In this document: piece by piece, positions 1 to 64,000 of the stretch
Layout of the letters: every line of letters starts with the position of its first letter
How positions within the stretch are numbered: position 1 is the first letter of the stretch
Sequence record: PP885688.1
Strand: one strand, 5' to 3'
DNA length: 64,000 bases
Translations under genes and position numbers: made by a program
The notes under the pieces: generated by a model
What the model was told of the DNA's origin: nothing
Database searches by the model: none
What the model saw: the letters and a program-made list of their open reading frames with translations, nothing else

Positions 1-3000
1 GACGCCATTCGCATCGGTCGCCGCAACCACAACCACGAAGGTTCCGGTCTGCTGCGTATAGGACGTGAGGACCTGTCCGTTGAAGCCAGTCAGCTGTGCG
101 CCGGGTAGCGTAGTGCCGCCGAGGATATTCCACGAGTAGCTCTTGCTTCCACCCTCTGCATTGAGCGGGTAAGCCCATGGCAGGATGCCGCTCGAAGGCT
201 GCGTCGAGAGTGCCTGGCTGAGGTCGATCTCTGCGTCTTCGGTCGAGATGACAACCACCACAGGGGTTGTGCCGCCGCCCGCCGTGGTGACGGTGATGGA
301 GTAGCGGTTGACGGACTGAGTGATCGATCCCGAGTCGGTGACGATGTTCGAGAACTCGCACTCGAAGCTGTAGTTTCCGTTGTCGGTGACGTTCTGGCCG
401 CCCGAGACGTTGAAGAGCACGATGCCCGAGAAGTCCTGAGCCTGGCCGAAGGTGTTGCCCGAGAAGGCGACGATGCCGGTAGGAAGCGCACCCTTGGTCA
501 CAGTGAAGTTGATGGGAGTGTCGCCGCCCGACTGGGTCAGGTGGAGCACACCGCTCTTGTAGAGCGCGATACCGTAGAAGGTTCCCGAGCCCGCGTTGTA
601 AGGCTGCTCGTTCTGCGCATCCGGCAGCGCCGCGATCTTGGTGACCGTCCAGTTGGTTGGATTGTTCGAGCCGTTTAGGTTCACCTGTACGGGGCTGCTC
701 GTGTAGACGCCACGATTCTTACCCTGCGCGGTGAGATTGATGAGCTTGGTCGCGGTCTGGCCAACGTGGTCGGTGACCTGAACGACTGCGCCGAAATCGC
801 CGTCGCCCTGCAGCTCATAGGCGAGCAGATCCTGCCAGATGATCGAGGCAGGGATGTTGTTCTGCACGAGAGAGAACTTGTACGGAGCCACGCCGCCGGT
901 CGCCTCAAGCTTGATCGGGAGGTCGATCGGATAGCCTTGCGGGAAGACCAGCTGGTCGGTTGTCGTGATCGTGAGCGCCGGAGGAACAACACCCGCGAGC
1001 GCCGCAATCGCGCCGGAGTTGGCGATCTGGAGGCCGGTACCGATGGTCCCGTCGTCGGTGAAGCCCGCGAGGGTGTAAGGAGCGGATCCGCCGAACACGG
1101 GGATGGCGAGCTGGAAGTCTTCGTTGGCGAAGATCTCCGGCTGGTCCACAGGTCCGAACTGGAGAGCGGCAGGGGCTAGCGTGCAGGAAAGAACTGCAGA
1201 GGCCAGCGCTCCAATCGCGTCCACCACTTCGACCGTAAATGTGAAGACCTTATTGAAGTCGGTCGTCGAGTTGTAAGTCACCGGCGTTCCGACGATGATG
1301 CCAGTCTGCGGATCGATGCTGAGGCCGAGCGGAAGGTTGCCCGCGACAAGCGACCACTGGAACGGTGGGATACCGCCAGAGTTCTGGATCTGGATGTTGT
1401 ACGCGGTACCGACCACGGCCTGAGGCAGCGCGGTGGTGGTGATCTTGAGATCGCTCTCGACAACCACCGGCAACGTGATGTGTGCGATGAACGGCGGAAC
1501 GTTTGAGTCGACCACGGAGAAGTCGCACGAGGTCGTACCGATCGTCATGGCTGTACCAGAGAGAGTTCCGCTGGTCGAGAGCTTGATGCCGAAGGGAAGA
1601 TTGTCCGCGTACCAGCTGAAGGGCCCCACGCCGGAGTTCACGCCAACCTGCATGGGGAAGTCAGCCATCGGCTTGCCGACGATGATGTTCGGCAGAGCGG
1701 AGACAGCGATGCGGACCGGGTTACCGGCGGTGCCCATTTCTGCCGTGAGGTAGAGCGAGGGATCGATGAGGTCCTTGACGCGCGGACGGCCCTGAATCGG
1801 GAAGACGTCGATCGCCATGGTGCCAAGCAGCGAGCTTGCATCCGAGGTACGCGAGGTGGCCACCATGATCTTGAGCTCGTTCGAGATGGTGTCGCGTACG
1901 AGTGCGCGGACCACAACCTCATAAGGCTGCAGTGCGACACTGGCGCTCGACGCATCGGTGATTTCGAAGCCGGACTCGCCACCGATTCCCAGGTTGCCCG
2001 TGAGATCGTCGGAGCCGGAGTTCGCCGGGATGAACTGTTGGTTCATCACGTAGATGGGCTTGGTCACCTGACGGATGAGCTTCACCGGCGGGTTGGACTT
2101 TGAGTAGTCGCGCTGAGTCTGGATGACGATCGCCTGGTCACCGGCGATGTTCATGGCCTTGGCGAGGGTCTTCGAAGAGATGGGCATCCAGCCGGAGGTG
2201 GTGCCGTCCGGGTAGATCGCCTGCCACGTATCCGCGCCGATATAGTTCGGGTCGAGCGAGATCGTTACCGTCTGGCCGAGCGAGACGGTGGAGTTATCGA
2301 AGGTGATGGATGCGCCGGTGATCGCGGTCGGGAACTCGTGCGGCGTATCCCAGCCCACGGAGTTGGTAGCGATCGCGGCGTTCGCAGTGAGCGCCTGCAT
2401 CGTGACCTGCCAGTCGCCGGAGGCGAGGACAGTCTCGTAGAGGCGGGAGTCAGGAGTAGAGCCGGAGTCTTCGAGGCCGGTCGGCAGATGCCCATTGACC
2501 GACTGTAGTTGCGGCACACCATTCGGCGGCTGGCTCAGGAAGATGTTCCATGCCTTGTATGCCTGGAAGGCTCCATTGATCGTCAACGGATTCCACTTCA
2601 GCGTCAGGTTGAACTGTTCGTCGAGCGTACCGATCGTTGGTGAGTCGGGCAGGTTGCCGAGCGCGGTAATCGAGGACGAGATGACCAGCGTGGGGATCGA
2701 GTAGGCATCGCCGAAGTAGCTGGATCCGTAGATGGTGATGACGGAGGAGCCGGTCTGCGAGGTCGCGGTCTGCGTGGATCCAAGGACGGAGCGCACGGTG
2801 AAGCCCTGCAGCATGTTCAGCGTTACCGGCGTGCCCGAGTAGCCCCAGGACACGGTGAACTGCTGATTGTCGGGGAGAGACGCAACACTGGGCACCGCAT
2901 CGGTGATGGTGAGCGGCGGAATGAAGGCGCTGGCGACGAGCGTGATGACCGAAGAGTAGCCACGCGCAAAGCCCGGGGCGTCTGCGGCGATCTGGAAGGT

Positions 3001-4572
3001 GTAGGTGCCGGGCTTGAGTGCATTGCCGGTCAGATTCCCGATCGGATCGATGAAGAGGCCTGCAGGAGCACCCGCGAGCGAGAACACGGCTCCGGCGACA
3101 GGCACGGCGAGCTGGGTGTTGGCATTCAGATGAATCAGCGGGAGCGTCTGGCCGATGTTCGAAGTGAAGTTAGGTCCGCCGGTCGCCGTCACGATGATGG
3201 GTTGATCACCGTTCGAGAGAACGACGGTCTGCGCGTAGCCAGTGCGGGTCGGGTTAGACGAGGCATTGACTGCAGTCGCAGAAAGGATCCACTTCTGGTT
3301 GAAACCAGACTCAGGAAGGGTCAAACCAACCGTAGCCACAGGATTCGCTGCAGTGAGCGAGACGGTCTGGGTCGACAGGGTTGCGTTGCCTTCGAGATTG
3401 CTGCCGGTCGAGACGGCGATCGAGACGGTGAGGACCTCGCCCGCGTTGAGCTCAGCGGCTGGAGTGGAGATGGTAACGGTGGGAGTGTCGCCGGTAAATC
3501 CGCGAGCCTCCGGAGAGCTGAAGGAGAGCTTGACCGCATCGGTCGAGTTCCAGGTGGCGACGTTCGAGCAGGGGATACCAGCGCCGGATGAGTTGATCGT
3601 CGGAGCGATGATGGCCTCACCGAGGATCACACCGCTGACGGAGTTCTTGGCCTTGACTGTGAAGCCGACATTGCCGGGGGTAGCCGGTAGCCAGACAAGC
3701 GTCGTGTCGTTCGCTGTGCCGCCAGAGGAGATGTTGCCGGTCGCGGTGCCGGTGACATCCCACTCGTAGGTGACGGGAACGGCCTGGCCGCCGAGGAAGT
3801 CGAGGTGGCTTACCAGCGAGAACGCGTTGAGGTTGGTGTCGTAGGTGAGCGATACGCCGAGGTCGACGGTACCGGCCTTCGCGGTCAGGCTCTCAATCGT
3901 GATCTCCTGCGTAAAGCAGCGATCCGGATTGTCGTACATCGAGCCAGGCAGGTAGGCCTGAAGCGTGAGCTGCAGAGACGCGGGGCTGCCGGTGAAGAGT
4001 GCAAGTCCGCCAGAGACGTTCTCATCCGAAGGCTCATCGACGCGCAGACGCATCGAGCTTCCGTCCGAGGTGATGAACTTCATTCCTGGGGGAAGGACGG
4101 CGGGGGTGATGAACTTGACGCCCTCATCGATCACACCATTGAGGCCGATGCCCTGGACGATGATGTCGGGAACGGTGCTGTCGTAGGACGGGATGCTGAA
4201 GTTGGTTGCGCCGGTGGTAGCCGCGATCGAGAAGGGATCCTTCACATCGAGGAAGACCGCGTAGTTGACTGTGGTCACGCCGTCGTTGGCGGTGACGATG
4301 AACTGGTAAGGATTCGACTGGGCCTGAGCGTTCGAGAACATCAGGGTGGCGATCAGAGTCGTCGGATCGAGGTTGAGCGTGATCCATGAGGGATTCTGGC
4401 TCAGCGACCAGCTGACCGTCGGCGAGGCCGCTCCGGTAGCCGTCAGAACGCCAAGCAGGCCTGATGCGGTCGAGGCGACACGCACGGCAACGCCGTTCTT
4501 GCTGCTGTTCTGTGCAAGAGGAACGACCGAATTCTGTTTTGCGATGAAGCTCGCCGTTAGCGCCAGGCTCAT
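1..4572 (-). CDS. Giant virion surface/tail protein with multiple putative Ig (He_PIG-like) repeats; 3'-truncated by the window edge (>1524 aa)
   Basis: Frame read manually from ATG 4572 (MSLALTASF) to base 1 without noticing a stop; absent from the ORF track because the stop lies outside the window. Contains segments such as LKITTAALPQAVVGTAYNIQIQNSGGIPPFQWSLVAGNLPLGLSIDPQTGIIVGTP, typical of putative Ig domains. Confidence 0.85.
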   Translation of the reverse strand, partial: MSLALTASFIAKQNSVVPLAQNSSKNGVAVRVASTASGLLGVLTATGAASPTVSWSLSQNPSWITLNLDPTTLIATLMFSNAQAQSNPYQFIVTANDGVTTVNYAVFLDVKDPFSIAATTGATNFSIPSYDSTVPDIIVQGIGLNGVIDEGVKFITPAVLPPGMKFITSDGSSMRLRVDEPSDENVSGGLALFTGSPASLQLTLQAYLPGSMYDNPDRCFTQEITIESLTAKAGTVDLGVSLTYDTNLNAFSLVSHLDFLGGQAVPVTYEWDVTGTATGNISSGGTANDTTLVWLPATPGNVGFTVKAKNSVSGVILGEAIIAPTINSSGAGIPCSNVATWNSTDAVKLSFSSPEARGFTGDTPTVTISTPAAELNAGEVLTVSIAVSTGSNLEGNATLSTQTVSLTAANPVATVGLTLPESGFNQKWILSATAVNASSNPTRTGYAQTVVLSNGDQPIIVTATGGPNFTSNIGQTLPLIHLNANTQLAVPVAGAVFSLAGAPAGLFIDPIGNLTGNALKPGTYTFQIAADAPGFARGYSSVITLVASAFIPPLTITDAVPSVASLPDNQQFTVSWGYSGTPVTLNMLQGFTVRSVLGSTQTATSQTGSSVITIYGSSYFGDAYSIPTLVISSSITALGNLPDSPTIGTLDEQFNLTLKWNPLTINGAFQAYKAWNIFLSQPPNGVPQLQSVNGHLPTGLEDSGSTPDSRLYETVLASGDWQVTMQALTANAAIATNSVGWDTPHEFPTAITGASITFDNSTVSLGQTVTISLDPNYIGADTWQAIYPDGTTSGWMPISSKTLAKAMNIAGDQAIVIQTQRDYSKSNPPVKLIRQVTKPIYVMNQQFIPANSGSDDLTGNLGIGGESGFEITDASSASVALQPYEVVVRALVRDTISNELKIMVATSRTSDASSLLGTMAIDVFPIQGRPRVKDLIDPSLYLTAEMGTAGNPVRIAVSALPNIIVGKPMADFPMQVGVNSGVGPFSWYADNLPFGIKLSTSGTLSGTAMTIGTTSCDFSVVDSNVPPFIAHITLPVVVESDLKITTTALPQAVVGTAYNIQIQNSGGIPPFQWSLVAGNLPLGLSIDPQTGIIVGTPVTYNSTTDFNKVFTFTVEVVDAIGALASAVLSCTLAPAALQFGPVDQPEIFANEDFQLAIPVFGGSAPYTLAGFTDDGTIGTGLQIANSGAIAALAGVVPPALTITTTDQLVFPQGYPIDLPIKLEATGGVAPYKFSLVQNNIPASIIWQDLLAYELQGDGDFGAVVQVTDHVGQTATKLINLTAQGKNRGVYTSSPVQVNLNGSNNPTNWTVTKIAALPDAQNEQPYNAGSGTFYGIALYKSGVLHLTQSGGDTPINFTVTKGALPTGIVAFSGNTFGQAQDFSGIVLFNVSGGQNVTDNGNYSFECEFSNIVTDSGSITQSVNRYSITVTTAGGGTTPVVVVISTEDAEIDLSQALSTQPSSGILPWAYPLNAEGGSKSYSWNILGGTTLPGAQLTGFNGQVLTSYTQQTGTFVVVVAATDANGV

Positions 4573-4581
4573 GTGCTTTCC

Positions 4582-7500
4582 TTAAATGTCAGTGGTGACG
4601 GTGGAGGATGCGTCCGAAGTAATGCCTCCACTAAAGGGTGTGACAGAGACAGTTCTCGAAAGAACCGAGTTCGTGCTGATTGCCGCTGCGCCAAGGCTCG
4701 TGAAATCACTGGACACAACGATCGAGGAGTTGAGTTGGGCCTGAGCGATCACCATTGCGGCGGTGATGTTTGTCTCAAGTGACGGCGAGTGCGTCTGGAG
4801 GGTCATGCTCGAACCGCGCTCGGCGACGAAGAAGGATCCGGGAGCTGTGCCGGTCGGGACCGCGAAGGTCGTTCCCGAGACAACAAGATCCGACTGGGTA
4901 GTGACGAAGCCGGTGCTGCTTGTCGAGAGAGTCATAATGCCGCCGTCGAGGATGACTGACGATCCCTGCTCGAAGCTTGCAGCCTGCAGATTGTTGGTGA
5001 AGGCGCAGTCGACGAACTCGACGTTGGCGTCGATACCCTTGACAGCTGGATCGCTGAAGCCCTTGAACTCGATCTGGTTGAAGATCACGCGGCTGTTCTC
5101 GATGTAGAACGCTGCGGTAGGACCATCGCCGAAGCCGGTGAAGCTGCTCGCGTCGATCGTGATGCGGCCAGAGGTGCCAGCCTGCGCGGTGATGACCAGG
5201 CGGCCCGACTCCTGAATCGTGTAGCAGAGAACACCAAGAGCGTAGTACTTGGCCGAGCGGATGACTCCGTCGCCGAGCGCCACCACCTGGAGTGAGTTCT
5301 GCAGCTTCGAGATGTCGTAGGCCGTGCCGGTCGGTACCAGCTGAATGGAGCATGGGTGCTGGAGAACCGAAGGCAGCGACTGCAGCGCCGCACCAATCGA
5401 CTGGTAAGCGGTGCCGACGGTGAGCCCATCGTTGCCGTCGTTGCCGTGGATGTTGTCGACGTAGAGAGTGATCGAGGAGATCGTCGAGATGACGCCCTTG
5501 CCGGTCACAGTCTTCGGGGTCAGAGGACGGATTGCGAAGCCCATGTGCGGGATCGCCTTCGCGTAGCCACGGCCACCGCTGATGGTCGAGAGCTGGAAGG
5601 TCTTGCGCTTGTTTCCGTTGATCGGCTCGATGAAGTCGTTGGTGTGTGCCGGGACCTCGAAGGTGTGCTCGACGTTATCGAAGCTCTTGGCCTCGAAGTT
5701 TGAATCGAAGAAGCTGGCGACCGGCTGATTGAGCAGGGTCGCATCGCTCCAGGTCACCTGCGATGGCAAAGCGGTTGCGATCGGCAGTTCGCGGTTGTAG
5801 GGGTAGATGTCCTTGAGACCCGGAACTGGCGCGGTGCCGGTTCCATTGGTCGTGACGAGCGCAAAGTCTTCGGTGTGGACGATCTCGTAGTCGCGCGAGA
5901 CGGAACCTTCACCCTGATACGGGACGTAGCTTTCGATCAGCGTGAGCTGGCTGGTGGCGGGGAGCGCTGGGCAGAGTGAGCCCACGATGAAGAACGGCTG
6001 CACTTCGAGGTTGACCGTCGGAGGAACGCTGAGAGTCACGAAGCTGTTGGCGAAGACAGCGCTGGCCACGGTCACCGCGTCATAGTTGCCGGAAGCATCC
6101 TTGACCCAGATGAGTTTGTTGACGTCGTCGCCTGCGATGCCGGTGAGAGTTCCGCCGGTGGTCGCGAGAATAACGGTGTTGTGGTCGCCCGGGAAATTCT
6201 TGACCGAGATCACCTGAATGCGCGGGTCCGGGCGGAAGAGAGGATCTGCCACGGAACCGGCGAGGACCGTCTCTTCGATTACTGTGATGGCTTTGACAGG
6301 CGCGTTGTAGGAGACCTGGGCGGTGTTCTGCGCGAGGAAGGTCAGCACCACGGTTGAGGTGGTGGGAACCGGCCCTTGAATCGCAAGGATGAAGGTTGTG
6401 CCGGAGATGATGCGGCTTGCGATCGAGTAGGCCGCACCGGTGACCTGGTCTGCTGCCGCCACGATGTAGAGGCCGGTGAGATTGACGTTGAGGCCGAGGC
6501 GGCTCATCGTGAAGGTTGTGATCGAACTTCCGCTTTGCGTCGTTGTGACCACACCAAGCGACCCGGAGATGGTGGTCTGCACGCGGGTGCCGAAGATCAC
6601 ATTCGAGTAGCTGGGGTTGTAGCAGAAGGCTGCGAGCGCATTGACGGCGGGCAGCGCGTTCTGGACCGCATAGTCAGACACGCCATAGACCGGCAGCGTG
6701 AGGCCGGACGCGGAGTCGGTGAGCAAGCCACCGGGTACCGCCGAGGGAGTCTGAACGAGATCGACGCCACCGTTGGCTGGATACTCGACACCGATGGTGA
6801 CGTAGATCGGATTGAGGCCGGGATCATACGTTGTGCCAGTGAGGTCTTTCGCAAAGGTGATCGTCACAGTCTTGGTGCCAAGGCCGGTGACGGTGACCTG
6901 ACCTGAAAGGAATAGGACTGGAGTCTTGAGCTGTGTGACTTGATCGCTAACAAGACCCTGTGCCTGAGCGAACTCGATGGTCGCGAGTGAAGAGCTGGGC
7001 AGCGACACGCTGAAGCTGTCACCTTCGATCCACCGGCTTCCGGCCACACCGGCGGTCTTCTGATCCACGGTGAGGGCCTGGCTGGTGTAGAAGGTCTGAT
7101 CGGCAGACGAGAAGCCGTTGCGGTATCCGTCAAAGGATCCAACGTTGTCCGTGTTGGCTCCGGCGGTCTGCGCCATCGTGATGGTGTAGTCGAGCAGGGA
7201 ACCGATCGCTGTAGGAAGATTTCCTGGACTGTTGCCGCGTGCGAGATTCAGACGGGTCTTGCCGGAGATGATGTCGACAAAGCCAGTGCGCAGGAGCTCC
7301 TCGTTCGCCCAGCCTTCGAGCGAGATGACCGAGCGCGTGTCGATGACATCGGCAGGGAAGATGACGTCGGCGTACTTGCCGTCATAGCGGCCAGTGATGG
7401 AGGAGGAGACGAGACCGGAGTTCGGGGTGGCGGGATCTGCGGATCCGAAGGGGTTCGAATCCACCGAGTATGCGCCGGTGTTGCGCTGGAAGACGACTGC

Positions 7501-8322
7501 GACTGGCAGAGCGTAGCTGTAGCCATCCGAGGAGCCAAGTGCGTTCTGAACGTTCCCGTCGCCCGAGCGCCAGAGTCCGCTGTCGCCGGTGATCGGTCCG
7601 AGGTTGGTGAACTGGTAGGGAGCGGCTGGAGTTACGGAGTCCTGATTCGCCTGGCCCCATACGGTCTGCGAGGTAGTAGCGCCGGGATCAAGTCCGAGGT
7701 CAAACTGGGTGAAGTCGTAAGCAAGGTCGATCGACTGAGCGCGGATGGCCCACTGCAGTTGGGTGCGGTCGGTGGTCTTCTTTCCTGCAAAAGGATCGAT
7801 TGTGTCGTTCGGGATCAGGTTTCCCGGTAGCGCGTTGACGCAGCCGTTCGGGTAGTAGAAGAGGTTGCCGGTGGTCGGATCCTTGAAGTAGCCCGTACCG
7901 TCATCGGTGTTGAGACGCTGGTACCAGAACTCCAGGAACACGATGTAGATCGAGGCGGGCGGTGCGGCGGATCCGGGGGACCAGAAGATCGGGGCAGGCA
8001 GCTGCACGATGTTGCTCGTGAGCGACGCGGACTTGTTGCCGCCGATGGTCACGACTTCGCCGTTGACGAGGACGTCGAAGGCGGGGATCGTGAAGGCGCG
8101 AGGCTGTACGTTGCTGCTGTTCGCAGTGAAGGTGAATGGGGAGTACGTCAGAGCGCCGGAGCTGACCTGATTGGCGAGGATGTCGGTGCGCTTCTGATCC
8201 TGAACCGCCTGAAGGAGGTTGAGGTCGGCGTCAGAGAGCTTTTTATCGTGCAGACCAACGACACTCACCAGAGAGCGGTTTGATGGGTCGAGGGTCCGTG
8301 ATGCGCCGGGGTTCGTAATCAT
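4582..8322 (-). CDS. Tail fibre/tailspike-like virion protein with C-terminal right-handed beta-helix
   Basis: 1246 aa; N-terminal LSDADLNLLQ resembles tail-attachment N-termini; C-terminal TLYVDNIHGNDGNDGLT..AYQSIGAAL followed by beta-rich repeats is pectate-lyase-like. Confidence 0.6.
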   Translation of the reverse strand: MITNPGASRTLDPSNRSLVSVVGLHDKKLSDADLNLLQAVQDQKRTDILANQVSSGALTYSPFTFTANSSNVQPRAFTIPAFDVLVNGEVVTIGGNKSASLTSNIVQLPAPIFWSPGSAAPPASIYIVFLEFWYQRLNTDDGTGYFKDPTTGNLFYYPNGCVNALPGNLIPNDTIDPFAGKKTTDRTQLQWAIRAQSIDLAYDFTQFDLGLDPGATTSQTVWGQANQDSVTPAAPYQFTNLGPITGDSGLWRSGDGNVQNALGSSDGYSYALPVAVVFQRNTGAYSVDSNPFGSADPATPNSGLVSSSITGRYDGKYADVIFPADVIDTRSVISLEGWANEELLRTGFVDIISGKTRLNLARGNSPGNLPTAIGSLLDYTITMAQTAGANTDNVGSFDGYRNGFSSADQTFYTSQALTVDQKTAGVAGSRWIEGDSFSVSLPSSSLATIEFAQAQGLVSDQVTQLKTPVLFLSGQVTVTGLGTKTVTITFAKDLTGTTYDPGLNPIYVTIGVEYPANGGVDLVQTPSAVPGGLLTDSASGLTLPVYGVSDYAVQNALPAVNALAAFCYNPSYSNVIFGTRVQTTISGSLGVVTTTQSGSSITTFTMSRLGLNVNLTGLYIVAAADQVTGAAYSIASRIISGTTFILAIQGPVPTTSTVVLTFLAQNTAQVSYNAPVKAITVIEETVLAGSVADPLFRPDPRIQVISVKNFPGDHNTVILATTGGTLTGIAGDDVNKLIWVKDASGNYDAVTVASAVFANSFVTLSVPPTVNLEVQPFFIVGSLCPALPATSQLTLIESYVPYQGEGSVSRDYEIVHTEDFALVTTNGTGTAPVPGLKDIYPYNRELPIATALPSQVTWSDATLLNQPVASFFDSNFEAKSFDNVEHTFEVPAHTNDFIEPINGNKRKTFQLSTISGGRGYAKAIPHMGFAIRPLTPKTVTGKGVISTISSITLYVDNIHGNDGNDGLTVGTAYQSIGAALQSLPSVLQHPCSIQLVPTGTAYDISKLQNSLQVVALGDGVIRSAKYYALGVLCYTIQESGRLVITAQAGTSGRITIDASSFTGFGDGPTAAFYIENSRVIFNQIEFKGFSDPAVKGIDANVEFVDCAFTNNLQAASFEQGSSVILDGGIMTLSTSSTGFVTTQSDLVVSGTTFAVPTGTAPGSFFVAERGSSMTLQTHSPSLETNITAAMVIAQAQLNSSIVVSSDFTSLGAAAISTNSVLSRTVSVTPFSGGITSDASSTVTTDI

Positions 8323-8390
8323 TCGTCAATCCTCAAGAGGGCGATACCGCTCCTATAAGTAGGGGCGAAGTCCAAAGAGAGGAGACCGCT

Positions 8391-8888
8391 GTGGCTTACG
8401 ACTATCTGAATCAATCCGTTATCAGCTCTATGCTTTGTTTTCAGAGAGATGCGGACTCATTCTTCAACCCCATCGAGCTGGGACATACTGGATTCGCGTA
8501 TGACGGTCTCGCCTATGTGGCTGGGGTTCCGGGGACCAATGTGGCTTCGTGGTCGACCGAGGCACAGAGCGACGCGCGGGGTCCGTTGCAGAGTTTCCCG
8601 ACGCAGGCCCTGGTCATCGTGTCGCGGGCTATTGTCTCGATCGTCGATGCCACCACACCGGCGCTCAATACCTGGATGCTCTTCTATCTCGCCGACGTCT
8701 ACGGGTTCTCGGACAACTTCGCACAGCTGCCGGTCGGCTACATCGCCAAGTCGGTCACCTGGAACAACGGTTTGCTGACGGTCACCATGACGCCCGATGC
8801 CGGGGCGTCTACCAGCTCACCCAATGTCATCACATTCGACTTTGTGCAGGATTCAATTTATGCGGATAGTCACGTAACACCTTCCTAG
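8391..8888 (+). CDS. Hypothetical protein (165 aa, beta-rich)
   Basis: GTG start after GGAG; fills the gap; stop overlaps the convergent gene at CTAG. Confidence 0.7.
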   Translation: MAYDYLNQSVISSMLCFQRDADSFFNPIELGHTGFAYDGLAYVAGVPGTNVASWSTEAQSDARGPLQSFPTQALVIVSRAIVSIVDATTPALNTWMLFYLADVYGFSDNFAQLPVGYIAKSVTWNNGLLTVTMTPDAGASTSSPNVITFDFVQDSIYADSHVTPS

Positions 8889-9646
8889 TCGAGCAGAGTG
8901 GTGAAGTCCATGTGTGTCTTGTCTGCAACTCCTTTGCGGCAGGCGATGGTTCCTCTGCGCGACAAGCAATCCCAGACGAACGTAGAACGTGCCTGACTGG
9001 CGCGAGCGTAGCCGTAGTAGAGAAGGACCTGCGCAAGCGGCTCGGACGCGGCGGCGGTCTCCCACAACGCGGCACACGCGGGATCCTGAAGCTTGGCGAA
9101 GTTCAGGCAGGCTGCCGGAGTTGGGTTCGGTACCGGCTTGAGGTTCGCCATCGATCCCTGTTGCGTGCAGAGGTCGAAGAAGAAGGCGATCGTGCGCGAG
9201 CGAGTGGCATACTCCGGAGTGAAGAGAGCGGCTAGGCGGTGAGCGTGCGCCAGAACCGTAGACTCGGCGAGGCTGCGCTCTGCGGCGATCGCTTCATCGG
9301 TCGACAGGAAGGCGTGCCATGCGGTCTGCGCGGCCTGAGAGAGCTTCTTGGGATTGGTCGCGTCGAGGTAATGTTGCTGCACGAACGCGATTCCGTCCTT
9401 GGGTGATGTCTTCGAGAAGGCCTCGATGTCGGAGACGAAGAAGGCCTTGGCCTTGTCCCATCCCATCGCGGTACCGGCGAGCTTGACCAGTTGCTGCAAG
9501 GTTCCGGACAACGGATTCCATTGGAGGATCCCTGCGGACATACCAGCTCCATCGAAGTTTCCTACGAGAGCTTGATACGAAGGCTTTCCACCTTCAAAAC
9601 GGCCTGTGATGCTGAGGCAGAGGTCCAGCAGCTGGTTATCTTCCAT
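8885..9646 (-). CDS. Putative endolysin, lysozyme-like fold
   Basis: ITGRFEGG...GNFDGAGMSAGILQW resembles phage lysozyme-superfamily muramidases; adjacent to RlpA-like gene. Confidence 0.6.
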   Translation of the reverse strand: MEDNQLLDLCLSITGRFEGGKPSYQALVGNFDGAGMSAGILQWNPLSGTLQQLVKLAGTAMGWDKAKAFFVSDIEAFSKTSPKDGIAFVQQHYLDATNPKKLSQAAQTAWHAFLSTDEAIAAERSLAESTVLAHAHRLAALFTPEYATRSRTIAFFFDLCTQQGSMANLKPVPNPTPAACLNFAKLQDPACAALWETAAASEPLAQVLLYYGYARASQARSTFVWDCLSRRGTIACRKGVADKTHMDFTTLLD

Positions 9647-9689
9647 GACATGTCACCTACCCACGCCATGGAAGTCCAGAGTCTGCTTT

Positions 9690-9917
9690 TTACTGCTCTC
9701 CGCCGATATCCAGCGTCACGCCGCCAGGTCCCGCTTCGACGATCGACGCCTTGCCTACGTTCTCTTCGATCGGGATCTCGCGGGCATTGGCGATCAGGGA
9801 GTAGACCTGCGCCGCAATCGCGAGATCTTCAGCAGGCAGTCCATTGCGTGAGTGTTTCTCGAAGACGTGCAGCAGATAGCCGTGCAGCTGTTCGTTGGGT
9901 AGGGCGATGATCTTCAT
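9690..9917 (-). CDS. Hypothetical protein (75 aa)
   Basis: ATG at 9917 overlaps the RlpA stop (ATGA coupling); start corrected from ORF track. Confidence 0.7.
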   Translation of the reverse strand: MKIIALPNEQLHGYLLHVFEKHSRNGLPAEDLAIAAQVYSLIANAREIPIEENVGKASIVEAGPGGVTLDIGGEQ

Positions 9918-10324
9918 GGTTCTACGATCTCCGGGGTGAGTGTGACAGTACAGGTGCCTTGGCAATCAATCGCCTTGGCGGCGGCTTCCGATAGATCGAG
10001 GATCCGGTCTCGGGTCCACGGCCCACGGTCGGTGATTGTTACGGTGACATCCTTCCCGCTGAATAGTCCGGTGACCACGATGCGGCTGCCGAGGGGGAGG
10101 GTACGTGAGGCAGCAGTGAGCTTGAAGCGATCAAAGCGCTGACCATTGGCCATCCTGCGGCCCTGGTGCTCCTTGCCGTACCAGCTTGCTACTCCGTAAT
10201 TTTCGTTGCGTACCAGACTCCGGTGGTGCGCGTGTGACTTCTCCTTCAGGTGGTGTGTCTTGGCGGTTGCCAGAGGTGTTGCCAAGAGCACAGCTATTGC
10301 TAAACTTCCGAGCGTAAAACGCAT
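9914..10324 (-). CDS. rlpA: RlpA-like double-psi beta-barrel lytic transglycosylase with signal peptide
   Basis: GVASWYG..HQGRRMANGQRFD..LTAASRTLPLGS..VTITDRGPW..RILDLSEAAA; hydrophobic N-terminus; AGGAG SD. Confidence 0.9.
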   Translation of the reverse strand: MRFTLGSLAIAVLLATPLATAKTHHLKEKSHAHHRSLVRNENYGVASWYGKEHQGRRMANGQRFDRFKLTAASRTLPLGSRIVVTGLFSGKDVTVTITDRGPWTRDRILDLSEAAAKAIDCQGTCTVTLTPEIVEP

Positions 10325-10449
10325 TTCTCTCCTAAAGCGGCGATTACTACTGACCGGTGGGCTTCCGGGTTACAACTTCTCCTATTCGTGGAATTTTGGG
10401 CTCCGCCACAGAGCGTTATGAAGCGTTGAGGTGGTGACGCGAGGCGGGG

Positions 10450-10605
10450 TCAGGTTCTTGAGGCCTGACCCCGGTATCCACGCCAAGAAAGAAGAATCGG
10501 GACGAACCCGAGTCTGAACTGCGGTACTCGCAATAGAGCCGAGGCCCTACCCAGGGATATGTAGCCGGAGGATCGGAAAAGACCGAGCCAAGGCAGATCC
10601 CACAT
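10450..10605 (-). CDS. Possible small leaderless ORF (51 aa) upstream of the lysis genes
   Basis: ATG 5 nt after the class B promoter core GGGTATT; no recognisable homology. Confidence 0.3.
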   Translation of the reverse strand: MWDLPWLGLFRSSGYISLGRASALLRVPQFRLGFVPILLSWRGYRGQASRT

Positions 10606-10610
10606 TGGGT

Positions 10611-10642
10611 AATACCCAAACGGGAGGCTCGGACCTGAATAT
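10611..10642 (-). promoter_or_regulatory. Class B promoter-like motif (ATATTC-N19-GGGTATT)
   Basis: Same two boxes and spacing as nine other copies. Confidence 0.7.
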
Positions 10643-10645
10643 CGT

Positions 10646-13600
10646 TTAGAAATTCTGGATATAGTTGGTCGGCATGTGGGGCTCGAAGATGAAGCTCTGA
10701 GGACTGATCGCCTTACCCACACAGATGACCCAGCGACAGGTGGTGGTCACCGAGCTGAAGTCCTGGGTGAGCACTCCACCGGCGGTGACATAGAGCAGGC
10801 CGCCCACCGACCAGCTGGTACCGGGTGTGTTGAAGATTGAGCCGTAGGACACTGCTACCAGAACTGGAGCGCCAGCTGAGCCAGCCGCCGCCATGGCGAT
10901 CCCGTCTACGAACGGAGTCACACCGATCGTGGTGACCGTGGGGTCGACCGGATAGATGCTGCCGTCCGTGAACTGGCTGACTGCGGTGAAGGCCGGGAAA
11001 GGAACTCCGGCGAGGAAGCTTGCGGTGCCGGTGAAGTTTGAGCCCGAAGGGGCCGAGGGACCCGAGGGGCCTGAGGGAGGGACCGCAGCCGAGATCGCAG
11101 CACCACCGCTGTCGATGAGGCCGATCAGATTGCCGGAGACCAGGCTCTGCGGGGTCGGCAGCGAGTGAAGCGCTTCGACCGTGATGACGTCGCCCTGGGT
11201 GAGGTTGAGGTTGATCGAGAAGGCGCTCGTGAAGAGATCGGCTCCGGGATCACTGCTCGATACAGTCGAGATCGCTGTCCCGTTCTGCAACACCACGACC
11301 GTGCGCACACCGGCGGCCCCGGTTGGATCCCAACTGATCACGCCATTGAGAATGTAGGCGCTCGTCGTCTGAATCACAAAGGTGGAGGGGTTCTCGACGT
11401 AGTTGGTCTGATCGAAGTCCGTCGTGTCGTAGGGGACGATAAATCCCATGCCGACGGGAGCGGTGACGGCACTGTTGAACTCTACCTGCCAGCCGGGTAA
11501 GCCGATGGACGAGATCATGTTCTGTGCGGCTGTCTTGGCATCCGAGATGGCGCTGGTGATCTGGCCCTTGAGCGTCGCCAGTGCGGCGTAGCTCTGATTG
11601 GTGCGGAGCATGGCCATCTGAACGGGGAGACTCTGCGCCTGCACATCCGGCCTGCTGAGATAGGTGGCCGCGTTGAGCACGCCGTTGTTCCAGCCGTTGT
11701 TCGCGTCGGTTGGAAGAGAGGAGGTACCGGCGAGACTAAGGGCCTTTGGAATGGGTAGGAGATCGGACCCAGGTACCCAACTGCGGTTGCGGCTGGCTGC
11801 GTCATTCTGCAGCAGAGAGAAAGGCGTCGGGTCAGCGAGCGGATTGATCGCTGCGTTGAGGATCGCGGGATAAGTGACCGTAAAGTTAATGAGATACGGG
11901 TCGAGCGTGAGCAGCTCTGTCAGGTTCGCATTGAAGACGCGCCAGAACTGGGAGAAGCGATCGATGAGCGTTGCGTCGGCGAAGGCGTCGTAGATGAAGC
12001 GGAACTGGGGTCGCGTGCTCTGATACGTCGGGGTGTCGGCGATGTTGGCCGAGGCGATGGCGATGACCTGCTGAAGTACCGTCCCAATCGAGGTCGGATA
12101 TGTGCTCGCTACCGGGAAGCTTGCGGTACCCACGCCGTACGTGATCGCGGTAGTCGCGGTAAGGGAAGCGGTGCTCGCAACGTAGTCGAGGTCGGTGCCG
12201 GTTGGTGCTGCCACGTACGTCGTGTCCGCCGCCGCGTCCCAGAGAACTGAGCGCGGGTACCCAAGGAGTGCGGCTTCGATAAAGCTGAGCTGCCAGAGGA
12301 GATGGCTGGTTGCGTCCGCCTTCAGCGTGGCGATGAGCGGGATCGCGGTTGGCGCATCTTTGACGGCGGTACCTCCAAGCTCGTTATTCCAGGGCACAGC
12401 GGTGACTGCGAGATAGTTCAACGAAGGCTGAATCAGTTCTGCGTAAGCCGTCTCGAAGTTTGAGATCCAGGTACCAGACCGGCCTGTGCGATTGGCCTGC
12501 AGATAAAGCAGCCATGCCGCCATCAGGTTGGGATCGTACTCCGTGGCGACGATATTGCTCAGCGTGACGAAGCGAGTGAGCAGATTGCGCAGCGAGGCCT
12601 GGCGCGTCGCCGAGGGCGATGCGGTGGTGAAGTCCGGGTCGGTCGGCTGAATCACGACGGGCGCGAGCGGGGCACACGCGGAGCAGATGTTCGTCGTGTA
12701 GTCGGCTGCCGGGATCGAGTAGTTCGAAATGATGGACGCCGCAGCCGGGAGAGAGATCGTCGAGGTCGCCGAGAAGGTGGTTGGATCGAACACCGGCGTC
12801 GTCGTAGCCTGCATCTGCGCGATGTAATCGGGATCGGTGTACTGCGTCGGATCTCCATATTCACCGCCCGCCGCCGCAGCGACCGGGGCCGTCTGGTAGG
12901 TGAGTCCATCCGCAGTGATCGAGTTTGGATTCGTGTTCGTGAATGCGGCTGCCGGATCACCAGAACGCGGGATGCAGAGGTTGAAGCTCGCGTCGAAGTT
13001 GAAGGGGTTGCTGGTCAGGAACTGGAAACCCATAAGCGGGTTCTGATTGAAGCCAGGGAAGGCAAACTTACCCCCCAGCACAGAGGGAAGTGACGGGAGA
13101 TTTGGAAGTCCCCAGTTGCAGATGTCCGCGAGAAGGTTTGAGAGGGCGTTGATGTTCGCCTGAATCATCGCGATCATTCGCGCGGCAGCTGCGGTCATGA
13201 TCTGCACGTTCGCGGCGAGTGCGGCAGCGAGAGCGAGCTGCTCGTCGATAAACTTCTGCACCTTCTGGATGAAGGCGATGCTGTCGACCACCATCTTGAG
13301 AGCGCGGGGCGAGTCGGGAAGAGCGGAGTCGAGCGTGACCCGATTGAGATCGAGGTACTGCATGATCTTCTCGTCGAGGTCTACCTTTTTAGTCTGCACC
13401 CAAGCCATCGCGTCGCCGAGGGAGGTCTCAAGGAACCGCCCCTGCTCCATGGCGTAGTGATACTTGGCTTCGATGGTCGGCGCACCGGCGATCGTGATAC
13501 GTGTGGGAGGCCCAGGGGACTGGACGGGCCAGAGATGAGTCGTGTCCGCTACCACCCCCTGAGCAACGAGCGCAGCCGCCTCAGCGAGTACGGTCGCCGC

Positions 13601-13657
13601 GTAAGTCGCGGGAGAGCCGGAGCCGACGATAGATACGATGCTGGTCGAAGATCCCAT
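10646..13657 (-). CDS. Virion structural protein (1003 aa) with C1q/TNF-like domain and C-terminal cement-like domain
   Basis: Structural-block context; PYDTTDF..TFVIQTTSAYIL..VVVLQNG..LNLTQGDVITV pattern, GPSGPSAPSG linker, C-terminal GIAMAAAG..VGGLLYV..VGKA. Confidence 0.55.
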   Translation of the reverse strand: MGSSTSIVSIVGSGSPATYAATVLAEAAALVAQGVVADTTHLWPVQSPGPPTRITIAGAPTIEAKYHYAMEQGRFLETSLGDAMAWVQTKKVDLDEKIMQYLDLNRVTLDSALPDSPRALKMVVDSIAFIQKVQKFIDEQLALAAALAANVQIMTAAAARMIAMIQANINALSNLLADICNWGLPNLPSLPSVLGGKFAFPGFNQNPLMGFQFLTSNPFNFDASFNLCIPRSGDPAAAFTNTNPNSITADGLTYQTAPVAAAAGGEYGDPTQYTDPDYIAQMQATTTPVFDPTTFSATSTISLPAAASIISNYSIPAADYTTNICSACAPLAPVVIQPTDPDFTTASPSATRQASLRNLLTRFVTLSNIVATEYDPNLMAAWLLYLQANRTGRSGTWISNFETAYAELIQPSLNYLAVTAVPWNNELGGTAVKDAPTAIPLIATLKADATSHLLWQLSFIEAALLGYPRSVLWDAAADTTYVAAPTGTDLDYVASTASLTATTAITYGVGTASFPVASTYPTSIGTVLQQVIAIASANIADTPTYQSTRPQFRFIYDAFADATLIDRFSQFWRVFNANLTELLTLDPYLINFTVTYPAILNAAINPLADPTPFSLLQNDAASRNRSWVPGSDLLPIPKALSLAGTSSLPTDANNGWNNGVLNAATYLSRPDVQAQSLPVQMAMLRTNQSYAALATLKGQITSAISDAKTAAQNMISSIGLPGWQVEFNSAVTAPVGMGFIVPYDTTDFDQTNYVENPSTFVIQTTSAYILNGVISWDPTGAAGVRTVVVLQNGTAISTVSSSDPGADLFTSAFSINLNLTQGDVITVEALHSLPTPQSLVSGNLIGLIDSGGAAISAAVPPSGPSGPSAPSGSNFTGTASFLAGVPFPAFTAVSQFTDGSIYPVDPTVTTIGVTPFVDGIAMAAAGSAGAPVLVAVSYGSIFNTPGTSWSVGGLLYVTAGGVLTQDFSSVTTTCRWVICVGKAISPQSFIFEPHMPTNYIQNF

Positions 13658-13805
13658 TCGCTATAGGCTGGAGAGTTCGGACGTGGGGAAACACATCGAT
13701 TGATTCATAAACGTTCCACTTAAGGGCCTTAGTGACTCATTTATGTTCCATTCGGTTGTCCCATACAGCGGACAATTGGGAGCTAAACGTCCCCTGTATG
13801 GGACA

Positions 13806-16091
13806 TCAGGAGTTGGGTGTGCTGGCGTAGAGGCCTTGGTTGTTCTGGATGCTTGGGCTCTCGTGCGTGATCTGAGTGAGCGCGGTGTGTGTCTGGACCT
13901 GCGCCTTGGTGATGATGTCAGTCTTCGCGAGCGTCTGGACGGAAGCAGCTTCTACCGTGTAGTCGCCGGTGACAAGAAGGTTCATATTTCCCTTCACGAC
14001 CCAGTCCACGTCGCCACGAATCTCGAGCCGGAGGCCTTTGCCTTGTGCGTTAGCTCCGATCGACAGCTCAATGCCGCCATCGAGCGTCGCGGTGACAGAG
14101 CGGCCCTGCAGATCCTTACCCAGAGCTGCTGCAATCCCACCGGCGAGGTCGAGAAGGACGCTCTGACCGGAAGCTTCGTTCTTTCCAACGCGGAGCAGGA
14201 TGTCGCGAACCGCGTGCAGATCAAACGACAGACCATGCTGATCCATGTTGGTGACCGGCGAACCCGACCACGCGTACGGAAGCATGTTGAGCTGGGATTT
14301 ACCGGCCTGGGTGAGATCGTGGAATGCGTACGTCGAGTCGCCGGAGCCATAAGTGGGCCGGTTGGCACTGCGGGAGTCTTTGCGGCTGGGATCGGTGACT
14401 GCCTGAGCTTGCACGCCTGGTCCATCCGCGTATCCGTTCATCAAATGGCGGCGCAAGGCCTGCGGATTCCGAGCTCCGAGACGAAGGATGGTGCCACCGT
14501 CGAATGCACCACGGAGGCTGACGTTTTCCGCGCCTACTTTCGCGGCGAGATTGACTGCGTCGCCTGCAACGAGCTTCGGTTTTGTCCAATACTGAAGAGT
14601 GCGGCTGGTGACCGCGTCGGACTGACCACGATTCTGCGTCATCACGGTACGGCCTGCGCTCGGCAGCGCTGTATCGTCGGCACCGAGGCGTAGAACGGTC
14701 TGACCGAGAGCCTGCAGGTCGATCGCTTCCTCTTCATCGCGATTCTTGCCGATCACCATCTTCATGCTGCCGACGAGATGGGCTTCGAGAGACCGGCCTG
14801 CGCCGTGAGGGTGTTCGTAACCACCGGCAAGCGGGATATTTTCGCCTGGAAGCGTGGATCCGATCTCCAGGGCGAGCATGCCCTCCTTGGTGACGTCCCA
14901 GCGGGTGGTGTTGGACTCGTGCGTGAAGCGTACGGAGTAAGCCGAAGCGGCGACGCGCGTCTCTACGTGATCCGCAGAGGGATTGACGGGGAGGTAGCTT
15001 GATTCAACGTCGGCGGCGAAGCGTCCGGCCTTGGTGTACGGGAAGAGAACGGGCTTGAGGACCTGTCCATAGGTCGAAGGATCGTATACGTTCGAACCCA
15101 CCAACGTTCCCTGCGATCTTTCGATGATGTAACCCCGGCGGCGTGGCGTCGCACCCTCGGCGGTAGTCGGTCCGACGGGTCTGGTACCACTGAAGGTCGG
15201 GTGATCGGCTGCCTGGTCGATGAGGAAGGACTGATCGTCGTGCGAGATCGCGCCGGTGGTGACAACCTTCGTGCGGGCCCAGGGATCCGCCGTGGTGCCG
15301 AGTGCCTGATGCAGTAGAGCGTCACCGAGGACCTCTACCGGCACAGCAAAGTCGAGTGCGAACTCCTGAATCTTCTCCGTCTTCTCGACGAGCGCGATGA
15401 CATCCTGCTTGCCGAGCTGATAACGGTCGGTGGCGGCAGCGCCGGGGGCGAGATAGGCGGTCTGACGAGTGGTGCCATCCGGCATGATCTCGGCGGCGAG
15501 GCCGGGTGCGCCGGGACGGACGATGGGACCTTCAAATGTGGTGGCCGCGTCGTTGTAGCGGACCTCGCGGGAAGTGACGTGCGACCAGGTGCGACGATCC
15601 GGGTCGAGACGGTCGCGGCTGAAGTCGGCTGCGAGACGATCCCAGCCATCATCCTGGCGCTCCGAGTATCCGAAGGAGTTGGTGACAGTCTTCTGACCGG
15701 CGTAGGCCTTGCGATAGGTGCCACGGACGCGCTTGTTCCATCCGCCGAGGTCTTTGACGTCGATGGCGCGGATGGCGATGCCCTGTTGAGCGCGGTTGGT
15801 GTCGGAGGCCATCCACGCAATGATGGCTACGTCGACGAATCCGGCGTTCGAGGCAACGTGCGCGGCGGCACAGCGGCTGCCTTGCTCCGGCATGTTGACG
15901 TCGGTGCCTTCGTAGGAGGAGCTGTTGGCCGGGATGAGTTTGACTTGCTGATAAGCGATGCCAGTCTTCAGGTCGCGAAGCGTGCAGACCTTACGATCCT
16001 CATCAACGGTCAACACTTCGGCCATGAAGATCTGAAAGGACTCTTCACTGCGACTGCGTTCGGAGATGACTGGTCGGTATGTCGGTTGCAT
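13806..16091 (-). CDS. Baseplate central spike protein (gp5/VgrG/gpV-like)
   Basis: N-terminal OB-fold-like AEVLTVDEDRKVCTL..MPEQGS; C-terminal beta-helix-like RGDVDWVVKGNMNLLVTGDYTVEA; directly after hub-like gene. Confidence 0.65.
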   Translation of the reverse strand: MQPTYRPVISERSRSEESFQIFMAEVLTVDEDRKVCTLRDLKTGIAYQQVKLIPANSSSYEGTDVNMPEQGSRCAAAHVASNAGFVDVAIIAWMASDTNRAQQGIAIRAIDVKDLGGWNKRVRGTYRKAYAGQKTVTNSFGYSERQDDGWDRLAADFSRDRLDPDRRTWSHVTSREVRYNDAATTFEGPIVRPGAPGLAAEIMPDGTTRQTAYLAPGAAATDRYQLGKQDVIALVEKTEKIQEFALDFAVPVEVLGDALLHQALGTTADPWARTKVVTTGAISHDDQSFLIDQAADHPTFSGTRPVGPTTAEGATPRRRGYIIERSQGTLVGSNVYDPSTYGQVLKPVLFPYTKAGRFAADVESSYLPVNPSADHVETRVAASAYSVRFTHESNTTRWDVTKEGMLALEIGSTLPGENIPLAGGYEHPHGAGRSLEAHLVGSMKMVIGKNRDEEEAIDLQALGQTVLRLGADDTALPSAGRTVMTQNRGQSDAVTSRTLQYWTKPKLVAGDAVNLAAKVGAENVSLRGAFDGGTILRLGARNPQALRRHLMNGYADGPGVQAQAVTDPSRKDSRSANRPTYGSGDSTYAFHDLTQAGKSQLNMLPYAWSGSPVTNMDQHGLSFDLHAVRDILLRVGKNEASGQSVLLDLAGGIAAALGKDLQGRSVTATLDGGIELSIGANAQGKGLRLEIRGDVDWVVKGNMNLLVTGDYTVEAASVQTLAKTDIITKAQVQTHTALTQITHESPSIQNNQGLYASTPNS

Positions 16092-16104
16092 GCTCTACTC
16101 GCCT

Positions 16105-18756
16105 TTAGAAGTTTCCGCTTGCTCCACCACCGCCTGAGCTGCCGCCGCCGAAGCCTTTGAACGGAGTCGTCGGCTGCAGGAGTGGAGCCTGATCTGCTGC
16201 CGGTGTGCCTTGAGGAATCGCACTCTTCTCGATGTCGACCGTATTCAGAATGTGTTCTAAGAAGCTCGGGCTAGTCGAGGTTCCGGAAAGCATCGTGCTT
16301 GTACGTTTCTTGGCCGCTTGAGCCGGATCCGCTTTGGCCGCCGCTGTGGACGAGGTCGTTGACGCGGAAGCCGAGCTGCCCGCTACTGCAGGGGTTGTGC
16401 TGGCCTTCAACGTGTTCCCCAGGCCTGTCTGCGCCGTTGACGTGTCCGAGGTGTCTGAGGTCGCCGTGTTTTCGTCGTACGAGAGCTCAAAGACCTTGAA
16501 GTTGTCGACCAGGTTGGTCTGGGCCTGGAGATTCTTCACAAAGGTGCTGGCTGGATCCGCAGTTTGAGGAGCTGCAAGATCGCCGGTGAATAGGAAGGCT
16601 GAAGCGTTTGAGAGATGAAGGGTGTCCGGGTTCACGGGAGCGATGACTTGGGCCGCAGATCCGCTTGCGTTGTTTCCGAGGGCGTCGGCGATTGTGAAGA
16701 CTGTCAGCGCTTCTTTGAGCGAGCGCCACCGGCCCCACGGGAATGGACCAACGACTTCGTAACCCTTGGCGTCTGTGTAAGGACGGCGGGTGCGTAGCGC
16801 GTGATAGTAGTCGGGATCGAGCGGGCGGTCATAATCAAAGCGCAGCTTCTGATCGGTTCCGTTCTCCAGCTGGACGCGCCAGTTATGGGTGACCGAGTCC
16901 GAATTGACACCGTAGTCGTTGCCCTTGCGCTTGCGTGCTTCCATCATTTGGACAGCGGAGTTGACGACCAACGACGGAGGGACTGGGAGAGACGCAAGAT
17001 TACCGACGACGGCGGCCTTCGAAGTCGACGTGCTTGGCGGTGTCGCGGCGGCTGCGGTCCACTGCATGATCAGGTTTGGCTGCGACGTCATGAACGTTTT
17101 TACGTCCGGCTCGTTGCCTGGATTATCAACCGTCTGAGTCTCCGGCAGAAGCGGGCGGCGGCGCAGGCTGTCCAAGGTGATGGAAGTCGTCGCCGCAGCA
17201 CCCTTGGTCCAGCTCATGTTGATCGATTTGATGTACCCGTAGATGTCTTTGTGCGGGAGATACATCGGGAAGCCCAACTTGATCTCGGGACGCATCGGCA
17301 TCGTGAAGGTGTAGGTGCGGTAGCCGCGATTGGCACGAGCCATCTCGGACGCCGCATAAGCGTAGAGCGCTTCGCCATTTGATTCCGTGAACCAGTGCGC
17401 CTCTTTCGGCGGTTCGGTGCGGAGGCCAAACTGGGAGAGCTTCTGAATGTCGATGTCTTCTGCGGTCGCCATCAGTTCACGAGAGGCGGACCAGTGGAAG
17501 CCTACGGAATAATCTCCACGGGCTGTCACGCGAGTCATACGAACCGCAGATTCATCCTCCGACTCTGATTCGGTGAGGACCTCAGCCAGCTGCACGACGA
17601 ACGGGTTGTTTCCGTCCGAGAGATCGCTCAGTGACTTGTCGATCGTGACCGGCTGCACGCCGTTGGTGGTACTCATCGTATCGAGGTTGGTCACGTCAAG
17701 GTTGTATAGCGGTGGTTTGATGATGATGCCACCGTCGACGTCCTGGTAGGCCTCAAAGCCGACGAGGTTGGTCATGTAGCGGAGACGTTCGAGTCGGCTC
17801 GTGACGCGACCGTTGAGCAGCTGAATGGATCCGATACCCATGTCCGGCATGTACTTTCGGAGCTGAGAGTAAAAGTCCTGCTGATTGGAGGTCTGATCGG
17901 TCTCGCTCTGAGCTCCGACTTTATCCCCGAGTGCGCCCAGGGCTTCCTTCTCGTAGTTGGTGTTGGTCCCGTCCGGGGCCTTGAGGTGTGTGGCGATGGA
18001 ATTGATGACGTCGTTTACGTTCGGAGCGCCAAACACATGCACGTCGCGGGCGATGTCATAGAGAATTGCCTGCCACTTGGCGACGTACTGCTCATTCACC
18101 GCTTCGAAGTAAGGGTTCGCCTGGTTCATCGCGGCCTGCTTGACCGAGTACTGCTCGAATCCGTCGATCATGGAGGAGTAGAGGAATACCCACGCGATCG
18201 ATTGGTAGGGATCAAGGTTCCAGGTCGTCGAGGTGTAAGGCGTGACCTCCAGGGGAGCTGAGCTCATCGTCGAAGGGTTCTGCTCCACCTGCATACGCTC
18301 CAACATACCCAGACTGCCGGAGCACGCGAGCGTGATCGTGGTCAGCTTACCGGTCGGGTTGTAGTTGATCGAGGAGATGAAGCCTTTGAAGATCTGGTAG
18401 TACATCGTGTTGCCGCGTGGCGAGAGCCAGTAGCCCTTCGCAAAGACGCGGATGTCCGACATCGAGCGCAGAATGTTGTTTCCGCCGGGTGCGCGGAAGA
18501 GGTGATCGTCCTGGGCGGATACTGTGAGCGTAAGAGACCCGGACGGAACCATACCGTCGATGTCGTAGCTCGACTGCCAGCTGTTGACGTAGTCGTTGAT
18601 CGGAACCGTGACGCCGTCCGTGCCGAGATAGGGGTTGACGAGGTAGTCCTGACCGTCGATGTAGACGATGATGTCCGAGGCCTGCTTGATGACGTCGCGG
18701 TACTGGACGCTCTGCTGGATATTCCGAATTTGTCCGCTGTTGTCTGAGGCACTCAT
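16105..18756 (-). CDS. Baseplate hub protein (gp27/gp44-like)
   Basis: 883 aa; GSLTLTV..FKGFISSINYN..ITLACSG and YTFTMPMRPEIKLGFPMY..GYIKSINMSW..TSITL patterns; position. Confidence 0.6.
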   Translation of the reverse strand: MSASDNSGQIRNIQQSVQYRDVIKQASDIIVYIDGQDYLVNPYLGTDGVTVPINDYVNSWQSSYDIDGMVPSGSLTLTVSAQDDHLFRAPGGNNILRSMSDIRVFAKGYWLSPRGNTMYYQIFKGFISSINYNPTGKLTTITLACSGSLGMLERMQVEQNPSTMSSAPLEVTPYTSTTWNLDPYQSIAWVFLYSSMIDGFEQYSVKQAAMNQANPYFEAVNEQYVAKWQAILYDIARDVHVFGAPNVNDVINSIATHLKAPDGTNTNYEKEALGALGDKVGAQSETDQTSNQQDFYSQLRKYMPDMGIGSIQLLNGRVTSRLERLRYMTNLVGFEAYQDVDGGIIIKPPLYNLDVTNLDTMSTTNGVQPVTIDKSLSDLSDGNNPFVVQLAEVLTESESEDESAVRMTRVTARGDYSVGFHWSASRELMATAEDIDIQKLSQFGLRTEPPKEAHWFTESNGEALYAYAASEMARANRGYRTYTFTMPMRPEIKLGFPMYLPHKDIYGYIKSINMSWTKGAAATTSITLDSLRRRPLLPETQTVDNPGNEPDVKTFMTSQPNLIMQWTAAAATPPSTSTSKAAVVGNLASLPVPPSLVVNSAVQMMEARKRKGNDYGVNSDSVTHNWRVQLENGTDQKLRFDYDRPLDPDYYHALRTRRPYTDAKGYEVVGPFPWGRWRSLKEALTVFTIADALGNNASGSAAQVIAPVNPDTLHLSNASAFLFTGDLAAPQTADPASTFVKNLQAQTNLVDNFKVFELSYDENTATSDTSDTSTAQTGLGNTLKASTTPAVAGSSASASTTSSTAAAKADPAQAAKKRTSTMLSGTSTSPSFLEHILNTVDIEKSAIPQGTPAADQAPLLQPTTPFKGFGGGSSGGGGASGNF

Positions 18757-19613
18757 GACTGGTTAAATCCTTCGTCGGTCGGGTTCATGATGAGGGTGGC
18801 GATGCTGACGTCTTCGGTCGCTACCTGATTTGCCGAGGCCGAGTTATTTGCGATGACCTGTTGAATCGGCGTGTTGCGGGGAACGTGTCCGCGTTGAATA
18901 TCTCCACCAAGGGAGTTGGGGTAGGGAGTCGATTTGTTGAAGCGCTCCTTCCACGCAATGAAGACGAGACTGAAGTCCGCCAGGAACGGGGTGTCCGCAT
19001 CCTCGGTCACTTCAAAGGATTCGAATAGTCCATGCCAGGTAAACTCCCCCACCGTGAGCTCTACGTCGGAGTGCATCTTGATCCGCTTGGAGTTCTGGAG
19101 TGAGCTGAGTGAGGTTGCGACCTGCTCACCTTCGAACCAGTAGCCGTTGTTCTCGTACAAAACCTCGAGAGCAATCAGGTTGCGATAGGACAGAGAGAAC
19201 TGGGCGTCCACGTCAGTGAGGCCATTGGTGAAGTACTTGCCCGGCGTCTTGCCGTTGAGTGTGATGGTGATGAAGTCGTCCCCAAACAGGCCGATCTGCC
19301 ATCCGGAGCGAGAGAAGGCCTGCTCGTCCACCGTCTGGTGCGCGATCTGAACCTCGGCAGGGTTGATGAGGAACCAATAGCCAACAGAGGACGACGTATC
19401 GAAAACGCCTTGCTTTGCGCCGCCACGTCCGCCGATCTTGATGTTGACGTAGTCTTTGTAGTTCAGCTTGTGACGCGGGGTGATCTTGTAGTCGTTGTTG
19501 TTTCCCTGCGATGCGTCGACAGGGGTTGTGACGATGCGCTTCTCCGAGCGTGTCGGAAGTGGTAGCCGTCCCTGGGCGTCGGGTGTGATGTCGCTGATGT
19601 TTTTGATCGCCAT
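18753..19613 (-). CDS. Tail tube initiator / baseplate protein
   Basis: FLINPAEVQI..ITITLNG..WHGLFESFEVTEDADTPFLADFSLVF; between tape measure and hub. Confidence 0.55.
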   Translation of the reverse strand: MAIKNISDITPDAQGRLPLPTRSEKRIVTTPVDASQGNNNDYKITPRHKLNYKDYVNIKIGGRGGAKQGVFDTSSSVGYWFLINPAEVQIAHQTVDEQAFSRSGWQIGLFGDDFITITLNGKTPGKYFTNGLTDVDAQFSLSYRNLIALEVLYENNGYWFEGEQVATSLSSLQNSKRIKMHSDVELTVGEFTWHGLFESFEVTEDADTPFLADFSLVFIAWKERFNKSTPYPNSLGGDIQRGHVPRNTPIQQVIANNSASANQVATEDVSIATLIMNPTDEGFNQS

Positions 19614-20933
19614 TTAGATCGGCACCTGCACATTCATGGAGGTGTGCTCTACCTGGAACACGAAGTTAAAGTTCCAGCGAAAGGGGTTCTTCGCGTCCAT
19701 CACCCAGCTCAGGCTCTTGAAGTAGCCGGAGTAACGAACGTTGCGGAACAACATGACAACGCGACCGCGAGCCATCACATCGTTGCGCCGGGAAACGTTC
19801 TGGAAGGTCGAGGATCCGGTCGTAGGGGACCATGCGAACTCATCCATCTGCTGCATGGAGGTGGATGCGCCGGTGAAGTTCTTGTTCTGGAACCAGACCT
19901 GGCCGTTGTTCTTGAACATCGCGAGGAATTCGACGAAGGCGTCCTTGGCGGCGACGCGGAAGAATCCCTCGGAGTCGATCGAGTTTTCAATATCACCCGC
20001 AGCTACGGGGTCGGACTGGAAGGCCTGCAGGACAGACTGCTTGATGGTGGCGGGTGCTGTGGACAAGCTCAGGAAGTCGGTGACGCCCAGCTGATTCGCC
20101 ATGAGGCCGGTGGAGGCCTGGCCGGAGATCGTGTCGGGGGCTGATCCCCAGAGATTGACGAGGACGGCTGTGCGGGTCTGCTGTTTCGTGACGACGTGAC
20201 GCAGCGACTTCTGGAAGGTGCGCACAGAAGCATTGAGACGAAGTGAGATCGGAAGGAGAGCGCTGTTCTCCTTGAAGTAAATCAGGAAGGTCACGGGGGA
20301 TCCGACCGCCGCTGTAGGTCCGTTGACCTGAAGAATGCTGGGATCGCTGTACCAGGGGGCCTGACTGAGGCCCGACGAGATGATGAGCGCCGGTTCGGTT
20401 GCATTGATCACGGCCTGCGACGTCAGTACCTGGCCAGACACCGGCTTCGCCGTCGGCACATTGGAGTCGTCCACAGTGAGATTCGCGAGTTCGCTGCTGG
20501 GATTGGGTCCGGAGCTGTCGTTGACGTGTCCGTCGCCCTGTGGCTGCGCGACTGGCTTGACCTGCACTTTTCCAGAGGCGATATCGTTCCACGTTGTTGT
20601 GGGTGGGACACCAAGGCGTGAGGCCACGCCGTTCGCCCAGTTGGGATCCGACGCGTAGTTGGCTCCCGTCTGTGCGATGGTCTGATTTGGGTTGTAGAAC
20701 TTCGACGGAGTTCCGTCAGGAGTGGTTCCAGTGAAGAAGGTATTCACCTGACCGTAGAGCGCGTTGTAGCCGTCATCCTGCGTCGCGAAGCTCTGGGTCC
20801 CTCCCGAGTCCGTGTTTCCAAGATCTCCGGGGTTGTTGGTACGCGTCGGTTTGTTCCCCGCAGCGGCACCATAACCCTCTTGCTTGGCGATTGAATTTCC
20901 GATGGATGCGATTGTGGCTTGGCTGGGTGGCAT
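19614..20933 (-). CDS. Baseplate protein with N-terminal lysozyme-like domain and C-terminal tube-initiator-like domain
   Basis: IAKQEG..RTNNPGDL..FATQDDG..YASDPNW (NNPG muramidase-like); C-terminal YSGYFKSLSWVMDAKNPFRWNFNFVF parallels the neighbouring gene. Confidence 0.55.
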   Translation of the reverse strand: MPPSQATIASIGNSIAKQEGYGAAAGNKPTRTNNPGDLGNTDSGGTQSFATQDDGYNALYGQVNTFFTGTTPDGTPSKFYNPNQTIAQTGANYASDPNWANGVASRLGVPPTTTWNDIASGKVQVKPVAQPQGDGHVNDSSGPNPSSELANLTVDDSNVPTAKPVSGQVLTSQAVINATEPALIISSGLSQAPWYSDPSILQVNGPTAAVGSPVTFLIYFKENSALLPISLRLNASVRTFQKSLRHVVTKQQTRTAVLVNLWGSAPDTISGQASTGLMANQLGVTDFLSLSTAPATIKQSVLQAFQSDPVAAGDIENSIDSEGFFRVAAKDAFVEFLAMFKNNGQVWFQNKNFTGASTSMQQMDEFAWSPTTGSSTFQNVSRRNDVMARGRVVMLFRNVRYSGYFKSLSWVMDAKNPFRWNFNFVFQVEHTSMNVQVPI

Positions 20934-23900
20934 TATTTCGCCTTCACGAGCGGCACAGCCTCACCGGACTGATTTACCGCGTTCTGAGCGCTGCCGCCCG
21001 CTGCCGTGTAACCCACCGACATGTTGTTGGTGGTGTTGTAGTGGTTCGTCACACTTCCGCCGGGCGCTGAAGACGTCGAGTCGACTGGGTTCAGGGTGCC
21101 GTCGGTGAGGTGTTTGAATTGGGTTGCGCCCAGGCCTCCGTACGAACCTGCCGCAGCTGCGCCGGTAGCATCGAGCGCCTTCTGGGTTTCGGTGGGGGTC
21201 TGGTTATCACGAATATCGAATAGCGCGGACGAGGCATCCTTCTCCAGCAGCATTCCGCTCTTACCGTTGGCGACTGCGCCGGTGGCTTCACGGATCTTTT
21301 GCACGGCAGCTGTCTTGTCGTCGAGTTCTTTCTGTAGTTGGTCTTTCGTCTTACCTTCTTTGCCGTGTTCGATGTCGTACTTCAATCCGTCGATCGCCTT
21401 GTTGAGGTTGTCGATCGCGATCTCGGAATCGCCCTTGTTCATCGCATCCTGCAGCTCTTTGAGATCACCGCCGGTGACGGTGTCGGCCTGCCCGAGGTGG
21501 AAGTGGGAGAGCAGATTTGCGATGTAGTCGAGCGGGGTCTGCAGCTTGTTGAATAGGGAAGTGAAAGCGTCGGCAAAGATCTCGGAAGAGGTACGCGTTG
21601 CGGAGGAGAGCTCACGCGCGTGGTCAATCCCCTCTCGGCGATCTGTCTCTTCTACCTTCGGCTTCAAAAGCGGAGCGAGCCAGCTGGCCCCACCCATCAG
21701 CTGGAGAATCTTTGGATCGCGAGCGAGGACCTCCATCATTTTGCTTTGGCCGTCCGTGGTCTTCGCGTAATTCGACAGATCCTGCACCTTATTGCCGGAG
21801 TGACCCAGTCCCTGAACCCCGTTGTTCTGGAGCTGGTCGTACATCGCTTCCAGACCAGCACGGGATTTGCGTCCTTCGACAGAGTTGGGATCCTTGACGT
21901 TCGACAGACCGTTCTTTGCTCCCTCAATCTCGGCCCCGACGATGTCGAAGACGTTCGACGTAATCAACTTATTCGCCTTCGTTGGGTCAGTACCGAGTGC
22001 CTTCAGGAGCATCTGGAACGCAGGGTCAGACTGCATCTTGGCGTTCCGCACTGGATCCAACGTGTCCGAAATTTTGTAATTGGTCGCCTTCATGGCAGCC
22101 TGAATCGAAAGCGAGTTGAACATTCTCGCGGAAAGGATGTTGTTGCCGAGGGTCTCACCCCCTTGTGCAAGACCGACAGCGTTCCCACTCTTGATGTTCT
22201 GGTCCGCGACCGCTTTTGCGGCATAAGCCTGGCGGGCCGCTTCAAGAGCGGTTGAGGTCGTCTGGTACTTCGTAGAGTCAACCTTTCCGTCAGCTCCGGT
22301 AGCCGTCCTTTTGGCTTCGAGTAGCAGTTGGTTGATCGCGTCGTTTCCACCGGCTTCGATGCGCTGGCGCAGTTTGTCGGGATCGTAACCGGGTCCGAGA
22401 GCAGTGCTGGCATTCTCCAGGCTGGACTGGAAGTTCGAGTCGAAGGCACCACGGTAGGTGTCCGCACTACCCTTGTCATGAATCATCTGCGTCGCGAGGT
22501 ATGACTTCACCTCCAACGAACGATCGGCTCCTCCGCCGGTCTGCACATCGAGTGCGTCCTTCAGATCTTCGGCAGTATTTCTACCAGTGACCGACAGCAG
22601 ACGCATCGTGTCGACCGTGGTCTCAAGAAGTTTGTTTGAGCGGTCGTAGTGCGAGTTCACCTCGTCAATCAGACCGATGTACTTCATCGTGGACATCCCA
22701 GCCGTGCGGGTGTCCTTGTTGATTCGGATGAAGAAGTCCTCGGTCGAACCAAGCGACTGCTTGTACTGCGAGACGAGCTTGATCGTCTGGTCAGTGCTCT
22801 GATTTGCGTCAAGACCAGCCATACGGCCATAGGCATACACATTGCGTTGCATCGTGCCGAAGCTGCCGCCGACGATACCGTGACCGTCCTTCTGTAGATC
22901 GCCCTGGCTAAGATTTGAATTCGAGAAACCAGCCTCCTGCAGTGAGTGCGCGATGGCGAGATTCTTCTCGTAACCGATACCGAGATCGGAATAGAGTGGA
23001 CCGTTCAGGTTGCTGCGCACCTGATTGATCGAGCCCAACGGGCCGCCAAACCGACTGCTACCGTGATCGTTGTAGATTCCACTACCGCCGAGCTTGTCAG
23101 CGGTCTCTGCGTTGAGGACCTGATTCTTATCAAATGCCATCTTCACGGCTTCAAGGCCTGCGAGGATGGGTGCGAGTGGGCCTGCGAGCTCAGCGACGGC
23201 TCCTGCCCCTGATTCCAGAGCACCTAGACCCATTGAAGCGATACCGTGGCCGATGCTGCCTTCGCCACGGGCGAGAATATTCATGCCGAAACGGTTCAGC
23301 ACGCCGGGTGTCTTGCCTGCTGCGGTGTCGGCGGCGTGGCGACCGTAGATGCGAGCGCCAAAGCGCCCAGCACCTTCTTTTTTTGCCTGCTCGGCTGCGC
23401 GTGCAGCAAACTCTCTACGTTCCTGGCGCGAGCTGGAGCTGCTCAGTAGACCCTCGCGCGAGGCTACCTCCATGACACGCTCGCGGCGCTCCCTCTGGCT
23501 CTGGTGGCTACCCGCGACATGCTGACTCTGGGCACGACGAAGCTTGGTGGCGGTGGCCGCATACTGGCGGTACTTCCGTGTCGAGTCGTTGTTGATCTGA
23601 AACAGGTGGCGCAGGGAGCGAGTAGCACTTGCTGCATCCTCGCTAAGTGAGTTCAGGCGGATGCCCTTCATGCTCTTTCCCGTGCGAATGGTCTCCTGAC
23701 CGATCCGCTCCATCATGGTCAGAACGTTGTGCAGCTTCTCCGGCGACAGGGGATTATCCGGACCGATCTTGATGTCGTTGAGCGCCTTCCCGATCTCTGC
23801 GATGTTGCGCTTGATCAGGGCTGTGCGCTTCTTGCCGTAGGCTCCGTTTTCGAGCTGCGACTTGTTCAGCTTCTCCATCTCCCGCAGCGTCTTGACGATG

Positions 23901-24253
23901 TCCTGATAGTCAGAGGCCTTCACACCGTCCTTGCGGATCATGCGGGTGTAGTTCCTGATCTTGCCGAGGCTCTCCGAGTACTCGCTTATAAAGCTGACCG
24001 ACTTACGCAGCTCGCTTGTGCTCTCGGCGTAGGCCTTGCGAATTGACTCACCCATTGACTCGTTCTTACCCAACAGGACGCCGATCTTTGTCAGCAGATC
24101 CGCAATATCCTTCAGCTGTGGAGTTCCACCACCGAGGGCGTCGATCGAGGACTGAAGGGGATTCGGTGTCTGCTTCGGACCCGTCTGGGCAGGACCCTGC
24201 GCGGCATTTTGTGCCGGGTTGTTTGGGTTCGCATTGTTGGGCGGCGGAGGCAT
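20933..24253 (-). CDS. Tape measure protein
   Basis: 1106 aa, helical/Ala-Gly-rich, between chaperone-like genes and baseplate genes. Confidence 0.65.
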   Translation of the reverse strand: MPPPPNNANPNNPAQNAAQGPAQTGPKQTPNPLQSSIDALGGGTPQLKDIADLLTKIGVLLGKNESMGESIRKAYAESTSELRKSVSFISEYSESLGKIRNYTRMIRKDGVKASDYQDIVKTLREMEKLNKSQLENGAYGKKRTALIKRNIAEIGKALNDIKIGPDNPLSPEKLHNVLTMMERIGQETIRTGKSMKGIRLNSLSEDAASATRSLRHLFQINNDSTRKYRQYAATATKLRRAQSQHVAGSHQSQRERRERVMEVASREGLLSSSSSRQERREFAARAAEQAKKEGAGRFGARIYGRHAADTAAGKTPGVLNRFGMNILARGEGSIGHGIASMGLGALESGAGAVAELAGPLAPILAGLEAVKMAFDKNQVLNAETADKLGGSGIYNDHGSSRFGGPLGSINQVRSNLNGPLYSDLGIGYEKNLAIAHSLQEAGFSNSNLSQGDLQKDGHGIVGGSFGTMQRNVYAYGRMAGLDANQSTDQTIKLVSQYKQSLGSTEDFFIRINKDTRTAGMSTMKYIGLIDEVNSHYDRSNKLLETTVDTMRLLSVTGRNTAEDLKDALDVQTGGGADRSLEVKSYLATQMIHDKGSADTYRGAFDSNFQSSLENASTALGPGYDPDKLRQRIEAGGNDAINQLLLEAKRTATGADGKVDSTKYQTTSTALEAARQAYAAKAVADQNIKSGNAVGLAQGGETLGNNILSARMFNSLSIQAAMKATNYKISDTLDPVRNAKMQSDPAFQMLLKALGTDPTKANKLITSNVFDIVGAEIEGAKNGLSNVKDPNSVEGRKSRAGLEAMYDQLQNNGVQGLGHSGNKVQDLSNYAKTTDGQSKMMEVLARDPKILQLMGGASWLAPLLKPKVEETDRREGIDHARELSSATRTSSEIFADAFTSLFNKLQTPLDYIANLLSHFHLGQADTVTGGDLKELQDAMNKGDSEIAIDNLNKAIDGLKYDIEHGKEGKTKDQLQKELDDKTAAVQKIREATGAVANGKSGMLLEKDASSALFDIRDNQTPTETQKALDATGAAAAGSYGGLGATQFKHLTDGTLNPVDSTSSAPGGSVTNHYNTTNNMSVGYTAAGGSAQNAVNQSGEAVPLVKAK

Positions 24254-24256
24254 GGA

Positions 24257-24859
24257 TTAGCTGACTTCGCTCTCTTCCACGTCCTCATCGAGAATCTGGT
24301 CGACGCGCTCCTGAAGTGCGTTCTTGGTCATCTGTTCAAGATCTTTCTGAATCGTGGCCTGGTACCGGCGCTCGACTTCCGTCAGTACTGCGGCCTGCGG
24401 GAAGCTGTCGAAGAGGCGGCTCTCGATGGTTTGCGCGTGATTCATCAGCACTTTCCACAAAACTTGCATCACTTCGAGGCCCCAGCTCTTGATCAGCCCA
24501 CGCAGGACGACCTGAATATCCTTGGGATAACCATCGGCGGGGTCGGTAACGCGGCGCTCCTGCTTCGAGAGCTTGCGGATGTCGATGCCGTTGATCCACG
24601 TGATCGAACGCGAGAGCAGCTCGATCTTGACCTCCTGGAAGAAGGCGTAATTCTTCAAACCCTCGACCGCACTCATGGCGGTGAGGTCCGACTCGGTGGG
24701 AACATTCGACAGCTTGATCTGGACTTGCTTGCCCGCAACGACCAGGGTCAGGATCTCTTCAAACTCTTCAATTCCGAAGCCAACCAGGTCTGCCAATACG
24801 TCATCGATCGACGTGGGGACTGGAAGCTCGGGGGAAACTTGCTCTACGGATTCACTCAT
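24257..24859 (-). CDS. Putative tail assembly chaperone
   Basis: Directly upstream of tape measure; acidic; ATG 24859 preferred to GTG 24871. Confidence 0.5.
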   Translation of the reverse strand: MSESVEQVSPELPVPTSIDDVLADLVGFGIEEFEEILTLVVAGKQVQIKLSNVPTESDLTAMSAVEGLKNYAFFQEVKIELLSRSITWINGIDIRKLSKQERRVTDPADGYPKDIQVVLRGLIKSWGLEVMQVLWKVLMNHAQTIESRLFDSFPQAAVLTEVERRYQATIQKDLEQMTKNALQERVDQILDEDVEESEVS

Positions 24860-24867
24860 GGAAGCCC

Positions 24868-25917
24868 TCACCTGTACTTCGCTAGCCGGTCCATTGGCGA
24901 AGACTGTGGTTCGTCGTCAGGCTCCCCGCCGACGACCATACGACCCTTCCTGAGGACGCTCTCTCGCTCTTCGACCTCGGCGGCGGTCATCGGGGTGAAG
25001 GAGGACTCCTCGAAGCCTCGACCTCCGCGTGCCGCGACTCTCTCGTCGATCTCCTGCTGACGCTTCTCAGCGCGGAGACGTTCCTGCTCGTCGAAGGCAG
25101 CGAAGACTCGCTCGTGCCGGTCGTTCTCCATCATGCCTTTGAGCTCACGCATCATGCCCTCGACCGATTCGTCCTCGGAGTGAGCCCAGCCGTCATCGAG
25201 CTTCGGTTGGTCGCGGTACTTCACGGTCTCGCGCCACGGCTCCAGGGTGTCGGTCATCAGGCCACGTGCGGCAGCCTTCAGGTCGGCGGCTATCGGGTCA
25301 GCGTTCTTACCGACGTGAGGCCGGATCATGAGCACGGCGTTCATGGATGATTCGACCCGGCGCTTGGCCTCGATGCGGTAGTTGCACAACGTCGCCCAGA
25401 GGCGGGCCTGGTCGGAGGGTGCGCTCAGGCGAATCTTCTTTCCATCCGGCAGGGTCACGCTGCGATCGCGGAAGGAGGTGATCTCAGAACCCTGCGAGTA
25501 CCAGAGCTGCTCACTGCGGCTAGTGGTAACAAACGGGCTGATGTACGAGTAGAGCCGCAGATCGCTGTCGCTCATCGCCTTGACGACGCGGGACAAGCTT
25601 CGCAGTTCAATCAGGCTCAGGCCACGGATCTCGTCGACGGTGAGCGTTGTGGCGAGGCCGAGCAGGTACTCGATAAATTCGATCTCGTTGGTGATCCACC
25701 GGCGCAGCGCCTTACGCTCCGACAGGTGGACGCCGCGTACCCAGCCGACCTTCTCCTCGCCGACGTACAGCGGACGGATGCGAGCGCCAACTTCGAGCAG
25801 CTCTTCGATCGCGACGGAGACGTCTTCGCGGGTCTTGACGAGGAACTCGGAGGGCGCAACCTCCAGACGTCCGTCGTTCAGACGCTGCATGAGCTCAACG
25901 CCCTGTGTCCTAGCCAC
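24868..25917 (-). CDS. Hypothetical protein, possible tail assembly chaperone
   Basis: 349 aa, charged, coupled to neighbours. Confidence 0.5.
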   Translation of the reverse strand: MARTQGVELMQRLNDGRLEVAPSEFLVKTREDVSVAIEELLEVGARIRPLYVGEEKVGWVRGVHLSERKALRRWITNEIEFIEYLLGLATTLTVDEIRGLSLIELRSLSRVVKAMSDSDLRLYSYISPFVTTSRSEQLWYSQGSEITSFRDRSVTLPDGKKIRLSAPSDQARLWATLCNYRIEAKRRVESSMNAVLMIRPHVGKNADPIAADLKAAARGLMTDTLEPWRETVKYRDQPKLDDGWAHSEDESVEGMMRELKGMMENDRHERVFAAFDEQERLRAEKRQQEIDERVAARGGRGFEESSFTPMTAAEVEERESVLRKGRMVVGGEPDDEPQSSPMDRLAKYR

Positions 25918-26389
25918 GGGAGCCCTCCCGCGCGGGAACTAGGCGGCCTTCGGACTCGGCCTGCTGGAACATGAGCTTGCTGATGTTCTCCGCGTCGTCG
26001 ACGCCAGCGCGACCGAACTTGCGCGAGACGGCGGCGGTCGCCTCATCGGCAACAGCGTCGACAGCTTCTTCCTCGTCCTCGATTCGTTTGCGGTAGGCCA
26101 TCTGATCCGGGGCTTCGTACAGACCCCCAGCGGTGTAATACCGTTCGTCGGGCAGGTTCCCCCGGTATAGGATCCAGATTCTCCAAAAAATAGCCTCGGG
26201 AAGTTTCTTCAGGACGTCGAGCGCCTGCGCAACCGTCACCGGGAGACCGGAGATGTCGACCAGGGCATGCGACATCACCGTCTTGCGTTGATCCTCAGCG
26301 GGAGAGAACGGGAGTCGGATCTCCTCGGACCACGTGAGTCGACGGAAGTGGTAGCGGTACGAGTTCAGGGGTATTTCGATCAGGTCCAT
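25910..26389 (-). CDS. Hypothetical protein, possible tail assembly chaperone
   Basis: 159 aa, first gene of the minus-strand block. Confidence 0.55.
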   Translation of the reverse strand: MDLIEIPLNSYRYHFRRLTWSEEIRLPFSPAEDQRKTVMSHALVDISGLPVTVAQALDVLKKLPEAIFWRIWILYRGNLPDERYYTAGGLYEAPDQMAYRKRIEDEEEAVDAVADEATAAVSRKFGRAGVDDAENISKLMFQQAESEGRLVPAREGSRG

Positions 26390-26559
26390 CACTTCAGACT
26401 GGGGAAGTCGGACGCAGGGATCTCACCGGAGTACGGGTTGTCAGGAGGATCTATGACAACGGGAGCTGGTGTCGTGGTTTTTGCTTTTGCCTTTGTTTTT
26501 GCTCTTGTTCTTCAGGCCTAGAAGAGGCCAAAACCCGTAGGGTTAGGTGAGACATTCTC

Positions 26560-26780
26560 TCAGGTGCCCACATGCCCACATATATACATAAAAACAGGTA
26601 ACTGACAGTCAATTACCTAAGCCTGCTTCTCTAGCGAAAACTCCATAGCGAAAAATCCCTGAGTTCAGGTACCTAGCCTAAACTCCATAGCGAAAAATAC
26701 CAGAAGTTAATCATTCCAGACGACTTAGCTCCTACATGGGGACTTCTCGTCACTTTTTTCAGTTTTATTTTCAATCCATA
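26560..26780. repeat. Candidate replication origin: direct repeats, palindrome and AT-rich tract
   Basis: 19-bp direct repeat AAACTCCATAGCGAAAAAT at 26638-26656 and 26680-26698; extra TAGCGAAAA at 26632; 11-bp imperfect palindrome at 26596-26618; tandem TGCCCACA; T-runs at 26754-26771; directly upstream of initiator/loader genes. Confidence 0.5.
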
Positions 26781-26809
26781 ATCGCCTCCTTGCCTCCTCC
26801 GTGGGTATT
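26778..26809 (+). promoter_or_regulatory. Class B promoter-like motif (ATAATC-N19-GGGTATT)
   Basis: Conserved boxes and spacing; upstream of initiator gene. Confidence 0.75.
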
Positions 26810-26833
26810 ACCACTTTGACTGGCTTGGAGGCC

Positions 26834-27661
26834 ATGACTGTGACAGAGGAACGAGTTCTATACGAGCGCCGGTGGAGACTGGCATTTGAGCAGATAGCTG
26901 CAATCCGATCTGAACCGAACGGAGCAAAGGGCGAGGGACATTACTCGCTGCGTAAACCGCGTGTCTTCACCCGCGAAAACGGAAGCACCTACACCCTGGA
27001 CAGTCGCCACTACAGCGTATGGGTTGCCCTAATCGCCCGTGCCTGGGATCTCAGCTTCAGCCGCGCTGTCACACGTATCGGCAACGAGGCTCTCAGTCAG
27101 GAGGCCGCGATGTCTTCAACCATGCTCAACACCTGCATGCGTGATTTGATCTCGGTAGGTCTCGTGCGCCGCCGCCCCAGCAAGAATGCCACCAGCGAGA
27201 CGCGCCTCTACCTCCACCCACTCAAGGCCGGTCAGAACGACAGCCCTATGGTCCCCGTCATGATCGGGAAGGATGACATGCCCTACTTCGTCTGCGAGGC
27301 AGGTCTGGCCCGAGGTGAGCGTTCCGAAGATCCCGAAGATCCAGCTGGTGACCCTGAGGGTCTATGGCAGATCGTGGAGATCCTCGGTGAGGCGTTCCCG
27401 CAGCACAAGAGCAACACGCCGAAGCAGTTGCCGAAGCTCAAGAAACATTTGATCCACTGCTGCCTCGACATTGCGGGTTCGGTTCGTGGTGGCTGGGACG
27501 TCCTCTACCCGCTCATGCGTAGTGAAGCCCCTGATGACCTAGAGCTCAAGGAACGTATGCGTCAATCCAAAGACCTTGGCGTGTTCATCGAGCAAGCCTT
27601 CCCACGCTGGTGGGCCGCACACTCTGAACCGTCGAATGCTGACGTGATCGCCACTTTCTGA
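26834..27661 (+). CDS. Putative replication initiator, winged-helix (RepA/DnaD-N-like)
   Basis: IGNEALSQEAAMSSTMLNTCMRDLISVGLVRR wHTH pattern; followed by DnaC-like ATPase; ATG with GGAGG SD. Confidence 0.6.
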   Translation: MTVTEERVLYERRWRLAFEQIAAIRSEPNGAKGEGHYSLRKPRVFTRENGSTYTLDSRHYSVWVALIARAWDLSFSRAVTRIGNEALSQEAAMSSTMLNTCMRDLISVGLVRRRPSKNATSETRLYLHPLKAGQNDSPMVPVMIGKDDMPYFVCEAGLARGERSEDPEDPAGDPEGLWQIVEILGEAFPQHKSNTPKQLPKLKKHLIHCCLDIAGSVRGGWDVLYPLMRSEAPDDLELKERMRQSKDLGVFIEQAFPRWWAAHSEPSNADVIATF

Positions 27662-27690
27662 ACACTGAAATCCATAGAGAAGAGTCCATT

Positions 27691-28983
27691 ATGAGCAAAC
27701 AAAAGAAGGAAAATACAGCGCTGGCTGTGTACGAAGGTGAAGTCATCCCAGCCCCGGAGCTGCCCATCCCTGCGGCCTCCGAGATCGAGCGCTTCTTCTG
27801 GAGCAAGGGTATGCAGTATCAGGCCTTGGAACAAGGTCTGACTCTCCACGAGCTACCACACGGAGCGTTGAACTATCTCAAGCTGGAGACAGACTGGGTT
27901 GCAGAACCCTTCGACGAGATGCAGTGGTTGGAGGAAGACGCGAAGAAGGTCGGCCTAGGTCTGAAGCCATGCCCATACTGCTTTGGTAAAACCAAGATCG
28001 AGCGTCCCTACATCGGCAAGGTGACTGGGCTGCGCATCGAACGTCCCTACCCCTGCGAGTGCCGTCTCTGGATGAACTTCTATCCCCGCTGGTACAACCC
28101 GGCCAACGTGGCTGCCGACTACCGCTCTGTGAGAATGGACAATCTTGAGGACTACTCGAACAATCTCAACGCCTTCAAAGGTGAGGAGCTGGTCAAGTTG
28201 CTCGATACCGTCCGCAGCAACCAGTACAACTGCTATCTCCTGTCAGGACCTTCTGGCACTGGGAAGACGACGCTGATTACGGCGATGTACCATCGCGCAC
28301 TCCAGGCTTGGTCTGCTCTTTGCTATGAGTACAACCTACACACGCCTGCAGTCTGGAAGGTTCACGCGACATCGTTAGCAAAACAGTTCCGCAACTGGGA
28401 GATGCGTTCCGAACGGGACGACGATACTGGGAAGCCGACCGAGCCACCAGAGGTCACCGTAGAGAAGGTGTTGGCTGCGGTGAAGGTTGGTCTCACTCCT
28501 TGCCTCTTCATCGAAGAGCTCGACAAGATCAAACTGAACTCCGAGTTTCAGGCCAAAGAGTTCTCAGCCGTCATCGACGTCATCCAGTCGAACGGTGGGC
28601 AGGTCGTCGCCGCCTCGAACCTCAGCGAACTCGGTATCAAGAATGCTCTGGGTGAACAGTTCGGCCCGGCCATCATCCGTCGGTTGATCGGACCTCGCCT
28701 CAACGCGGAGAAGCCAGATGAGCCCGCCAATCCTGAGAAGGGTGGCTTCCTGATCGACTTCAAGAGTGGGCTCGTGAAGCACAACGAGAAGATCTCAGAG
28801 GCGAACTGGAAAGGGGAGGCCCGCACGCAGGAGCTTCCAAAGGGTGGTAACAAAAAGAATTTCTCCACTCCATCCCTCCCTCCACCGGTAGTCGCTGAGC
28901 GTGCGTTCGGTGAGAAGGCCCCAGCTAAGGTTCACGGCACCTTTCAGACTACGAGCAGTGGCACTCGTCGCTTCGGCGCGTAG
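27691..28983 (+). CDS. DnaC/IstB-like AAA+ ATPase (helicase loader)
   Basis: CPYC..CEC zinc site, Walker A GPSGTGKT, Walker B LFIEELD, AIIRRL sensor segment. Confidence 0.75.
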   Translation: MSKQKKENTALAVYEGEVIPAPELPIPAASEIERFFWSKGMQYQALEQGLTLHELPHGALNYLKLETDWVAEPFDEMQWLEEDAKKVGLGLKPCPYCFGKTKIERPYIGKVTGLRIERPYPCECRLWMNFYPRWYNPANVAADYRSVRMDNLEDYSNNLNAFKGEELVKLLDTVRSNQYNCYLLSGPSGTGKTTLITAMYHRALQAWSALCYEYNLHTPAVWKVHATSLAKQFRNWEMRSERDDDTGKPTEPPEVTVEKVLAAVKVGLTPCLFIEELDKIKLNSEFQAKEFSAVIDVIQSNGGQVVAASNLSELGIKNALGEQFGPAIIRRLIGPRLNAEKPDEPANPEKGGFLIDFKSGLVKHNEKISEANWKGEARTQELPKGGNKKNFSTPSLPPPVVAERAFGEKAPAKVHGTFQTTSSGTRRFGA

Positions 28984-29046
28984 CACCTCCGACAACCGAC
29001 TACTCAACCCATAGTGCAGGGTGCCCTCCAAAGAAATTTGGGGGGC

Positions 29047-29078
29047 ATTTTGTCCCTACGGCCCTTCCTGTGGGTATT
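29047..29078 (+). promoter_or_regulatory. Class B promoter-like motif (ATTTTG-N19-GGGTATT)
   Basis: Core GGGTATTACCC, weaker upstream box; upstream of RNR. Confidence 0.6.
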
Positions 29079-29137
29079 ACCCATCAGGACTCGCGCTATA
29101 CCCAGCGGCTCCAAAGTAAAAAGAAAAGGCAAACACA

Positions 29138-32100
29138 TTGTCAGTGACAGCAAGTACGACCGGCGTGGCTCCCACGACGCATATGACCATCCGCAAACGG
29201 AATGGCCAGCTCGAACCCATCAACCTCGACAAGATCGTAAAGGCAGTAACCCGTAGTGCACGTGGCATCACCGATGTAGACCCTGCTCGCGTCGCCGCTA
29301 AGACCATCGGCGGCATCTACGACGGAGCCACCACCCAGGAACTGGATAAGCTCTCCATCGAGACTGCAGCTTCCCTAATTTCTGAACACCTGAATTATTC
29401 CAAGTTAGCTGCCGCCCTGCTGTGCGAGTACATCCGCAAGGAAGCCGCCGGTCAGGGCATCGACTCCTTTTCCTTCAGCATCGACAAAGCCTACGACCTC
29501 AACCTCGTCCCCCAGGTTGTGTTCGATTTCGTGTCCGCCAACTCGCGGAAGCTGAACAACGCGATCGATGACGACAACAACACCAGCTTCGAGTACTACG
29601 GACTGCGCAACGTCTACGATCACCACCTGCTTCGGCACCCCGAGACCGGTAAGGTCATTGAGACCCCACAGCAGTACTTCATGCGCCTCGCAGTGCATCA
29701 GGCCAAGTCTGCGACCGAGGCTGTTCGTGCCTATCGCAAGATGACCGAGGCTGATGCGTATCCTCTTGTTTCCTTCGCGCAGAACGCAGTAAACCACACC
29801 CCTGAACAGTCCGCTCTCGCTGAAGACAACGACATCTTCGTCCGGTCTCTCATGCCGGGTATGGGTCAGGCCGTCGCTGAGCGCACAATCCTCCGCAAGG
29901 ACGCGAACGGTAACTGGGAAGACTGGGGTGATGTCGCCAACCGCGTAGCCCTAGGCAACTCTCTATTAGCCTCCACGCCTGCACACCCCTCCGAGATCGA
30001 ACACCGCCTCCTCCGCCGCCATATCGCCAAGGGCAACACACTGATGTCTGGCCGCCACCTACAGCACGGTGACGCTGATCAGCCGAAGCGCAACATGGAA
30101 GTCTTCACGAACTGCTCGACCGCAGCCGCAACGTTCCTGGAGTTTTACCTCCTGCTGAATGGATCCGGGGTAGGCCGCTGCTACGACGACGACATGATGT
30201 TGGTGAACTGGGACAACGCGCCCAACATCCGCTGCGTGATGGACACCGCTCACCCTGACTTCGTCTGGGGATCCCATGAGTCCCGGCGTGATGCACAGCA
30301 CAAGTACGGCACACCGGCGAACGCGAACTGGTTTGAAGTTCCTGCCGACCGTAACGACTGGGCGAAGGCTCGCGAAGAGTGGGACACGACCGCGCAGACT
30401 TCGTTTGCTCAGCCGGTCGGATCGAACGTCCTCTGGTTCCAGGTTCCTGACTCCCGCGAGGGCTGGGCGAAGGCACTTGAGCTCTGGGAGTTCCTGGCCT
30501 ACGAGAAGGTCCATAAGGACAAGCTCCTGATTCTGGACTTCACTCCAGTTCGTCCGAAGAACGCTCCGATCGGTGGCATGCAGAACCGTCCCGCCAGCGG
30601 CCCCGTGCCTCTGATGAACGCGTTCATGTCCTCCTCGGCGCTCAAGGGGGCAGGCCTCGCACGCTGGAAGCAGACGCTCTACATCGATCACTACTTCGCT
30701 GAGTGCGTACTCGTTGGCGGCGCTCGCCGTGCAGCACGCATGAGCACCAAGCGCTGGAATGATCTGAACGTCCTCGACTTCATCGTCGTCAAGCGTCCTC
30801 TGGAGTACCTGAACGAAGACGTTTCAACCATCACTGCGATTCGGGCCGAGCGGACTAAGCAGGGACTGGATCAGTTGCAGGGTTTCCTCTGGTCCTCGAA
30901 CAACAGCATCACCGTGGACGAAGAGTTCTGGTCTCTGGTCCGCAGCAACAAGCCAGAGTCCGAACAGGGTCCGATTGAGAAACATGCGAAGGCTGTGTTC
31001 AACCTCGCCTGCGCTGCGGCCTATGCCGACGGTACCGGTGAACCCGGCTTCATCAACAGCCACAAGCTAGTGCAGAAGGACCGTGGTTGGAACGACCTGA
31101 TCAAGGGTGAGTACGTCGAGAGCGCGAAGTACAAGCTGAACGACGACACACACCTGCTCATGAATCGCCTGGCGAAGAAGGCCAAGTCGAAACCGTTCAA
31201 CATGATCACCAACCCCTGCGGTGAGATCACTCTCAACCTGCTGGGTGCCTTTTGCGTGATCGCGGACGTGGTTCCGTTCCACTGCGACACTCTCGACGAA
31301 GCAGAGGAGTGCTTCAGGGCCACCACACGTGCCCTCATGCGCGTGAACCTGATGAACTCGATCTACAACAAGGAAGTCAAGCGCACGAATCGTATCGGCG
31401 TCGGACTCACCGGCGTGCACGAGTTCGCATGGAAGTTCTTCGGGTTCGGCTTCCTCGATCTGATCGATGAAGAGAAGAGCCTGGAGTTCTGGCTGACAAT
31501 GGCGCGGTTCAACCGTGCGGTCGCCGACGAAGCGAAGAAGTACGCGGCAGAGCTCGGCGTCGAAGTTCCGCACACGATGACGACGATCAAGCCCGCCGGT
31601 ACCACCTCGAAGCTGTTCGGTCTCACCGAGGGTTGGCACCTTCCTGCAATGGCCTTCTGGCTGCGCTGGGTGCAGTTCCGCTCCGACGATCCGCTGGTTC
31701 AGCAGTACAAGAACAACGGCTATCCGGTCCGCGACGACCTCAAGCAGTACAGCGGCACCACGATCGTTGGCTTCCCGACTGCTCCCACCATCGCAACACT
31801 GGGAATGGGCGACAAGCTGGTGACCGCCGGAAACGCAACGCCGGAGCAGCAGTTCCAGTGGCTGATGTTGGGTGAGAAGTACTGGATCCACGGCACCGAC
31901 GAAGTCGGCACTCCGGTGGCTGAGCAGTACGGCAACCAGATCTCCTACACGCTGAAGTACAAGCCTGGCATCGTCTCCTACGAACACTTCAAGGAGATGA
32001 TCCTGCAGTACCAGAGCCAGGTGCGTTGCTGCTCTGTGATGCCGCAGGAGGATCAGGGCGCGTACGAGTACCTCCCTGAGCAGCCGATCACCGAAGAAGA

Positions 32101-32233
32101 GTACCGCTCGATCAAGGCCGGTCTTGAGCAGAGCGTTTACAAGAAGGCCGAAGTCCAGGAAGAGATTGGCCGTGAGCATCTCAACTGCGACAACGGTGCC
32201 TGCCCGATCGACTTCAACTCGGGTGCCAAGTAA
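29138..32233 (+). CDS. nrdJ: Class II (adenosylcobalamin-type) ribonucleotide reductase with N-terminal ATP cone
   Basis: ATP cone (IRKRNGQLEPINLDKI), FTNCS, VPDSREGW, TNPCGEI, TTIKPAGTTSKL, C-terminal CDNGAC; no class I beta subunit seen in the window. Confidence 0.85.
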   Translation: MSVTASTTGVAPTTHMTIRKRNGQLEPINLDKIVKAVTRSARGITDVDPARVAAKTIGGIYDGATTQELDKLSIETAASLISEHLNYSKLAAALLCEYIRKEAAGQGIDSFSFSIDKAYDLNLVPQVVFDFVSANSRKLNNAIDDDNNTSFEYYGLRNVYDHHLLRHPETGKVIETPQQYFMRLAVHQAKSATEAVRAYRKMTEADAYPLVSFAQNAVNHTPEQSALAEDNDIFVRSLMPGMGQAVAERTILRKDANGNWEDWGDVANRVALGNSLLASTPAHPSEIEHRLLRRHIAKGNTLMSGRHLQHGDADQPKRNMEVFTNCSTAAATFLEFYLLLNGSGVGRCYDDDMMLVNWDNAPNIRCVMDTAHPDFVWGSHESRRDAQHKYGTPANANWFEVPADRNDWAKAREEWDTTAQTSFAQPVGSNVLWFQVPDSREGWAKALELWEFLAYEKVHKDKLLILDFTPVRPKNAPIGGMQNRPASGPVPLMNAFMSSSALKGAGLARWKQTLYIDHYFAECVLVGGARRAARMSTKRWNDLNVLDFIVVKRPLEYLNEDVSTITAIRAERTKQGLDQLQGFLWSSNNSITVDEEFWSLVRSNKPESEQGPIEKHAKAVFNLACAAAYADGTGEPGFINSHKLVQKDRGWNDLIKGEYVESAKYKLNDDTHLLMNRLAKKAKSKPFNMITNPCGEITLNLLGAFCVIADVVPFHCDTLDEAEECFRATTRALMRVNLMNSIYNKEVKRTNRIGVGLTGVHEFAWKFFGFGFLDLIDEEKSLEFWLTMARFNRAVADEAKKYAAELGVEVPHTMTTIKPAGTTSKLFGLTEGWHLPAMAFWLRWVQFRSDDPLVQQYKNNGYPVRDDLKQYSGTTIVGFPTAPTIATLGMGDKLVTAGNATPEQQFQWLMLGEKYWIHGTDEVGTPVAEQYGNQISYTLKYKPGIVSYEHFKEMILQYQSQVRCCSVMPQEDQGAYEYLPEQPITEEEYRSIKAGLEQSVYKKAEVQEEIGREHLNCDNGACPIDFNSGAK

Positions 32234-32470
32234 GTGAGCACGCAGAAGGTACCAGTCTTCCAGCCGCCTATGACCGTCAAGGTCTGGCACACGAACTGGA
32301 AAGGGGAGAGGGCGTTACGCACCATAACGCCCCTCCGCGTGTTCTTCGGCAGCAACCAATGGCATCCGGAGCCACAGTGGCTGCTGGAGGCCAAGGATGA
32401 GGATAAGCAGGCTCTGCGCACTTTCTCGTTCACCGGCCTTGGCTGGGATAAGCCAAAGAATTTCAACTGA
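32234..32470 (+). CDS. Stand-alone WYL-like domain protein
   Basis: TNWKGERALRTITP..W....QWLLEA.D.DK..LRTF. Confidence 0.6.
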   Translation: MSTQKVPVFQPPMTVKVWHTNWKGERALRTITPLRVFFGSNQWHPEPQWLLEAKDEDKQALRTFSFTGLGWDKPKNFN

Positions 32471-32501
32471 TAATCCCAGAACAGAGACCTCAGTGGGTAT
32501 T
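32470..32501 (+). promoter_or_regulatory. Class B promoter-like motif overlapping a 12-bp hairpin
   Basis: ATAATC-N19-GGGTATT; the core lies in the loop of AGACCTCAGTGG/CCACTGAGGTCT followed by TTTT. Confidence 0.7.
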
Positions 32502-32520
32502 AGCCACTGAGGTCTTTTTC

Positions 32521-33033
32521 ATGCAAGTAAAATACCGTGACTTTCTCGTCTATCTGGCTGGCCCGATATCTGGCTTGACCTACGCAGGCGGCCAGGGCTG
32601 GCGTGAATACGTCGCTCAGGCGCTCCCACAAGAGATTCGTGCTATCTCCCCACTCCGGGCCAAGTCCCAGATGCTCTCACGCGTTGGCGTGATCGAGGAT
32701 TCCTACGAGGACAACCCGTTGACCTCGACCTCCGGCATCACCACACGCGATCGTCAGGACTGCACACGTGCCGACGCCGTCCTCTTCAACATGCTCGGTG
32801 CGACGCGCGTTTCTGTCGGTACCTGCATGGAGTTCGGTTGGGCTGATCTCGCACGTATCCCGATCATTCTCGTGATGGAGAAGAGCGGCAACGTCCATGA
32901 CCATCCGATGGTCCGAGGCGTGACTGGTTACCGTGTCGATAACCTCGACGACGCTATCAAGATTCTTGAGGCGGTGTTGATGCCTGAAGGTGTTGGGACG
33001 CCGAGGGAATTGCTGCCTGTAGCGCAGAGCTAA
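32521..33033 (+). CDS. Nucleoside 2-deoxyribosyltransferase-like / nucleotide hydrolase
   Basis: VYLAGPI..RD..DCTRADAVL..SVGTCMEFGWA. Confidence 0.85.
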   Translation: MQVKYRDFLVYLAGPISGLTYAGGQGWREYVAQALPQEIRAISPLRAKSQMLSRVGVIEDSYEDNPLTSTSGITTRDRQDCTRADAVLFNMLGATRVSVGTCMEFGWADLARIPIILVMEKSGNVHDHPMVRGVTGYRVDNLDDAIKILEAVLMPEGVGTPRELLPVAQS

Positions 33034-33409
33034 GCGGCTTCCAGAACCTGTCCCAGTCTTCGAGCTGATCGTATTTGACGTCCCCTTCTTCAAGGTAAAG
33101 GCCTTTGGAGAGGGGGATGGCAGATTCCGGGTGCAGACAGATCAGCAGATTATCGAAGGTAGCTGGTTGCTCCGTGTGTTTCACCATCGGAAACAGGAAG
33201 GCGAGGTAGTTCGGTAATTCCACGTCCTCCGGGTTGGTGTATCCGATCGTGATGTATCCCCTGGGCTCATTCTCGCTCGAAGGAACGATGTAAGGCACCG
33301 GCACAGCAACCCACTGATGAGCTCCATCGCTCATCTTGAGTAGGTGTTCATTGAGTTCAGCGAGAGAGACAACGTATCCGTGGTTCAGTTCATAGCCATA
33401 ACGAATCAT
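32957..33409 (-). CDS. Hypothetical protein (150 aa), probably leaderless
   Basis: ATG 4 nt after class A promoter motif; start corrected from ORF track; convergent overlap with the upstream gene. Confidence 0.6.
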   Translation of the reverse strand: MIRYGYELNHGYVVSLAELNEHLLKMSDGAHQWVAVPVPYIVPSSENEPRGYITIGYTNPEDVELPNYLAFLFPMVKHTEQPATFDNLLICLHPESAIPLSKGLYLEEGDVKYDQLEDWDRFWKPLSSALQAAIPSASQHLQASTPPQES

Positions 33410-33413
33410 GTCT

Positions 33414-33446
33414 TCAACCTGCAGACCAAATCGGCCCAAAGATGAA
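33414..33446 (-). promoter_or_regulatory. Class A promoter-like motif (TTCATCTTT-N13-CTGCAGGTTGA)
   Basis: Variant of the 6-copy motif with identical spacing. Confidence 0.7.
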
Positions 33447-33469
33447 AATTGCCGGAAGAAAGTTAATTT

Positions 33470-33838
33470 GTGGGACTTACAGACGATAAAGCGGTGGAGA
33501 TCGCGAAGCTGATCAACAACACCGTCTTCCGGTTCAGTGATGAGAAGACGCTGCAGGATCGCATCGAGGATCTCCTGAAATCCAAAGGGGTTGAGTACGC
33601 CAGAGAGGTGATTCTCTCGCCCCGCAACCGCATCGACTTCATGTCTGGCCGCGTCGGCATCGAGATCAAAGTCGATTCCAGCGCGACTACGGTACAACGT
33701 CAGCTCTGGCGCTACGCCGAGGACGAACGGATCGACACGCTCATTCTGGTCACCAGTCTGAGCAAGCATCGAGAGATCGCACGCGAGATTTTAGGTAAGC
33801 CCGTAATAGTTGTGCATCTTTTAGCTTCCATTTTCTAG
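33470..33838 (+). CDS. PD-(D/E)xK restriction-endonuclease-like protein
   Basis: E..L..RIDF..GIEIK..QLWRYA motif; adjacent to SNF2 helicase. Confidence 0.7.
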   Translation: MGLTDDKAVEIAKLINNTVFRFSDEKTLQDRIEDLLKSKGVEYAREVILSPRNRIDFMSGRVGIEIKVDSSATTVQRQLWRYAEDERIDTLILVTSLSKHREIAREILGKPVIVVHLLASIF

Positions 33839-33861
33839 GAAGTGCCCTCCCGATGGGTATT
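33830..33861 (+). promoter_or_regulatory. Class B promoter-like motif (ATTTTC-N19-GGGTATT)
   Basis: Conserved spacing; upstream of SNF2 gene. Confidence 0.65.
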
Positions 33862-33884
33862 AGCCCTTGAGGGACTAAGGGCAG

Positions 33885-35600
33885 ATGCGTACGTACGGCA
33901 CAATCACTCACGACCTAAAGAACAAACGCTGGCTCATCAAGTGTGAGCCGCATGTCGTGATGCGCCTCAAGCGCGTGTTCGGCAAGATCGACAAGTCGGA
34001 TCACGGCGTCCTGAAACTCTCCGCGACCAAGGAGAACAGCCGCGATCTGGAATGGTTCATCGAGCGCTATCCGATGGAGGTCAGCCCTCCCGGTGTGCTC
34101 CGAGAGCTGTCACAGGCACACAAGGACAACGAGACCATCCTCGCCGCGCTCCTGGGAGGCCAGCAGAAGCCCCTCCAGATTGCTTTGAAGCTTCCGGCCC
34201 GTGACTACCAGGTCGAAGCCGCCAACATGTGGGAGATCGTCAAAGGCTACCTCCTGGGCGATGACGTTGGTCTTGGTAAGACCGCCAGTGCGATCGCTGG
34301 ACTGGTTCAACCCGGCAAGCTTCCCGCGCTCGTCGTGACGCTGACTCACCTCCCGCCGCAATGGAAGAGGGAGATCGAGCGCTTCACCGGCCTTGAGGTT
34401 CACATTCTCAAGAAGGGCACACCGTACGACATCACCAAGTATCACGGTGGCCGATTCCCGGACATCATCGTCTCGAACTATCACAAACTTTCCGGATGGG
34501 TCGACACTCTTGCCGGTCTCGTGAAGGCCGTTGTGTTCGATGAGGTGCATGAGCTCCGGAACACAGGCAGCGCCAAGTACGCTGCCGCGAAGTTCATCGC
34601 TGACTCTGTGGAGTTCAAGCTCGGCCTCTCTGCCACACCGATCTTCAACTACGGCAGCGAGATCTACAACATCCTCAACGTGCTCCGTCCCGATGCCCTC
34701 GGGACCTATGAGGAGTTCTATCGCGAGTGGTGCACCCAGACCTATGGCGGTAAGACGCTCATCAAGGATCCAGCTGCTTTCGGTCTCTATCTTCGTGAAG
34801 CCGGTCTCATGTTGCGCCGCACCCGACTCGACGTGAGGAGGGAACTCAAACCGATCACGGTGGTTCCTCACACTGTCGACGCTGACCCCAACGTCATGAA
34901 GACGATGAAGGGTAAGGCGATTGAGCTCGCCAAACTTGTTCTCTCCCAGGGCGAGGCCTTCAAGGGCCAGAAGATGCAGGCCGCCGGTGAGTTCGACGTG
35001 AAGATGCGTCAGGCCACTGGAATCGCCAAGGCCCCGTATGTCGCGGAGTTCGTCAAGTTCCTGCACGAGGAGTGTGGAGAAAAGATCGTCCTCTTCGGCT
35101 GGCATCGTGAGGTCTACGAGATCTGGATGGAGCAGCTGCGGGATCTGAAGCCGGTCATGTATACGGGCTCAGAGTCAGCCGCCCAGAAAGAAGTATCCCG
35201 CAAAGCCTTCATGGAGGGAGACTCCCAGGTCCTCATCATCAGCCTTCGCTCCGGCGCTGGACTCGATGGTCTGCAGGACGTCTGTAAGATCGGCGTCTTC
35301 GGAGAGCTCGACTATTCGCCCGCTGTACACATACAGTGCGGTGGCCGTATTCACCGTGACGGACAGGACGAACCCGTCATCCTTTACTACCTCATTGCAG
35401 ACTCGGGATCTGACCCAGTGATCAGCGACATCCTTGGTGTCAAGCGTCAGCAGTTGGAAGGTATCAATTCGCCTAAGCCGGAGTTCATCGAGAACCTGCA
35501 GGTCGAAGCGGACTACATAAAACGTTTGGCACAAGACTTCCTGTTGAAGAACGGGGAGCAGCTGCCGGAACCAGAAATCACACAGGAGAGTGCAGCATGA
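33885..35600 (+). CDS. SNF2-family helicase/ATPase
   Basis: DDVGLGKT, FDEVH, LSATP, LRRT, GAGLDGLQ, QCGGRIHRDGQ. Confidence 0.92.
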   Translation: MRTYGTITHDLKNKRWLIKCEPHVVMRLKRVFGKIDKSDHGVLKLSATKENSRDLEWFIERYPMEVSPPGVLRELSQAHKDNETILAALLGGQQKPLQIALKLPARDYQVEAANMWEIVKGYLLGDDVGLGKTASAIAGLVQPGKLPALVVTLTHLPPQWKREIERFTGLEVHILKKGTPYDITKYHGGRFPDIIVSNYHKLSGWVDTLAGLVKAVVFDEVHELRNTGSAKYAAAKFIADSVEFKLGLSATPIFNYGSEIYNILNVLRPDALGTYEEFYREWCTQTYGGKTLIKDPAAFGLYLREAGLMLRRTRLDVRRELKPITVVPHTVDADPNVMKTMKGKAIELAKLVLSQGEAFKGQKMQAAGEFDVKMRQATGIAKAPYVAEFVKFLHEECGEKIVLFGWHREVYEIWMEQLRDLKPVMYTGSESAAQKEVSRKAFMEGDSQVLIISLRSGAGLDGLQDVCKIGVFGELDYSPAVHIQCGGRIHRDGQDEPVILYYLIADSGSDPVISDILGVKRQQLEGINSPKPEFIENLQVEADYIKRLAQDFLLKNGEQLPEPEITQESAA

Positions 35601-36013
35601 AATTTTTCAGTCTCAAGATCGGTGAAACCTTTTTCATCGAAGAAAAGAAGAACGGTAAAGTAACCGGCACCACCACCGCAACCAAGACCTCGGCCCTCGG
35701 ATACACCATGGTCGGCGAAGAGGTTCTCGGCGAACACTCGATCGAGCCAATGACAGACGGCAAGATTGTCACCCAGGCAGAGAAGAATCCGAAGCCTGCA
35801 GCAGCCCCGGCGTTCGCCTCCGTCAAGCAGGTACCGATCATTGGTAAGCCTCCCGTGAAGGGTGTAGCAACCGCACGTCCGGCATCCCCCAAGGCTTCCG
35901 TGCCCAAGGTCGCTGTCCCGGTCGTTGCTCCGAAGCCCGCTGCAAAGAAGGCACCAGCGAAGAAGGCTGCTGCCAAGAAAGCGCCTGCAAAAAAGAAGGC
36001 CGCGAAGAAGTAA
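35597..36013 (+). CDS. Histone H1-like, Lys/Ala/Pro-rich protein
   Basis: C-terminal PAAKKAPAKKAAAKKAPAKKKAAKK after a small globular N-terminus. Confidence 0.7.
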   Translation: MKFFSLKIGETFFIEEKKNGKVTGTTTATKTSALGYTMVGEEVLGEHSIEPMTDGKIVTQAEKNPKPAAAPAFASVKQVPIIGKPPVKGVATARPASPKASVPKVAVPVVAPKPAAKKAPAKKAAAKKAPAKKKAAKK

Positions 36014-36074
36014 CAGCTGTCCTAGTTTGTAACCAAACCCCCTAATTCAGGGGGTTTTGTTGCAGATAATTGCA

Positions 36075-36114
36075 GCTATAACAAAGCCTCCCTTTTGGGA
36101 GGCTTTGTTATAGC
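36075..36114. terminator. Bidirectional terminator-like perfect 18-bp inverted repeat
   Basis: GCTATAACAAAGCCTCCC-TTTT-GGGAGGCTTTGTTATAGC between convergent genes. Confidence 0.75.
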
Positions 36115-36129
36115 GGGGAGGGCTACTGA

Positions 36130-37764
36130 CTACGCTGCGGAGTGCTTCATCTTCACGCCGGTGACCTTGCGGCTGTCGATCACAGGAGAGATGAACTCGG
36201 CGATGATGCCACGGTCACGGCTCACTAGGTACGCCTGCATCGCACGGTCGGAGCAGATGTAACCGCTGTTCGCAGTCCAACGATCCTTACCGGCGAGACT
36301 CGAGACCTGGTAGTGCTTCATGCCGTGGATCTCACGAACCATCTCCTGGTGGAGGTGACCCGAGAATCCATAGTGACGATCAGCCTGACGCCAGAGCTCG
36401 CGTGCTTCCTTGCTCATCACCGACTGCATATCGCCGACCTTCATGCCGTGTCCATGCCAGAAGCCCAGGCAGGAGTTGCCATACAAGGTGAACTTGCGCG
36501 GCTTCGGCGAGAACTGTACGTCGACACGCTTGTTGTTACGGAACCATGCCTTCATGTAAAGCATGCAGCTCAGCGCTGAATCCTCGTCATGGTTTCCGGG
36601 TACAGCGAGCCACTCGACAGGTGCGATCTGAGCAAGCATTTCCGCGTGCTCTACGGCCAGCTCACAACCCTCAATGAGGATCTGTGCACGCGTGCCGTCA
36701 ACGTCCTGCGGAGTACCGCGAGTCGTCATGTGCTGAGGATTGTCGACGTGGAAGTAGTCTGACGCCGAGGCGCAGATGATCTTCTCAGGGCGACCGAACA
36801 GCGAGACATACTTCGCCAGCGCCTGGGTGTGATGGAGGAGCAGGTGACGAGCTTCAGCGCGGGTGTAGCTATCGCCGGTCTCATCTTCCCAGCCATGCTT
36901 ACCGTAGTGGAGATCGAACGGAGCGACGACCATCGCAAACTTCTCACGTGCCTTCGCGATGTTGAGTACAGGAGCGCGATGCTTTGGTGCATTCAACTCG
37001 ATGTGGCTGAACAGTGGCAGGAGGACGTTCTGCTCGAAGTTGACCCACTTGTCGGAGTTCTTCTTCGTCTCAAGCCACTTCTCATTTTCGAACTTCTTAT
37101 AGAGCGAGAGGCGACGCATCTGCAGAGCGTCCTGCACCATATCCTCTTCAGGACGGTCACGGACCTCTTCTTCGGTGAACGGTTCAGAGTCGTGCGTCCA
37201 GCCCAGCAACGCCTTCATCTCCATGAACCAGTCGCGGCGGATTCCGAAGGTGCGGCAGATCTCATTGATCGACTGAGGCTGACCATCCCAGTTCGAATAA
37301 GCGATCTTCATGTTCTTGACCTGCACGCCGGACAGGGTCAGACGCACACCAGCGCGATCAAGGAAGATGAGATAGGTGTCAGTGTTCTCGTTGTAGACGT
37401 AGGACTGGTTGAACACAATCTCTGAGTCGACTACTTCCTTCACCTTCTGGCTGTTTGAGACTTTGCCGGGATCGGGCGTCATTCCTGCTGCTTTGCGGAA
37501 ATCAGAGAAGCGGCCAAAGAAACCCTGCCATGCTCCTTCGCTGTATCGACCATGTGCGCGATAGAAATTGCGAGTTACGGTAGCTTCCGGATTCTCAGTC
37601 TGTACGCGCTGTAGATCTGCAATAAGACCTTCACGTGTCGGGGCGGTGGACTCTGTGACGGGCTCTTCTGTGTTGGACTTGCGACCGCGTTGCTGTCCCG
37701 GTCGCTGCTTCGTAGCTTTCTTTGGCGCTTTCTTATTCAAGGCGTCTCCGTGGTTCAAAGGCAT
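36130..37764 (-). CDS. Calcineurin-like metallophosphoesterase with N-terminal homing-endonuclease-associated repeat and HTH
   Basis: DLHYGK, SDYFH, GNHD, WHGH, GHLH motifs; N-terminal LIADLQRV..FYRAHGRYS..FGRFSDFRKAAG. Confidence 0.8.
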   Translation of the reverse strand: MPLNHGDALNKKAPKKATKQRPGQQRGRKSNTEEPVTESTAPTREGLIADLQRVQTENPEATVTRNFYRAHGRYSEGAWQGFFGRFSDFRKAAGMTPDPGKVSNSQKVKEVVDSEIVFNQSYVYNENTDTYLIFLDRAGVRLTLSGVQVKNMKIAYSNWDGQPQSINEICRTFGIRRDWFMEMKALLGWTHDSEPFTEEEVRDRPEEDMVQDALQMRRLSLYKKFENEKWLETKKNSDKWVNFEQNVLLPLFSHIELNAPKHRAPVLNIAKAREKFAMVVAPFDLHYGKHGWEDETGDSYTRAEARHLLLHHTQALAKYVSLFGRPEKIICASASDYFHVDNPQHMTTRGTPQDVDGTRAQILIEGCELAVEHAEMLAQIAPVEWLAVPGNHDEDSALSCMLYMKAWFRNNKRVDVQFSPKPRKFTLYGNSCLGFWHGHGMKVGDMQSVMSKEARELWRQADRHYGFSGHLHQEMVREIHGMKHYQVSSLAGKDRWTANSGYICSDRAMQAYLVSRDRGIIAEFISPVIDSRKVTGVKMKHSAA

Positions 37765-37817
37765 ATCGAATGGCCCCGTAGTCGGAATTCCTACCTTTGG
37801 TAACCCTTCACAGGGCT

Positions 37818-37849
37818 AATACCCATCCAGTGGCCGCTTACCCGATTAC
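37818..37849 (-). promoter_or_regulatory. Class B promoter-like motif (GTAATC-N19-GGGTATT)
   Basis: Conserved boxes and spacing, oriented toward the phosphoesterase gene. Confidence 0.7.
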
Positions 37850-37874
37850 TGACCCATAGGTAGGGGTGAGAAAT

Positions 37875-38360
37875 ATGCGGGTCGTCGTCGACAAGCACGA
37901 AGAGAAGAAGTTCCGGAGGCGAGCACTCAGCCACATGCCGAACGAGTACATGGAAGTGATGTATGGATATGTCGAAGGCGACACCGTAGTGGTCTGTGCC
38001 TTCGTCGATATCGATCACGAAGGGACCCCGAAGTCGATTGCTTACGATCAAGAAGAGATCGAGCGGCAGAAGGGACTCGCGGAGAAGAGCGGGCTCACAC
38101 TACTCGGCACGATCCACACTCACCCAGACCGCGAAGAGGGGATCTACAGCGAGTGCGATGCGCGTGACTCCTACCACAACGAAGAGAAGTTGTTCGCGAT
38201 CTGCAGCATCCACACGAAGTCAGGGAAGCGCAGGACTGTGGACATCTGGTACTGGCCCGGAGTGACACCGCTCGAAGTGGAGTACCGCGAGACTGTGTCG
38301 ACGCCGGAAGCCGACCGAGCCCGTGAGCGCCGCCTTCTCAACAAGGAAAGCAAGGTCTGA
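37875..38360 (+). CDS. JAB/MPN (JAMM) metalloprotease domain protein
   Basis: NEYME ... IHTHP-x7-S-x2-D JAMM-like motif. Confidence 0.8.
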   Translation: MRVVVDKHEEKKFRRRALSHMPNEYMEVMYGYVEGDTVVVCAFVDIDHEGTPKSIAYDQEEIERQKGLAEKSGLTLLGTIHTHPDREEGIYSECDARDSYHNEEKLFAICSIHTKSGKRRTVDIWYWPGVTPLEVEYRETVSTPEADRARERRLLNKESKV

Positions 38361-38391
38361 TTACTGGACCCCTATAGAGAGGGACATCCAG

Positions 38392-39729
38392 ATGAAGTCA
38401 GGTTTGCTAGGTAGGAAAGTTGCGGGAGATCCCAATGAGGCCCCCGCCAGCTCACAAGAGATTAGTTTTCAGGGCGTTCCCGTGGTCATCGAGTGGCCAG
38501 AGGGATCCACCCGCTCCGGAACGGATGCACAGGGCCAGCCATGGCAGACAGAGATGGAGGCCGGTTACGGTTACATCCCTGACACCGTAGGCGCTGGCGA
38601 CCACGAGAATCTCGACTGCTACGTCGGTGACGACGAAGAGGCTCCGGAAGCCTATGTCATCGAGCAGCTCAAGGAAGATGGCTCGTTCGACGAGTACAAG
38701 ATCATGCTGGGCTTCGCGGACGCCGAACAGGCGCTCGGGATCTACCAGAATCACTTCCCGAAGGTCTGGGAGTACGACCGCGTCGGCGGTATATGGGGCT
38801 TCCCGGTCAGCCGTCTTGCTGCTCTGGTCGATGGCGAGCAGACCGTCGTTGAGCAGGAGACCGAAGAGAAGGCCGACGAGCTGGAGAAGACCGCCGCTCC
38901 TGTCAAGAAGGCTCCTCCGGCAGAAGGTGCAGAGAAAGCCAAGCGTGGCCGGTACCCCAAGCCGCAAGGTTATCGTCCTCTTCTTCAGAGAGCAAACGCC
39001 AAGACAATCAAGGGCGAGAAACTCGGGTACTTGACCGGCATCCTCTACCTCGCTCCGGCGCTTGAGGCCGGTGGACGTGATCTCTGCCCCGGTCGTAGTG
39101 CGCAGTGCACGATGGGCTGCCTCTACGACGCCGGTCGCGCCGCGACCTTCCCAGCCATCAAGGCAGCCCGCATCGCCAAGACGAAGTTCTACTTCAACAG
39201 CCCCGAGCAGTTCGTTGAGGCGCTCAAGTGGGACATCGAAGCTCTGGAACGTAAGGCTGACCGTGATGGTCTCATCCCGGCTGTTCGCATCAACGGAACG
39301 TCGGACATCCCGAAGCTCGCACAGGCGATGGCGCAGGCATACCCGCACATCCAGTTCTACGACTACACGAAGCTGGCCAAGGCTCACCGTCGCGTTACTG
39401 ACAACTACCACCTGACCTTCTCTCGTTCTGAAGACAATGAAGAGCACGTGAAGGAAGCCCTCGCCAACGGCATCAACGTGGCGGTGGTATTCAACGTGAA
39501 GCCCACTGAGGACCTCCCAACGACCTTCATGGGTCACAAGGTCATCAACGGCGACGAGCACGATCTTCGCTTCCTCGATGAGCAGGATGGCGGCAAGCCG
39601 GTCATCGTCGGTCTCCGCGCCAAGGGCCCAGCCAAGAAGCTGGAGAAGCTTGAGAACAGCTTCGTCGTCCGCGTCGAGGACCTGATGAACGGTTCCGGCT
39701 CCACCCTGCCAAGCACACAGGTCGCCTAA
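38392..39729 (+). CDS. Fusion of inorganic-pyrophosphatase-like domain and Gp88-like domain
   Basis: N-terminal YGYIPDT..D...LDCYVG..YVIEQ..FDEYKIMLGF; C-terminal LCPGRSAQCTMGCL, RINGTSDI, FYDYTK, HLTFSRSE, NVAVVF, DLRFLD. Confidence 0.7.
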   Translation: MKSGLLGRKVAGDPNEAPASSQEISFQGVPVVIEWPEGSTRSGTDAQGQPWQTEMEAGYGYIPDTVGAGDHENLDCYVGDDEEAPEAYVIEQLKEDGSFDEYKIMLGFADAEQALGIYQNHFPKVWEYDRVGGIWGFPVSRLAALVDGEQTVVEQETEEKADELEKTAAPVKKAPPAEGAEKAKRGRYPKPQGYRPLLQRANAKTIKGEKLGYLTGILYLAPALEAGGRDLCPGRSAQCTMGCLYDAGRAATFPAIKAARIAKTKFYFNSPEQFVEALKWDIEALERKADRDGLIPAVRINGTSDIPKLAQAMAQAYPHIQFYDYTKLAKAHRRVTDNYHLTFSRSEDNEEHVKEALANGINVAVVFNVKPTEDLPTTFMGHKVINGDEHDLRFLDEQDGGKPVIVGLRAKGPAKKLEKLENSFVVRVEDLMNGSGSTLPSTQVA

Positions 39730-39786
39730 CCAACAACGCGGCAAGCAACGGTAACGGCGGTGTGAGTCATCCACCGCCGTTTATCG

Positions 39787-42700
39787 ATGGAGCGGAAGTA
39801 CATGGCAAAGAGCAGGCTTCTCAAGAAGGCCACCGAGTTCGCATCTTGGTATGGCGTTGACCTCGACGGCACCATGGCGGTCGCCCAAGATCCCTTTGAC
39901 CCTCTGACCATCGGTGTGCCGATTCCCGCTATGATTGAGAAGGTCAAGCAAGGGATTGCTGACGGACACACCTTCAAGATCTTCACCGCCCGCGTCGCCG
40001 ACGAAGACAAGGCAGAAGCTATCAAGCAGGTCATCGGGGACTGGACAGAGAAGCACGTGGGCACGCGGTTGGAAGCAACGAATGAGAAAGACCCAGGCAT
40101 GATTGAAGTCTGGGACGATCGCGCCCGTGCGGTCGAGAAAGACACCGGCGAGTTCGCTAAGGTAGCTCGCGAAGGCCTCGACGAGAACGGTTTCTGGTCC
40201 GGAGACAACGGAGCCAGCGGCATCCTACCGATCGCCCGCGACACCAAACGTATCTGCCTCGCCTGGCGCTCTATCGAAGTTCAGACCGGCGAGTGCTGGG
40301 GAACCATAGGCGGCGCTTGCAAGGACGGCCTATCGCCCGCTGACAGTGCTAAGGCTGAGATGGCAGAAGAGACCGGCTACCACGGCGGCGTCGAGCTTCA
40401 TCCCGCGTACGTGTTCACTTCCGGTTCGTTCAAATACCGCAACTACATCGGCGTCGTAGACTCCGAGTTCGACTTCAACCCCGGCGACGAGCATGGCTGG
40501 GAGACCGACTACATCGAGTGGAAGACGCTGGCGGAAATTCAGGAAGAACTCGAGAGTGAGCCCGGCAACTTCCACCCGGGAATGATCTCACTGTTCAAGC
40601 AGTCAGCGGATCTCATCGAGCGCTTAGCTGGCAGCGCAGAGCCGAAGAAGGCCAGCACCACCACCTACGGTCCTGTCTATCACGGAACCAAGGCAGAGTT
40701 TTCAGCCGACCAGATCCATCCTGGCCCCGAAGGCCTCATCTGGTTCTCCGACAGCCGCGACTTCGCTGAGCGCTGGGGTAAGAACATCGTTGAGGCGGTT
40801 ATCACCATCACTCGTCCCGAGGAGTTCATAGACTCAGGTCTGCACATGGCGATGTTGGACGATTCCGAGGAGGTCGCCGAGATCGGTAAGACATGCGACG
40901 GAATCATCGTCTCGAATCCCTCAGACCCATCACTACCGACCAACTACGCTGTGTTCTCTTCCAGCCAGGTCAAGGTGACGCCTTCCGCTGAGATGTCGAA
41001 AAGCGCAGCGAACCAACAAGCCGTAATCGATACACCACAGTTCAAGGCATGGTTTGGTGATTCCCAGGTGGTTGACGCCGCAGGAAAGCCGTTACTCGTG
41101 TACCACGGAACTGACAACCAATTCGACATCTTCGACCCTAAAAGAGCAGGAACGGGAAATGATCGGGGCATGCGGGGGCGCGGCTTTTATTTCTCCCCTA
41201 ATGAGAGAACAGCTGCATCGTATGGAGCCAACGTAGTACCGGTTTATGTGTCCATCAAGAACCCATTCAGACCTTCCGACTTCAATTCTGAGCAGGATAT
41301 GGCTGAGCGATTGGGCATTGATGAGGGCATTTTTGAGTACACCAAAGGTGGCGAATTCAAGGTGTACCAGCCGTATAGCGGGGTATTCACTAGTGCGCTA
41401 AAAGATGCTGGTTATGACGGGGTGCTCTACCCGCCCAGGCAAGAAGTTATCGCCTTCGAATCTAGGCAGATAAAGTCCGCAACTGGAAATAGTGGCGCAT
41501 TTGATTCTACGAACCAGAGTATTCTCGCAAGTCTAAGAGAGCTCACCTTCGAGAACGATGTCACCGACTCCTACCGTGGTGAGACCTTCGCCAACGTGTA
41601 CGCGCGTGATGCTCGGGGTAAGGTCGTGGGTAAGATTGACTACAGCATCTACGACGACGAGATCCACATCAAGATGGTTGAGGTCGCCAAAGGCTACCAG
41701 CGGCAGGGAATCGGCACCCAGCTGATGAACAAACTGCGTGCTGAGAATCCCGGTACACCCATCGACTGGGGCATGCTTACCGGAGACGGTGCGGCATTCA
41801 AGAGCAAGGTCCATCAGGAATCAGACGCACCACCGAATCGCCTGCTGCAAGAGATCGAAGCTCTACGTCCCGAGTTGGCGAAGGATGCCCAACACACGAT
41901 CGATGAGTGGCCGCTGCCGCAGTATGAAGATCAGGCTGAAGGCGTTGGTGCATTCATCGCGAGCGAGCTGAAGTTCGTCATCAAATCGAACACGAGCGGC
42001 TATCCATACGAGACCGTTCAAGGCCTCGATCAGGTGCTTGAAGTAGAGAACACACGCGGTGAGAAGGTCTTGGTGTCGCTACCTTCCCAGGTATTCGAAG
42101 AGAAGGTGAGTGATCACTGGCAGGTAAAAACAGGAGTGACGATTCAGCCGAGTGACTTCATCATCACGGTTGACTCTAACCCCGACGGGAAGACTGCACG
42201 GGCGATAACAGCTCAGCCGGTGTTTCACGGATCTCCTCACAAGCTCACCTACTTCACCACGAAAATGATGGGGAGTGGCGAGGGATCGCAGGTGTTCGGC
42301 TGGGGCATGTACTTCGCTGGTGCCAAGGATGTGGCGGAACACTACCGCAAGACCACCTCCGACTACGCCTATTCAGTGGATGGCTTCCCCATCGCAAAGC
42401 GTGACCACTACATGTATGGCGTTGCACAGGACATCGCGATGAATGGTGAGTGGGAGGCAGGAATACATGCCCGTGATAACGGTCGTGAATGGCTCGTGGC
42501 CTTCGAGAAGATGAAGGGCAAGAAGGTGGAGGAGAGTCGCGGCGGATTCCTCTATGAAGCTGAGATTCCGGAGGACGATGTCATGCTCGACTGGGATAAG
42601 CCCCTCTCGACACAACCACCTGTCGTCCAAAATGCTCTGCGATCAGCCGGGGTGTTGGACGTGGTCGGTGAGATCGCCCAGCATGAAGAAGGCTACTTTG

Positions 42701-44271
42701 TGGTCACGGTCAATGGGAAGAAGGATGGGACCGCAGACACCAGGCAGGACGCAGAAGAGATACTCCAGGAACGGGCCTATGGTCAGGCGATCTATAAAGA
42801 CCTATCTTCCAAGCTCGACGACCGTACCGGTGAGAAAACGTCAAAATATCTCCACTCGCTTGGGATCAAGGGCATCAAGTATTTGGACGCTTACAGCCGA
42901 TCACTGGGACACGGTACCCACAACTACGTCGTCTTCGATGATGCGGATGTGACGAACGTGAGACAGGTCGTTACCTCATCAAAGGCTGCGGCCACATTTG
43001 ACTCCGACTTCGACCAGGCTCAGAAGATCGCTGACGAGTTCGCACCCCAGGGACTCACCATCATCCTCCGCGAGACCTACTCTGCGATCCGCATACAGAC
43101 GCTGAAGCCCACTCCAGAGGCAACTGATCAGGATCTTGGTAAGAAGTTCATGGAAGCGCTGACGGAATACGCTGAGCTCGTAGGAAAGACGATCTATATC
43201 AGCCCTAGCTCTGGTTATCAGGAGCGTGCATCGGGCGGCGTAGAGACCATTCAGCGCGTGGCGAGCCCAGACTTTGATTACTCCCAGTACACCGACCGCG
43301 ATACAGATTTGAAACGGATCACATGGATGATTACTCCGTTTAGGTCTCCAGGTTTCGAGCTCACGGCTTACTACACCCCCAAAGGACGCAACCCGCAGGG
43401 ATCGGCGGTCGGTTCGATCAAGTGTGACTACTACCCCAACGGTGACGGTGGGGCGGACAAAGAAGGTGTCGTCTACTCCAGCATCGTCAACTTGAACAAA
43501 GACTGGCGTGGAACCGGTCTCGGTCAGATGCTCTACGACAAGGCGATTGCACACGCCAAGAAGCTCGGAGCCCGCTGGTTCTCTTCTGACGTCTCCCTCA
43601 CCAATGCCGCCGTGTCCGCATGGAAGCGAATCAGTCTTCGCTATCCAGTTGAAGAGCAGCTGGGTGCAGCCTACAACTCTGAGGTAGGTGAGGACGACGA
43701 CGATGAAGCCATCTCCGGCTATCGCATCGATCTCTCCAAGGTGACGGCACCGGCGAAGGTGGCTTTTCTCCATGGCGCAACGCCCGAGCTGCAGGCCATC
43801 GTCAAGGACTACGAGTCAAAAGGTCTACAGTTCTCGATCAGCGAACAGCCAGAGCGCATCACTCTGTCAGAGATCCGCGTACCTAAGGAGAACCGGCAAC
43901 AAGGTCTTGGCTCAGCATTCATGACGGAGCTCGGGACGTATGCAGACGTCGCGAACAAACCCGTGTTCTTGACACCGTCGAAGGACTTCGGTGCCAGCTC
44001 GGTTGCACGTCTACGTGATTTTTACGGCCGCTTTGGCTTCAAGATGAACAAAGGCCGCCACAAGGACTTCTCTTCCATGGAGGCGATGGTGCGTCAGCCG
44101 AAGAGTACGAAGGCGCTAACCGCCGGTATCGGCAAGAACCCTCCTGGCAAACCTGAAACCGTCTACCCAGAGCGCAGTAACGGATGGGCCCTCAATCCGG
44201 ATCAGCGCGGCGACAGCACAGCGCCGTCACTCGCACAGCTCCTGCCGGAAGAGCTCAAGGCTTCTTCTTAG
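39787..44271 (+). CDS. Polyvalent effector protein (1494 aa): HAD phosphatase, NUDIX, three ART-like domains, several GNAT-like domains
   Basis: VDLDGT (HAD); WGTIGG..AEMAEETG (NUDIX); VYHGT/VYHGT/VFHGS with YF and YxVF strands (ART-PolyVal-like); QRQGIG, RGTGLG, RQQGLG (GNAT acetyl-CoA motifs). Confidence 0.85.
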   Translation: MERKYMAKSRLLKKATEFASWYGVDLDGTMAVAQDPFDPLTIGVPIPAMIEKVKQGIADGHTFKIFTARVADEDKAEAIKQVIGDWTEKHVGTRLEATNEKDPGMIEVWDDRARAVEKDTGEFAKVAREGLDENGFWSGDNGASGILPIARDTKRICLAWRSIEVQTGECWGTIGGACKDGLSPADSAKAEMAEETGYHGGVELHPAYVFTSGSFKYRNYIGVVDSEFDFNPGDEHGWETDYIEWKTLAEIQEELESEPGNFHPGMISLFKQSADLIERLAGSAEPKKASTTTYGPVYHGTKAEFSADQIHPGPEGLIWFSDSRDFAERWGKNIVEAVITITRPEEFIDSGLHMAMLDDSEEVAEIGKTCDGIIVSNPSDPSLPTNYAVFSSSQVKVTPSAEMSKSAANQQAVIDTPQFKAWFGDSQVVDAAGKPLLVYHGTDNQFDIFDPKRAGTGNDRGMRGRGFYFSPNERTAASYGANVVPVYVSIKNPFRPSDFNSEQDMAERLGIDEGIFEYTKGGEFKVYQPYSGVFTSALKDAGYDGVLYPPRQEVIAFESRQIKSATGNSGAFDSTNQSILASLRELTFENDVTDSYRGETFANVYARDARGKVVGKIDYSIYDDEIHIKMVEVAKGYQRQGIGTQLMNKLRAENPGTPIDWGMLTGDGAAFKSKVHQESDAPPNRLLQEIEALRPELAKDAQHTIDEWPLPQYEDQAEGVGAFIASELKFVIKSNTSGYPYETVQGLDQVLEVENTRGEKVLVSLPSQVFEEKVSDHWQVKTGVTIQPSDFIITVDSNPDGKTARAITAQPVFHGSPHKLTYFTTKMMGSGEGSQVFGWGMYFAGAKDVAEHYRKTTSDYAYSVDGFPIAKRDHYMYGVAQDIAMNGEWEAGIHARDNGREWLVAFEKMKGKKVEESRGGFLYEAEIPEDDVMLDWDKPLSTQPPVVQNALRSAGVLDVVGEIAQHEEGYFVVTVNGKKDGTADTRQDAEEILQERAYGQAIYKDLSSKLDDRTGEKTSKYLHSLGIKGIKYLDAYSRSLGHGTHNYVVFDDADVTNVRQVVTSSKAAATFDSDFDQAQKIADEFAPQGLTIILRETYSAIRIQTLKPTPEATDQDLGKKFMEALTEYAELVGKTIYISPSSGYQERASGGVETIQRVASPDFDYSQYTDRDTDLKRITWMITPFRSPGFELTAYYTPKGRNPQGSAVGSIKCDYYPNGDGGADKEGVVYSSIVNLNKDWRGTGLGQMLYDKAIAHAKKLGARWFSSDVSLTNAAVSAWKRISLRYPVEEQLGAAYNSEVGEDDDDEAISGYRIDLSKVTAPAKVAFLHGATPELQAIVKDYESKGLQFSISEQPERITLSEIRVPKENRQQGLGSAFMTELGTYADVANKPVFLTPSKDFGASSVARLRDFYGRFGFKMNKGRHKDFSSMEAMVRQPKSTKALTAGIGKNPPGKPETVYPERSNGWALNPDQRGDSTAPSLAQLLPEELKASS

Positions 44272-44473
44272 CGAACTCAGCCACCACCTGCTTGGCCGCC
44301 TCACGGTCATCCGGGTGGAAGGCACACAAGGGAACCACCTCACAGCCGCTGTCAGGCCCCCGCAAGACAACCACCCAGTCGTTATGCGGGCAGGTCACCT
44401 TCAGGAGCGCAATCAGCTCCCAGGCGGTCTCCTGCGTCTTGGTTTTGGCGACTCGTAGGTTCACATCCATCAT
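44255..44473 (-). CDS. Hypothetical protein (72 aa)
   Basis: C-terminal part of the 173-aa track ORF (MMDVNLRV..); the upstream part overlaps a promoter motif and a plus-strand gene. Confidence 0.45.
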   Translation of the reverse strand: MMDVNLRVAKTKTQETAWELIALLKVTCPHNDWVVVLRGPDSGCEVVPLCAFHPDDREAAKQVVAEFAKKKP

Positions 44474-44509
44474 CACGCAGTCCGCCTTCCCAAAATAGTT
44501 TCTCCCAAA

Positions 44510-44542
44510 TTCATCTTTGACGGTTTTCGGTTTGTAGGTTGT
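44510..44542 (+). promoter_or_regulatory. Class A promoter-like motif (TTCATCTTT-N13-TTGTAGGTTGT)
   Basis: Matches the five minus-strand copies. Confidence 0.75.
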
Positions 44543-44579
44543 GGATGAAGGGCGCAATAACGGCCCAAGGAGACCACAG

Positions 44580-44783
44580 ATGAAAGTATCCACGATCCGC
44601 GACGGCCAGGGACGCATCCTCGGAAACACCACCAGCTTCTCGAACGGCGACTCTGTCGCGCGGGACCGCAGCGGAAGCATCCTCGGACGTTCGAGCCAGA
44701 CATTCAATAACACCCGCGATCGCGACGACCGGCTGACCAGCAACAACACCGCTGACTCACGCCTCTTGTTCCGCAAGTACTAA
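44580..44783 (+). CDS. Small protein with RDxxG repeats (67 aa)
   Basis: AAGGAG SD; IRDGQGRILG / ARDRSGSILG / TRDRDDRL. Confidence 0.65.
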   Translation: MKVSTIRDGQGRILGNTTSFSNGDSVARDRSGSILGRSSQTFNNTRDRDDRLTSNNTADSRLLFRKY

Positions 44784-44844
44784 TCGATCTCCACACACCC
44801 AGCTTCCCAACCAAGCAGTAGGGCTATGCCCAGAAAGAGCGTTC

Positions 44845-45102
44845 ATGATCTTCAAGTCGACCTCCGTCCTCGCCCTCGTCCTCGCATCCACCGCAGCCTT
44901 CGCACAGTACACACCAACCGCGAAGCCCGTCGAGATGCCGAAGCCAAACGTATCAGCTTCCGTAGCTGCCCCAGTAATCACTACCGTGAACATGCCGAAG
45001 CCCGCAGCGAAGAAGACCACAGCCACCGCAGCGACGAAGGTAGCTATGCCGAAGCCTTACGCCAAGCCCGCCGCAGTCGTAGCCGTCACCTCAACCAAAT
45101 AA
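44845..45102 (+). CDS. Small secreted protein with three MPKP repeats
   Basis: Signal-peptide-like N-terminus ending AFA-Q; EMPKP, NMPKP, AMPKP. Confidence 0.6.
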   Translation: MIFKSTSVLALVLASTAAFAQYTPTAKPVEMPKPNVSASVAAPVITTVNMPKPAAKKTTATAATKVAMPKPYAKPAAVVAVTSTK

Positions 45103-45155
45103 AAATCGGGAATACCACGAAACAAAATCCTAGATTCGTAGTCTTAGTAACTGTC

Positions 45156-45254
45156 ATGAAAACTTTGTGCCTCAGTTCGTATTGCCTCTCCTCTTCGCTA
45201 TCACTTAGCGACGGTTGGGACTTGCGCACTGGAAGAGACGCAGACATGATCTAA
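45156..45254 (+). CDS. Putative attenuator leader peptide 1 (MKTLCLSSYCLSSSLSLSDGWDLRTGRDADMI)
   Basis: Codons 4-18 are all Leu/Cys/Ser/Tyr, matching the downstream tRNAs; followed by a terminator. Confidence 0.8.
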   Translation: MKTLCLSSYCLSSSLSLSDGWDLRTGRDADMI

Positions 45255-45276
45255 GTCTTAGTAGCATCCAGGATTC

Positions 45277-45313
45277 GCAAAGCCCCAGCCAACCAGCTGG
45301 GGCTTTTGCTTTG
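45277..45313 (+). terminator. Attenuator terminator before tRNA array 1
   Basis: AAAGCCCCAGC-caacca-GCTGGGGCTTT plus T-tract ending just before tRNA-Leu; the 5' arm can alternatively pair with 45213-45226. Confidence 0.8.
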
Positions 45314-45314
45314 T

Positions 45315-45401
45315 GCGGGTGTGACGGAATTGGCAGACGAGACGGCCTCAAAAACCGTTGTCCACATGGGCGTGAGAGTTCGACCCTCTCCACCCGCACC
45401 A
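45315..45401 (+). tRNA. tRNA-Leu(CAA)
   Basis: Cloverleaf, long variable arm, encoded CCA. Confidence 0.9.
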
Positions 45402-45413
45402 CAAGTTTGAGAT

Positions 45414-45488
45414 GTCGCTGTAGCTAAGTGGTAAAGCGTCGGTCTGCAAAGCCGATCATCGGGAGTTCGACTCTCCCCAGCGACTCCA
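45414..45488 (+). tRNA. tRNA-Cys(GCA)
   Basis: Cloverleaf, U73, CCA. Confidence 0.93.
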
Positions 45489-45557
45489 CCGTTTTAGAGA
45501 TCAAGCTCAGGGGCTTGATTAGCACGAAATCAAGTCTTTTCGCTTGATCGCAACAAT

Positions 45558-45649
45558 GCCGGAGTGGCGAAATTTGGTAGACGCGCAACGTTGAGATCGT
45601 TGTGGTCAGTATTACGACCGTATGGGTTCGAGTCCCTTCTCCGGCACCA
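45558..45649 (+). tRNA. tRNA-Leu(GAG)
   Basis: CAACG-ttGAGat-CGTTG, long variable arm, CCA. Confidence 0.93.
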
Positions 45650-45668
45650 AAGCTTAGTAGCAAGATGT

Positions 45669-45747
45669 GCCCGAGTGGTCAAACTGGCAAAGGCGCTCCG
45701 CTCAGAACGGAGAGATTCTGTGGGTTCGAGTCCCACCTTGGGCACCA
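45669..45747 (+). tRNA. tRNA-Leu(CAG)
   Basis: CTCCG-ctCAGaa-CGGAG, reduced variable region, CCA. Confidence 0.9.
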
Positions 45748-45767
45748 ACAATTTACCGGAGTAGACA

Positions 45768-45995
45768 ATGGTCCCGACTATCAAGCAGATCGTGAAAGAC
45801 ACCACCGCGAAGTTCTCCTTCTACCGCACCGGCAACATGTTCTACACGGTCGAGGTATCCGGTGAGACGTTCCAGTTCCCAGTGTCCCTGGAGGACATCG
45901 GTAGCGCGACGCTGACTGCGGAGTTCAGGGCGATCACGTTGATGCGCTACGTCCGCAAGGCGCTCGCTGATGGGACGTTCGTCAAGGCGTCCTGA
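45768..45995 (+). CDS. Hypothetical protein (75 aa) inside tRNA array 1
   Basis: GGAG SD; clean ORF between tRNAs. Confidence 0.75.
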   Translation: MVPTIKQIVKDTTAKFSFYRTGNMFYTVEVSGETFQFPVSLEDIGSATLTAEFRAITLMRYVRKALADGTFVKAS

Positions 45996-46011
45996 AGTGT
46001 TGTAACAATGT

Positions 46012-46098
46012 GGGCGGATGTGTGAGTGGCTAAAACAGGCTGGCTGTAACCCAGCTCCTCTATGAGGTCCGTAGGTTCGAATCCTTCTCCGCCCACCA
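46012..46098 (+). tRNA. tRNA-Tyr(GTA)
   Basis: GCTGG-ctGTAac-CCAGC, long variable arm, CCA. Confidence 0.93.
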
Positions 46099-46111
46099 TA
46101 ATTTTTAGCAC

Positions 46112-46189
46112 GCCCCTGTGACGGGAATTGGCATACCTCCTCAACTTAAAATCGAGGGCTTGTCGGTTCGAGGCCGACTGGGGGCACCA
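46112..46189 (+). tRNA. tRNA-Leu(TAA), short variable loop
   Basis: Cloverleaf with 5-nt variable loop, A73, CCA. Confidence 0.85.
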
Positions 46190-46191
46190 AC

Positions 46192-46279
46192 GGAAGAGTG
46201 GGCGAGTGGTTTATGCCGTCACCCTGCTAAGGTGAAGCTCCTACGGGAGCCAAGAGTTCGAATCTCTTCTCTTCCGCCA
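46192..46279 (+). tRNA. tRNA-Ser(GCT)
   Basis: TCACC-ctGCTaa-GGTGA, long variable arm, G73, CCA. Confidence 0.93.
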
Positions 46280-46292
46280 TCAAGATTCACAT

Positions 46293-46387
46293 GGTGACGT
46301 GCACGAGTGGTTTATGTGACTGTCCTGGAAAGACAGCATCCCGGCCTATACCCGGGGTCGTGAGTTCAAATCTCACCGTCACCGCCA
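46293..46387 (+). tRNA. tRNA-Ser(GGA)
   Basis: CTGTC-ctGGAaa-GACAG, long variable arm, G73, CCA. Confidence 0.93.
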
Positions 46388-46388
46388 T

Positions 46389-46480
46389 GGAGGGTAGTGC
46401 AATGGTGCAAAGCGGTCTCGAAAACCGTCGTATGTCGGCCAACCCGGCATTACAGAGTTCGATTCTCTGGCCCTCCTCCA
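46389..46480 (+). tRNA. tRNA-Ser(CGA)
   Basis: GCGGT-ctCGAaa-ACCGT, long variable arm, CCA; unusual D arm and U73. Confidence 0.85.
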
Positions 46481-46550
46481 AACCTTTGCTATGATCAAAA
46501 AGTTAATTTCAACCACAACTTCCCTCCCCGCAGAGTAAAGGGAATGCACG

Positions 46551-46763
46551 ATGAAGAGTTTCACGCGCCGATGCGCTTCCAGGGTGAGATCCCTGGAGGT
46601 AAGAGTTTTACGGAAGCTGGGAATAATCGACCGCTGCCAGGCATACTTCGTGGATGAGCACGGATGGTCAGCCTTCCACAAGTGTTACGCACGAACCAAC
46701 CCTGGTGAGAAGTACTGCTCCGACCATTCAGACATGAGGCGGATCAAGCGAACGATCGACTGA
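46551..46763 (+). CDS. Hypothetical protein (70 aa), possible Cys/His zinc site
   Basis: C-x16-C-x10-C-x2-H spacing; start uncertain. Confidence 0.45.
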   Translation: MKSFTRRCASRVRSLEVRVLRKLGIIDRCQAYFVDEHGWSAFHKCYARTNPGEKYCSDHSDMRRIKRTID

Positions 46764-47102
46764 TCACTGGGGAGTCTTGGCGCGGCGCGTCAGTGGCGTG
46801 TTATTTACAAGCGTCAGTCGCCGGGTGCCCATCAAGATCCCCTTCGTAGCGCGACCACCAGAGGCCGCACGGTCTGATAGGCAGGCCTCAGCATACGCAG
46901 GCCACACCGAGGGCTTGAGGAGCGTGTACCCCGCGTTACCGGCGTGCTTACGCGCCTCCTCTGACCCATCAACCCAGGTGACCATGCCCGGCGGATAGAC
47001 ACTGTCGTCTAAAGACACTTCCGCCGAGATGTCAGAGACGGTCAACTTCCCCTTCCCTGGCTCCTCGGCGGATCCGATCTTCACTACGATGTAATGGGTC
47101 AT
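46764..47102 (-). CDS. Hypothetical protein (112 aa)
   Basis: Last gene of the minus-strand block. Confidence 0.65.
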   Translation of the reverse strand: MTHYIVVKIGSAEEPGKGKLTVSDISAEVSLDDSVYPPGMVTWVDGSEEARKHAGNAGYTLLKPSVWPAYAEACLSDRAASGGRATKGILMGTRRLTLVNNTPLTRRAKTPQ

Positions 47103-47134
47103 ATTCTGCTCGTTATCCGGCGTGTTTGTGTATC

Positions 47135-48583
47135 TTACTGCCCGTTATAGGGAAGAACGCCCGAGCCAGCAACGTTCATCACTACCTGCCAGGCCTCAGG
47201 CATGCGTGCAGCCACACCATTGGGCCCAACCAGCGGTTCTACCTTCTTATACGCGGCCACGATCTCATCCAGAACCCTAAGGGCCTGCTTGCGATCGCTT
47301 ATGTTGCCCTCCAGCTGCTCCGTGGCGACGTACTCCAAGGCATTGCGGAAGAACGGGCCCGGCTCAACGAAGCGTTCTATCAGATCCTTGCCGGTGACCA
47401 GCTTGACCGGGTGAAGGACATGCTCCGGCGTCTCCGCCAGCACCTTCTCACAGAACTCCGCGTTGTCCATCTTGCCGGATCCGGACGAGGCATCCAGTTT
47501 GTGGAGTGCGAGCAGCTCGGGGAAGAGAGGCTGACCGACGAACTTGAGCAGCTTGCTCTTCCGCATCTCCTGCGTCACACGAAACTTCATGTGCTGGCTG
47601 ACGAGCATGAAGACGACCTGCTTGAACGCGACAGGGAACTTCAGACGAGTGAGTATCTCCTCCGCCTTGCGAGCACCGACGTGTTCGTGATCGTAGAAGG
47701 TAGGCTGACCATCCTTCAGACCGCGCGTCGCGGGCTTGCCTACGTCATGCAGCAACGCAGCCCATGCCAGTGTCGGAGAACAACCGTACTCCAGCTGACG
47801 CATCAGGCCCATAGTGTGGACGTAGACGTCGCCCTCGGGATGATGCTTCGGGTTCTGCTCGCATCCGTGCAGCTCTAAGACCTCTGGCAGCAAGGCATGC
47901 ATAAGCTTGGTTTCTTCCAGCAAACCAAGACCGTAGACTGCATCTCCAGAGGTGAGTATGAGCGTCAGCTCGTCCCGTACGCGCTCGGTAGGCACGTTGA
48001 GGACATCAGCCCACAACTTCCCTATCGCACGGCGGGTAAGGGCCTCAAGCTTGAACTGCAGCTTGGCGCAAAAGCGTACAGCACGCAGCATCCGCAGCTT
48101 GTCCTCACGGAACCGCGTCTCTGGATCCCCGACACACCGCACTATCCCCTGTGCCAGATCGAGCCGGGCACCCAGGTGATCTATGACGTTGCCGTCGCGA
48201 TCCATGAGTAACGTGTTCATGACGAAGTCGCGGCGCTGGAGATCCTCAAGGACGTCAGTGGTGTAGGCCACACTGTCAGGGCGGCGTGAGTCTGAGTAGA
48301 CGCCATCGAGGCGGAAGGTCCCGACCTCGAAGACCTCGTCCTCGAACTCGACGCGGCTCACACCGAAGTTGTTGCCGACTAGTACAGACTTCGGGAACAG
48401 CTCGGCTATCTCCTCCGGCGTCGCTGAGGTGCTGAGGTCATAGTCGTGTATCGGGCGGCCAAGGACATAGTCCCGGACGCATCCGCCAACCAGGTACGCG
48501 TGATAGCCCGCATCGTTGAGCAAACCGACCAGCCGCAAAGGCTTCGGGTCAACCGGGGTTCGTTCGTTAGTCAAGTCCAACAT
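47135..48583 (-). CDS. cca: CCA-adding enzyme / tRNA nucleotidyltransferase with HD domain
   Basis: YLVGGCVRD..DYDLST, RRDF, EDKLRMLRAVRF, HPEGDVYVHT..LLHDVGK. Confidence 0.92.
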   Translation of the reverse strand: MLDLTNERTPVDPKPLRLVGLLNDAGYHAYLVGGCVRDYVLGRPIHDYDLSTSATPEEIAELFPKSVLVGNNFGVSRVEFEDEVFEVGTFRLDGVYSDSRRPDSVAYTTDVLEDLQRRDFVMNTLLMDRDGNVIDHLGARLDLAQGIVRCVGDPETRFREDKLRMLRAVRFCAKLQFKLEALTRRAIGKLWADVLNVPTERVRDELTLILTSGDAVYGLGLLEETKLMHALLPEVLELHGCEQNPKHHPEGDVYVHTMGLMRQLEYGCSPTLAWAALLHDVGKPATRGLKDGQPTFYDHEHVGARKAEEILTRLKFPVAFKQVVFMLVSQHMKFRVTQEMRKSKLLKFVGQPLFPELLALHKLDASSGSGKMDNAEFCEKVLAETPEHVLHPVKLVTGKDLIERFVEPGPFFRNALEYVATEQLEGNISDRKQALRVLDEIVAAYKKVEPLVGPNGVAARMPEAWQVVMNVAGSGVLPYNGQ

Positions 48584-48992
48584 GCTCTTCCTCTTTCTTT
48601 GCGATCAGCGCCCATACGGCTGCGATCGTCCTAATATCCTGATACCCACCCCAAGGGTCTTTCACCCAATTACGGGGTCCATATTTTTCTACGGCCCAGG
48701 CCTGCGCCCGTGCCAGACAGTTTTTCTTCGCTTCAGCACCTTCGCCCGAGCTGGGATAGAAGGTCTTGTGTCCCTCGTTGTACCAGGGCCCTGCCGGATC
48801 CGACTTCTCACCGACCCGATGCACCTGGGAGATGTGAAGGGAGCTCCTACCTCCGCCGACCGACCCTCCGTTGTAGACATACAGCGGATCTGGTCCACAC
48901 TTCGCGATCTCGTGGGAGTTGAAGATCCTGACGGCCCGCATCTGGTCCCGCGTGGGGAACTTCGTCGGGTTCTTCGGAATCCTCACGCTCAT
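48567..48992 (-). CDS. Hypothetical protein
   Basis: ATGA-coupled to the upstream gene. Confidence 0.65.
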   Translation of the reverse strand: MSVRIPKNPTKFPTRDQMRAVRIFNSHEIAKCGPDPLYVYNGGSVGGGRSSLHISQVHRVGEKSDPAGPWYNEGHKTFYPSSGEGAEAKKNCLARAQAWAVEKYGPRNWVKDPWGGYQDIRTIAAVWALIAKKEEEHVGLD

Positions 48993-49249
48993 ACTCGAAC
49001 CCATTTCGTCTTACCTAGCCACCAATGCCGCCAGATCACCCACTGCAGGTACAGAGCCCCAACAAATAGGGCGGTGGTGTGGCGGGTGATGAGTGCAAGC
49101 GCTATCGATAGCACTGCGTCCTGCGCCCCGATGAGCCACTTGCGGGTAGTGGAAATATCATCCCGAGTGCCGGTCGGAGGTAGCTTGACCGTCACGATGT
49201 TGGATCTCCGGTCGGCGTTCCTGGCGAAGAAGCCCTGGTGATGCCTCAT
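48989..49249 (-). CDS. Small membrane protein (one hydrophobic segment)
   Basis: Hydrophobic AVLSIALALIT..ALFVGALYLQWVIW; coupled start/stop. Confidence 0.6.
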   Translation of the reverse strand: MRHHQGFFARNADRRSNIVTVKLPPTGTRDDISTTRKWLIGAQDAVLSIALALITRHTTALFVGALYLQWVIWRHWWLGKTKWVRV

Positions 49250-49440
49250 GCTGCGATAGTCCTTTCAGCGACGAGCCGGATCTTGGGACCGAGCTTCTTG
49301 ACCAGCCGATCCGCCTCCATCAGCGCCTCGGTGCGGGTCATGGCTGGGGTCTCCCGCTGGAGATCGTTGGCGAGCACGGCCACGGACTGAACGATCTCGT
49401 TGATTGGGTGAAGGCCGAGAGCGTACTCGTTAGCTGTCAT
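49246..49440 (-). CDS. Hypothetical protein (64 aa)
   Basis: GAGGAG SD before ATG 49440. Confidence 0.65.
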   Translation of the reverse strand: MTANEYALGLHPINEIVQSVAVLANDLQRETPAMTRTEALMEADRLVKKLGPKIRLVAERTIAA

Positions 49441-49460
49441 GGAACTCTCCTCTCTCAATT

Positions 49461-49925
49461 CTAGTTGGGCTGCGTGAAGTAGCCATAGACGCAGCGGGTG
49501 CCTCTCCGCGAGCAGTCATACGTATCGTGAATGGCTCCGTCGATCACGGCGACCATATGTTTGCTCACCTTGACGATCAACCGACCCGCAGGCAGCTCCG
49601 AGGACTTGAGGTGAACCTTGCAGCCAGACCCGATTGTCATAGTCGGCGTCCACACCCATCCCAGGGATTCCAGGTAGCGGCGAGAGGTGTCTTTGTACAC
49701 GCCGTTACGGGCGCTGGAGAGACGCTTCTTACGCCTGGTGATACGTTCCTTTGTTGCCAGACCGTTGAGCGCGTCATAGACCTCCTGATACGGCTTGCCG
49801 GTGGCGATCGCGATGGCCCGGGTGACGCAGTCTCCTACCTTCCCTTTGTATCCCGCCGCCAACCTGCCGCCGTCGTTGAAGACGTGCTCGCTATGGCCGG
49901 TCGGTGCTGTCAGTACTCCGTTCAT
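49461..49925 (-). CDS. Conserved phage protein, possible papain-like (C39-related) fold
   Basis: GDCVTRAIAIATG..YQEVY and KHMVAVIDG..HDTYD; GGAGGT SD before ATG 49925. Confidence 0.55.
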   Translation of the reverse strand: MNGVLTAPTGHSEHVFNDGGRLAAGYKGKVGDCVTRAIAIATGKPYQEVYDALNGLATKERITRRKKRLSSARNGVYKDTSRRYLESLGWVWTPTMTIGSGCKVHLKSSELPAGRLIVKVSKHMVAVIDGAIHDTYDCSRRGTRCVYGYFTQPN

Positions 49926-49951
49926 TACCTCTCCCTTCCGGTTGGTGATAC

Positions 49952-50398
49952 TTACTCGACTCGCTTCCAGAGAAGCAGGGCAGGTGCGAAGTAGCGCTCC
50001 CGGTCGGTCATGTCCCGCCATGCGGTGAGCTCAGGCCATGCTGCGATCTGAGCGCGGGATGCTGGCTTGACTCGAGCCGGAGCACCCTTGTCGGTCGACC
50101 GCCACGGGTAATCCTTCTTCCAGTTGCCTATCTTCACGTGGTTCACGCTGGCCTTGTTGAGGGTCTCAGCTTCGCCGTAGACTTCGCGGCCACCGACGGC
50201 GACCAGCTCGTACCGGATGCCCTCAAGCTTCGCCGCGCGTACAGGCCGGGTGCCGTCCGCAGTCTTCAGGCATCCGTGGTTCTTACCACCGCAGCTGCAT
50301 CGGCAGACCAGCTCCTGGGCGGACCAGCAGGCCTCGCCGCAGGTCGTGTGAGTCAAGATTGCGATGATGTCAGCGGTCAATGTCGTGGTCTGCGTCAT
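49952..50398 (-). CDS. Cys-rich hypothetical protein
   Basis: CGEACWSAQELVCRCSCGGKNHGC cluster. Confidence 0.7.
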   Translation of the reverse strand: MTQTTTLTADIIAILTHTTCGEACWSAQELVCRCSCGGKNHGCLKTADGTRPVRAAKLEGIRYELVAVGGREVYGEAETLNKASVNHVKIGNWKKDYPWRSTDKGAPARVKPASRAQIAAWPELTAWRDMTDRERYFAPALLLWKRVE

Positions 50399-50411
50399 GG
50401 TGTCCTCTACC

Positions 50412-50444
50412 TCAACCTACAAACCGAAAAGTGCGAAAGATGAA
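50412..50444 (-). promoter_or_regulatory. Class A promoter-like motif (TTCATCTTT-N13-TTGTAGGTTGA)
   Basis: Exact consensus. Confidence 0.8.
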
Positions 50445-50465
50445 AACGGGGGAAAGATTCTTCCC

Positions 50466-50801
50466 CTAGTCCATCGCGTAGTACATGTGAGCGTCGACAC
50501 CGGTGGCGACGATGGCCTTGCGAGCTGCCTCCGCCATCACGGTGCGGCGGTTGCCCTGGCCGTTGTAGCAGTGGAGCGTGAGCCGACGACCGTGAAAGCC
50601 GTACTCGCTAAGAGTGACGAGGGCCTCGGGTACCTGGGCGATGATCTCGTTGACCTGCTTCTCGCGCATGCCGGGAGTTGGGATGTAGGCGGAGTCAAAG
50701 TTGCAGGTGCCTCCATCGGCATCAGCGCCTTGGTCAGCAGCTTTGGCGGCAGCAACAGCGGCCTTGATGGCCTCAACGATCTTCGCGGTGTCGTACTTCA
50801 T
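50466..50801 (-). CDS. Hypothetical early-type protein (111 aa)
   Basis: Clean ORF in the small-gene block. Confidence 0.7.
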   Translation of the reverse strand: MKYDTAKIVEAIKAAVAAAKAADQGADADGGTCNFDSAYIPTPGMREKQVNEIIAQVPEALVTLSEYGFHGRRLTLHCYNGQGNRRTVMAEAARKAIVATGVDAHMYYAMD

Positions 50802-50836
50802 GGTGGGTCCCTTTCGTGTGATGGGTTAGGCGTGAA

Positions 50837-51190
50837 CTATGCGCGGGTGGCGACGTACGTCTTGGCACCGTCGAAGCGGTCGTAGTAATCCACGACCCTC
50901 TTGCGGGCTGAGGTGATCGCTTCCTTCGCGTTGTAGGCAAGGACCTCGATCGTGGTGCCGAAGTCGTCGCAGGCCGGATACTTCACGGTGATCTTGACTT
51001 TGTAGGTGTGAATGGTGCGAGCGGACCGTACGCGCGTCTTCTTCGCAGTGGGGGCTGTGACCTTACCGTCCAGGGCTGCGACGACTTCATCCGGGGTGCT
51101 CTTCTCTACCATGTTCTCGAAGATGCCGTTGATGAAACCGTAGAAGACCTGCTTGCCGTTCCGCATCAAGATTCCGACTCGTGGATCCAT
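50837..51190 (-). CDS. Hypothetical early-type protein (117 aa)
   Basis: ATG 51190 after class A motif and GAGGG SD. Confidence 0.7.
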   Translation of the reverse strand: MDPRVGILMRNGKQVFYGFINGIFENMVEKSTPDEVVAALDGKVTAPTAKKTRVRSARTIHTYKVKITVKYPACDDFGTTIEVLAYNAKEAITSARKRVVDYYDRFDGAKTYVATRA

Positions 51191-51210
51191 GTTGTTGTTG
51201 CCCTCTAAAT

Positions 51211-51243
51211 TCAACCTACAAACCAAAAAGGTCGAAAGATGAA
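51211..51243 (-). promoter_or_regulatory. Class A promoter-like motif
   Basis: Exact consensus, 13-nt spacer. Confidence 0.8.
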
Positions 51244-51260
51244 TTTGAGGGCAAACTTTT

Positions 51261-51809
51261 TTAGACGACGGCCTCGTTCACGATGAAGGTCTTGTCGATC
51301 GTGTTGTCGACCATGAACTCAAGTGTGCTGTCGACCGAGATCTGGTTATAGGACCAGGTGTCATAGCAAGACCAGCTGCTGCTGCTGATCTTCTGGTCCT
51401 GAACGAGGACGCGCTTGATCTTCAGACCCTTGCACATGAGTGTGACAAACTGTCCGAAGCTGGAGGGACGGACCGGCAACGCGTTCTGGACCTTGGCGAC
51501 AACCTTGAGGATGTCGACGAGTTCCTGGGCCTCGCTGACCCGTTCGATGTCGCGCACGTTGCGGAGACCGAGCGTCTGAGCGTAGACGCCCTTGTCCTTG
51601 CGAGCGGGCTCCCACTGGCAGTGAAACCGGAGAGCATTGAGCTTGCGATGCGTCCCCTCGAAGTCGCTTAGGTTGCGGACCTTCTTCTCGTTGCCGTCCC
51701 ACCCGACGAAGCCGATCGTCCACGTAGCGTACTCACCACCGCTGCGTTCGATTTGGGTGGGTGCGAGGAGGAGGGCGACGTTGCTGAGGTCCATCTTGGC
51801 TTTTGACAT
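51261..51809 (-). CDS. Hypothetical early-type protein (182 aa)
   Basis: Own class A motif and GGAG SD. Confidence 0.7.
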   Translation of the reverse strand: MSKAKMDLSNVALLLAPTQIERSGGEYATWTIGFVGWDGNEKKVRNLSDFEGTHRKLNALRFHCQWEPARKDKGVYAQTLGLRNVRDIERVSEAQELVDILKVVAKVQNALPVRPSSFGQFVTLMCKGLKIKRVLVQDQKISSSSWSCYDTWSYNQISVDSTLEFMVDNTIDKTFIVNEAVV

Positions 51810-51828
51810 GTGATCTCTCCGTTCTTAT

Positions 51829-51861
51829 TCAACCTACAAAGGGCGTCGCCCCAAAGATGAA
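51829..51861 (-). promoter_or_regulatory. Class A promoter-like motif
   Basis: Exact consensus, 13-nt spacer. Confidence 0.8.
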
Positions 51862-51874
51862 AATGCGTGAAAGT

Positions 51875-52129
51875 TTATTTGGCGTCGAGAATTGCGTCCG
51901 TCAGATCCTTCAGTTCCATCCGGATCGCGGTGAGGCGGGCGAGACGCGAATCATGCTCAGCGAGCGCGAGTGCGTAAGCGTTCTCCCCTTGAGGGTAGTA
52001 GTCTCGAGAGTTCGGCGCGGCCTGCCCTACGGCTTCGATGGCCTTACGGAGCGCTACCATGGCGACGATGTTGGGTTGGGCTAGATCGTCGCGGCTGGTC
52101 CCGTTGCGGTGGATCGTGGGCTTCATCAT
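51875..52129 (-). CDS. Hypothetical early-type protein (84 aa)
   Basis: AAAGGA SD upstream. Confidence 0.65.
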   Translation of the reverse strand: MMKPTIHRNGTSRDDLAQPNIVAMVALRKAIEAVGQAAPNSRDYYPQGENAYALALAEHDSRLARLTAIRMELKDLTDAILDAK

Positions 52130-52146
52130 GGAGGAGGTCCTTTCGG

Positions 52147-52446
52147 TTAGAGGCTGAGGGCGAGGCCGGTGCGGTCGGCGATCATACGGCGGAGGTCTTC
52201 GTTGTAGACACCTTCGGTGGTCTCCAGCAGGGTGTACTTCATACCGCGAATCTTGCCGAACTCGATGGTGTAGGTATCGGACGGGGCGAGGATGACCTTG
52301 ATGTAGTTGATCCCGTCCTTGGCCCAGTTGGTGGAGGGCAGCTTGAACGATAGGGCGTCACTGTGTCCCGTATAGTTCTTCGCGCCGGTCATTACGGTGA
52401 ACCGGCCACCACCAAGTTGCTGCAGGATTGTTTGTGCGATTGTCAT
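52147..52446 (-). CDS. Conserved phage hypothetical protein (MTIAQTILQQLGGGRFTVMTGAK)
   Basis: TAATG coupling to the upstream gene. Confidence 0.7.
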   Translation of the reverse strand: MTIAQTILQQLGGGRFTVMTGAKNYTGHSDALSFKLPSTNWAKDGINYIKVILAPSDTYTIEFGKIRGMKYTLLETTEGVYNEDLRRMIADRTGLALSL

Positions 52447-52667
52447 TAGTCCCATCCCTTGTGAGCGCGAGCCCAGTCGAAAGCCTTGTATTCGCCACGG
52501 GCGTACTCGATGCAAGCCTTGACGTCGACGCCGAACATGTCAGCATACAGTTCAAGATTGCGGGCGGCCTCGTAGCGGCTGTCTGAGATCTCGCGCTTCT
52601 CTTCGTGGGCGGTGTCCCACTCGTTCTGCATTGCCGAGTCCCAAACGTTTTCTGGTGTATATGCCAT
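52446..52667 (-). CDS. Hypothetical early-type protein (73 aa), probably leaderless
   Basis: ATG 6 nt after class A motif; no SD. Confidence 0.7.
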   Translation of the reverse strand: MAYTPENVWDSAMQNEWDTAHEEKREISDSRYEAARNLELYADMFGVDVKACIEYARGEYKAFDWARAHKGWD

Positions 52668-52673
52668 CTAACT

Positions 52674-52706
52674 TCAACCTACAATCCTCGAAACCCCAAA
52701 GATGAA
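52674..52706 (-). promoter_or_regulatory. Class A promoter-like motif
   Basis: Exact consensus, 13-nt spacer. Confidence 0.8.
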
Positions 52707-52747
52707 ATTGAAACGAAAATAGTTTTACCGACTTCGGAGTTCAGAGT

Positions 52748-53134
52748 ATGAACTTCAAGTCCGTACTCTACCTCGACGACATGCGCACCCCGATCGTCTT
52801 CGGCATCGACGTCGTCCGCAACTATGAGCAGTTCGTATGGCACCTGCAGAACAAGGAGATGCCGAAGCTGATCTCCTTCGACCATGATCTTTCAACCGAG
52901 CACTACCCGGTCTTCGAGAACAAGCCGGGCATGCAGATCCCCTACGACGCCTACAAGGAGAAGACCGGCCTACACGCGGCGAGGTACATCATCGAGAACA
53001 AGCTGCCGCTACAGTACTGGATGGTCCACTCGATGAATGTGCAGGGTCGACTCAACATCGAGGCTGAGCTTCGACGCTACTGTCCCCAGGGCGAGCTGCG
53101 CGGCGTCACGATCCCGTATCGCATCAAGGGATGA
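52748..53134 (+). CDS. Cyclic-phosphate-processing receiver domain protein
   Basis: LYLDDMRTP..VRNYEQF..ISFDHDL..TG..VHSMNVQG pattern. Confidence 0.8.
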   Translation: MNFKSVLYLDDMRTPIVFGIDVVRNYEQFVWHLQNKEMPKLISFDHDLSTEHYPVFENKPGMQIPYDAYKEKTGLHAARYIIENKLPLQYWMVHSMNVQGRLNIEAELRRYCPQGELRGVTIPYRIKG

Positions 53135-53221
53135 GTTTGTAACTCGATCTGAATTTATTTTCGGAATTCGATGAAACACTTTTCGAGAATCCGGGTCGAA
53201 GTAGTCACGAGGTTTTACTCC

Positions 53222-53335
53222 ATGCAACATGTATCCACATTCCGTTTCGCAGTCCCAGCCACCGCCGGTAATCCGGCAGGTCAGCAGGGTACGAACGCGT
53301 GCGATACAGGCGGGGGTAAGGTGGTCAAGTGGTAA
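53222..53335 (+). CDS. Putative attenuator leader peptide 2 (MQHVSTFRFAVPATAGNPAGQQGTNACDTGGGKVVKW)
   Basis: GAGG SD 9 nt upstream; codons 6-26 are 20/21 amino acids with tRNAs in array 2; followed by a terminator. Confidence 0.7.
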   Translation: MQHVSTFRFAVPATAGNPAGQQGTNACDTGGGKVVKW

Positions 53336-53355
53336 TTTGATCCCAAAGTTTTCAC

Positions 53356-53384
53356 AAGCCCCCAGCCTAAAGGCTGGGTTTTTT
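53356..53384 (+). terminator. Attenuator terminator before tRNA array 2
   Basis: CCCAGCC-taaa-GGCTGGG-TTTTTT; the 5' arm can alternatively pair with GGCGGGGG at 53309-53316. Confidence 0.8.
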
Positions 53385-53475
53385 GTTTGCAGTAAACAAG
53401 TTTCGAGAACTGACTTATACGTCAATTACAACGGGTTTCAGGCCCAAAATTGACGCATACATCAACTCTCAGTGT

Positions 53476-53552
53476 TCCGGAGTAGCTCAGTGGTAGTAGC
53501 GGCTGGGCTGTTAACCAGAAGGTCGGGGGTTCGATCCCCTCCTCCGGAGCCA
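53476..53552 (+). tRNA. tRNA-Asn(GTT), apparent 8-nt anticodon loop
   Basis: Cloverleaf, G73, CCA; CTGG-gctGTTaa-CCAG. Confidence 0.8.
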
Positions 53553-53628
53553 ACAAGTGTAGTAGCAACACCCGACGCTCCCAGGAGCACCATCGGGCCG
53601 GTGGATTTTTGACAACCGAAGTGCATGT

Positions 53629-53706
53629 TGGGGAGTAGCTCAAGTTGGTAGTAGCGCCTGACTCTGAATCAGGAGGTTAGAGGTTCGAGGCCTCTCTCCC
53701 CAACCA
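53629..53706 (+). tRNA. tRNA-Gln(CTG)
   Basis: CCTGA-ctCTGaa-TCAGG, CCA. Confidence 0.92.
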
Positions 53707-53724
53707 ACAAGTTTAGTTTCACGA

Positions 53725-53800
53725 TGGGCAGTGGAGTAATCGGTAGCTCACCTGACTTTGAATCAGGACGGCGTGGGTTCGAGCCCTACCTGCCCAACCA
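53725..53800 (+). tRNA. tRNA-Gln(TTG)
   Basis: CCTGA-ctTTGaa-TCAGG, CCA. Confidence 0.92.
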
Positions 53801-53820
53801 TCAACATTCTCTTTCCCAGC

Positions 53821-53913
53821 GTGCCAGCGTTGGACGGTAGAGAACCGGAGAGCGCAACAAGCCTCCGTGGAGCTGGCGAGTCCGACACCGTCCTGGTGTC
53901 CGGCCACACTCCA
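53821..53913 (+). ncRNA. Candidate pseudoknotted small RNA ending in CCA
   Basis: Crossing helices 53823-28/53872-77 and 53830-35/53880-85; hairpin GACACC/GGTGTC. Confidence 0.35.
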
Positions 53914-53917
53914 AAAT

Positions 53918-53992
53918 GCGGGATTAGCTCAGTGGTAGAGCGCAACCTTGCCAAGGTTGAGGTCGTGGGTTCGAGCCCCACATCCCGCTCCA
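53918..53992 (+). tRNA. tRNA-Gly(GCC)
   Basis: Canonical cloverleaf, U73, CCA. Confidence 0.95.
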
Positions 53993-53998
53993 ATTTCA

Positions 53999-54030
53999 AT
54001 ATTCACCCTCGTGACCACTTCCGAGGTATT
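53999..54030 (+). promoter_or_regulatory. Class B promoter-like motif (ATATTC-N19-AGGTATT) inside tRNA array 2
   Basis: ATATTCACCCT box also seen at 62800; conserved spacing. Confidence 0.65.
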
Positions 54031-54049
54031 AGCAAGTAGACATCAACAC

Positions 54050-54125
54050 GCCCGGGTAGCTCAGTGGTCAGAGCGCCTGCTTCGTAAGCAGAGGGTCGTC
54101 GGTTCAACTCCGACTCTGGGCTCCA
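54050..54125 (+). tRNA. tRNA-Thr(CGT)
   Basis: Cloverleaf, loop ttCGTaa, CCA. Confidence 0.92.
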
Positions 54126-54147
54126 ACTCGAACGAAAGGAGACTGTC

Positions 54148-54669
54148 ATGAGCAAGCTGATGAAGAGGCCGGTACTCGTACTCAACGCCTACTACGAGCC
54201 AATCAGTATCACCCCGGCGCAGAATGCCATGAAGCTCCTCGTCAAGGGTGTCGCTGACGACATCACGGAGCCAGAGCAAGACGCTCGCTTCGTTCACATC
54301 AATTTCAGACTGCCGAGCGTTGTCCGTCTGTCTCAGTACAGGCGCATCCCGTACCGGCATGTCATGCCTCACCGGCACAACATCATCCTTCGCGACGGCA
54401 ACACCTGCCAGTACTGCTACCAGGTGTTCCCAAGCATCCAGCTCACGATGGATCACGTCATCCCCCGTGCGCAAGGCGGTAAGTCGACCTGGGAGAACCT
54501 GGTCGCCGCATGCCAGCCCTGCAATGGATTGAAGGCTGACCGTACGCCGGAGCAGGCAGGTATGGAACTCCTCAGGGTGCCGAGGATGCTGTCGATCCAC
54601 ACCTCGCGGCACATGCTGCGGATGCTGGGTAGCACAGATCCGAACTGGAGGAAGTACCTGTACCACTAA
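54148..54669 (+). CDS. HNH endonuclease
   Basis: RDGNTCQYC..TMDHVIPRAQGGKSTWENLVAACQPCN..K. Confidence 0.92.
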   Translation: MSKLMKRPVLVLNAYYEPISITPAQNAMKLLVKGVADDITEPEQDARFVHINFRLPSVVRLSQYRRIPYRHVMPHRHNIILRDGNTCQYCYQVFPSIQLTMDHVIPRAQGGKSTWENLVAACQPCNGLKADRTPEQAGMELLRVPRMLSIHTSRHMLRMLGSTDPNWRKYLYH

Positions 54670-54676
54670 CTTCAAC

Positions 54677-54752
54677 GCCGCCGTAGCTCAGTTGGCAGAG
54701 CACTCCCTTGGTAAGGGAAAGGTCATCGGTTCGACTCCGATTGGTGGCTCCA
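54677..54752 (+). tRNA. tRNA-Thr(GGT)
   Basis: Cloverleaf, loop ttGGTaa, CCA. Confidence 0.93.
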
Positions 54753-54756
54753 TAAA

Positions 54757-55075
54757 TGTGGACTCTGGTTTGGTCCAGTCTAAAGACTCCGTACCTGGAA
54801 GCACTCCGGTGCTGCAGACGACGGGGCAGTCTCCTACGATCTGCCTGAAAGGAATCTGGTGAGCCTTGGCCCCAGTGACCGGGATGGTTGATGAGCATTG
54901 CGACCCATCGGACGCGAGCGGGAATCCGGCGATAACCGGAGATAGAAACACTCGTTTGTCTCGACCGTAGAACAGGGCGACACCTGCCCGGACGTAACCT
55001 CTGCGAAGAGGGTCATAAGCGCGATGATGGTCGCGACTGAGTCCAGTGGTGAATACCTCGGAGAGAGCTCCGGCA
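54757..55075 (+). ncRNA. Candidate large structured ncRNA (~300 nt)
   Basis: No convincing ORF; closing helix TGGACTC/GAGTCCA and at least 7 local hairpins, one with a GCGA tetraloop. Confidence 0.5.
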
Positions 55076-55094
55076 TAAAGTTTAGGAGAGTCGT

Positions 55095-55493
55095 ATGGCG
55101 AAGAAGAGTAAGGTCAGGATCCCACCACCCGCGCCCGCAATCGACCAGTGGTCGTTCCGCACCGCAACGGTCTGCTCCAGCTGCTTCAACAGCAAAGGTC
55201 ACGGTCAGGTATGCGATGGAAAGCCGCTTCGGTTCCTCTCCATCAACGATGTCACGGAGTACGAGACGAACGCAATGATTGCCCAGCTTCGTGAGGAGCT
55301 CAAGACGATCGGCCTCGACTACCTGGTTCACCCTGATCGTAAGGACGGACAGTACGCGCGGGCTTATGTAATTCTTCTCGGGGACCATGTTCCGTATCCG
55401 GAAGAGTTCGACAAGATCTTCCTCCGCGTGATGGAGCCAGACGATCCAGAGGATCTTCCCGTACGGGAACATGCTGGCATAGCTCAGTGGTAG
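55095..55493 (+). CDS. Hypothetical protein (132 aa) with CxxC; 3' end overlaps tRNA-Thr(TGT)
   Basis: AGGAG SD; stop codon 21 nt inside the tRNA. Confidence 0.7.
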   Translation: MAKKSKVRIPPPAPAIDQWSFRTATVCSSCFNSKGHGQVCDGKPLRFLSINDVTEYETNAMIAQLREELKTIGLDYLVHPDRKDGQYARAYVILLGDHVPYPEEFDKIFLRVMEPDDPEDLPVREHAGIAQW

Positions 55494-55547
55494 AGCGTCT
55501 GATTTGTAATCAGAGGGCCGGGGGTTCAAGTCCCTCTGTCAGCTCCA
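55473..55547 (+). tRNA. tRNA-Thr(TGT)
   Basis: TCTGA-ttTGTaa-TCAGA, CCA. Confidence 0.93.
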
Positions 55548-55605
55548 GTCGTTGACAGCGTAAAGTCCGTCAAGTCGAAGACGTAAAAACTTCGGCCAAG
55601 TTTGT

Positions 55606-55683
55606 CGAGGTGTAGCGCAGTCTGGTCAGCGCACTCCGTTTGGGGCGGAGGGGCCAGTGGTTCGAATCCACTCACCTCGACCA
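55606..55683 (+). tRNA. tRNA-Pro(TGG)
   Basis: C1:G72, A73, CTCCG-ttTGGgg-CGGAG. Confidence 0.94.
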
Positions 55684-55719
55684 TCAACATCGAACGCTGT
55701 GTCGTCGCGTTCAGCAAGC

Positions 55720-55798
55720 TGCGGGAATTGAGCTACAGTGCGCTCGCTGGTTTCATATGCCAGAACGTACCCGGTGCCAACTCCGGGTCCCGCAACCA
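55720..55798 (+). tRNA. Non-canonical tRNA(CAT) (Met- or Ile2-like)
   Basis: 7-bp acceptor, CAT anticodon, CCA; D loop lacks GG, T loop TGCCAACT. Confidence 0.65.
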
Positions 55799-55831
55799 AT
55801 CAGAACGCTGAGTCCGCCGCGTTCGTCAAGT

Positions 55832-55911
55832 GTGGTCGTGCTAACTGCGGGCATGTTAGAGCAGACTGTGAATCTGTCTTCTCGTGGGTCCGACTCCCAC
55901 CGACCACCCCA
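55832..55911 (+). tRNA. Non-canonical tRNA-His(GTG)
   Basis: GCAGA-ctGTGaa-TCTGT, C73, CCA; T loop TCCGACT; base -1 is T rather than G. Confidence 0.75.
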
Positions 55912-55988
55912 TGTAGTGATAACCGGTGCTTTCTTACCGGTTAGAAGCAAAAACCCTCGTAACCGGTGGAATTGTACCGCTTATAGAT

Positions 55989-56064
55989 GGGCCGTTAGCT
56001 CAGTTGGGAGAGCGCATTCATGGCATGAATGAGGTCAACGGTTCGAGCCCGTTACGGTCCACCA
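55989..56064 (+). tRNA. tRNA-Ala(GGC)
   Basis: G3:U70, CCA. Confidence 0.93.
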
Positions 56065-56293
56065 CTTTCAACGCACCTCGGAGGAAGCCATGTCACAGCG
56101 GGACGCTATTGGAGCTGTCCAGGATGTGGAGTAAGGCGCGACTTTGATCCGCGCAGCGAGTGTCGCTGCTACCGGTGCCAGGTCACGTTCGATGCGGACC
56201 AGCTCGTCCGCAGTCACCTAACCGGGAATGATGCGATCCCGTTCGGAGAGAAGCTCAATCGTCTCTTCGATCCCGACGCATGAAAAAGTTTTT

Positions 56294-56369
56294 GGGGCTG
56301 TAGCTTAGTTGGGAGAGCGCTTCGTTCGCAACGAAGAGGTCAACGGTTCGATCCCGTTCAGCTCCACCA
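56294..56369 (+). tRNA. tRNA-Ala(CGC)
   Basis: G3:U70, CTTCG-ttCGCaa-CGAAG, CCA. Confidence 0.93.
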
Positions 56370-56494
56370 CAAGTTTGTACAATTCCTGACTTTTGCACAC
56401 ATTAGTACAAGTCAGTGGAGGAAACAATGCGATGCGTAAAGAGACGTGGTGCAAGGGGGCCTATGCGTTAGGTGTCTAAAGGAACACCTACCGT

Positions 56495-56806
56495 ATGTGC
56501 ACTCAGAACTACTGGAAGGACATCGTTGAAACTCGCGATAGTCATGACTGGCCGGATTGGCCTGAAGATACTCGACGCAAGAGACGTTGGAAGCGCAGAC
56601 TCGGTCTCGAGATGGACTCACCCGAGTGGCTGGTCTGGAGAGTCACCTGTAAGCCTCCTGGTCCTGTCAACCGTGACTTCCGTCGTATCACACGCAACAC
56701 CATGAATCGCACCCTGCGCAACGCTATCGCGCACGGTGACGACTTCGAAGACCTCAACATCGAGTCCCGACCTTCCCGGCTGGAAGGGCGCGATCGGTGG
56801 TTCTAA
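56495..56806 (+). CDS. Basic Arg/Trp-rich hypothetical protein (103 aa)
   Basis: Most protein-like frame in the interval; start uncertain. Confidence 0.55.
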   Translation: MCTQNYWKDIVETRDSHDWPDWPEDTRRKRRWKRRLGLEMDSPEWLVWRVTCKPPGPVNRDFRRITRNTMNRTLRNAIAHGDDFEDLNIESRPSRLEGRDRWF

Positions 56807-56809
56807 TTT

Positions 56810-57085
56810 CGGCTCGACACTGGCTATCCCTGAAGGAATATTGCTGGACAGGGAGTGTAGTAAGGCGGTGTCCCCCTATATGTAAGGCCTGCGAAAGGGG
56901 CATGCGGCAACCCGGGGTTCGCCCCGGGACACATTGAGGTGAGCCCCCTAGTAGTCTCTGCCCGTCAAAGGCCGTCCACGGTCGTTGGGCATACGAATGG
57001 GAGTCCCCGTACCCCGGCTGTGGAACAGGCCGACGGTATCGCACGAGGGGAAGACCCGAGGCTCCGGCCTCGGGACACATTAGAA
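56810..57085 (+). ncRNA. Candidate structured ncRNA (~270 nt)
   Basis: No convincing ORF; UUCG-capped 7-bp hairpin; duplicated hairpin+GGGACACATT module. Confidence 0.45.
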
Positions 57086-57090
57086 AGATT

Positions 57091-57165
57091 GGGCGCGTAG
57101 TTCAGCGGGAGAACGTCTGCCTTGCACGCAGAATGTCGGGGGTTCGATCCCCTCCGCGTCCACCA
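57091..57165 (+). tRNA. tRNA-Ala(TGC)
   Basis: G3:U70, TCTGC-ctTGCac-GCAGA, CCA. Confidence 0.93.
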
Positions 57166-57291
57166 CAACATTCAACACAAGTGTCTCAGCGTGGAAACCG
57201 TCCGGCCTGTCGTGATCAGGTCGAAGCCGGATCAACGGTCCACGCGAGGCGATCAGCCGGGTAAGCCACACACGACTTCCCGAGCACCAAT

Positions 57292-57367
57292 GGCCCGTGT
57301 AGCTCACCGTTAGAGCGGCTGTCTGAAGAACAGCGCGTAGTGGGTTGAATTCCCATCCGGGCCACCA
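57292..57367 (+). tRNA. Divergent tRNA-Phe(GAA)
   Basis: GCTGT-ctGAAga-ACAGC, CCA; bulged acceptor stem, D loop without GG, T loop TTGAATT. Confidence 0.7.
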
Positions 57368-57380
57368 AATTCTCAAAACG

Positions 57381-57412
57381 ATAATCACCCTCGTGGCCTC
57401 CTCATGGGTATT
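57381..57412 (+). promoter_or_regulatory. Class B promoter-like motif (ATAATC-N19-GGGTATT)
   Basis: Exact consensus. Confidence 0.75.
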
Positions 57413-57425
57413 ACCCAGACAGGAG

Positions 57426-57698
57426 ATGTACATGAAGACACTTAAGAACGGACTAACGCTCCTCGCGCTAGTTGTCCTGCTCGGATGCACGGGATGCACC
57501 GGCGCAGCGAGATCAAACCTGGCGGCCTACGGGCAACAACACCACATCAAGCAGTTCAGCGGCGGTCAGTTGATCGGCGAGTGGGACTCGACGGGCATGG
57601 TCAGCAACGAAGAGCAGAGCGACGGCATTTACTTCCAAGACGCAGCCACCGACAAGAAGGTGGAAGTCACGGGCACCCTGCAGATCACGGTCAAATAA
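57426..57698 (+). CDS. Putative lipoprotein (90 aa)
   Basis: AGGAG SD; basic/hydrophobic N-terminus with LLGC lipobox-like site. Confidence 0.7.
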   Translation: MYMKTLKNGLTLLALVVLLGCTGCTGAARSNLAAYGQQHHIKQFSGGQLIGEWDSTGMVSNEEQSDGIYFQDAATDKKVEVTGTLQITVK

Positions 57699-57707
57699 AA
57701 AATTTCA

Positions 57708-57739
57708 ATAATCACCCTTGTCGACTCGGCGTGGGTATT
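57708..57739 (+). promoter_or_regulatory. Class B promoter-like motif upstream of rtcB
   Basis: ATAATCACCCT-..-GGGTATT with conserved spacing. Confidence 0.75.
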
Positions 57740-57761
57740 GACCCGGTAGAGGGCCAATACA

Positions 57762-58943
57762 ATGTCGATGCAGTTAGTTGATGGAATCATCCCAGTGTTC
57801 GGCGAAGCAGACGAGAACACTCTCACCCAGATCCGCACGTGCTTGAAGACCGCCGATAAGGTCGCACTGATGCCGGACAACCACCTTGGCTACGGAGTCC
57901 CAATCGGGGGCGTAGTCGCTTACAAGGACGCCATCAGTCCCACCGGCGTCGGATACGACATCGGCTGCGGCAACAAAGCAGTCCGGCTCGACATCAGCGG
58001 CGAAGAGCTCCGCAAGGGCATCTACCGCACGATGAACGAGGTCTGGTCCAAGGTCAGCTTCGGTGTAGGCCGGAAGAACGGCGAGAAGGTTGACCACGCT
58101 CTGTTCGATGACGACGCCTGGAAGTTGAAGGCGATCAGTGGACTGAAGGATAAGGCACGGGCGCAGCTCGGCACCGTAGGAAGCGGCAACCACTATGTGG
58201 ACCTCTTCATCGACGAGCTCGACCGGGTATGGTGTGGGGTCCACTTCGGATCTCGTGGCTTCGGTCACGGTGCCGCAACGTGGTTCCTCAAGGCAGCGGG
58301 AGCGTCGGACGGCATGATGGTGGAGCCTTGTGTTCTGCCGACGTCAGGCAACCTCGGTGCTGAGTATCTGGAGGCCATGCGTCTCGCCGGTGAGTACGCT
58401 TACGCCGGTCGTGACTGGGTCTGCCAGAAGGTCGCGGACATTCTGCGGGCGAACATTGTGGAGGTCATCCATAACCACCACAACTACGCTTGGAGAGAAA
58501 CCCACGGCGGAGAGGATTTCTGGGTCGTCCGTAAGGGCGCTACTCCAGCTTTCCCGGGACAGAAGGGCTTCGTCGGTGCCACCATGGGCGAGGAGTCAGT
58601 CATCCTCGAAGGGGTCGAGAACGAGAACGCGAAGTACTCTCTCTACTCGACGGTGCATGGTGCTGGTCGTGCAATAGGTCGCATGATGGCGAAGGGTATG
58701 GTCGACAAGAAGACGGGCGCTGTGAAGCGTGCTGGTCTGGTGTCGCCGGACATGATGAAGGGTTGGGTCGACAAGGCAGGCATCGAGTTGCGTGGTGCCG
58801 GTATCGACGAGTCGCCTGACTGCTACAAGCGTTTGGACGTGGTGCTCGATCACGTTGCGGACTCGGTCAAGATCTTGCACCGCCTGACTCCGGTCGGTGT
58901 TGCGATGGCCGGAAGCAACGAGTTCGATCCCTACAAGGACTAG
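57762..58943 (+). CDS. rtcB: RtcB-family RNA ligase
   Basis: MPDNH.GYG.PIG, GYDIGCG, GSGNHY, HFGSRG, HNHHN, VRKGAT, HGAGR, DESPDCYK. Confidence 0.95.
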   Translation: MSMQLVDGIIPVFGEADENTLTQIRTCLKTADKVALMPDNHLGYGVPIGGVVAYKDAISPTGVGYDIGCGNKAVRLDISGEELRKGIYRTMNEVWSKVSFGVGRKNGEKVDHALFDDDAWKLKAISGLKDKARAQLGTVGSGNHYVDLFIDELDRVWCGVHFGSRGFGHGAATWFLKAAGASDGMMVEPCVLPTSGNLGAEYLEAMRLAGEYAYAGRDWVCQKVADILRANIVEVIHNHHNYAWRETHGGEDFWVVRKGATPAFPGQKGFVGATMGEESVILEGVENENAKYSLYSTVHGAGRAIGRMMAKGMVDKKTGAVKRAGLVSPDMMKGWVDKAGIELRGAGIDESPDCYKRLDVVLDHVADSVKILHRLTPVGVAMAGSNEFDPYKD

Positions 58944-58990
58944 TAGTGAAGGCCCCGGGAATGCTAACACATTCCTGGGGCCAGCAAGAT

Positions 58991-59067
58991 CGGAATGTAG
59001 CGCAGCCTGGTAGCGCACTTGTTTCGGGAACAAGGGGTCGAGAGTTCGAATCTCTCCATTCCGACCA
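58991..59067 (+). tRNA. tRNA-Pro(CGG)
   Basis: C1:G72, A73, canonical cloverleaf. Confidence 0.95.
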
Positions 59068-59073
59068 TTCATC

Positions 59074-59155
59074 CCCTATGTAGCGCAGTGGTCAGCGTGC
59101 CAGCCACGGTAGCAGAGGCTGGAGGTCGTTCGTTCGAATCGAACCATTGGGGCCA
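59074..59155 (+). tRNA. tRNA-like RNA with an expanded (11-13 nt) anticodon loop
   Basis: Canonical acceptor, D and T arms and CCA; CCAGC-cacggtagcagag-GCTGG. Confidence 0.7.
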
Positions 59156-59171
59156 AGTTTATGAGGAGAGT

Positions 59172-59951
59172 ATGCACCACGTCATCCAAAACGATCTCTA
59201 CAACGAGCAAGGGTTCAACGCTCTGATGGATACGCTGACTGAGCTCGGCGCTCCGTTCACGGTAGTGAAGGTGATCCCGTTCGTTCATGAGCTGGAGCCG
59301 GACATCAACCTTGAAGGTGAGGTGATGGTTTGGGGCGCGACGACGTTAGGGCACATCTCCCGGCTCAAGGGTTGGACGCCAGGTGTGTTCAAGACCGATG
59401 AGTTCGATATGCGTGTGCTTCACGCACGGTACGGCGAGCACATGTTGAATAGTGACGCCGCCTTCTGCACGTTCTCAGAGCTCTCCTTTGAGGGAGTGAA
59501 GTTCGTTCGCCCAGTACACGACTCGAAGACCTTCACCGGCGCACTGGTCCACTCGGAAGAGATGGCTGCGTGGATTGAGAAGGTGCAGAGAGCGGAGAAC
59601 GATGGGTTCACGTCACTGGATAGTGACACGCCGGTGATGTACGCGGACCCGAAACAGATTCAGCTCGAAGCCCGCTACTTCGTAGTTGGTGGCAGGGTCA
59701 TCTCGGGCAGCACGTATCGGGTTCACGGGCGGTCCCAGAAGCACAATCTGGACAACAACCCAAACCTACGTGACCTGCAAGAGTTCGCCCAGTCAATGGT
59801 GGATCGCTGGAGCCCGGATCGGGCGTTCGTCATTGATGTGGCGATCACCGGCGACGATGAGTACAAGGTCGTTGAGATAAACGCATTGAACAACGCAGGC
59901 TTCTACGCCTGCAACATGGGAGCGGTCGTTCGCGCGATCGAATGTTTATGA
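59172..59951 (+). CDS. ATP-grasp domain protein (R2K/DUF4343-like)
   Basis: FVRP..DSKTFTG, EARYFVVGG..ISGSTY, FVIDVA..KVVEIN..NAGFY; GAGGAG SD before ATG 59172. Confidence 0.8.
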   Translation: MHHVIQNDLYNEQGFNALMDTLTELGAPFTVVKVIPFVHELEPDINLEGEVMVWGATTLGHISRLKGWTPGVFKTDEFDMRVLHARYGEHMLNSDAAFCTFSELSFEGVKFVRPVHDSKTFTGALVHSEEMAAWIEKVQRAENDGFTSLDSDTPVMYADPKQIQLEARYFVVGGRVISGSTYRVHGRSQKHNLDNNPNLRDLQEFAQSMVDRWSPDRAFVIDVAITGDDEYKVVEINALNNAGFYACNMGAVVRAIECL

Positions 59952-60325
59952 TCACAGCAAAGCAAGCACAAGCCGCAGCAGCCAAGAAGAAACGTGACGA
60001 AGCGAAAGCTGAACGCGCGAAGGTGAAGGAACGGGCTGATCGCCGCACCTCCGACCGCAAGTATGCAAAGACTCAGGTCCCTAGCGAGCTGGAGAAGATC
60101 GAGGCTCAGATCAAGGAAGCGATCGCTGCCGACGCGAAGGAGACACTTTACATCACGCGCGACAACTATGTTGGTGAGTGCCTCGTGGGGTGGCTCGTCC
60201 CCGCGCTCGTCAGGCTTGGATTCAAGGCTGAGCCGAAAGAGGTATATGTGCCAGGCGAGCGGGGCAGCTATGACGAACCGAGCTGGGACGCATACACGAG
60301 CCACCGCATCAGGATCGCGTGGTGA
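59948..60325 (+). CDS. Hypothetical protein (125 aa)
   Basis: ATGA-coupled to the ATP-grasp gene. Confidence 0.7.
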   Translation: MITAKQAQAAAAKKKRDEAKAERAKVKERADRRTSDRKYAKTQVPSELEKIEAQIKEAIAADAKETLYITRDNYVGECLVGWLVPALVRLGFKAEPKEVYVPGERGSYDEPSWDAYTSHRIRIAW

Positions 60326-60462
60326 GCAACGAGAAGTATCTGCCAACGGTGTTGATCGTCCTGCAGGTTGCCGCAGCGATCGTATACGCCTTTCACAAAG
60401 ACATGCGCCGCACAGTGTACTGGTTCTGCTGCGCAGCACTCACAGCATCGGTCACGTACTAG
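60322..60462 (+). CDS. Small two-TM membrane protein (46 aa)
   Basis: GTGA overlap; MSNEKYLPTVLIVLQVAAAIVYAFHKDMRRTVYWFCCAALTASVTY; not in ORF track. Confidence 0.65.
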   Translation: MSNEKYLPTVLIVLQVAAAIVYAFHKDMRRTVYWFCCAALTASVTY

Positions 60463-60470
60463 GAAATCGA

Positions 60471-60680
60471 ATGCACGCAGAGAAGAGATCAGGTCAGTTG
60501 AACGACGCCGGTGAGGCCGTCTACTTCGTCACAGCCGACGACGTTGTCCTTCTGGCCGGTAAAGTCGGAGTCGCCATCACAAAGAAGATCGCCGAAGAGT
60601 GGCTGAGAGATCCTAAGTCCCGCATCGAGCTCGAAGCTGCGATCGACGAACACATCAAGCACCGTATGCGGTGGTTGTAG
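60471..60680 (+). CDS. Hypothetical protein (69 aa)
   Basis: AGGA SD; 3' part of the 205-aa track ORF. Confidence 0.6.
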   Translation: MHAEKRSGQLNDAGEAVYFVTADDVVLLAGKVGVAITKKIAEEWLRDPKSRIELEAAIDEHIKHRMRWL

Positions 60681-60686
60681 CAACAT

Positions 60687-60764
60687 CCAAGGGTTTCAGT
60701 GGGAGGGCGGCGTGCATCTCGAGTGCACCGGTGCCGGAGCGTTCGATTCGCTCCCCTTGGGCCA
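60687..60764 (+). tRNA. Divergent tRNA-Arg(TCG)-like RNA
   Basis: Perfect acceptor CCAAGGG/CCCTTGG, T arm, GTGCA-tcTCGag-TGCAC, CCA; C at position 33, weak D arm. Confidence 0.55.
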
Positions 60765-60774
60765 AGTTTAGTTT

Positions 60775-60852
60775 CGGGATGTAGCGGAGCCTGGTTACCG
60801 CGCTAGTCTGGGGGACTAGAGATCGCTGGTTCGAATCCAGCCATCCCGACCA
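60775..60852 (+). tRNA. tRNA-Pro(GGG)
   Basis: C1:G72, A73, CTAGT-ctGGGgg-ACTAG. Confidence 0.93.
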
Positions 60853-60855
60853 CAC

Positions 60856-60879
60856 AAGCCACCTTCGGGTGGCTTTTTC
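60856..60879 (+). terminator. Intrinsic terminator ending tRNA array 2
   Basis: AAGCCACC-TTCG-GGTGGCTT-TTT. Confidence 0.85.
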
Positions 60880-60957
60880 TCTTGCCCTCAGCAACGCCGG
60901 ACAAACGGACTTTCGAGCTCTCTTGTGAACGCTAATCCCACAAGAAACCGGTCCGTC

Positions 60958-61725
60958 ATGAAGAATCCCTTCGCCCGCAGCGCTACCAAAGCTTACTGGT
61001 GGAACGAGGTCCCGAACTTCGGGGACGCCCTAGCTCCCCTCCTCCTCGAACGCTACGCCTATCTCTCGGTCGAGTGGGGCTCGATCTCCGAGTCGAAGAT
61101 CGCATCGGTAGGCTCGATCCTTGAACACATTCCGCCCCGCTGGGATGGTTACATCGTAGGCTCCGGCAGGCTCAAGGAGAACTCCGGCCTCCACATCCGT
61201 GGAATGAAGAGCGGCATCACTGCCAAGATCCTTGCACTGCGCGGCCCGCTGACGGCGAAGTACATCCCCGGCAGCTATGCGATCGGCGATCCCGGCCTCC
61301 TTGCCGATGAGCTCGTCGGCGTGCAGGAGAAGAACTGGGACCTGGGCATCATCCCACACTTCACAGATACCGAGCTGGAGCCGAAGTTTCGCGCCATGAT
61401 CCCGAAGCAGCACAGCGTTCGTGTCATCAACCCCGGCGACGACCCGCTCACCGTACTCCGTGCGATCGGCTCCTGTCACCGCGTTGTAACGTCTTCGCTC
61501 CACGGCATGATCGTCGCCGACGCGTTCGGCATTCCTCGCCGCGTTGAGTACACCAAGAAGATGGACAACGACGGCGGCGACTTCAAGTTCCGCGACTACA
61601 GCGCCAGCATCCAGACTCCGTTCGTGACTGGCAAGATGACCGAGGCCAATCGCCCGGTTGTAGAAGATGTGAAGTTTGCGATCTACGACGCCTACCGTGC
61701 GTTGGCGGCGGCGGTGTCCAAATGA
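60958..61725 (+). CDS. Polysaccharide pyruvyltransferase family protein (ExoV-like)
   Basis: NFGD.L.P, VGSIL, LRGPLT, GDPGLL, GIIPH, VTSSLHGMIVADAFGIP. Confidence 0.85.
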   Translation: MKNPFARSATKAYWWNEVPNFGDALAPLLLERYAYLSVEWGSISESKIASVGSILEHIPPRWDGYIVGSGRLKENSGLHIRGMKSGITAKILALRGPLTAKYIPGSYAIGDPGLLADELVGVQEKNWDLGIIPHFTDTELEPKFRAMIPKQHSVRVINPGDDPLTVLRAIGSCHRVVTSSLHGMIVADAFGIPRRVEYTKKMDNDGGDFKFRDYSASIQTPFVTGKMTEANRPVVEDVKFAIYDAYRALAAAVSK

Positions 61726-62696
61726 TCGCTCTGATAGTTCTCACAGTTTTGTTAGGGGTTTTCATGATCAAGAAGGTTCTCTCGAAGTGGTTCAACCGCC
61801 GTGGTGCGGGCATCAGCATCATCATCCCGTTCCGTGCCCCGAAGATCCCGGACGAGCGTGTCCGCAATATCAACTGGCTCAAGCACTACTGGAACACTCA
61901 TCTCCCCGGCGCGGAAGTGATCGTCGGTGAGGACGTGGAGTGGTGCCGTGCGTTCAGCAAGTCGGTCGCGGTCAACGATGGTGTCTCGAAGTCCAGAGGC
62001 GACGTGCTGGTGATCGTTGACGCCGACGGCTATCTGCCGATCGAGCAGGTCCTTTACTGCGCCGAGGAGATTCGTCAGGCCCGCAAGCTTGGCCACCGTC
62101 TTTGGTTCATGCCCTACCGCAAGTTCTATCGCCTCTCGAACCCTGCGACGCTGCGCCTGATCAATAGCGACATTCGCAAGCCGTATGAGTTCCCCGAGGA
62201 AGTGAACCCGGAGGACATCCTCAACCTCCGCGACGCGAACCCGAACATCGCGCACCGCTACGGCGCACTGATCCAGATCGTCCCGCGTGAGGCTTTCGAA
62301 ATCGTCGGCGGCTGGGATGAGCGCTTCCGTGGATGGGGCGGCGAGGACCATGCAGCGATGCGTGCCACCGACACTCTCTACGGACCGCACAAGACCCTAC
62401 CGACGCCGGTCTTCCACCTCTGGCACCCAATGATTGGAGACAGCGGCAAGAAGGATCTCGTGGACTGGAAGGAGCGCCGTTGGGAAGGTCAGGAAGACTC
62501 TGGCATCAACAATCAGCTCAGCTATCGCTACTACCACGCCTTCGGCAAGCACAAGCTTATGCGGAAGTTGGTCGATGAGTGGATCCGCTTGAAGCGCGAA
62601 GGTAAGCTCGGCCCCAGACCGTGCGACCCGGACCCGCCGAAGTGCGACCACAAGCACCACCACCCCCATCACCCGTGCGGTGGGCACTCAATCTAA
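61722..62696 (+). CDS. Membrane-anchored GT-A fold glycosyltransferase (GT2/GT7-like)
   Basis: N-terminal TM, IIIPF, KSVAVNDG, VDAD, GGWDERFRGWGGED; His/Cys-rich tail. Confidence 0.85.
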   Translation: MIALIVLTVLLGVFMIKKVLSKWFNRRGAGISIIIPFRAPKIPDERVRNINWLKHYWNTHLPGAEVIVGEDVEWCRAFSKSVAVNDGVSKSRGDVLVIVDADGYLPIEQVLYCAEEIRQARKLGHRLWFMPYRKFYRLSNPATLRLINSDIRKPYEFPEEVNPEDILNLRDANPNIAHRYGALIQIVPREAFEIVGGWDERFRGWGGEDHAAMRATDTLYGPHKTLPTPVFHLWHPMIGDSGKKDLVDWKERRWEGQEDSGINNQLSYRYYHAFGKHKLMRKLVDEWIRLKREGKLGPRPCDPDPPKCDHKHHHPHHPCGGHSI

Positions 62697-62763
62697 GTTC
62701 TCATCCACCAGGCTGTGGAAAGAGATCCAGGGCCGTCCACCAAGGGCGACCCCAGCCACAGAG

Positions 62764-62794
62764 AAGGACCCCTCATACGGGTCCTTTTTCTTTT
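62764..62794 (+). terminator. Intrinsic terminator
   Basis: AAGGACCC-ctcatac-GGGTCCTT-TTT. Confidence 0.8.
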
Positions 62795-62799
62795 CTTCG

Positions 62800-62831
62800 A
62801 TATTCACCCTCGGAGCCTCCGCTTGGGTATT
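62800..62831 (+). promoter_or_regulatory. Class B promoter-like motif (ATATTC-N19-GGGTATT)
   Basis: Conserved; ATG follows 7 nt later. Confidence 0.75.
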
Positions 62832-62838
62832 ACCCCAC

Positions 62839-63570
62839 ATGGACAAGATTGAACACAAATGGCCAGAGAGTCTGATGATCATTCGCCATGGTCAGTCAGA
62901 GCGCAACGTAGCCAAGGATGCGGCGGTCGCAGCAGGCGGAAAGCTCTCCTATGCGGACACAGTTCGTGATCAGGACACTCCTCTCACAGAGATGGGTATG
63001 GCTCAGGCTCTTCACGTAGGAGTGCACCTTCGGAGTGCGCAAGACCATAACAAGTTCGACACCATCTTCGTGTCTCCCTACCTACGCACCCGCCAGACGA
63101 CAGAACAGATCGTGCGTGGCCTCGACTACAGCCCCGAGATCGTCATCGAAGAGCGGATCCGCGAGATCGAGTTCGGCATCCTCGACGGCCTGCCGCCAGA
63201 AGGCATCAAGGCGAAATATCCGGAGGAGGTCGCGCGTCGGCAGAAGGAAGGGAAGTACTGGTACCGCGCACCCGGCGGCGAGTCCCGTCCCGACGTTGCT
63301 CTTCGTGTTCAGAGTTTCCTCGGCACACTTACTCGTGACTACGTCGACAAGCGGGTGGCGGTTGTATGTCACAGCGTCGTGGTGTTGGTTTTCCGCCGCC
63401 TGCTGGAGCGCTGGGGTGAACAGGAGTACCTCAAGGTCGACCGTGAAGATGACGTCAAGAACTGCTCGATGACGCGCTACTCGGTGAACAACATGACTGG
63501 CAAGCTGAATCTCCGGGTCTACAACGCGACGCTGACTCCCGACGGCAAGATCGAGGCCCCACGTGTCTAG
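62839..63570 (+). CDS. Histidine phosphatase superfamily protein (phosphoglycerate-mutase-like), probably leaderless
   Basis: IIRHGQS, SPYLRTRQT, REIEFG, GGES, VVCHS. Confidence 0.9.
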   Translation: MDKIEHKWPESLMIIRHGQSERNVAKDAAVAAGGKLSYADTVRDQDTPLTEMGMAQALHVGVHLRSAQDHNKFDTIFVSPYLRTRQTTEQIVRGLDYSPEIVIEERIREIEFGILDGLPPEGIKAKYPEEVARRQKEGKYWYRAPGGESRPDVALRVQSFLGTLTRDYVDKRVAVVCHSVVVLVFRRLLERWGEQEYLKVDREDDVKNCSMTRYSVNNMTGKLNLRVYNATLTPDGKIEAPRV

Positions 63571-63904
63571 GATCCTCGCCCTCGCGTTCTTACTATGCAC
63601 CTCAGTCGCATTCTCCAGCTCTACGACAACGCTGAAGCGCCATGACGGTCCAGCACCGAAGGAGACATGCGAGGAGCACGTCCGCAGCACACGCCACACG
63701 TACCTGGATGCGGCGAAGGTTGCTGGTAAGGGATCTTATGCGAAGAGTTTGAGGAAGTCGTACAAGAGGCTCCTCGACGATCGCCGGGTGGCCCTCAACT
63801 GCACCTTTCCGAAGTATGTGGAAGCGTACGACTTGGATCTTGCCACTGTTGAGTTACAGCGGCGGTACACAATCGCCAACATGGAGAAAGCAGGCAACCA
63901 ATGA
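63563..63904 (+). CDS. Hypothetical secreted protein (113 aa)
   Basis: Signal-peptide-like N-terminus; coupled start. Confidence 0.65.
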   Translation: MSRILALAFLLCTSVAFSSSTTTLKRHDGPAPKETCEEHVRSTRHTYLDAAKVAGKGSYAKSLRKSYKRLLDDRRVALNCTFPKYVEAYDLDLATVELQRRYTIANMEKAGNQ

Positions 63905-64000
63905 AGTGGGTTCTTCTCTTTCGCTGCCTAAAGTTCCTCATCTGCCAACACCTCGAACCTGAAGTGCGGGCCAAGATCTACCAGGGCAGCGGCCCGGCGC
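63901..64000 (+). CDS. Partial hypothetical ORF running off the window
   Basis: ATGA coupling; MKWVLLFRC... Confidence 0.45.
   Translation, partial: MKWVLLFRCLKFLICQHLEPEVRAKIYQGSGPA

Follow-up and report, generated by a model that had tools for sequence, protein, structure and literature searches.

The 37-codon open reading frame (leader 2) in front of the second tRNA array of Tunturiibacter phage Tunturi_5 is probably a ribosome-mediated transcription attenuator, which gates 16 tRNA genes and RNA-repair genes and whose regulatory codons are the codons of those same tRNAs. This reading is computational and draws on the observed anatomy of the unit, its composition statistics, its conservation, the selection acting on the reading frame and the calculated energies of the RNA switch. 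An attenuator matched to array 2 had been proposed in a first-pass annotation of the same DNA, and the proposal is supported by the repetition of the design, its conservation over 27 loci and the switch energetics.

The window, a 64,000-nt stretch of sequence record PP885688.1, comes from the 309-kb genome of Tunturi_5, a jumbo soil phage. All tRNAs of this phage, bar one probable false call, are held in three arrays, the third of which lies outside the window. Array 2 (n = 16) contains Asn, two Gln, Gly(gcc), three Thr, four Pro, His, three Ala and Phe tRNAs, interspersed with genes for HNH endonuclease, RtcB ligase and a RimK-like protein, among others. RtcB, a CCA-adding enzyme and a cRec domain protein are encoded in the same tRNA island. 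A 138-aa minus-strand ORF (53009-53425) was rejected as spurious because it has no Pfam match and lies antisense to gp291 and leader 2. The coordinates of the features are collected in Table 1.

Table 1. Features of the leader 2 unit and of the related tRNA arrays in the window
Feature	Coordinates	Strand	Basis
Sister unit, array 1	45156..45309	+	terminator scan, ORF list
tRNA array 1 (Leu x4, Cys, Tyr, Ser x3)	45315..46480	+	ARAGORN
Promoter-like region 5' of leader 2	53174..53205	+	alignment to promoter region of relative L009
Shine-Dalgarno GAGG, 9 nt before ATG 53222	53209..53212	+	direct sequence reading
Segment 1, start region and first codons; partner 53299-53319 in untranslated RNA	53215..53238	+	MFE helix list
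Leader 2 ORF MQHVSTFRFAVPATAGNPAGQQGTNACDTGGGKVVKW, 37 codons + TAA (53333-53335)	53222..53335	+	ORF list, sequence
Segment 2 AGGCGGGGGU, codons 29-32; partner segment 1 or terminator 5' arm	53308..53317	+	
Small hairpin, stop codon in loop	53320..53344	+	MFE structure
Segment 3 GCCCCCAGCCU (53358-53368), terminator hairpin (53361-53378), U6 (53379-53384)	53358..53384	+	terminator scan
Spacer elements: 16-nt repeat copy 2 (53394-53409), 23-nt inverted repeat (53405-53427 / 53448-53470)	53394..53470	+	
tRNA array 2	53476..60852	+	ARAGORN + GenBank annotation
Terminator closing array 2, 4 nt 3' of tRNA-Pro(ggg)	60856..60875	+	terminator scan

The basic elements named in the first-pass annotation are present: the GAGG, the ORF starting at 53222, a peptide free of Leu and Tyr, and the codons ACA/ACC/ACG, GCA/GCC/GCG, CAA/CAG and CCA/CCG. 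Codons 2-26 (53225-53299) are proposed to be the regulatory ones. Within codons 6-26 (TFRFAVPATAGNPAGQQGTNA), 20 of the 21 residues do belong to the set that had been listed; Arg was wrongly counted there as cognate, and only 19 of 21 are truly so because the Arg tRNAs of Tunturi_5 sit in array 3. Ten amino acids were said to be covered, but array 2 serves eight (Asn, Gln, Gly, Thr, Pro, His, Ala, Phe). All eight are represented in leader 2, where they make up 25 of the 36 residues. With 1254 short six-frame ORFs from the entire genome as the null set, the cognate fraction has a P of 0.0024; when combined with the presence of all eight amino acids and compared with 40,000 random windows, it gives P=0.0005 for windows from real genes and P=0.0002 for six-frame ones.

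At the codon level, the claimed correspondence of leader codons with array anticodons also exceeds chance: array 2 tRNAs can read 24 of the 36 leader codons (P=0.008), and the leader offers a codon to 14 of 15 anticodons (P=0.022), with none for Pro(ggg). It did not hold as a strict codon-level match, since Gly codons in the leaders of subfamily B relatives do not covary with Gly(gcc)/Gly(tcc) and trend opposite to the Gly tRNA of the array. The match of leader 2 to array 2 is above chance (P ~0.0002-0.02 according to the statistic used); for leader 2 taken singly, its codon-level form is just moderately significant (P=0.008-0.02). Codons for Arg, Val, Ser, Cys, Asp, Lys and Trp in leader 2 have no tRNA in array 2. 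The cognate codons, one to six per amino acid, are scattered, unlike those of classic attenuators, which come in runs, so that leader 2 may respond only weakly to any single tRNA.

The layout of leader 2 had been described as parallel to that at array 1, and indeed all three Tunturi_5 arrays are preceded by the same design of a short ORF, a terminator and then the tRNAs. The leader 1 ORF (MKTLCLSSYCLSSSLSLSDGWDLRTGRDADMI, 45156-45254) contains the antiterminator segment 45212-45227 (-19.6 kcal/mol, P=0.003) and is followed by a terminator at 45277-45309. The tRNA-Leu starts at 45315, leaving a gap of 8 nt from the scan stem or 5 nt from the longer hairpin. When each leader was compared with each array, the diagonal of the 3x3 table held 0.52, 0.69 and 0.77 versus 0.06-0.42 off the diagonal, enrichment in each case being limited to the amino acids of the leader's own array. 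About 12 units of a short ORF plus a strong terminator occur genome-wide, leaders 2 and 3 among them.

The leader 2 region folds more stably than its shuffles (z=-3.6). In the full RNA, the start region pairs with GGCGGGGGU and the terminator forms (1:2 plus 3:4), the pairing of the start region with segment 2 contributing -12.2 kcal/mol in the MFE fold. Segment 1 had previously been assigned to CCGCC, which is found at 53262-66 as described but belongs to a local apical hairpin in the MFE fold; the CCGCC:GGCGG pairing, worth -9.6 kcal/mol as a bare duplex, is absent from that fold and was rejected. The remaining sites, GGCGGGGG at 53309-16, CCCCCAGCC at 53359-67, GGCTGGG at 53372-78 and T6 at 53379-84, had been placed correctly. 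The terminator hairpin CCCAGCC-TAAA-GGCTGGG (53361-53378) has an energy of -12.9 kcal/mol and stands before U6. The suggested pairing of segment 2 with the terminator arm is upheld by a duplex energy of -19.5 kcal/mol with 53358-53368 (RNAduplex, P=0.037 vs shuffles), by folding with the 5' half masked, in which GGCGGGGGU switches to the terminator 5' arm, and by the swap test described below. With 53300-53378 folded alone, the 2:3 antiterminator is the MFE state (-27.6 kcal/mol). The hairpin 53320-53344 is common to the terminator and antiterminator states, and the segment 2 core CGGGGGT is kept in the relative L009.

Ribosome positions were simulated by masking all RNA 5' of the ribosome leading edge. 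A stall at codons 1-16 gives a terminator probability of ~0-0.4 and a ribosome anywhere from codon 27 to the stop gives ~0.99, so that the state flips between codons 16 and 27. A mask limited to the ribosome footprint was dropped; its equilibrium folding profile was erratic because RNA freed on the 5' side formed new pairs spanning the ribosome. In these folding models, the 2:3 / 3:4 switch of leader 2 is confirmed energetically.

The proposed mechanism would operate as follows. Transcription would begin just 5' of leader 2, and a ribosome would load at GAGG/AUG 53222 and read codons 2-26, sampling Asn, Gln, Gly, Thr, Pro, His, Ala and Phe. If any such charged tRNA were scarce, the ribosome would stall within the first two thirds of the ORF and cover segment 1, so that segment 2 (53308-53317) would stay free to pair with the terminator 5' arm (53358-53368); the terminator would then not form and transcription would read through into array 2. 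With plentiful tRNAs, the ribosome would reach the UAA at 53333 and sit between segments 2 and 3, whereupon the hairpin 53361-53378 with U6 would form and transcription would end. In the lack of translation, segments 1 and 2 would pair, and the terminator would form too. As the tRNA product would relieve the stall, the circuit would be a negative feedback supplying tRNA on demand. The promoter, the translation of leader 2 in Tunturi_5, the stalling and the conditional termination are inferred. Tunturi_5 would carry three units of this kind, one per array, and since the leaders are written in the codons of their own arrays, the phage probably boosts tRNA only when ribosomes stall for want of it.

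Homologues of the leader 2 ORF are located 5' of tRNA-Asn in 27 related loci of soil and peat phages, taken from metagenome and IMG/VR contigs, and a terminator follows the ORF in every related locus examined for one. Leaders were hand-curated, since the automated unit finder misses GTG starts and some hairpins. In subfamily B, pN/pS is 0.09 in frame versus 2.3-2.4 in the other frames, a ratio indicating that the ORF is under purifying selection; in subfamily A it is 0.78. The leader of every lineage has all amino acids of its own array 2 (P ~0.0001-0.009 each), and the composition match also holds, at the amino-acid level, in seven leaders of relatives. In L087, arrays 2 and 3 are fused and the sole leader additionally has Ile, Lys, Val and Trp. 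To judge from such comparisons, differences between arrays, and their fusion, are mirrored in what the leaders contain. In one variant of subfamily A, the leader has drifted to non-cognate residues, 14 of 26 being cognate. The covariation of Asp and Glu in leaders with the arrays amounts to a trend only: leader 1 of L010 has neither D nor E despite Asp and Glu in its array, and in leader 1 of Tunturi_5 a D occurs in the tail. A better account of the leader tails is that they encode the G-rich segment 2. In an unrelated tRNA-rich phage (L038), an ORF-plus-terminator unit of such design was not evident, and a query of viral contigs with gp307, the gene 5' of leader 3, returned no relatives.

The antiterminator segments of the family are located at or near the stop codon, within reach of a terminating ribosome. 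In a swap test over 17 units, the upstream region paired best with its own terminator arm (mean energy -19.4 versus -14.9 kcal/mol), and none of 20,000 permutations was as extreme (P<5e-5). In the mask simulation of most relatives, the terminator won at equilibrium for all ribosome positions; three rows were artefacts of a wrongly chosen hairpin, and the simulation was set aside there for duplex energies against shuffles and the swap test. The absence of a thermodynamic switch arises from terminators that are too strong (-19 to -25 kcal/mol), and a switch in the relatives would therefore need to be kinetic. In the trp attenuator of E. coli, the terminator likewise wins at equilibrium. The dominance of these stable terminators at every ribosome position and the antiterminator of subfamily A, which is not significant by duplex energy versus shuffles, speak for a translated ORF and a real terminator under control other than stall-dependent antitermination: a fixed leaky valve for low tRNA, an effect on RNA processing or stability, or a functional peptide. 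The same could be read from the cores NHGFTPA..QP..QG and RMTKRVIWGVV, which are kept as sequence beyond mere composition, and from some conserved non-cognate residues such as Val in RF.VPA. However, a fixed valve or a functional peptide leaves unexplained why all three leaders carry the amino acids of their own arrays, why leader content follows arrays that differ or fuse, and why the upstream segments covary with the terminator 5' arms and lie at the stop codon. Control of this non-classical type is considered rather unlikely, and stall-dependent attenuation is preferred.

The promoter-like region upstream of leader 2 holds copy 1 of a 16-nt repeat, AAACACTTTTCGAGAA (53174-53189), and ..GTCGAAGTAGTC. 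By eye it matches the canonical TTGACT-N17/18-TAAAGT promoter of the relatives, which stands directly 5' of leader 2 in subfamilies A and B and in L010; leader 2 of the relatives begins with ATG ATG 7-9 nt after the -10 box. A sigma-70 scan made no call at 53174-53205, which is regarded as a putative promoter by its resemblance to those of the relatives. Most leader 1 and leader 3 units, and also leader 2 in subfamily A, L010, L087 and L146, have just 5-34 nt between the end of the terminator and the first tRNA, too little for a promoter of its own; the short gap is not shared by leader 2 in subfamily B, in L009 or in Tunturi_5. In Tunturi_5, a spacer of 97 nt separates the leader 2 terminator from tRNA-Asn. 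Copy 2 of the 16-nt repeat falls within it, the repeat having just two sites in the whole 309-kb genome, and because a piece from upstream of leader 2 is thus repeated, a second, unattenuated promoter is possible. The spacer elements (53394-53470) may be an operator or a hairpin for processing, or may supply a bypass promoter.

The long spacer with its repeat copy, together with gp291 ending 88 nt upstream of leader 2 and no terminator between them in the terminator scan, would suit another view, in which the hairpin ends a gp291 operon, the array promoter lies in the spacer, and the ORF and its composition are coincidental. For the family this view fails because the terminator abuts the first tRNA in the relatives, the leader 2 gap being just 8-20 nt in subfamily A, L010, L087 and L146. 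It is also opposed by the retention of the ORF in 27 loci with the low in-frame pN/pS of subfamily B, by the ORF's own canonical promoter in the relatives, by a composition match (P ~0.0002-0.0005) recurring at two further arrays, and by the gp291 homologue of L008/L009, which does not adjoin leader 2. It is therefore held to be very improbable, while an additional promoter in the Tunturi_5 leader 2 spacer is possible. Least credible of all is a protein-independent RNA sensor, T-box-like or another riboswitch binding tRNA or a metabolite, with the ORF irrelevant: although the leader is structured ahead of its terminator and T-boxes, too, sense tRNA charging, cmscan of 53100-53480 at E<=10 gave only three chance-level matches and no T-box or amino-acid leader (Thr/His/Leu/Trp models), frame-specific purifying selection and amino-acid composition place the signal in the reading frame, and a single leader would need to sense eight different tRNAs.

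Beyond leader 2, it is tentatively suggested, at somewhat less than even confidence, that jumbo phages of a widespread soil and peat family channel their entire tRNA supply through three multivalent attenuators as demand sensors, in which stalls report a missing tRNA and switch on the matching tRNA block and the RtcB repair ligase. The shortage could stem from host anticodon nucleases, from a shut-off induced by the phage or from a host pool that is poor in the tRNA. Accounts of bacterial tRNA genes usually treat them as constitutive or under growth-rate control, and the reason for large phage tRNA sets is still debated. If this wider model is true, these would be the first tRNA genes autoregulated via the decoding of their own codons, and a textbook mechanism would reach a new target class whose product feeds back directly on its own sensor. 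The phage would gauge the decoding capacity of the infected cell per codon family and top it up on need. Since RtcB and the cRec protein share the island, tRNA supply would be tied to RNA repair, and the whole could be a counter-defence circuit set off by tRNA damage. As Tunturi_5 and its host, Tunturiibacter psychrotolerans X4BP1, are in culture, it can be asked which stress opens the attenuator, which makes the question of supply versus defence testable. Unannotated leader ORFs 5' of viral tRNA arrays would become a search target in other large phages, and the design could serve synthetic biology as a compact sensor of tRNA availability.

A literature search found no precedent for leader-peptide attenuator control of tRNA genes. 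Phage tRNA sets have been treated as replacement or counter-defence tRNAs in the abstract of one study (eLife 2023, PMC10264068), and induction of the rtcBA repair operon by damaged tRNAs in that of another (PMC7790460). The latter abstract presents RtcR as a transcriptional activator that has a CARF-type domain, which makes the rtcBA sensor a protein. As in these systems, where phage tRNAs or RtcB are tied to the loss or damage of host tRNA, the array 2 operon has both; unlike it, their abstracts describe no leader-peptide sensor before tRNA genes. In mycobacteria, the title and abstract of a preprint present leaderless polycysteine short ORFs as Cys-responsive attenuators of downstream genes in the same operon (bioRxiv 10.1101/834739). 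Leader 2 of the relatives would be of a similar leaderless type by its distance from the -10 box, whereas that of Tunturi_5 has a 5' UTR bearing a Shine-Dalgarno sequence, and the mycobacterial ORFs address the single amino acid Cys.

The pheST operon of E. coli, with its pheM leader, encodes phenylalanyl-tRNA synthetase under an attenuator sensing a single amino acid. Leader 2 would resemble it as a leader-peptide attenuator for a component of the translation machinery, responsive to charged tRNA; pheST is cellular, acts on a synthetase and senses one amino acid, whereas leader 2 is viral. T-box riboswitches share attenuation by tRNA status and translation-related targets, but bind uncharged tRNA directly without translation, while the phage signal resides in a frame under purifying selection.

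The general principle of leader-peptide attenuation has been described (PMC1183508). Like the classical attenuators, leader 2 is a short ORF with regulatory codons followed by an intrinsic terminator, its antiterminator overlaps the terminator 5' arm, segment 2 adjoins the stop codon, and the untranslated RNA adopts 1:2 plus 3:4. The classical systems include trpL, hisL, leuL and pheL as well as the multivalent thrL and ilvL, and like the last two, the phage leaders would sense several amino acids together. Unlike the classical attenuators, they are phage-borne, exist in three copies that split the tRNA set, have no Rfam leader family match, and sample 4 to 9 amino acids, mostly by one to few scattered codons without runs. 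Their targets would be tRNA genes, with RtcB and others, in place of biosynthetic enzymes, and the phage product would act directly in decoding its own leader.

Leader 2, the short ORF ahead of the second tRNA array of Tunturiibacter phage Tunturi_5, very likely belongs to a conserved, selected module in which a leader ORF and a terminator are matched to their own array. Tunturi_5 (PP885688.1) is a jumbo myovirus of 308,711 bp whose host is an Arctic soil acidobacterium. The GenBank feature table, as shown for this record, contains CDS only and no tRNA genes. The phage was reported to carry 43 tRNA genes in a paper that does not mention the leaders (PMC11924767). ARAGORN finds 25 tRNAs in two blocks in the window. 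The rest of the genome holds a single further block, array 3, one extra tRNA-Leu call aside; this call is probably false, lying within an annotated CDS on the opposite strand. Array 1 gathers the tRNAs for Leu, Ser and Tyr, the three bacterial types with long variable arms, together with Cys. It also encloses gp277, a 75-aa ORF (MVPTIKQIVKD...) that related metagenomic phages conserve at the equivalent site between Ser tRNAs. Array 2 opens with a tRNA identified as tRNA-Asn(GTT) from its resemblance to tRNA-Asn genes of other phages; ARAGORN labels it tRNA-??? because its anticodon loop has 8 nt (GCUGUUAA), and the homologue in the related locus L009 has a normal 7-nt loop. The 13-mer TTGACAACCGAAG has two copies only in the genome, located some 20 nt ahead of tRNA-Gln ctg and of tRNA-Trp, and the window copy directly follows a hairpin and T-run.

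Coordinates of the features (window position = record position - 186,000; L002 and L003 are stretches of the Tunturi_5 genome outside the window)
Feature	Position	Content or remark
Array 1	45315-46480	Leu x4, Cys, Tyr, Ser x3 (ARAGORN)
gp277	45768-45995	
gp291	52748-53134	just upstream of leader 2
16-nt direct repeat	53174-53189; 53394-53409	AAACA(C/A)(T/G)TTTCGAGAA
Leader 2 GAGG	53209-53212	
Leader 2 ORF	ATG 53222; TAA 53333-53335	37 codons: MQHVSTFRFAVPATAGNPAGQQGTNACDTGGGKVVKW
Start region : segment 2 region	53215-53238 : 53299-53319	minimum-energy fold
Segment 2 : terminator 5' arm	53308-53317 : 53358-53368	AGGCGGGGGU : GCCCCC-A-GCCU
Leader 2 terminator	53361-53378	CCCAGCC-TAAA-GGCTGGG, then T6
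23-nt inverted repeat	53405-53427; 53448-53470	core TATACGTCAATT / AATTGACGCATA
tRNA-Asn(GTT)	53476-53552	first tRNA of array 2
Array 2	53476-60852	Asn, Gln x2, Gly(gcc), Thr x3, Pro x4, His, Ala x3, Phe (ARAGORN)
Hairpin and T-run	53590-53608	
13-mer copies	53609-53621; L002 1814-1826	
RtcB	57762-58943	
Leader 3-terminator unit	L002 1573-1772 (record 251573-251772)	upstream of array 3
Array 3	record 251837-255899	outside window; Trp, Asp, Met x2, Lys x2, Val x2, Arg x4, Glu x2, Ile, Gly(tcc)
Extra tRNA-Leu call	L003 47758-47848	
L087 fused locus	minus strand 745-904	leader upstream of tRNA-Asn 2444

Among the 36 residues of leader 2, 25 belong to the eight amino acids of array 2 (P=0.0024 against 1254 short ATG ORFs from six frames of the whole genome). 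For this fraction together with the presence of all eight amino acids, P was 0.0005 with real-gene windows and 0.0002 with six-frame windows. The agreement between leader codons and array anticodons proposed in the first-pass annotation was also found: array 2 tRNAs can read 24/36 codons (P=0.008), and 14 of the 15 distinct anticodons have a codon in the leader (P=0.022), Pro(ggg) being the sole absentee. That annotation had counted ten covered amino acids and included Arg; array 2 serves eight, and Arg tRNAs are absent from it in Tunturi_5. Its caution about a weaker match than at array 1 is justified when leader 2 is considered by itself.

Leader 1 (MKTLCLSSYCLSSSLSLSDGWDLRTGRDADMI) and leader 2 lack annotation; leader 3, ahead of array 3, is a 49-codon ORF annotated as the hypothetical protein gp308 (MKQILKQLGHDFDIRGKRGVVVDTWDITIRGERKWSDVRDMRVLRERPV). 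The cognate fractions with arrays 1, 2 and 3 are 0.52, 0.16 and 0.39 for leader 1, 0.06, 0.69 and 0.42 for leader 2, and 0.08, 0.23 and 0.77 for leader 3. Own-array P values are 0.004, 0.0024 and 0.0008, respectively, and each leader contains all amino acids of its own array. Genome-wide, a short ATG ORF is followed by a strong terminator in only about 12 places, leaders 2 and 3 among them; leader 1 does not pass this filter, its frame being open for a long way upstream. CTA and TCA codons occur in leader 1; their tRNAs, Leu tag and Ser tga, are encoded in array 1 of relatives but did not turn up in Tunturi_5.

Relatives were obtained by a gp291 scan (one IMG/VR contig) and by RtcB (gp296) scans (two IMG/VR and about 50 soil or peat metagenome contigs with tRNA arrays). 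Most of these contigs keep the array order Leu.. Ser.. Tyr (Met) Asp Glu, then Asn Gln Gln Gly Thr.. His Ala Phe Pro Arg(acg) in the second array and Trp (Met) Ile Lys Lys Arg x3 Val Thr(ggt) Ile Gly(tcc) in the third. A leader 2 ORF precedes tRNA-Asn in 27 fetched loci, giving 14 distinct peptides, or 15 with Tunturi_5 (examples from relatives are MMNRVNHGFTPATAQPRQGVPM, MMFRAHHGFTPAAIQPTQQGNTVFRPD, MMNRAHTGQPTTPQAFGNPV and MMQQATTRFTVPANGNQPQAGTPAHLNGGLID), and is followed by a terminator in all loci examined for one. The L009 leader aligns with that of Tunturi_5, including the segment 2 core CGGGGGT and the terminator. In every lineage leader 2 contains all amino acids of its own array 2 (joint P 0.0001-0.009), and the syntenic leader-array pairing is the best assignment in 6/6 phages with three units; in one variant of subfamily A the leader has drifted from cognate residues. 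In subfamily B the ORF is subject to strong purifying selection that is specific to its frame (pS 0.24, pN 0.023, pN/pS 0.09; pN/pS 2.3 and 2.4 in the other two frames); the picture in subfamily A is less clear (pN/pS 0.78). The conserved ATG ATG of leader 2 comes 7-9 nt after the end of a canonical TTGACW-N17/18-TAARKT promoter in L010, L074, L101 and other relatives, and the mRNA is therefore essentially leaderless. A sigma-70 scan called no promoter upstream of leader 2 in Tunturi_5. All three leaders of L008 and L009 have a different common upstream motif, CGCAACTTT...ATTACGTCCAAG.

Leader content tracks array content, though imperfectly, with L010 leader 1 and Gly codons as exceptions. 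In L087 (Ga0318573_10004460) arrays 2 and 3 form one fused block, with 8 nt between tRNA-Arg(acg) and tRNA-Trp, and leader 3 is absent. The sole leader, MRTPIANHGFKPASVVAIVRTWKQGTAV, combines the usual Asn, His, Gly, Phe, Pro, Thr and Gln with Ile, Lys, Val and Trp; its cognate fraction is 0.81 against the fused set versus 0.48 against the array 2 part. Array 2 of subfamilies A and B and of L010 includes Arg(acg), and the corresponding leaders contain Arg. Leader 1 of subfamilies A and B has Asp and Glu where array 1 has those tRNAs. Leader 1 has a Cys-rich core in Tunturi_5 and L008, where array 1 includes tRNA-Cys; subfamilies A and B lack this core.

The translation signals, ORF, terminator hairpin and pairing segments of leader 2 lie where the first-pass annotation had placed them. 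The 53205-53390 fold (-68 kcal/mol, z=-3.6) comprises a long hairpin pairing the start region with GGCGGGGGUAA, a small hairpin with the stop codon in its loop, and the terminator. Segment 2 thus pairs with the start region; CCGCC, earlier taken as segment 1, forms a local apical hairpin. When 53300-53378 is folded alone, the proposed pairing of segment 2 with the terminator 5' arm is the preferred state (-27.6 kcal/mol in total), the duplex itself having -19.5 kcal/mol (P=0.037 against dinucleotide shuffles). The leader tail (ACA GGC GGG GGT) is not cognate because it encodes the G-rich segment 2. In stall simulations masking all RNA 5' of the ribosome leading edge, terminator probability was about 0-0.4 at codons 1-16, reached 0.84 or more at codons 17-20 and was about 0.99 for stalls between codon 27 and the stop. 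Leader 2 is thus modelled to follow the classical 1:2 / 2:3 / 3:4 logic.

The terminator mostly lies 5-34 nt from the first tRNA, as in most leader 1 and leader 3 units and in leader 2 of subfamily A, L010, L087 and L146; the tRNAs of those units are therefore obtainable by read-through only. In Tunturi_5, the leader 1 hairpin ends 8 nt (terminator-scan stem) or 5 nt (longer hairpin) before tRNA-Leu, and the leader 3 terminator lies 31 nt past the ORF. By their placement, these terminators would be gates, not operon ends. Leader 2 of subfamily B, L009 and Tunturi_5 falls outside this range, the Tunturi_5 spacer measuring 97 nt. It holds the inverted repeat and one copy of the direct repeat, which flanks the leader 2-terminator module and occurs at these two sites only in the 309-kb genome. 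The spacer repeats (53394-53470) are possibly a bypass promoter or operator; they could also represent a processing hairpin or an insertion scar.

Antiterminator candidates are significant in 6/6 leader 1 units tested (P from <=0.003 to 0.023) and for leader 2 in 4/6 lineages, subfamily A having no significant one; those of leader 3 are mostly weaker. Their segments vary in sequence yet track their own terminator: across 17 units the mean own-pair energy was -19.4 versus -14.9 kcal/mol after swapping, with 0/20,000 permutations as extreme. Relative to the stop codon, they range from about 46 nt upstream to 15 nt downstream. Those of leaders 2 and 3 mostly overlap this codon or directly border it, within reach of a terminating ribosome, which would cover or block them; those of leader 1 in Tunturi_5 and L008 end 25-30 nt upstream of it. 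At equilibrium the relatives' terminators prevail; a switch in these phages would need to be kinetic, as it is in E. coli trp attenuation. On such computational evidence the leader 2 unit probably acts as a stall-dependent attenuator; the earlier model is supported apart from Arg, the ten amino acids and CCGCC as segment 1.

The tRNA island looks like an RNA-repair island. RtcB lies in the operon behind leader 2, the CCA-adding enzyme gp279 between arrays 1 and 2, and gp291 carries the cREC_REC cyclic-phosphate processing receiver domain (Pfam PF20274, E=9e-18); the GenBank label of gp291, 'nudix hydrolase', finds no match among Nudix families. The cRec domain has been tied to RNA ligases in jumbo phages (Iyer et al., PMC7824862). 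The proximity of these three genes suggests tRNA damage as the natural trigger.

No Rfam family matches the leader 2 region, and no account of tRNA genes controlled by a leader peptide emerged from full-text literature searches. The novelty would lie in ribosome-mediated attenuation acting on tRNA gene arrays, in three matched copies kept across a soil phage family. The multivalent thr and ilv attenuators and the pheST attenuator are among the closest systems. T-boxes share the input of the leader 2 model but work without a ribosome. The mycobacterial leaderless Cys-rich attenuator ORFs (bioRxiv 10.1101/834739) also rank among the closest.

Follow-up and report, generated by a model that had tools for sequence, protein, structure and literature searches.

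A candidate structured RNA in the tRNA array of the jumbo phage Tunturi_5

The tRNA array of the jumbo phage Tunturi_5 holds a conserved segment of about 245 nt which, with moderate confidence, we read as the gene of a structured non-coding RNA specific to the lineage of this phage. It extends over positions 54840-55086 on the plus strand of the window, i.e., of the 64,000-nt stretch of sequence record PP885688.1 which was analysed. The reading is carried by a comparison with two related phages, in which invariant blocks alternate with hairpins whose stems have changed on both sides and remain paired. Tunturi_5, which the window matches at 100% identity, is a 308,711-bp jumbo myovirus from Arctic tundra soil with an Acidobacteriota host (PMC11924767). 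The phage and its host, Tunturiibacter psychrotolerans X4BP1, are both in culture (PMC11924767).

The tRNA array and its cargo slot

ARAGORN identifies 25 tRNA genes in the window, without exception on the plus strand; the whole genome of Tunturi_5 has 43. The candidate RNA is located in the 342-nt gap between the end of tRNA-Thr(GGU) and the start codon of gp293 (Table 1). An RtcB gene follows 2.7 kb downstream of the element, and a CCA-adding enzyme and other tRNA-related genes are encoded within a few kb.

Table 1. Coordinates of the candidate RNA, its parts and its neighbours (window positions unless a contig is named)
Feature	Position	Strand	Remarks
HNH endonuclease gp292	54148..54669	+	Pfam HNH_5/HNH; neighbour, separate from the RNA
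tRNA-Thr(GGU), encoded CCA	54677..54752	+	ARAGORN, Rfam; upstream flank of the element in all three phages
5' module, three small hairpins	54753..54839	+	87 nt; dispensable; 77% identical in L072, cleanly deleted in L071
Conserved core of candidate ncRNA	54840..55086	+	~245 nt; 85% identity to L071, 78% to L072
Block A	54840..54853	+	14/14 identical to both relatives
Hairpin A	54856..54875	+	pairs 22-39 and 23-38 altered on both sides
Block B	54882..54916	+	35/35 identical to both relatives
Hairpin B	54925..54940	+	5-bp stem, 6-nt loop; 3/5 pairs compensated
Block C/D	54949..54997	+	49 nt, 90-92% identical
Hairpin C	54998..55011	+	GNRA tetraloop GCGA (GCAA in L072); one pair compensated, C-G to G-C
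Hairpin D (CGCGA/TCGCG)	55020..55035	+	two pairs compensated
Block E	55036..55052	+	94% identical; includes CUGA and the 3' strand of the claimed closing helix
Hairpin E (CGGAG/CTCCG)	55059..55072	+	G.U pair in L072; shortened/shifted in L071; helix 5, 80% of cells paired
gp293, ORFan cargo gene	55095..55493	+	3' of the RNA; final 21 nt overlap tRNA-Thr(UGU)
tRNA-Thr(UGU)	55473..55547	+	ARAGORN, Rfam; downstream flank of the slot
Slot between tRNA-Thr(GGU) and tRNA-Thr(UGU)	54753-55472; L009:6928-7416; L080:4930-5020; L083:1365-1639; L086:5661-6771		
18-nt repeat copies	L071:3707-3724, 3757-3774; L072:2541-2558, 2591-2608; window 55452-55472		
Core in L071 (JGI sample 3300056829)	L071:3459-3701		85% identical; begins 11 nt past the tRNA; no ORF after
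5' module and core in L072 (JGI sample 3300061639)	L072:1905-2232		78% identical; extra 100 nt first, unrelated 55-aa ORF after

The HNH endonuclease gene gp292 has syntenic homologues in L009, L010, L071-L073, L080-L083 and L086, and its position is constant in all related tRNA arrays, with the RNA present or absent. In every related array this 173-aa endonuclease follows tRNA-Thr(CGU). The protein family is very large and common in Acidobacteriota (2527 matches at E<=1e-30, about 53-59% identical). The fixed synteny is odd for a homing-type nuclease. Mycobacterial tRNA arrays carry an HNH gene, too (PMC6582537).

The gene 3' of the element, gp293, has no homologue among 5.8 billion proteins and none in IMG/VR. 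It has a good Shine-Dalgarno sequence (AGGAGA, 55084-55089) ahead of its ATG at 55095, and its last seven codons are drawn from the leader of tRNA-Thr(UGU) and from the initial 21 nt of this tRNA. It is missing in L071; in L072 an unrelated ORF of 55 aa takes its place, and similarity between the two was not found.

Throughout this group of phage tRNA arrays the spacer between tRNA-Thr(GGU) and tRNA-Thr(UGU) is a slot for variable cargo. Some lineages have the ncRNA there, alone or together with an ORF; others have small unrelated ORFs, a set of three ORFs, or no more than 91 nt. Among relatives lacking the element, L080 has the 91-nt spacer, L009 and L083 have ORFs and L086 has three of them.

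An 18-nt direct repeat of the GTTACCGTACGGGAACAT type occurs twice just 5' of tRNA-Thr(UGU) in L071 and L072, and Tunturi_5 has one copy within the 3' end of gp293. The repeat may be a footprint of cargo gain or loss, or a leader signal. In L009 a copy of the 5' third of tRNA-Thr(GGU) (L009:6606-6629) is situated 245 nt upstream of the real gene (L009:6851-6927); an ORF (L009:6621-6932) begins within the copy and terminates within the real tRNA. The arrangement suggests an insertion with duplication of a portion of the gene. Further, a non-coding piece of 70 nt located 5' of tRNA-Thr(UGU) is 87% identical between the quite distant phages L072 (2419-2487) and L009 (7252-7321) and is absent from Tunturi_5 and L071. 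It may be a second conserved spacer element.

Other peculiarities of the arrays are recorded here for completeness. The ARAGORN tRNA at window 53476-53552 has an anticodon of two bases. Its 99% identical counterpart in L071, tRNA-Asn(GUU), is without one G that Tunturi_5 has in the 5' strand of the anticodon stem; either the tRNA-Asn of Tunturi_5 is slightly defective or the additional base is a sequencing slip. The array of the related contig L081 contains an ARAGORN tRNA with a four-base anticodon (CCUA, L081:3805-3879), possibly a frameshift or suppressor-type tRNA. Genes with the class II core domain of alanyl-tRNA synthetase (PF01411) are present in L071 (4353-5360, 335 aa), between tRNA-Ala(GGC) and tRNA-Ala(CGC), and in L080 (5613-6389, 258 aa), just upstream of tRNA-Ala(GGC); in Tunturi_5 the two tRNA-Ala genes are separated by 229 nt only (window 56065-56293). 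Finally, gp291 (window 52748-53134) is annotated in GenBank as a nudix hydrolase, and its 89% identical counterpart in L071 (1412-1798) has a precomputed Pfam match to cREC_REC (PF20274). The cREC_REC domain is linked to RNA-repair systems.

Relatives of the element

The nearest IMG/VR phages as judged by RtcB, L009 and L010 (74% amino acid identity), share the HNH gene and the order of the tRNAs with Tunturi_5; neither has DNA that resembles the gap. The first sign of a relative came from DNA contigs of soil and moss metagenome runs aligned on the region. They represent a phage about 90% identical to Tunturi_5 in which the HNH gene and tRNA-Thr(GGU) are followed by the core from position 54840 onward at high identity. 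In this phage 11 other letters replace 54753-54839, and about 90 other letters replace gp293. A search with the HNH protein then yielded two close homologues, 92% and 85% identical, and their contigs, L071 and L072, carry the element. A phage resembling L071 occurs in moss metagenomes from two studies. The sequencing runs listed as containing the stretch include no RNA run.

A covariance model (R1) scores 275-294 bits with these three members only. Searches with nhmmer and the covariance model, which covered 62 RtcB-anchored IMG/VR loci, L073, L080-L083 and L086, found no member beyond L071 and L072. Within the 308.7-kb phage genome BLAST and R1 matched only the element itself, i.e., there is no second copy. 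The more distant relatives L009, L010, L073, L080-L083 and L086, which share the HNH gene and the tRNA order, lack the element; therefore, it is not essential to such arrays.

Scans with exact patterns were equally unproductive. The sole match in viral contigs, L085, is a chance match in DNA of 81% GC without tRNAs. Metagenome contigs gave six matches, to a 19-mer only, one of them in L076, labelled as human-gut metagenome; genome contigs gave no match. Fragments at contig edges were sought with the C-terminal half of the HNH protein, and no new close relative emerged. The empty scans are weak evidence of absence because the source samples of L071 and L072 are evidently outside the metagenome collection. 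On the sequences at hand the putative RNA is a very narrow family of three sequences in the Tunturi_5 lineage of jumbo phages.

Hairpins in the single sequence

A preliminary description, made from the Tunturi_5 sequence alone, had proposed a multi-hairpin RNA of about 300 nt bounded by a 7-bp closing helix. The hairpins which it listed are all in place, as seen with a script for perfect 5-bp hairpins and in the consensus fold. The script finds AGCAC/GTGCT, GGCAG/CTGCC, GATGG/CCATC, TCCGG/CCGGA, CCTCT-GCGA-AGAGG, CGCGA/TCGCG and CGGAG/CTCCG; GGGC/GCCC, a 4-bp stem, is below the script's 5-bp cut-off and is seen as helix 9 of the consensus fold. Nine perfect 5-bp hairpins compare with 4.6±2.1 in dinucleotide shuffles. 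At least nine are present in 40 of 1000 shuffles and also in 8.6% of the 344-nt windows of this genome. Folding energies of the single Tunturi_5 sequence are those of shuffled DNA (MFE z of -0.27 on the plus and -0.66 on the minus strand), and the conserved core alone has a z of about -0.5 in all three members and on both strands. Thus, in the single sequence the listed hairpins are barely above chance. They rise above it only because of the comparison with the two relatives. The idea of a recurring motif was discarded; the frequency of CCGTACNNGGAA in the window is at chance level.

The preliminary description had named folding no better than shuffled controls as an argument against an RNA. 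Single sequences indeed fold no better than their shuffles (z of -0.3 to -0.6), whereas the alignment of the three members does (z=-2.85). Given the significant outcome for the alignment, the test on single sequences does not settle the matter here.

The closing helix, 54759-65 (TGGACTC) with 55039-45 (GAGTCCA), exists in Tunturi_5, but the relatives have not kept it: L071 has lost the 5' strand, and in L072 this strand is mismatched at two positions. A perfect long-range helix of 7 bp arises in 77% of shuffles. The 5' strand of the closing helix is part of the dispensable 87-nt module and the helix is therefore outside the conserved structure. Likewise, the unit has to be trimmed from the claimed 300 nt to the core, with the first 87 nt excluded. 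The 5' module resembles the tRNA-Met/tRNA-His spacer of the distant 303-kb relative L080 (5300-5376, nhmmer E=0.015).

A mosaic of invariant blocks and diverged hairpins

The alignment of the three cores has two kinds of segments. Blocks A and B are without a single change. Block B includes GATGG/CCATC and a 17-nt loop with the motif UGAUGA. Block C/D comprises the 3' strands of predicted long-range helices and an invariant GGGCG/UGCCC hairpin; the sole variable base in predicted helix 7 is a predicted bulge (column 123). Between the blocks identity drops to 29-56% at hairpins A and B and to 69-86% at hairpins C and D. The segment of hairpin A (54854-54881) retains 29% identity in L072, i.e., it has a new stem sequence, and the hairpin is retained. 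Hairpin B has the stems TCCGG/CCGGA, CCCGC/GCGGG and GCAGG/CCTGC in the three sequences, with a 6-nt loop which always ends in UAA. In hairpin D a G-C pair is replaced by A-U and an A-U pair by G-C, and the sixth pair is U.G, U-A and C-G, respectively. Conservation stops at about 55082-55086, immediately 5' of the gp293 Shine-Dalgarno sequence.

Four-fold degenerate sites provide the neutral yardstick. Between Tunturi_5 and L071 they are identical at 72% in the HNH gene, 54% in gp291 and 75% in gp294; between Tunturi_5 and L072 at 46% in the HNH gene. Compared with this range of 46-75%, the 49 invariant positions of blocks A and B are far beyond neutral expectation. The other tRNA spacers of the array are 83-99% conserved, and part of the core's conservation may reflect constraints common to all spacers.

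These data bear on the possibility of a functionless spacer, in which close kinship or a recent exchange mimics conservation and the paired changes arose by luck. Such a reading can point to the number of sequences, which is three, to single-sequence folding equal to that of shuffles and a marginal hairpin count, and to the flanking spacers, which are likewise well conserved. Exchange should leave an even identity across the segment, whereas blocks at 100% are found next to hairpins at 29-56%; a recent exchange of the whole segment would not give such a mosaic. At 46-75% neutral identity, 49 unchanged positions are very unlikely, and the compensated pairs described below, at least ten of them changed on both sides and all re-paired, did not come up in any of 500 shuffles. 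We rate the chance of a functionless spacer as slim.

Compensated pairs and consensus fold

RNAalifold predicts a consensus structure of 69 pairs for the three-sequence alignment, in which 98% of the cells are paired. Ten pairs have changed on both sides, compared with 4.3±1.5 after shuffling of partners (0 of 500 reach ten) and 0-2 if each partner is displaced by 1-3 columns. As a control for circularity, five hairpins defined from Tunturi_5 alone were tested separately: 95.9% of their cells are paired, with six both-sided changes versus 2.2±1.1 (0 of 500). The changes fall on all three branches and include some specific to L071, the lineage without the 5' module. The consensus energy is -65.7 kcal/mol and compares with -52.5±4.6 in alignments shuffled by permuting columns within conservation classes (z=-2.85, 1 of 300).

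Compensatory changes in four hairpins, together with invariant blocks above the neutral level, support the preliminary claim of a structured non-coding RNA. Covariation statistics of the grade of R-scape are not possible because the three sequences are from one narrow lineage. The long-range helices of the consensus fold rest on invariant columns and are predictions only. Helices 6, 7 and 9 form a predicted three-way junction; GATGG/CCATC competes with a long-range alternative, and invariant columns do not discriminate between the two.

Strand and coding potential

The consensus energy of the minus strand, -64.7, nearly equals that of the plus strand. Energy does not decide the strand, which is assigned from a small number of G.U pairs, a single tetraloop and the genomic context. 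One-sided changes pass through G.U pairs on the plus strand in predicted helix 6 (U-A to U.G, G.U to G-C), in hairpin E (G-C to G.U) and in the sixth pair of hairpin D. Such G.U intermediates, retention of the GNRA loop and an orientation which matches every tRNA favour the plus strand. As far as sequence comparison can tell, the element is probably a structured non-coding RNA of this strand.

Another reading is a site acting at the DNA level, e.g., protein-binding palindromes, an origin-like element or a recombination site in the cargo slot. For such a site one can cite the slot's role as a cargo hot spot (L086 has three ORFs in it, L009 and L083 also have ORFs, L080 has nothing), the 18-nt direct repeat flanking the slot in L071 and L072, and hairpins A-D, which are Watson-Crick paired in all members and hence strand-symmetric. 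Yet protein-binding palindromes retain their sequence and do not covary, the G.U intermediates and the conserved GNRA loop are features of RNA, and the invariant blocks are not palindromic. We consider a DNA-level element very improbable.

A missed small protein gene, or a decayed one, can hardly be the explanation. In Tunturi_5 an antisense frame of 113 codons runs through the gap without a stop, and there are plus-strand ORFs of 30-34 aa. However, this frame is interrupted in both L071 and L072, and the conserved antisense peptide pieces occupy different frames in different members. Each plus-strand frame has 4-10 stops in all three members, and the short plus-strand ORFs are without Pfam or PHROG match. 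Insertions and deletions in the core are of 1, 2 and 4 nt, i.e., not multiples of three, and the invariant blocks have no third-position pattern. A conserved ORF, which according to the preliminary description would speak against an RNA, was looked for on both strands; no frame is kept in the three members.

Comparison with known RNAs

Rfam covariance models, applied at gathering thresholds to the whole window and at E<=10 to 54600-55250, match tRNAs only; the same holds for L071 and L072. The preliminary statement that the element lacks signatures of tmRNA, RNase P and SRP RNA agrees with ARAGORN and Rfam. In particular, ARAGORN finds tRNAs only and Rfam has no tmRNA match, no type of RNase P RNA in Rfam, to which there are loose likenesses by eye, matches at E<=10, and the models of SRP/4.5S RNA and 6S RNA are without match. 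Self-cleaving ribozymes (hammerhead, twister, pistol, hatchet, HDV-like) have no Rfam match either. A hammerhead, suggested by UGAUGAG...GAAAC, was rejected on inspection: UGAUGA in block B is preceded by U and not by the C of CUGANGA, and no helix II follows.

In a box C/D k-turn RNP, box C (RUGAUGA) and box D (CUGA) are joined by a terminal stem. In the element, UGAUGA of block B and CUGA of block E do not vary, and GGAU/GUCC could pair as a 4-bp stem between them; the spacing is one base off, and motifs of this length are likely to arise by chance. Neither L7Ae (PF01248) nor fibrillarin (PF01269) has a match in the phage genome, with positive controls. YrlA Y RNAs are structured non-coding RNAs in Ro60/RtcB RNA-repair loci, and RtcB is encoded near the Tunturi_5 element as well. 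There is no YrlA match, no tRNA-like domain and, with positive controls, no TROVE gene in the 308,711-bp genome. As a gene for Ro60 is absent from the phage genome, the idea of a Y RNA was rejected; the absence of phage genes for L7Ae and fibrillarin makes a box C/D RNA less likely.

HEARO, the omega-RNA of IscB, is a structured RNA of about 300 nt beside an HNH endonuclease gene. Size and neighbourhood of the Tunturi_5 element are similar. This candidate was rejected, too: Rfam has no HEARO match, the HNH neighbour has 173 aa with HNH domains only and not the RuvC+HNH pair of IscB, a tRNA is placed in between, and eight relatives have the HNH gene without the RNA.

The stable RNAs 'species 1' and 'species 2' of phage T4 (rnaC, rnaD) are a further comparison. 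They are small, have no known function and are encoded in the T4 tRNA cluster; they are co-transcribed with the tRNAs and excised by tRNA-processing enzymes. The Tunturi_5 element also is situated among tRNA genes on the same strand. It differs in phage, host phylum, size and sequence.

GOLLD and ROOL are structured phage RNAs without known function, 'often near tRNA islands' (bioRxiv 10.1101/2024.12.08.627333). In mycobacterial tRNA arrays GOLLD is flanked by tRNA genes on both sides, and an HNH gene is in the cluster (PMC6582537). The likeness to GOLLD and ROOL drawn in the preliminary description holds for the genomic setting only, i.e., amid the tRNAs of a phage array with an HNH gene nearby. 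It does not extend to sequence or model membership: even at E<=10 the Tunturi_5 element matches neither the Rfam model of ROOL nor that of GOLLD, which covers the conserved 3' domain. GOLLD has more than 400 nt, often 800 nt, and the Tunturi_5 element with its ~245 nt is three to four times shorter. In contrast to GOLLD and ROOL, it has no embedded tRNA and is represented by three sequences from one phage lineage. Most likely, the putative RNA adds a new and narrow family to the structured RNAs known from phage tRNA islands.

Possible function

Neither a promoter nor a terminator of its own was found for the element. We infer from this that the RNA would be transcribed together with the tRNAs, within the precursor of the tRNA operon. 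By analogy with the T4 RNAs it would be released by the nucleases which trim tRNAs, that is, by RNase P cutting at the 5' end of the tRNA that follows and by 3' trimming behind the tRNA that precedes it. The freed RNA would act in trans and be stable during infection. Its role would most plausibly be in the phage's programme of tRNA supply and repair because genes for RtcB, the CCA-adding enzyme and a cREC-type protein are close by and the genome has 43 tRNAs. The long invariant blocks, probably unpaired or paired over long range, suggest binding sites for partners.

A cis-acting function is the alternative: a structured spacer or leader which guides tRNA processing or controls translation or stability of the downstream cargo gene. 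Several observations fit. At its 3' end the conserved sequence passes directly into the Shine-Dalgarno sequence and ATG of gp293, the ORF of L072 also is directly 3' of the core, other spacers of the array are conserved, and neither a promoter nor a terminator belonging to the element was found. On the other hand, L071 has no following ORF and its core nevertheless shows compensated changes of its own, gp293 and the ORF of L072 are unrelated, and distant arrays process the same tRNAs without the element, e.g., with the 91-nt spacer of L080. The downstream gene differs in all three phages, and a dedicated leader for one gene is thus unlikely. Overall, we give a cis-acting spacer or leader a modest chance of being correct.

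Within the preferred reading of a trans-acting RNA one can go further and regard the core as the first representative of a novel class of RNAs that are encoded in tRNA operons and have an active role. This is a long shot. The RNA may bind or mimic tRNAs, and thereby guard or sequester them from anticodon nucleases of the host, or it may present tRNAs to the phage's RtcB and CCA-adding repair enzymes. In another form, by analogy, it may be a small self-assembling or catalytic RNA; ROOL and GOLLD turned out to be RNA-only assemblies. If an active role were true, the unchanged block of 35 nt and the nearly unchanged one of 49 nt would be binding or active sites.

Significance

GOLLD, ROOL and similar RNAs are a standing puzzle: they are elaborate and occur widely in phage tRNA islands, and to our knowledge no function has been assigned to any of them. 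The Tunturi_5 element would be a much smaller RNA in the same type of genomic setting, and it marks the spacer between tRNA-Thr(GGU) and tRNA-Thr(UGU) as a cargo slot in these arrays. Unlike motifs recorded in metagenomes only, as most are, it comes from a phage that is in culture together with its host. Thus, expression, processing, structure and the phenotype of a deletion are directly testable.

Follow-up and report, generated by a model that had tools for sequence, protein, structure and literature searches.

A tRNA-Pro-derived gene with an oversized, variable anticodon loop beside rtcB in the jumbo phage Tunturi_5

Introduction

Downstream of the rtcB gene of the phage Tunturi_5 lies a tRNA-shaped gene, hereafter ODD (an odd tRNA-like gene), whose anticodon loop measures 11–13 nt, and this locus raises the question of what such a gene can be: a tRNA that decodes in some unusual way, a substrate of the neighboring ligase, a dying copy of a normal tRNA gene, or an RNA that is kept for its shape. 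Tunturi_5 is a jumbo myovirus of 308,711 bp whose isolation host is the acidobacterium Tunturiibacter psychrotolerans (Acidobacteriota); its authors reported 43 tRNA genes, three of them labelled 'unknown', and noted that gp279 is a CCA-adding enzyme and gp296 (RtcB) a 'tRNA splicing ligase' (PMC11924767). The tRNA arrays of phages are now seen as a counter to the tRNA-cutting immunity of bacteria, and the odd tRNA genes found within them are usually dismissed as 'undetermined' or as pseudogenes. The answer favored here, to which we give a probability of roughly 60%, is that ODD would be a real gene, descended from tRNA-Pro, that is under selection for a tRNA-shaped RNA and does not decode.

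The locus and its gene neighborhood

The window is the whole stretch of 64,000 nt that was analyzed; its positions 58000–62000 match Tunturiibacter phage Tunturi_5 (PP885688.1) at 100%, and a position in the record equals the window position plus 186,000. All tRNA genes of the phage lie within record positions 231,000–256,000, and the GenBank record has no tRNA feature annotated for the ODD stretch. An earlier note on this DNA had placed the gene near rtcB, which is confirmed, since rtcB ends 131 nt upstream, and a tRNA set that is nearly complete and the CCA-adding enzyme are also encoded close to ODD. The Leu anticodons of this set are CAA, GAG, CAG and UAA, those missing being UAG and AAG, as had been claimed. 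The phage RtcB is 76–78% identical to Acidobacteriota RtcB, gp297 has a homologue (61% identical) on a 192-kb NCBI contig, and searches with gp298 and gp299 gave no clue to their function. A normal tRNA-Pro is found within a few bases 3′ of rtcB in many viral contigs, so that the pairing of rtcB with tRNA-Pro needs no odd tRNA.

The features of the locus are collected in Table 1. No promoter-like site was found between rtcB and tRNA-Pro(GGG), and the first good terminator of the unit (60856–60875) lies past tRNA-Pro(GGG); it is therefore probable that rtcB, tRNA-Pro(CGG), ODD, gp297–299, a second tRNA-like element (ODD2, see below) and tRNA-Pro(GGG) form one transcription unit. ODD has a leader, an encoded CCA and an AGUUUA-type trailer of the same kind as those of the neighboring tRNAs.

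Table 1. Coordinates of the features discussed (window positions)
Feature	Position	Strand	Description or basis
rtcB (RNA 3′-phosphate/5′-OH ligase), gp296	57762..58943	+	Annotation; Pfam RtcB on homologues
tRNA-Pro(CGG), normal	58991..59067	+	tRNA scans; 6 nt upstream of ODD
Segment ODD-gp297-gp298-gp299	59069..60681	+	L077 and L064 aligned to the window with blastn; tRNA scans
ODD, tRNA-Pro-derived cloverleaf, G73, encoded CCA	59074..59155	+	ARAGORN; Rfam tRNA; covariance model; orthologue L064:2481-2562
Expanded anticodon loop of ODD, CACGGUAGCAGAG	59105..59117	+	13 nt; 11 nt if C59105-G59117 pairs
GCAGAG then GCUGGAG	59112..59124	+	Imperfect tandem repeat of the anticodon-stem 3′ strand, read from the sequence
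gp297, R2K-clade ATP-grasp protein	59172..59951	+	Pfam R2K_3 and R2K_2; start 17 nt after ODD
ODD2, tRNA-like	60687..60764	+	7-bp acceptor stem, T arm with UUCGAUU loop, G73-CCA, degenerate D arm
tRNA-Pro(GGG)	60775..60852	+	tRNA scans; followed by terminator-like hairpin 60856-60875

A complete cloverleaf with an oversized loop

ODD passes as a canonical tRNA in everything but its loop, with stems of 7/4/5/5 bp and the conserved tertiary nucleotides, in line with the cloverleaf, D and T arms and CCA that had been described for positions 59073–59155. The acceptor stem joins 59074–59080 with 59145–59151 (seven pairs, one of them a U4·U69 mismatch), the D arm reads GCGC / AGUGGUCA / GCGU, the anticodon stem pairs CCAGC (59100–59104) with GCUGG (59118–59122), the variable loop is AGGUC (5 nt) and the T arm is GUUCG / UUCGAAU / CGAAC, followed by the discriminator G59152 (G73) and CCA at 59153–59155. 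The tertiary positions U8, A14, G15-C48, G18G19, G26, T54-Psi55-C56 and A58 are all present. C59073 could pair with G59152, as the earlier note had remarked, and it is kept in the orthologue described below; this conservation is uninformative on pairing, because the whole 6-nt spacer is kept there too.

The anticodon arm is the exception. RNAfold adds the pair C59105-G59117, which gives a 6-bp stem and an 11-nt loop, and in both orthologues the arm is predicted to fold mainly in this way. The sole U of the loop is at 59110, so that no stem-anchored 7-nt register has U33; the claim of an oversized loop without U33 in register holds, and ODD lacks the canonical loop of 7 nt, in which position 33 is U and position 37 a purine.

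The Rfam tRNA model scores ODD at 49.5 bits (E 2e-10, gathering score 29) in a search of 111 bases, the speed filters of Rfam dropping it in larger searches (20-kb, whole-genome). ARAGORN also detects it, with inconsistent calls: the gene is read as Pro(CGG) in an alternative fold whose stem is weaker and whose variable region is long, and as Cys(GCA) with a 4-nt 'intron' when introns are forced, a mode that was discarded because it mis-calls normal tRNAs. Given the regular cloverleaf, the ARAGORN detection and the Rfam score, ODD is a genuine tRNA-shaped sequence with an oversized loop and no chance match.

Relatives with and without ODD

An orthologue of ODD was found in a soil metagenome run, and the same sequence lies on the JGI contig L064, reached via the gp297 and RtcB proteins. 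The metagenome runs recovered are of DNA, and no RNA run with the phage turned up. Relatives were reached via proteins only, and they comprise, besides this orthologue, L077, which is devoid of ODD, L078, whose contig ends too early to cover ODD, and L079, in which rtcB stands in a different context. Scans of IMG/VR with a pattern of the loop plus variable loop and with a pattern of the anticodon arm gave no ODD homologue, and a Pro-type D-arm-to-T-loop pattern with any spacing returned from IMG/VR only normal tRNA-Pro and tRNA-Met genes. A pattern with oversize spacing found no homologue among the JGI metagenome contigs, a collection evidently without the samples of the relatives, and no ODD homologue among species genomes, while, with ODD as the query, blastn returned from 50,697 phage records only Tunturi_5 itself and a weak match in Vibrio phage nt-1. 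Two IMG/VR contigs whose RtcB is 74% identical have no ODD near rtcB.

L077, whose RtcB is 92% identical, keeps rtcB, tRNA-Pro(CGG) and tRNA-Pro(GGG), and there 342 nt with two small reading frames replace window positions 59069–60681, that is, ODD together with gp297, gp298 and gp299. ODD is therefore accessory: at least one lineage can do without it, and its presence goes with that of the R2K gene block.

A conserved body and a free loop

Between Tunturi_5 and L064 the whole region (58983–60853) is 84.8% identical by blastn (15.2% divergence). ODD differs at 4 of its 82 positions, three of them in the loop (59107 C>T, 59109 G>A, 59111 A>G), where an anticodon would be expected to be conserved, and one in the acceptor stem (59148 T>G), where the U4·U69 mismatch becomes a U4·G69 pair. 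The real tRNAs of the region have the same anticodon loops in both phages, and their differences fall in stems: 7 in tRNA-Phe, largely compensatory, 4 in tRNA-Pro(CGG), compensatory, and 14 in tRNA-Pro(GGG), mainly in stems and largely compensatory. Against its orthologues in L064 and L077 alike, tRNA-Pro(CGG) shows compensatory stem changes only. The 16-nt spacer that follows ODD has 4 differences from L064.

In this one pairwise comparison, Tunturi_5 against L064, on which every selection statistic given here is based, the ODD body has changed at 1 of 69 non-loop bases against the regional divergence of 15.2% (binomial p = 1.5e-4) and against 25 of 210 bases in the bodies of the three real tRNAs (p = 0.007), whereas its loop has changed at 3 of 13 bases against none of 21 in the real anticodon loops (p = 0.048); within ODD, loop and body differ at p = 0.012. 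These values point to purifying selection on the body of ODD, no weaker than that on working tRNAs, with the would-be anticodon positions left free. A frozen body with a free loop is the reverse of what real tRNAs show, which argues that ODD is selected, and not as a normal decoder. Local recombination could mimic the conservation of the body. Protein coding was considered as a cause of the conservation and rejected, the only long frame being an upstream extension of gp297 that lies beyond its ATG and Shine-Dalgarno.

The earlier note had named an unconserved loop together with decaying stems as the mark of a pseudogene. The loop is indeed unconserved, but the stems are intact, and the neutral, uncompensated stem divergence expected of a pseudogene is not seen in the one orthologue; a single change in the 69 nt outside the loop, set against ~15% regional divergence, argues against a decaying pseudogene.

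Descent from tRNA-Pro

ODD has the body of a tRNA-Pro paralogue, to judge by its C1:G72 pair and its Pro-type D arm and T loop. The stretch ATGTAGCGCAG is common, exactly, to ODD and the adjoining tRNA-Pro(CGG), and normal tRNA-Pro(UGG/CGG) genes of unrelated viral contigs have a D arm identical to its own. A covariance model built from the two ODD copies scores these copies at 113–114 bits, and the best others among ~150 tRNAs are tRNA-Pro, at 62 bits or less. The parent was probably a tRNA of the Pro(CGG) type, from which (taking tRNA-Pro(CGG) for comparison) ODD differs by the flipping of pairs 2:71 and 3:70 from G-C to C-G and by a G instead of an A as discriminator. The bacterial proline identity elements are G72, A73, G35 and G36 (PMC10404621); ODD has C1:G72 and G73, and thus not the whole set. 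CGG stands at its positions 34–36 only in a weak alternative fold, and there the orthologue has UGA.

The six extra bases of the anticodon arm, GCAGAG, would most simply have been gained by an imperfect tandem duplication of 6–7 nt of the anticodon-stem 3′ strand; this origin is probable because GCAGAG abuts GCUGGAG, which consists of the 3′ strand of the stem and two further bases. The default fold of ARAGORN takes the first copy of the repeat as the alternative, weaker stem. If the arm did arise by duplication, the ancestral loop would have been CA-CGG-UA.

Decoding and splicing

ODD does not seem to be a codon reader, and the ways in which it might nevertheless serve one meet with difficulties of different kinds. 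The earlier note had proposed, among other options, an extended anticodon stem (C-G, A·A, C-G) that presents UAG, an anticodon missing from the set; the stem would then count 8 pairs and the 7-nt loop would be GGUAGCA, so as to supply the missing tRNA-Leu(UAG). RNAfold does draw the inner C59107-G59115 pair in Tunturi_5, and UAG is missing from the phage tRNA set, but the orthologue reads UGG in that place, with A for G at position 33, and the inner pairs of the fold differ between the orthologues; besides, the loop has G33 and C37, ODD has G73, and its body shows none of the traits of the phage Leu tRNAs, its variable loop being short while those tRNAs are 78–92 nt long, all of which makes this reading scarcely credible. 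Nor did the proposed mini-intron or RtcB substrate hold up, in which part of the loop would be excised and RtcB would reseal a working anticodon loop. The closeness of rtcB (131 nt upstream) and the existence, in other jumbo-phage arrays, of tRNA-shaped genes with 52–60-nt insertions in the anticodon loop would suit it; yet, when every single excision that leaves 7 bases was enumerated in both orthologues, none produced a U33/R37 loop in Tunturi_5 and none was common to both, and the varying bases would fall in the would-be exon. Moreover, rtcB followed by tRNA-Pro commonly occurs without an odd tRNA, a bulge-helix-bulge is impossible because there are only six extra bases, and a search of Tunturi_5 for a splicing endonuclease gave no PF01974 match, so that this kind of activation is highly improbable.

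It is also quite unlikely, if somewhat less so, that ODD is an unconventional decoder, whether it serves for frameshifting or bypass or reads the alanine GCY codons with its Pro-type body. The only heptamer with U33 and A37 in both orthologues is (G/A)U-(A/G)GC-AG, giving AGC or GGC, both of them Ala anticodons, and the loop changes would then fall at position 32, at the wobble position 34 (AGC -> GGC) and outside the heptamer. tRNA-ProX demonstrates that an odd loop (A33, A34) and a shifted anticodon need not keep a Pro-type tRNA from functioning (PMC10404621). On the other hand, inside its loop of 11–13 nt the heptamer would have 4 unpaired bases on one side and 2 on the other, three changes would miss its five key positions by chance with p ~0.2, and ODD has G73 and not A73. 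No ProRS-like gene was found in Tunturi_5 (no class II synthetase core and no HGTP anticodon domain), and we know of no ribosomal decoding through such an 11–13-nt loop. Nothing found speaks for the frameshift or bypass tRNA that had been suggested, ODD having neither the 8–9-nt loop nor the U33 and defined extended anticodon of frameshift suppressors, and the variability of its loop counts against it.

Comparison with known systems

ODD lies outside canonical tRNA-Pro, frameshift suppressors, intron-bearing tRNAs, tRNA-ProX and Y RNAs, because for each of these classes a defining feature was tested and found lacking. With tRNA-Pro (Rfam RF00005) it shares the cloverleaf, the tertiary nucleotides, C1:G72, the D arm and T loop, the CCA and a place in the array beside tRNA-Pro(CGG), but its loop has 13/11 nt instead of 7, with no U33/R37 register, its discriminator is G73 instead of A73 and its anticodon positions are unconserved. 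The +1 frameshift suppressors sufA6 and sufB2 are likewise derived from tRNA-Pro and have an enlarged anticodon loop; these carry a single additional base, which makes an 8-nt loop, and they retain U33 and decode a defined quadruplet, whereas in ODD six bases are added and the loop is variable. In mitochondrial tRNA punctuation and in the MALAT1 mascRNA, a tRNA fold is kept for the processing enzymes and the anticodon loop is free; these systems are, however, eukaryotic or organellar, and ODD has a real tRNA 6 nt upstream.

YrlA, the bacterial Y RNA of rsr-yrlA-rtcBA operons, is a tRNA mimic encoded beside rtcB, as ODD is, but its two ends are located in the Ro-binding stem and it needs Ro/Rsr, so that both its topology and its partner set it apart. 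A search of the whole of Tunturi_5 for a TROVE (Ro) protein gave no match, and Rfam found in ODD no non-tRNA family and no Y RNA; lacking a Ro/TROVE protein, the phage would have no Y RNA system. The context of RNA repair in phages is treated elsewhere (PMC7824862).

The tRNA-ProX mistranslators of Streptomyces and Kitasatospora have C1:G72, A73, A33/A34 and a 7-nt loop, and usually a neighboring ProRSx (PMC10404621). ODD resembles them in its Pro-type body with C1:G72, its shifting anticodons and its odd position 33, and differs in its G73, its 13-nt loop and the lack of a ProRSx, so that beyond C1:G72 it does not belong with this class. The RNAC and RNAD of phage T4 are small stable non-tRNA RNAs of a tRNA cluster whose role is unknown (PMC3014915); ODD is likened to them by its place in a phage tRNA cluster, and is unlike them in having a complete cloverleaf of tRNA size. 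Finally, phage tRNAs with substitutions in the anticodon loop have been proposed to escape anticodon nucleases (PMC10264068), and they share with ODD the phage tRNA array and the context of tRNA-targeting defence; they keep, however, 7-nt loops and decode, which ODD cannot do by standard rules. In the full-text literature, which was incompletely covered, no selected phage tRNA gene with an 11–13-nt anticodon loop was found reported, and this does not prove that there is none. ODD resembles known tRNA-like RNAs of two kinds, the small RNAs of phage tRNA clusters and the tRNA-like processing signals, and its unusual part is the pattern of selection.

A second tRNA-like element

ODD2 lies 1.5 kb downstream of ODD, so placed that the two elements flank the three-gene block gp297–299. 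Its acceptor/T half is conserved, and it also holds a hairpin with the loop UCUCGAG. The 94-nt spacer before tRNA-Pro(GGG), in which it is located, is unusually conserved (4 differences), and ODD2 is present in all three relatives, with the compensatory change C2-G71 -> G2-C71 in L077. A pattern made from its conserved half found no further homologues. The 3′ part of ODD2 and its trailer match ODD at 25 of 31 nt; the trailer motif, (C)AAGUUU(A/G), is found behind several ordinary tRNAs of the array as well, and it is for this reason probably a general processing feature and not one specific to ODD and ODD2.

Possible role

If ODD is indeed a selected, non-decoding RNA, it would probably be co-transcribed with rtcB, tRNA-Pro(CGG) and the R2K gene, and excised in the same way as the neighboring tRNAs. 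It can be tentatively suggested, as an idea that may well be wrong, that the tRNA body of ODD serves in trans as a mimic or decoy; in the conflict over tRNA damage and repair it would keep some tRNA-binding factor occupied, candidates for this factor being a host tRNA-directed nuclease or another binder of the tRNA-Pro body. Such a decoy would be compatible with the conserved body, the free loop and the tRNA-repair neighborhood; against it stand the lack of a tie between ODD and any particular nuclease and its dispensability in at least one lineage (L077).

A rather unlikely alternative, with less in its favor, is that ODD works in cis, as tRNA punctuation, that is, a tRNA-shaped signal for processing or stability at the 5′ end of the gp297–299 (R2K) mRNA. 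ODD would have arrived with the R2K cassette, its decoding being redundant beside the resident tRNA-Pro(CGG), and its shape would be kept since RNase P and 3′ processing at the tRNA-like fold set the 5′ end or the stability of the mRNA. This role stays alive because ODD is co-present and co-absent with gp297–299; in other jumbo phages, too, R2K genes very often begin right after a tRNA, ODD and ODD2 bracket the block, and the loop is irrelevant to a processing signal. All of this is seen in three genomes only, however, and the invariance extends to the D arm and the anticodon stem, whereas RNase P mainly needs the acceptor/T half. An action in trans is favored over one in cis because the real tRNA-Pro 6 nt upstream supplies equal processing sites and because the whole body is frozen. 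More unlikely still is that ODD is a recently disabled duplicate of tRNA-Pro, a pseudogene that has yet to decay. Its loop is expanded, unconserved and without U33/R37, L077 does without the gene, and ~3% of the tRNA-like genes in related arrays show aberrant loops; but the 13-nt loop is older than the split of two phages that are ~15% diverged here, and the body has changed at 1 of 69 positions, by a change that improves a pair (p = 1.5e-4 to 1.6e-3). It is because everything rests on one comparison that a slowly decaying duplicate keeps some small likelihood.

The frozen body and free loop, seen in one comparison, argue for a tRNA-shaped RNA with a non-decoding job, and, if ODD does sequester a host nuclease that binds tRNA, or some other factor, this would amount to a novel type of counter-defence in phages and a reason to re-check the aberrant tRNA calls of large phages. 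The case would be an ordinary one if ODD were no more than a signal for processing or a copy that is slowly dying. Since Tunturi_5 and its host are culturable (PMC11924767), direct testing is feasible.

It is a more doubtful extension of the same idea that ODD, ODD2 and those tRNA-shaped genes in the arrays of other jumbo phages whose anticodon loops are disrupted or carry insertions could be one class of selected non-decoding mimics, decoys or baits for tRNA-attacking immunity, alongside RtcB, the CCA-adding enzyme and replacement tRNAs. Two further ideas were rejected. An antisense target of the ODD loop was sought in the window and in the whole phage, where matches to its complement are no commoner than those of controls. 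L065 and L066, in which R2K is preceded by a tRNA-like gene whose loop has 5–6 nt, had hinted at a link between aberrant tRNAs and R2K genes; the difference between these two loops is one of homopolymer length on indel-rich contigs, where sequencing error is possible, and R2K genes, found within tRNA arrays in 33 of 80 viral loci, usually stand behind normal tRNAs. As a separate observation on position 33, the rtcB-adjacent tRNA-Pro genes of L031 and L056 have C33.

R2K genes in tRNA arrays

Genes of the R2K-clade ATP-grasp family that includes gp297 (window 59172-59951) lie within tRNA arrays at 33 of the 80 IMG/VR loci compared (L080-L159), on contigs mostly of 100-600 kb, and their starts are often found right behind a tRNA. 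This placement suggests a connection of the family with translation or tRNA biology, of which no description was found in the R2K literature examined. The tRNA-like gene with a short anticodon loop in L065 and L066 (see table) is located ~100 nt upstream of an R2K gene, with a G1·G72 mismatch and an ACCA end; the difference in loop length between these two contigs may be due to a homopolymer sequencing error.

Positions of rtcB, unusual tRNA genes, tRNA-like elements and spacer motif sites
Feature	Position	Context
rtcB of Tunturi_5	window 57762-58943 (+)	
ODD2, tRNA-like element	window 60687-60764 (+)	immediately 5' of tRNA-Pro(GGG)
(C)AAGTTT(A/G) spacer motif/hairpin sites	window 45401-45413, 53706-53724, 55596-55605, 56369-56382, 59155-59161, 60764-60774	
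tRNA with GUU anticodon (Asn-type)	window 53476-53552	sole GUU tRNA in phage
tRNA-Lys(UUU) of Tunturi_5, 85 nt	L001:24579-24663	outside window
tRNA-shaped genes, anticodon-loop insertions ~52-60 nt	L086:1902-2030; L071:422-558	other jumbo-phage arrays
tRNA-like gene, anticodon loop 5-6 nt	L066:5210-5283; L065 ~7826-7898	more distant phage lineage

The rtcB neighbourhood

The RtcB ligase of Tunturi_5 is 76-78% identical to that of Acidobacteriota (e.g. Terracidiphilus), and on the basis of this identity the gene was probably taken up from the host lineage. A tRNA-Pro gene follows rtcB in many viral contigs (L012, L015, L018, L020, L021, L031, L036, L040 and L056), at a distance of ~10 nt or less in L012, L015, L018, L020 and L021. 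The tRNA-Pro(CGG) of L031 and L056 has the loop CCCGGAC, in which position 33 is C instead of U. In L064, a relative with an orthologue of the aberrant tRNA-Pro-derived element of Tunturi_5 (ODD), rtcB and tRNA-Pro(CGG) are separated by a 756-nt insertion (L064:1655-2397, compared with window 58923-58982) that contains two reading frames of 64 and 172 aa, the former also found in L078, a further relative.

Unusual tRNAs and tRNA-like elements

ODD2 has a degenerate D arm, but its acceptor stem is 7 bp long, its T arm is canonical and it ends in G73-CCA; it is kept in two relatives, with one acceptor pair changed in a compensatory manner. ARAGORN made no call for this element, nor did the Rfam tRNA model match it; the tRNA-Sec model alone did so (18.8 bits). 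The spacer motif is repeated at several tRNAs and at both ODD and ODD2, in each case directly behind the CCA, and tRNA-Pro(UGG) and tRNA-Pro(CGG) are each preceded by a hairpin with a GCCA end, sequence features that may represent a common processing signal.

Elsewhere in Tunturi_5, the GUU tRNA has G73, a weak D stem and a non-standard anticodon loop of 8 nt (GCUGUUAA), or 6 nt as drawn by ARAGORN. The tRNA-Lys(UUU) has a long variable arm with a UUCG cap. The insertion-bearing genes of L086 and L071 score 48.7 and 51 bits, respectively, with the Rfam tRNA model. The L086 gene has a loop beginning with CUGUGG and ends in G73-CCA. There is no match to a ribozyme family, and the fold lacks a clean bulge-helix-bulge. 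Related jumbo-phage contigs (L065, L066, L067, L071 and L080) also carry Lys, Arg, Asn and Gln tRNAs of 86-93 nt, several of which adjoin a normal-length tRNA for the same amino acid, as seen for Lys(CUU) and Asn(GUU).
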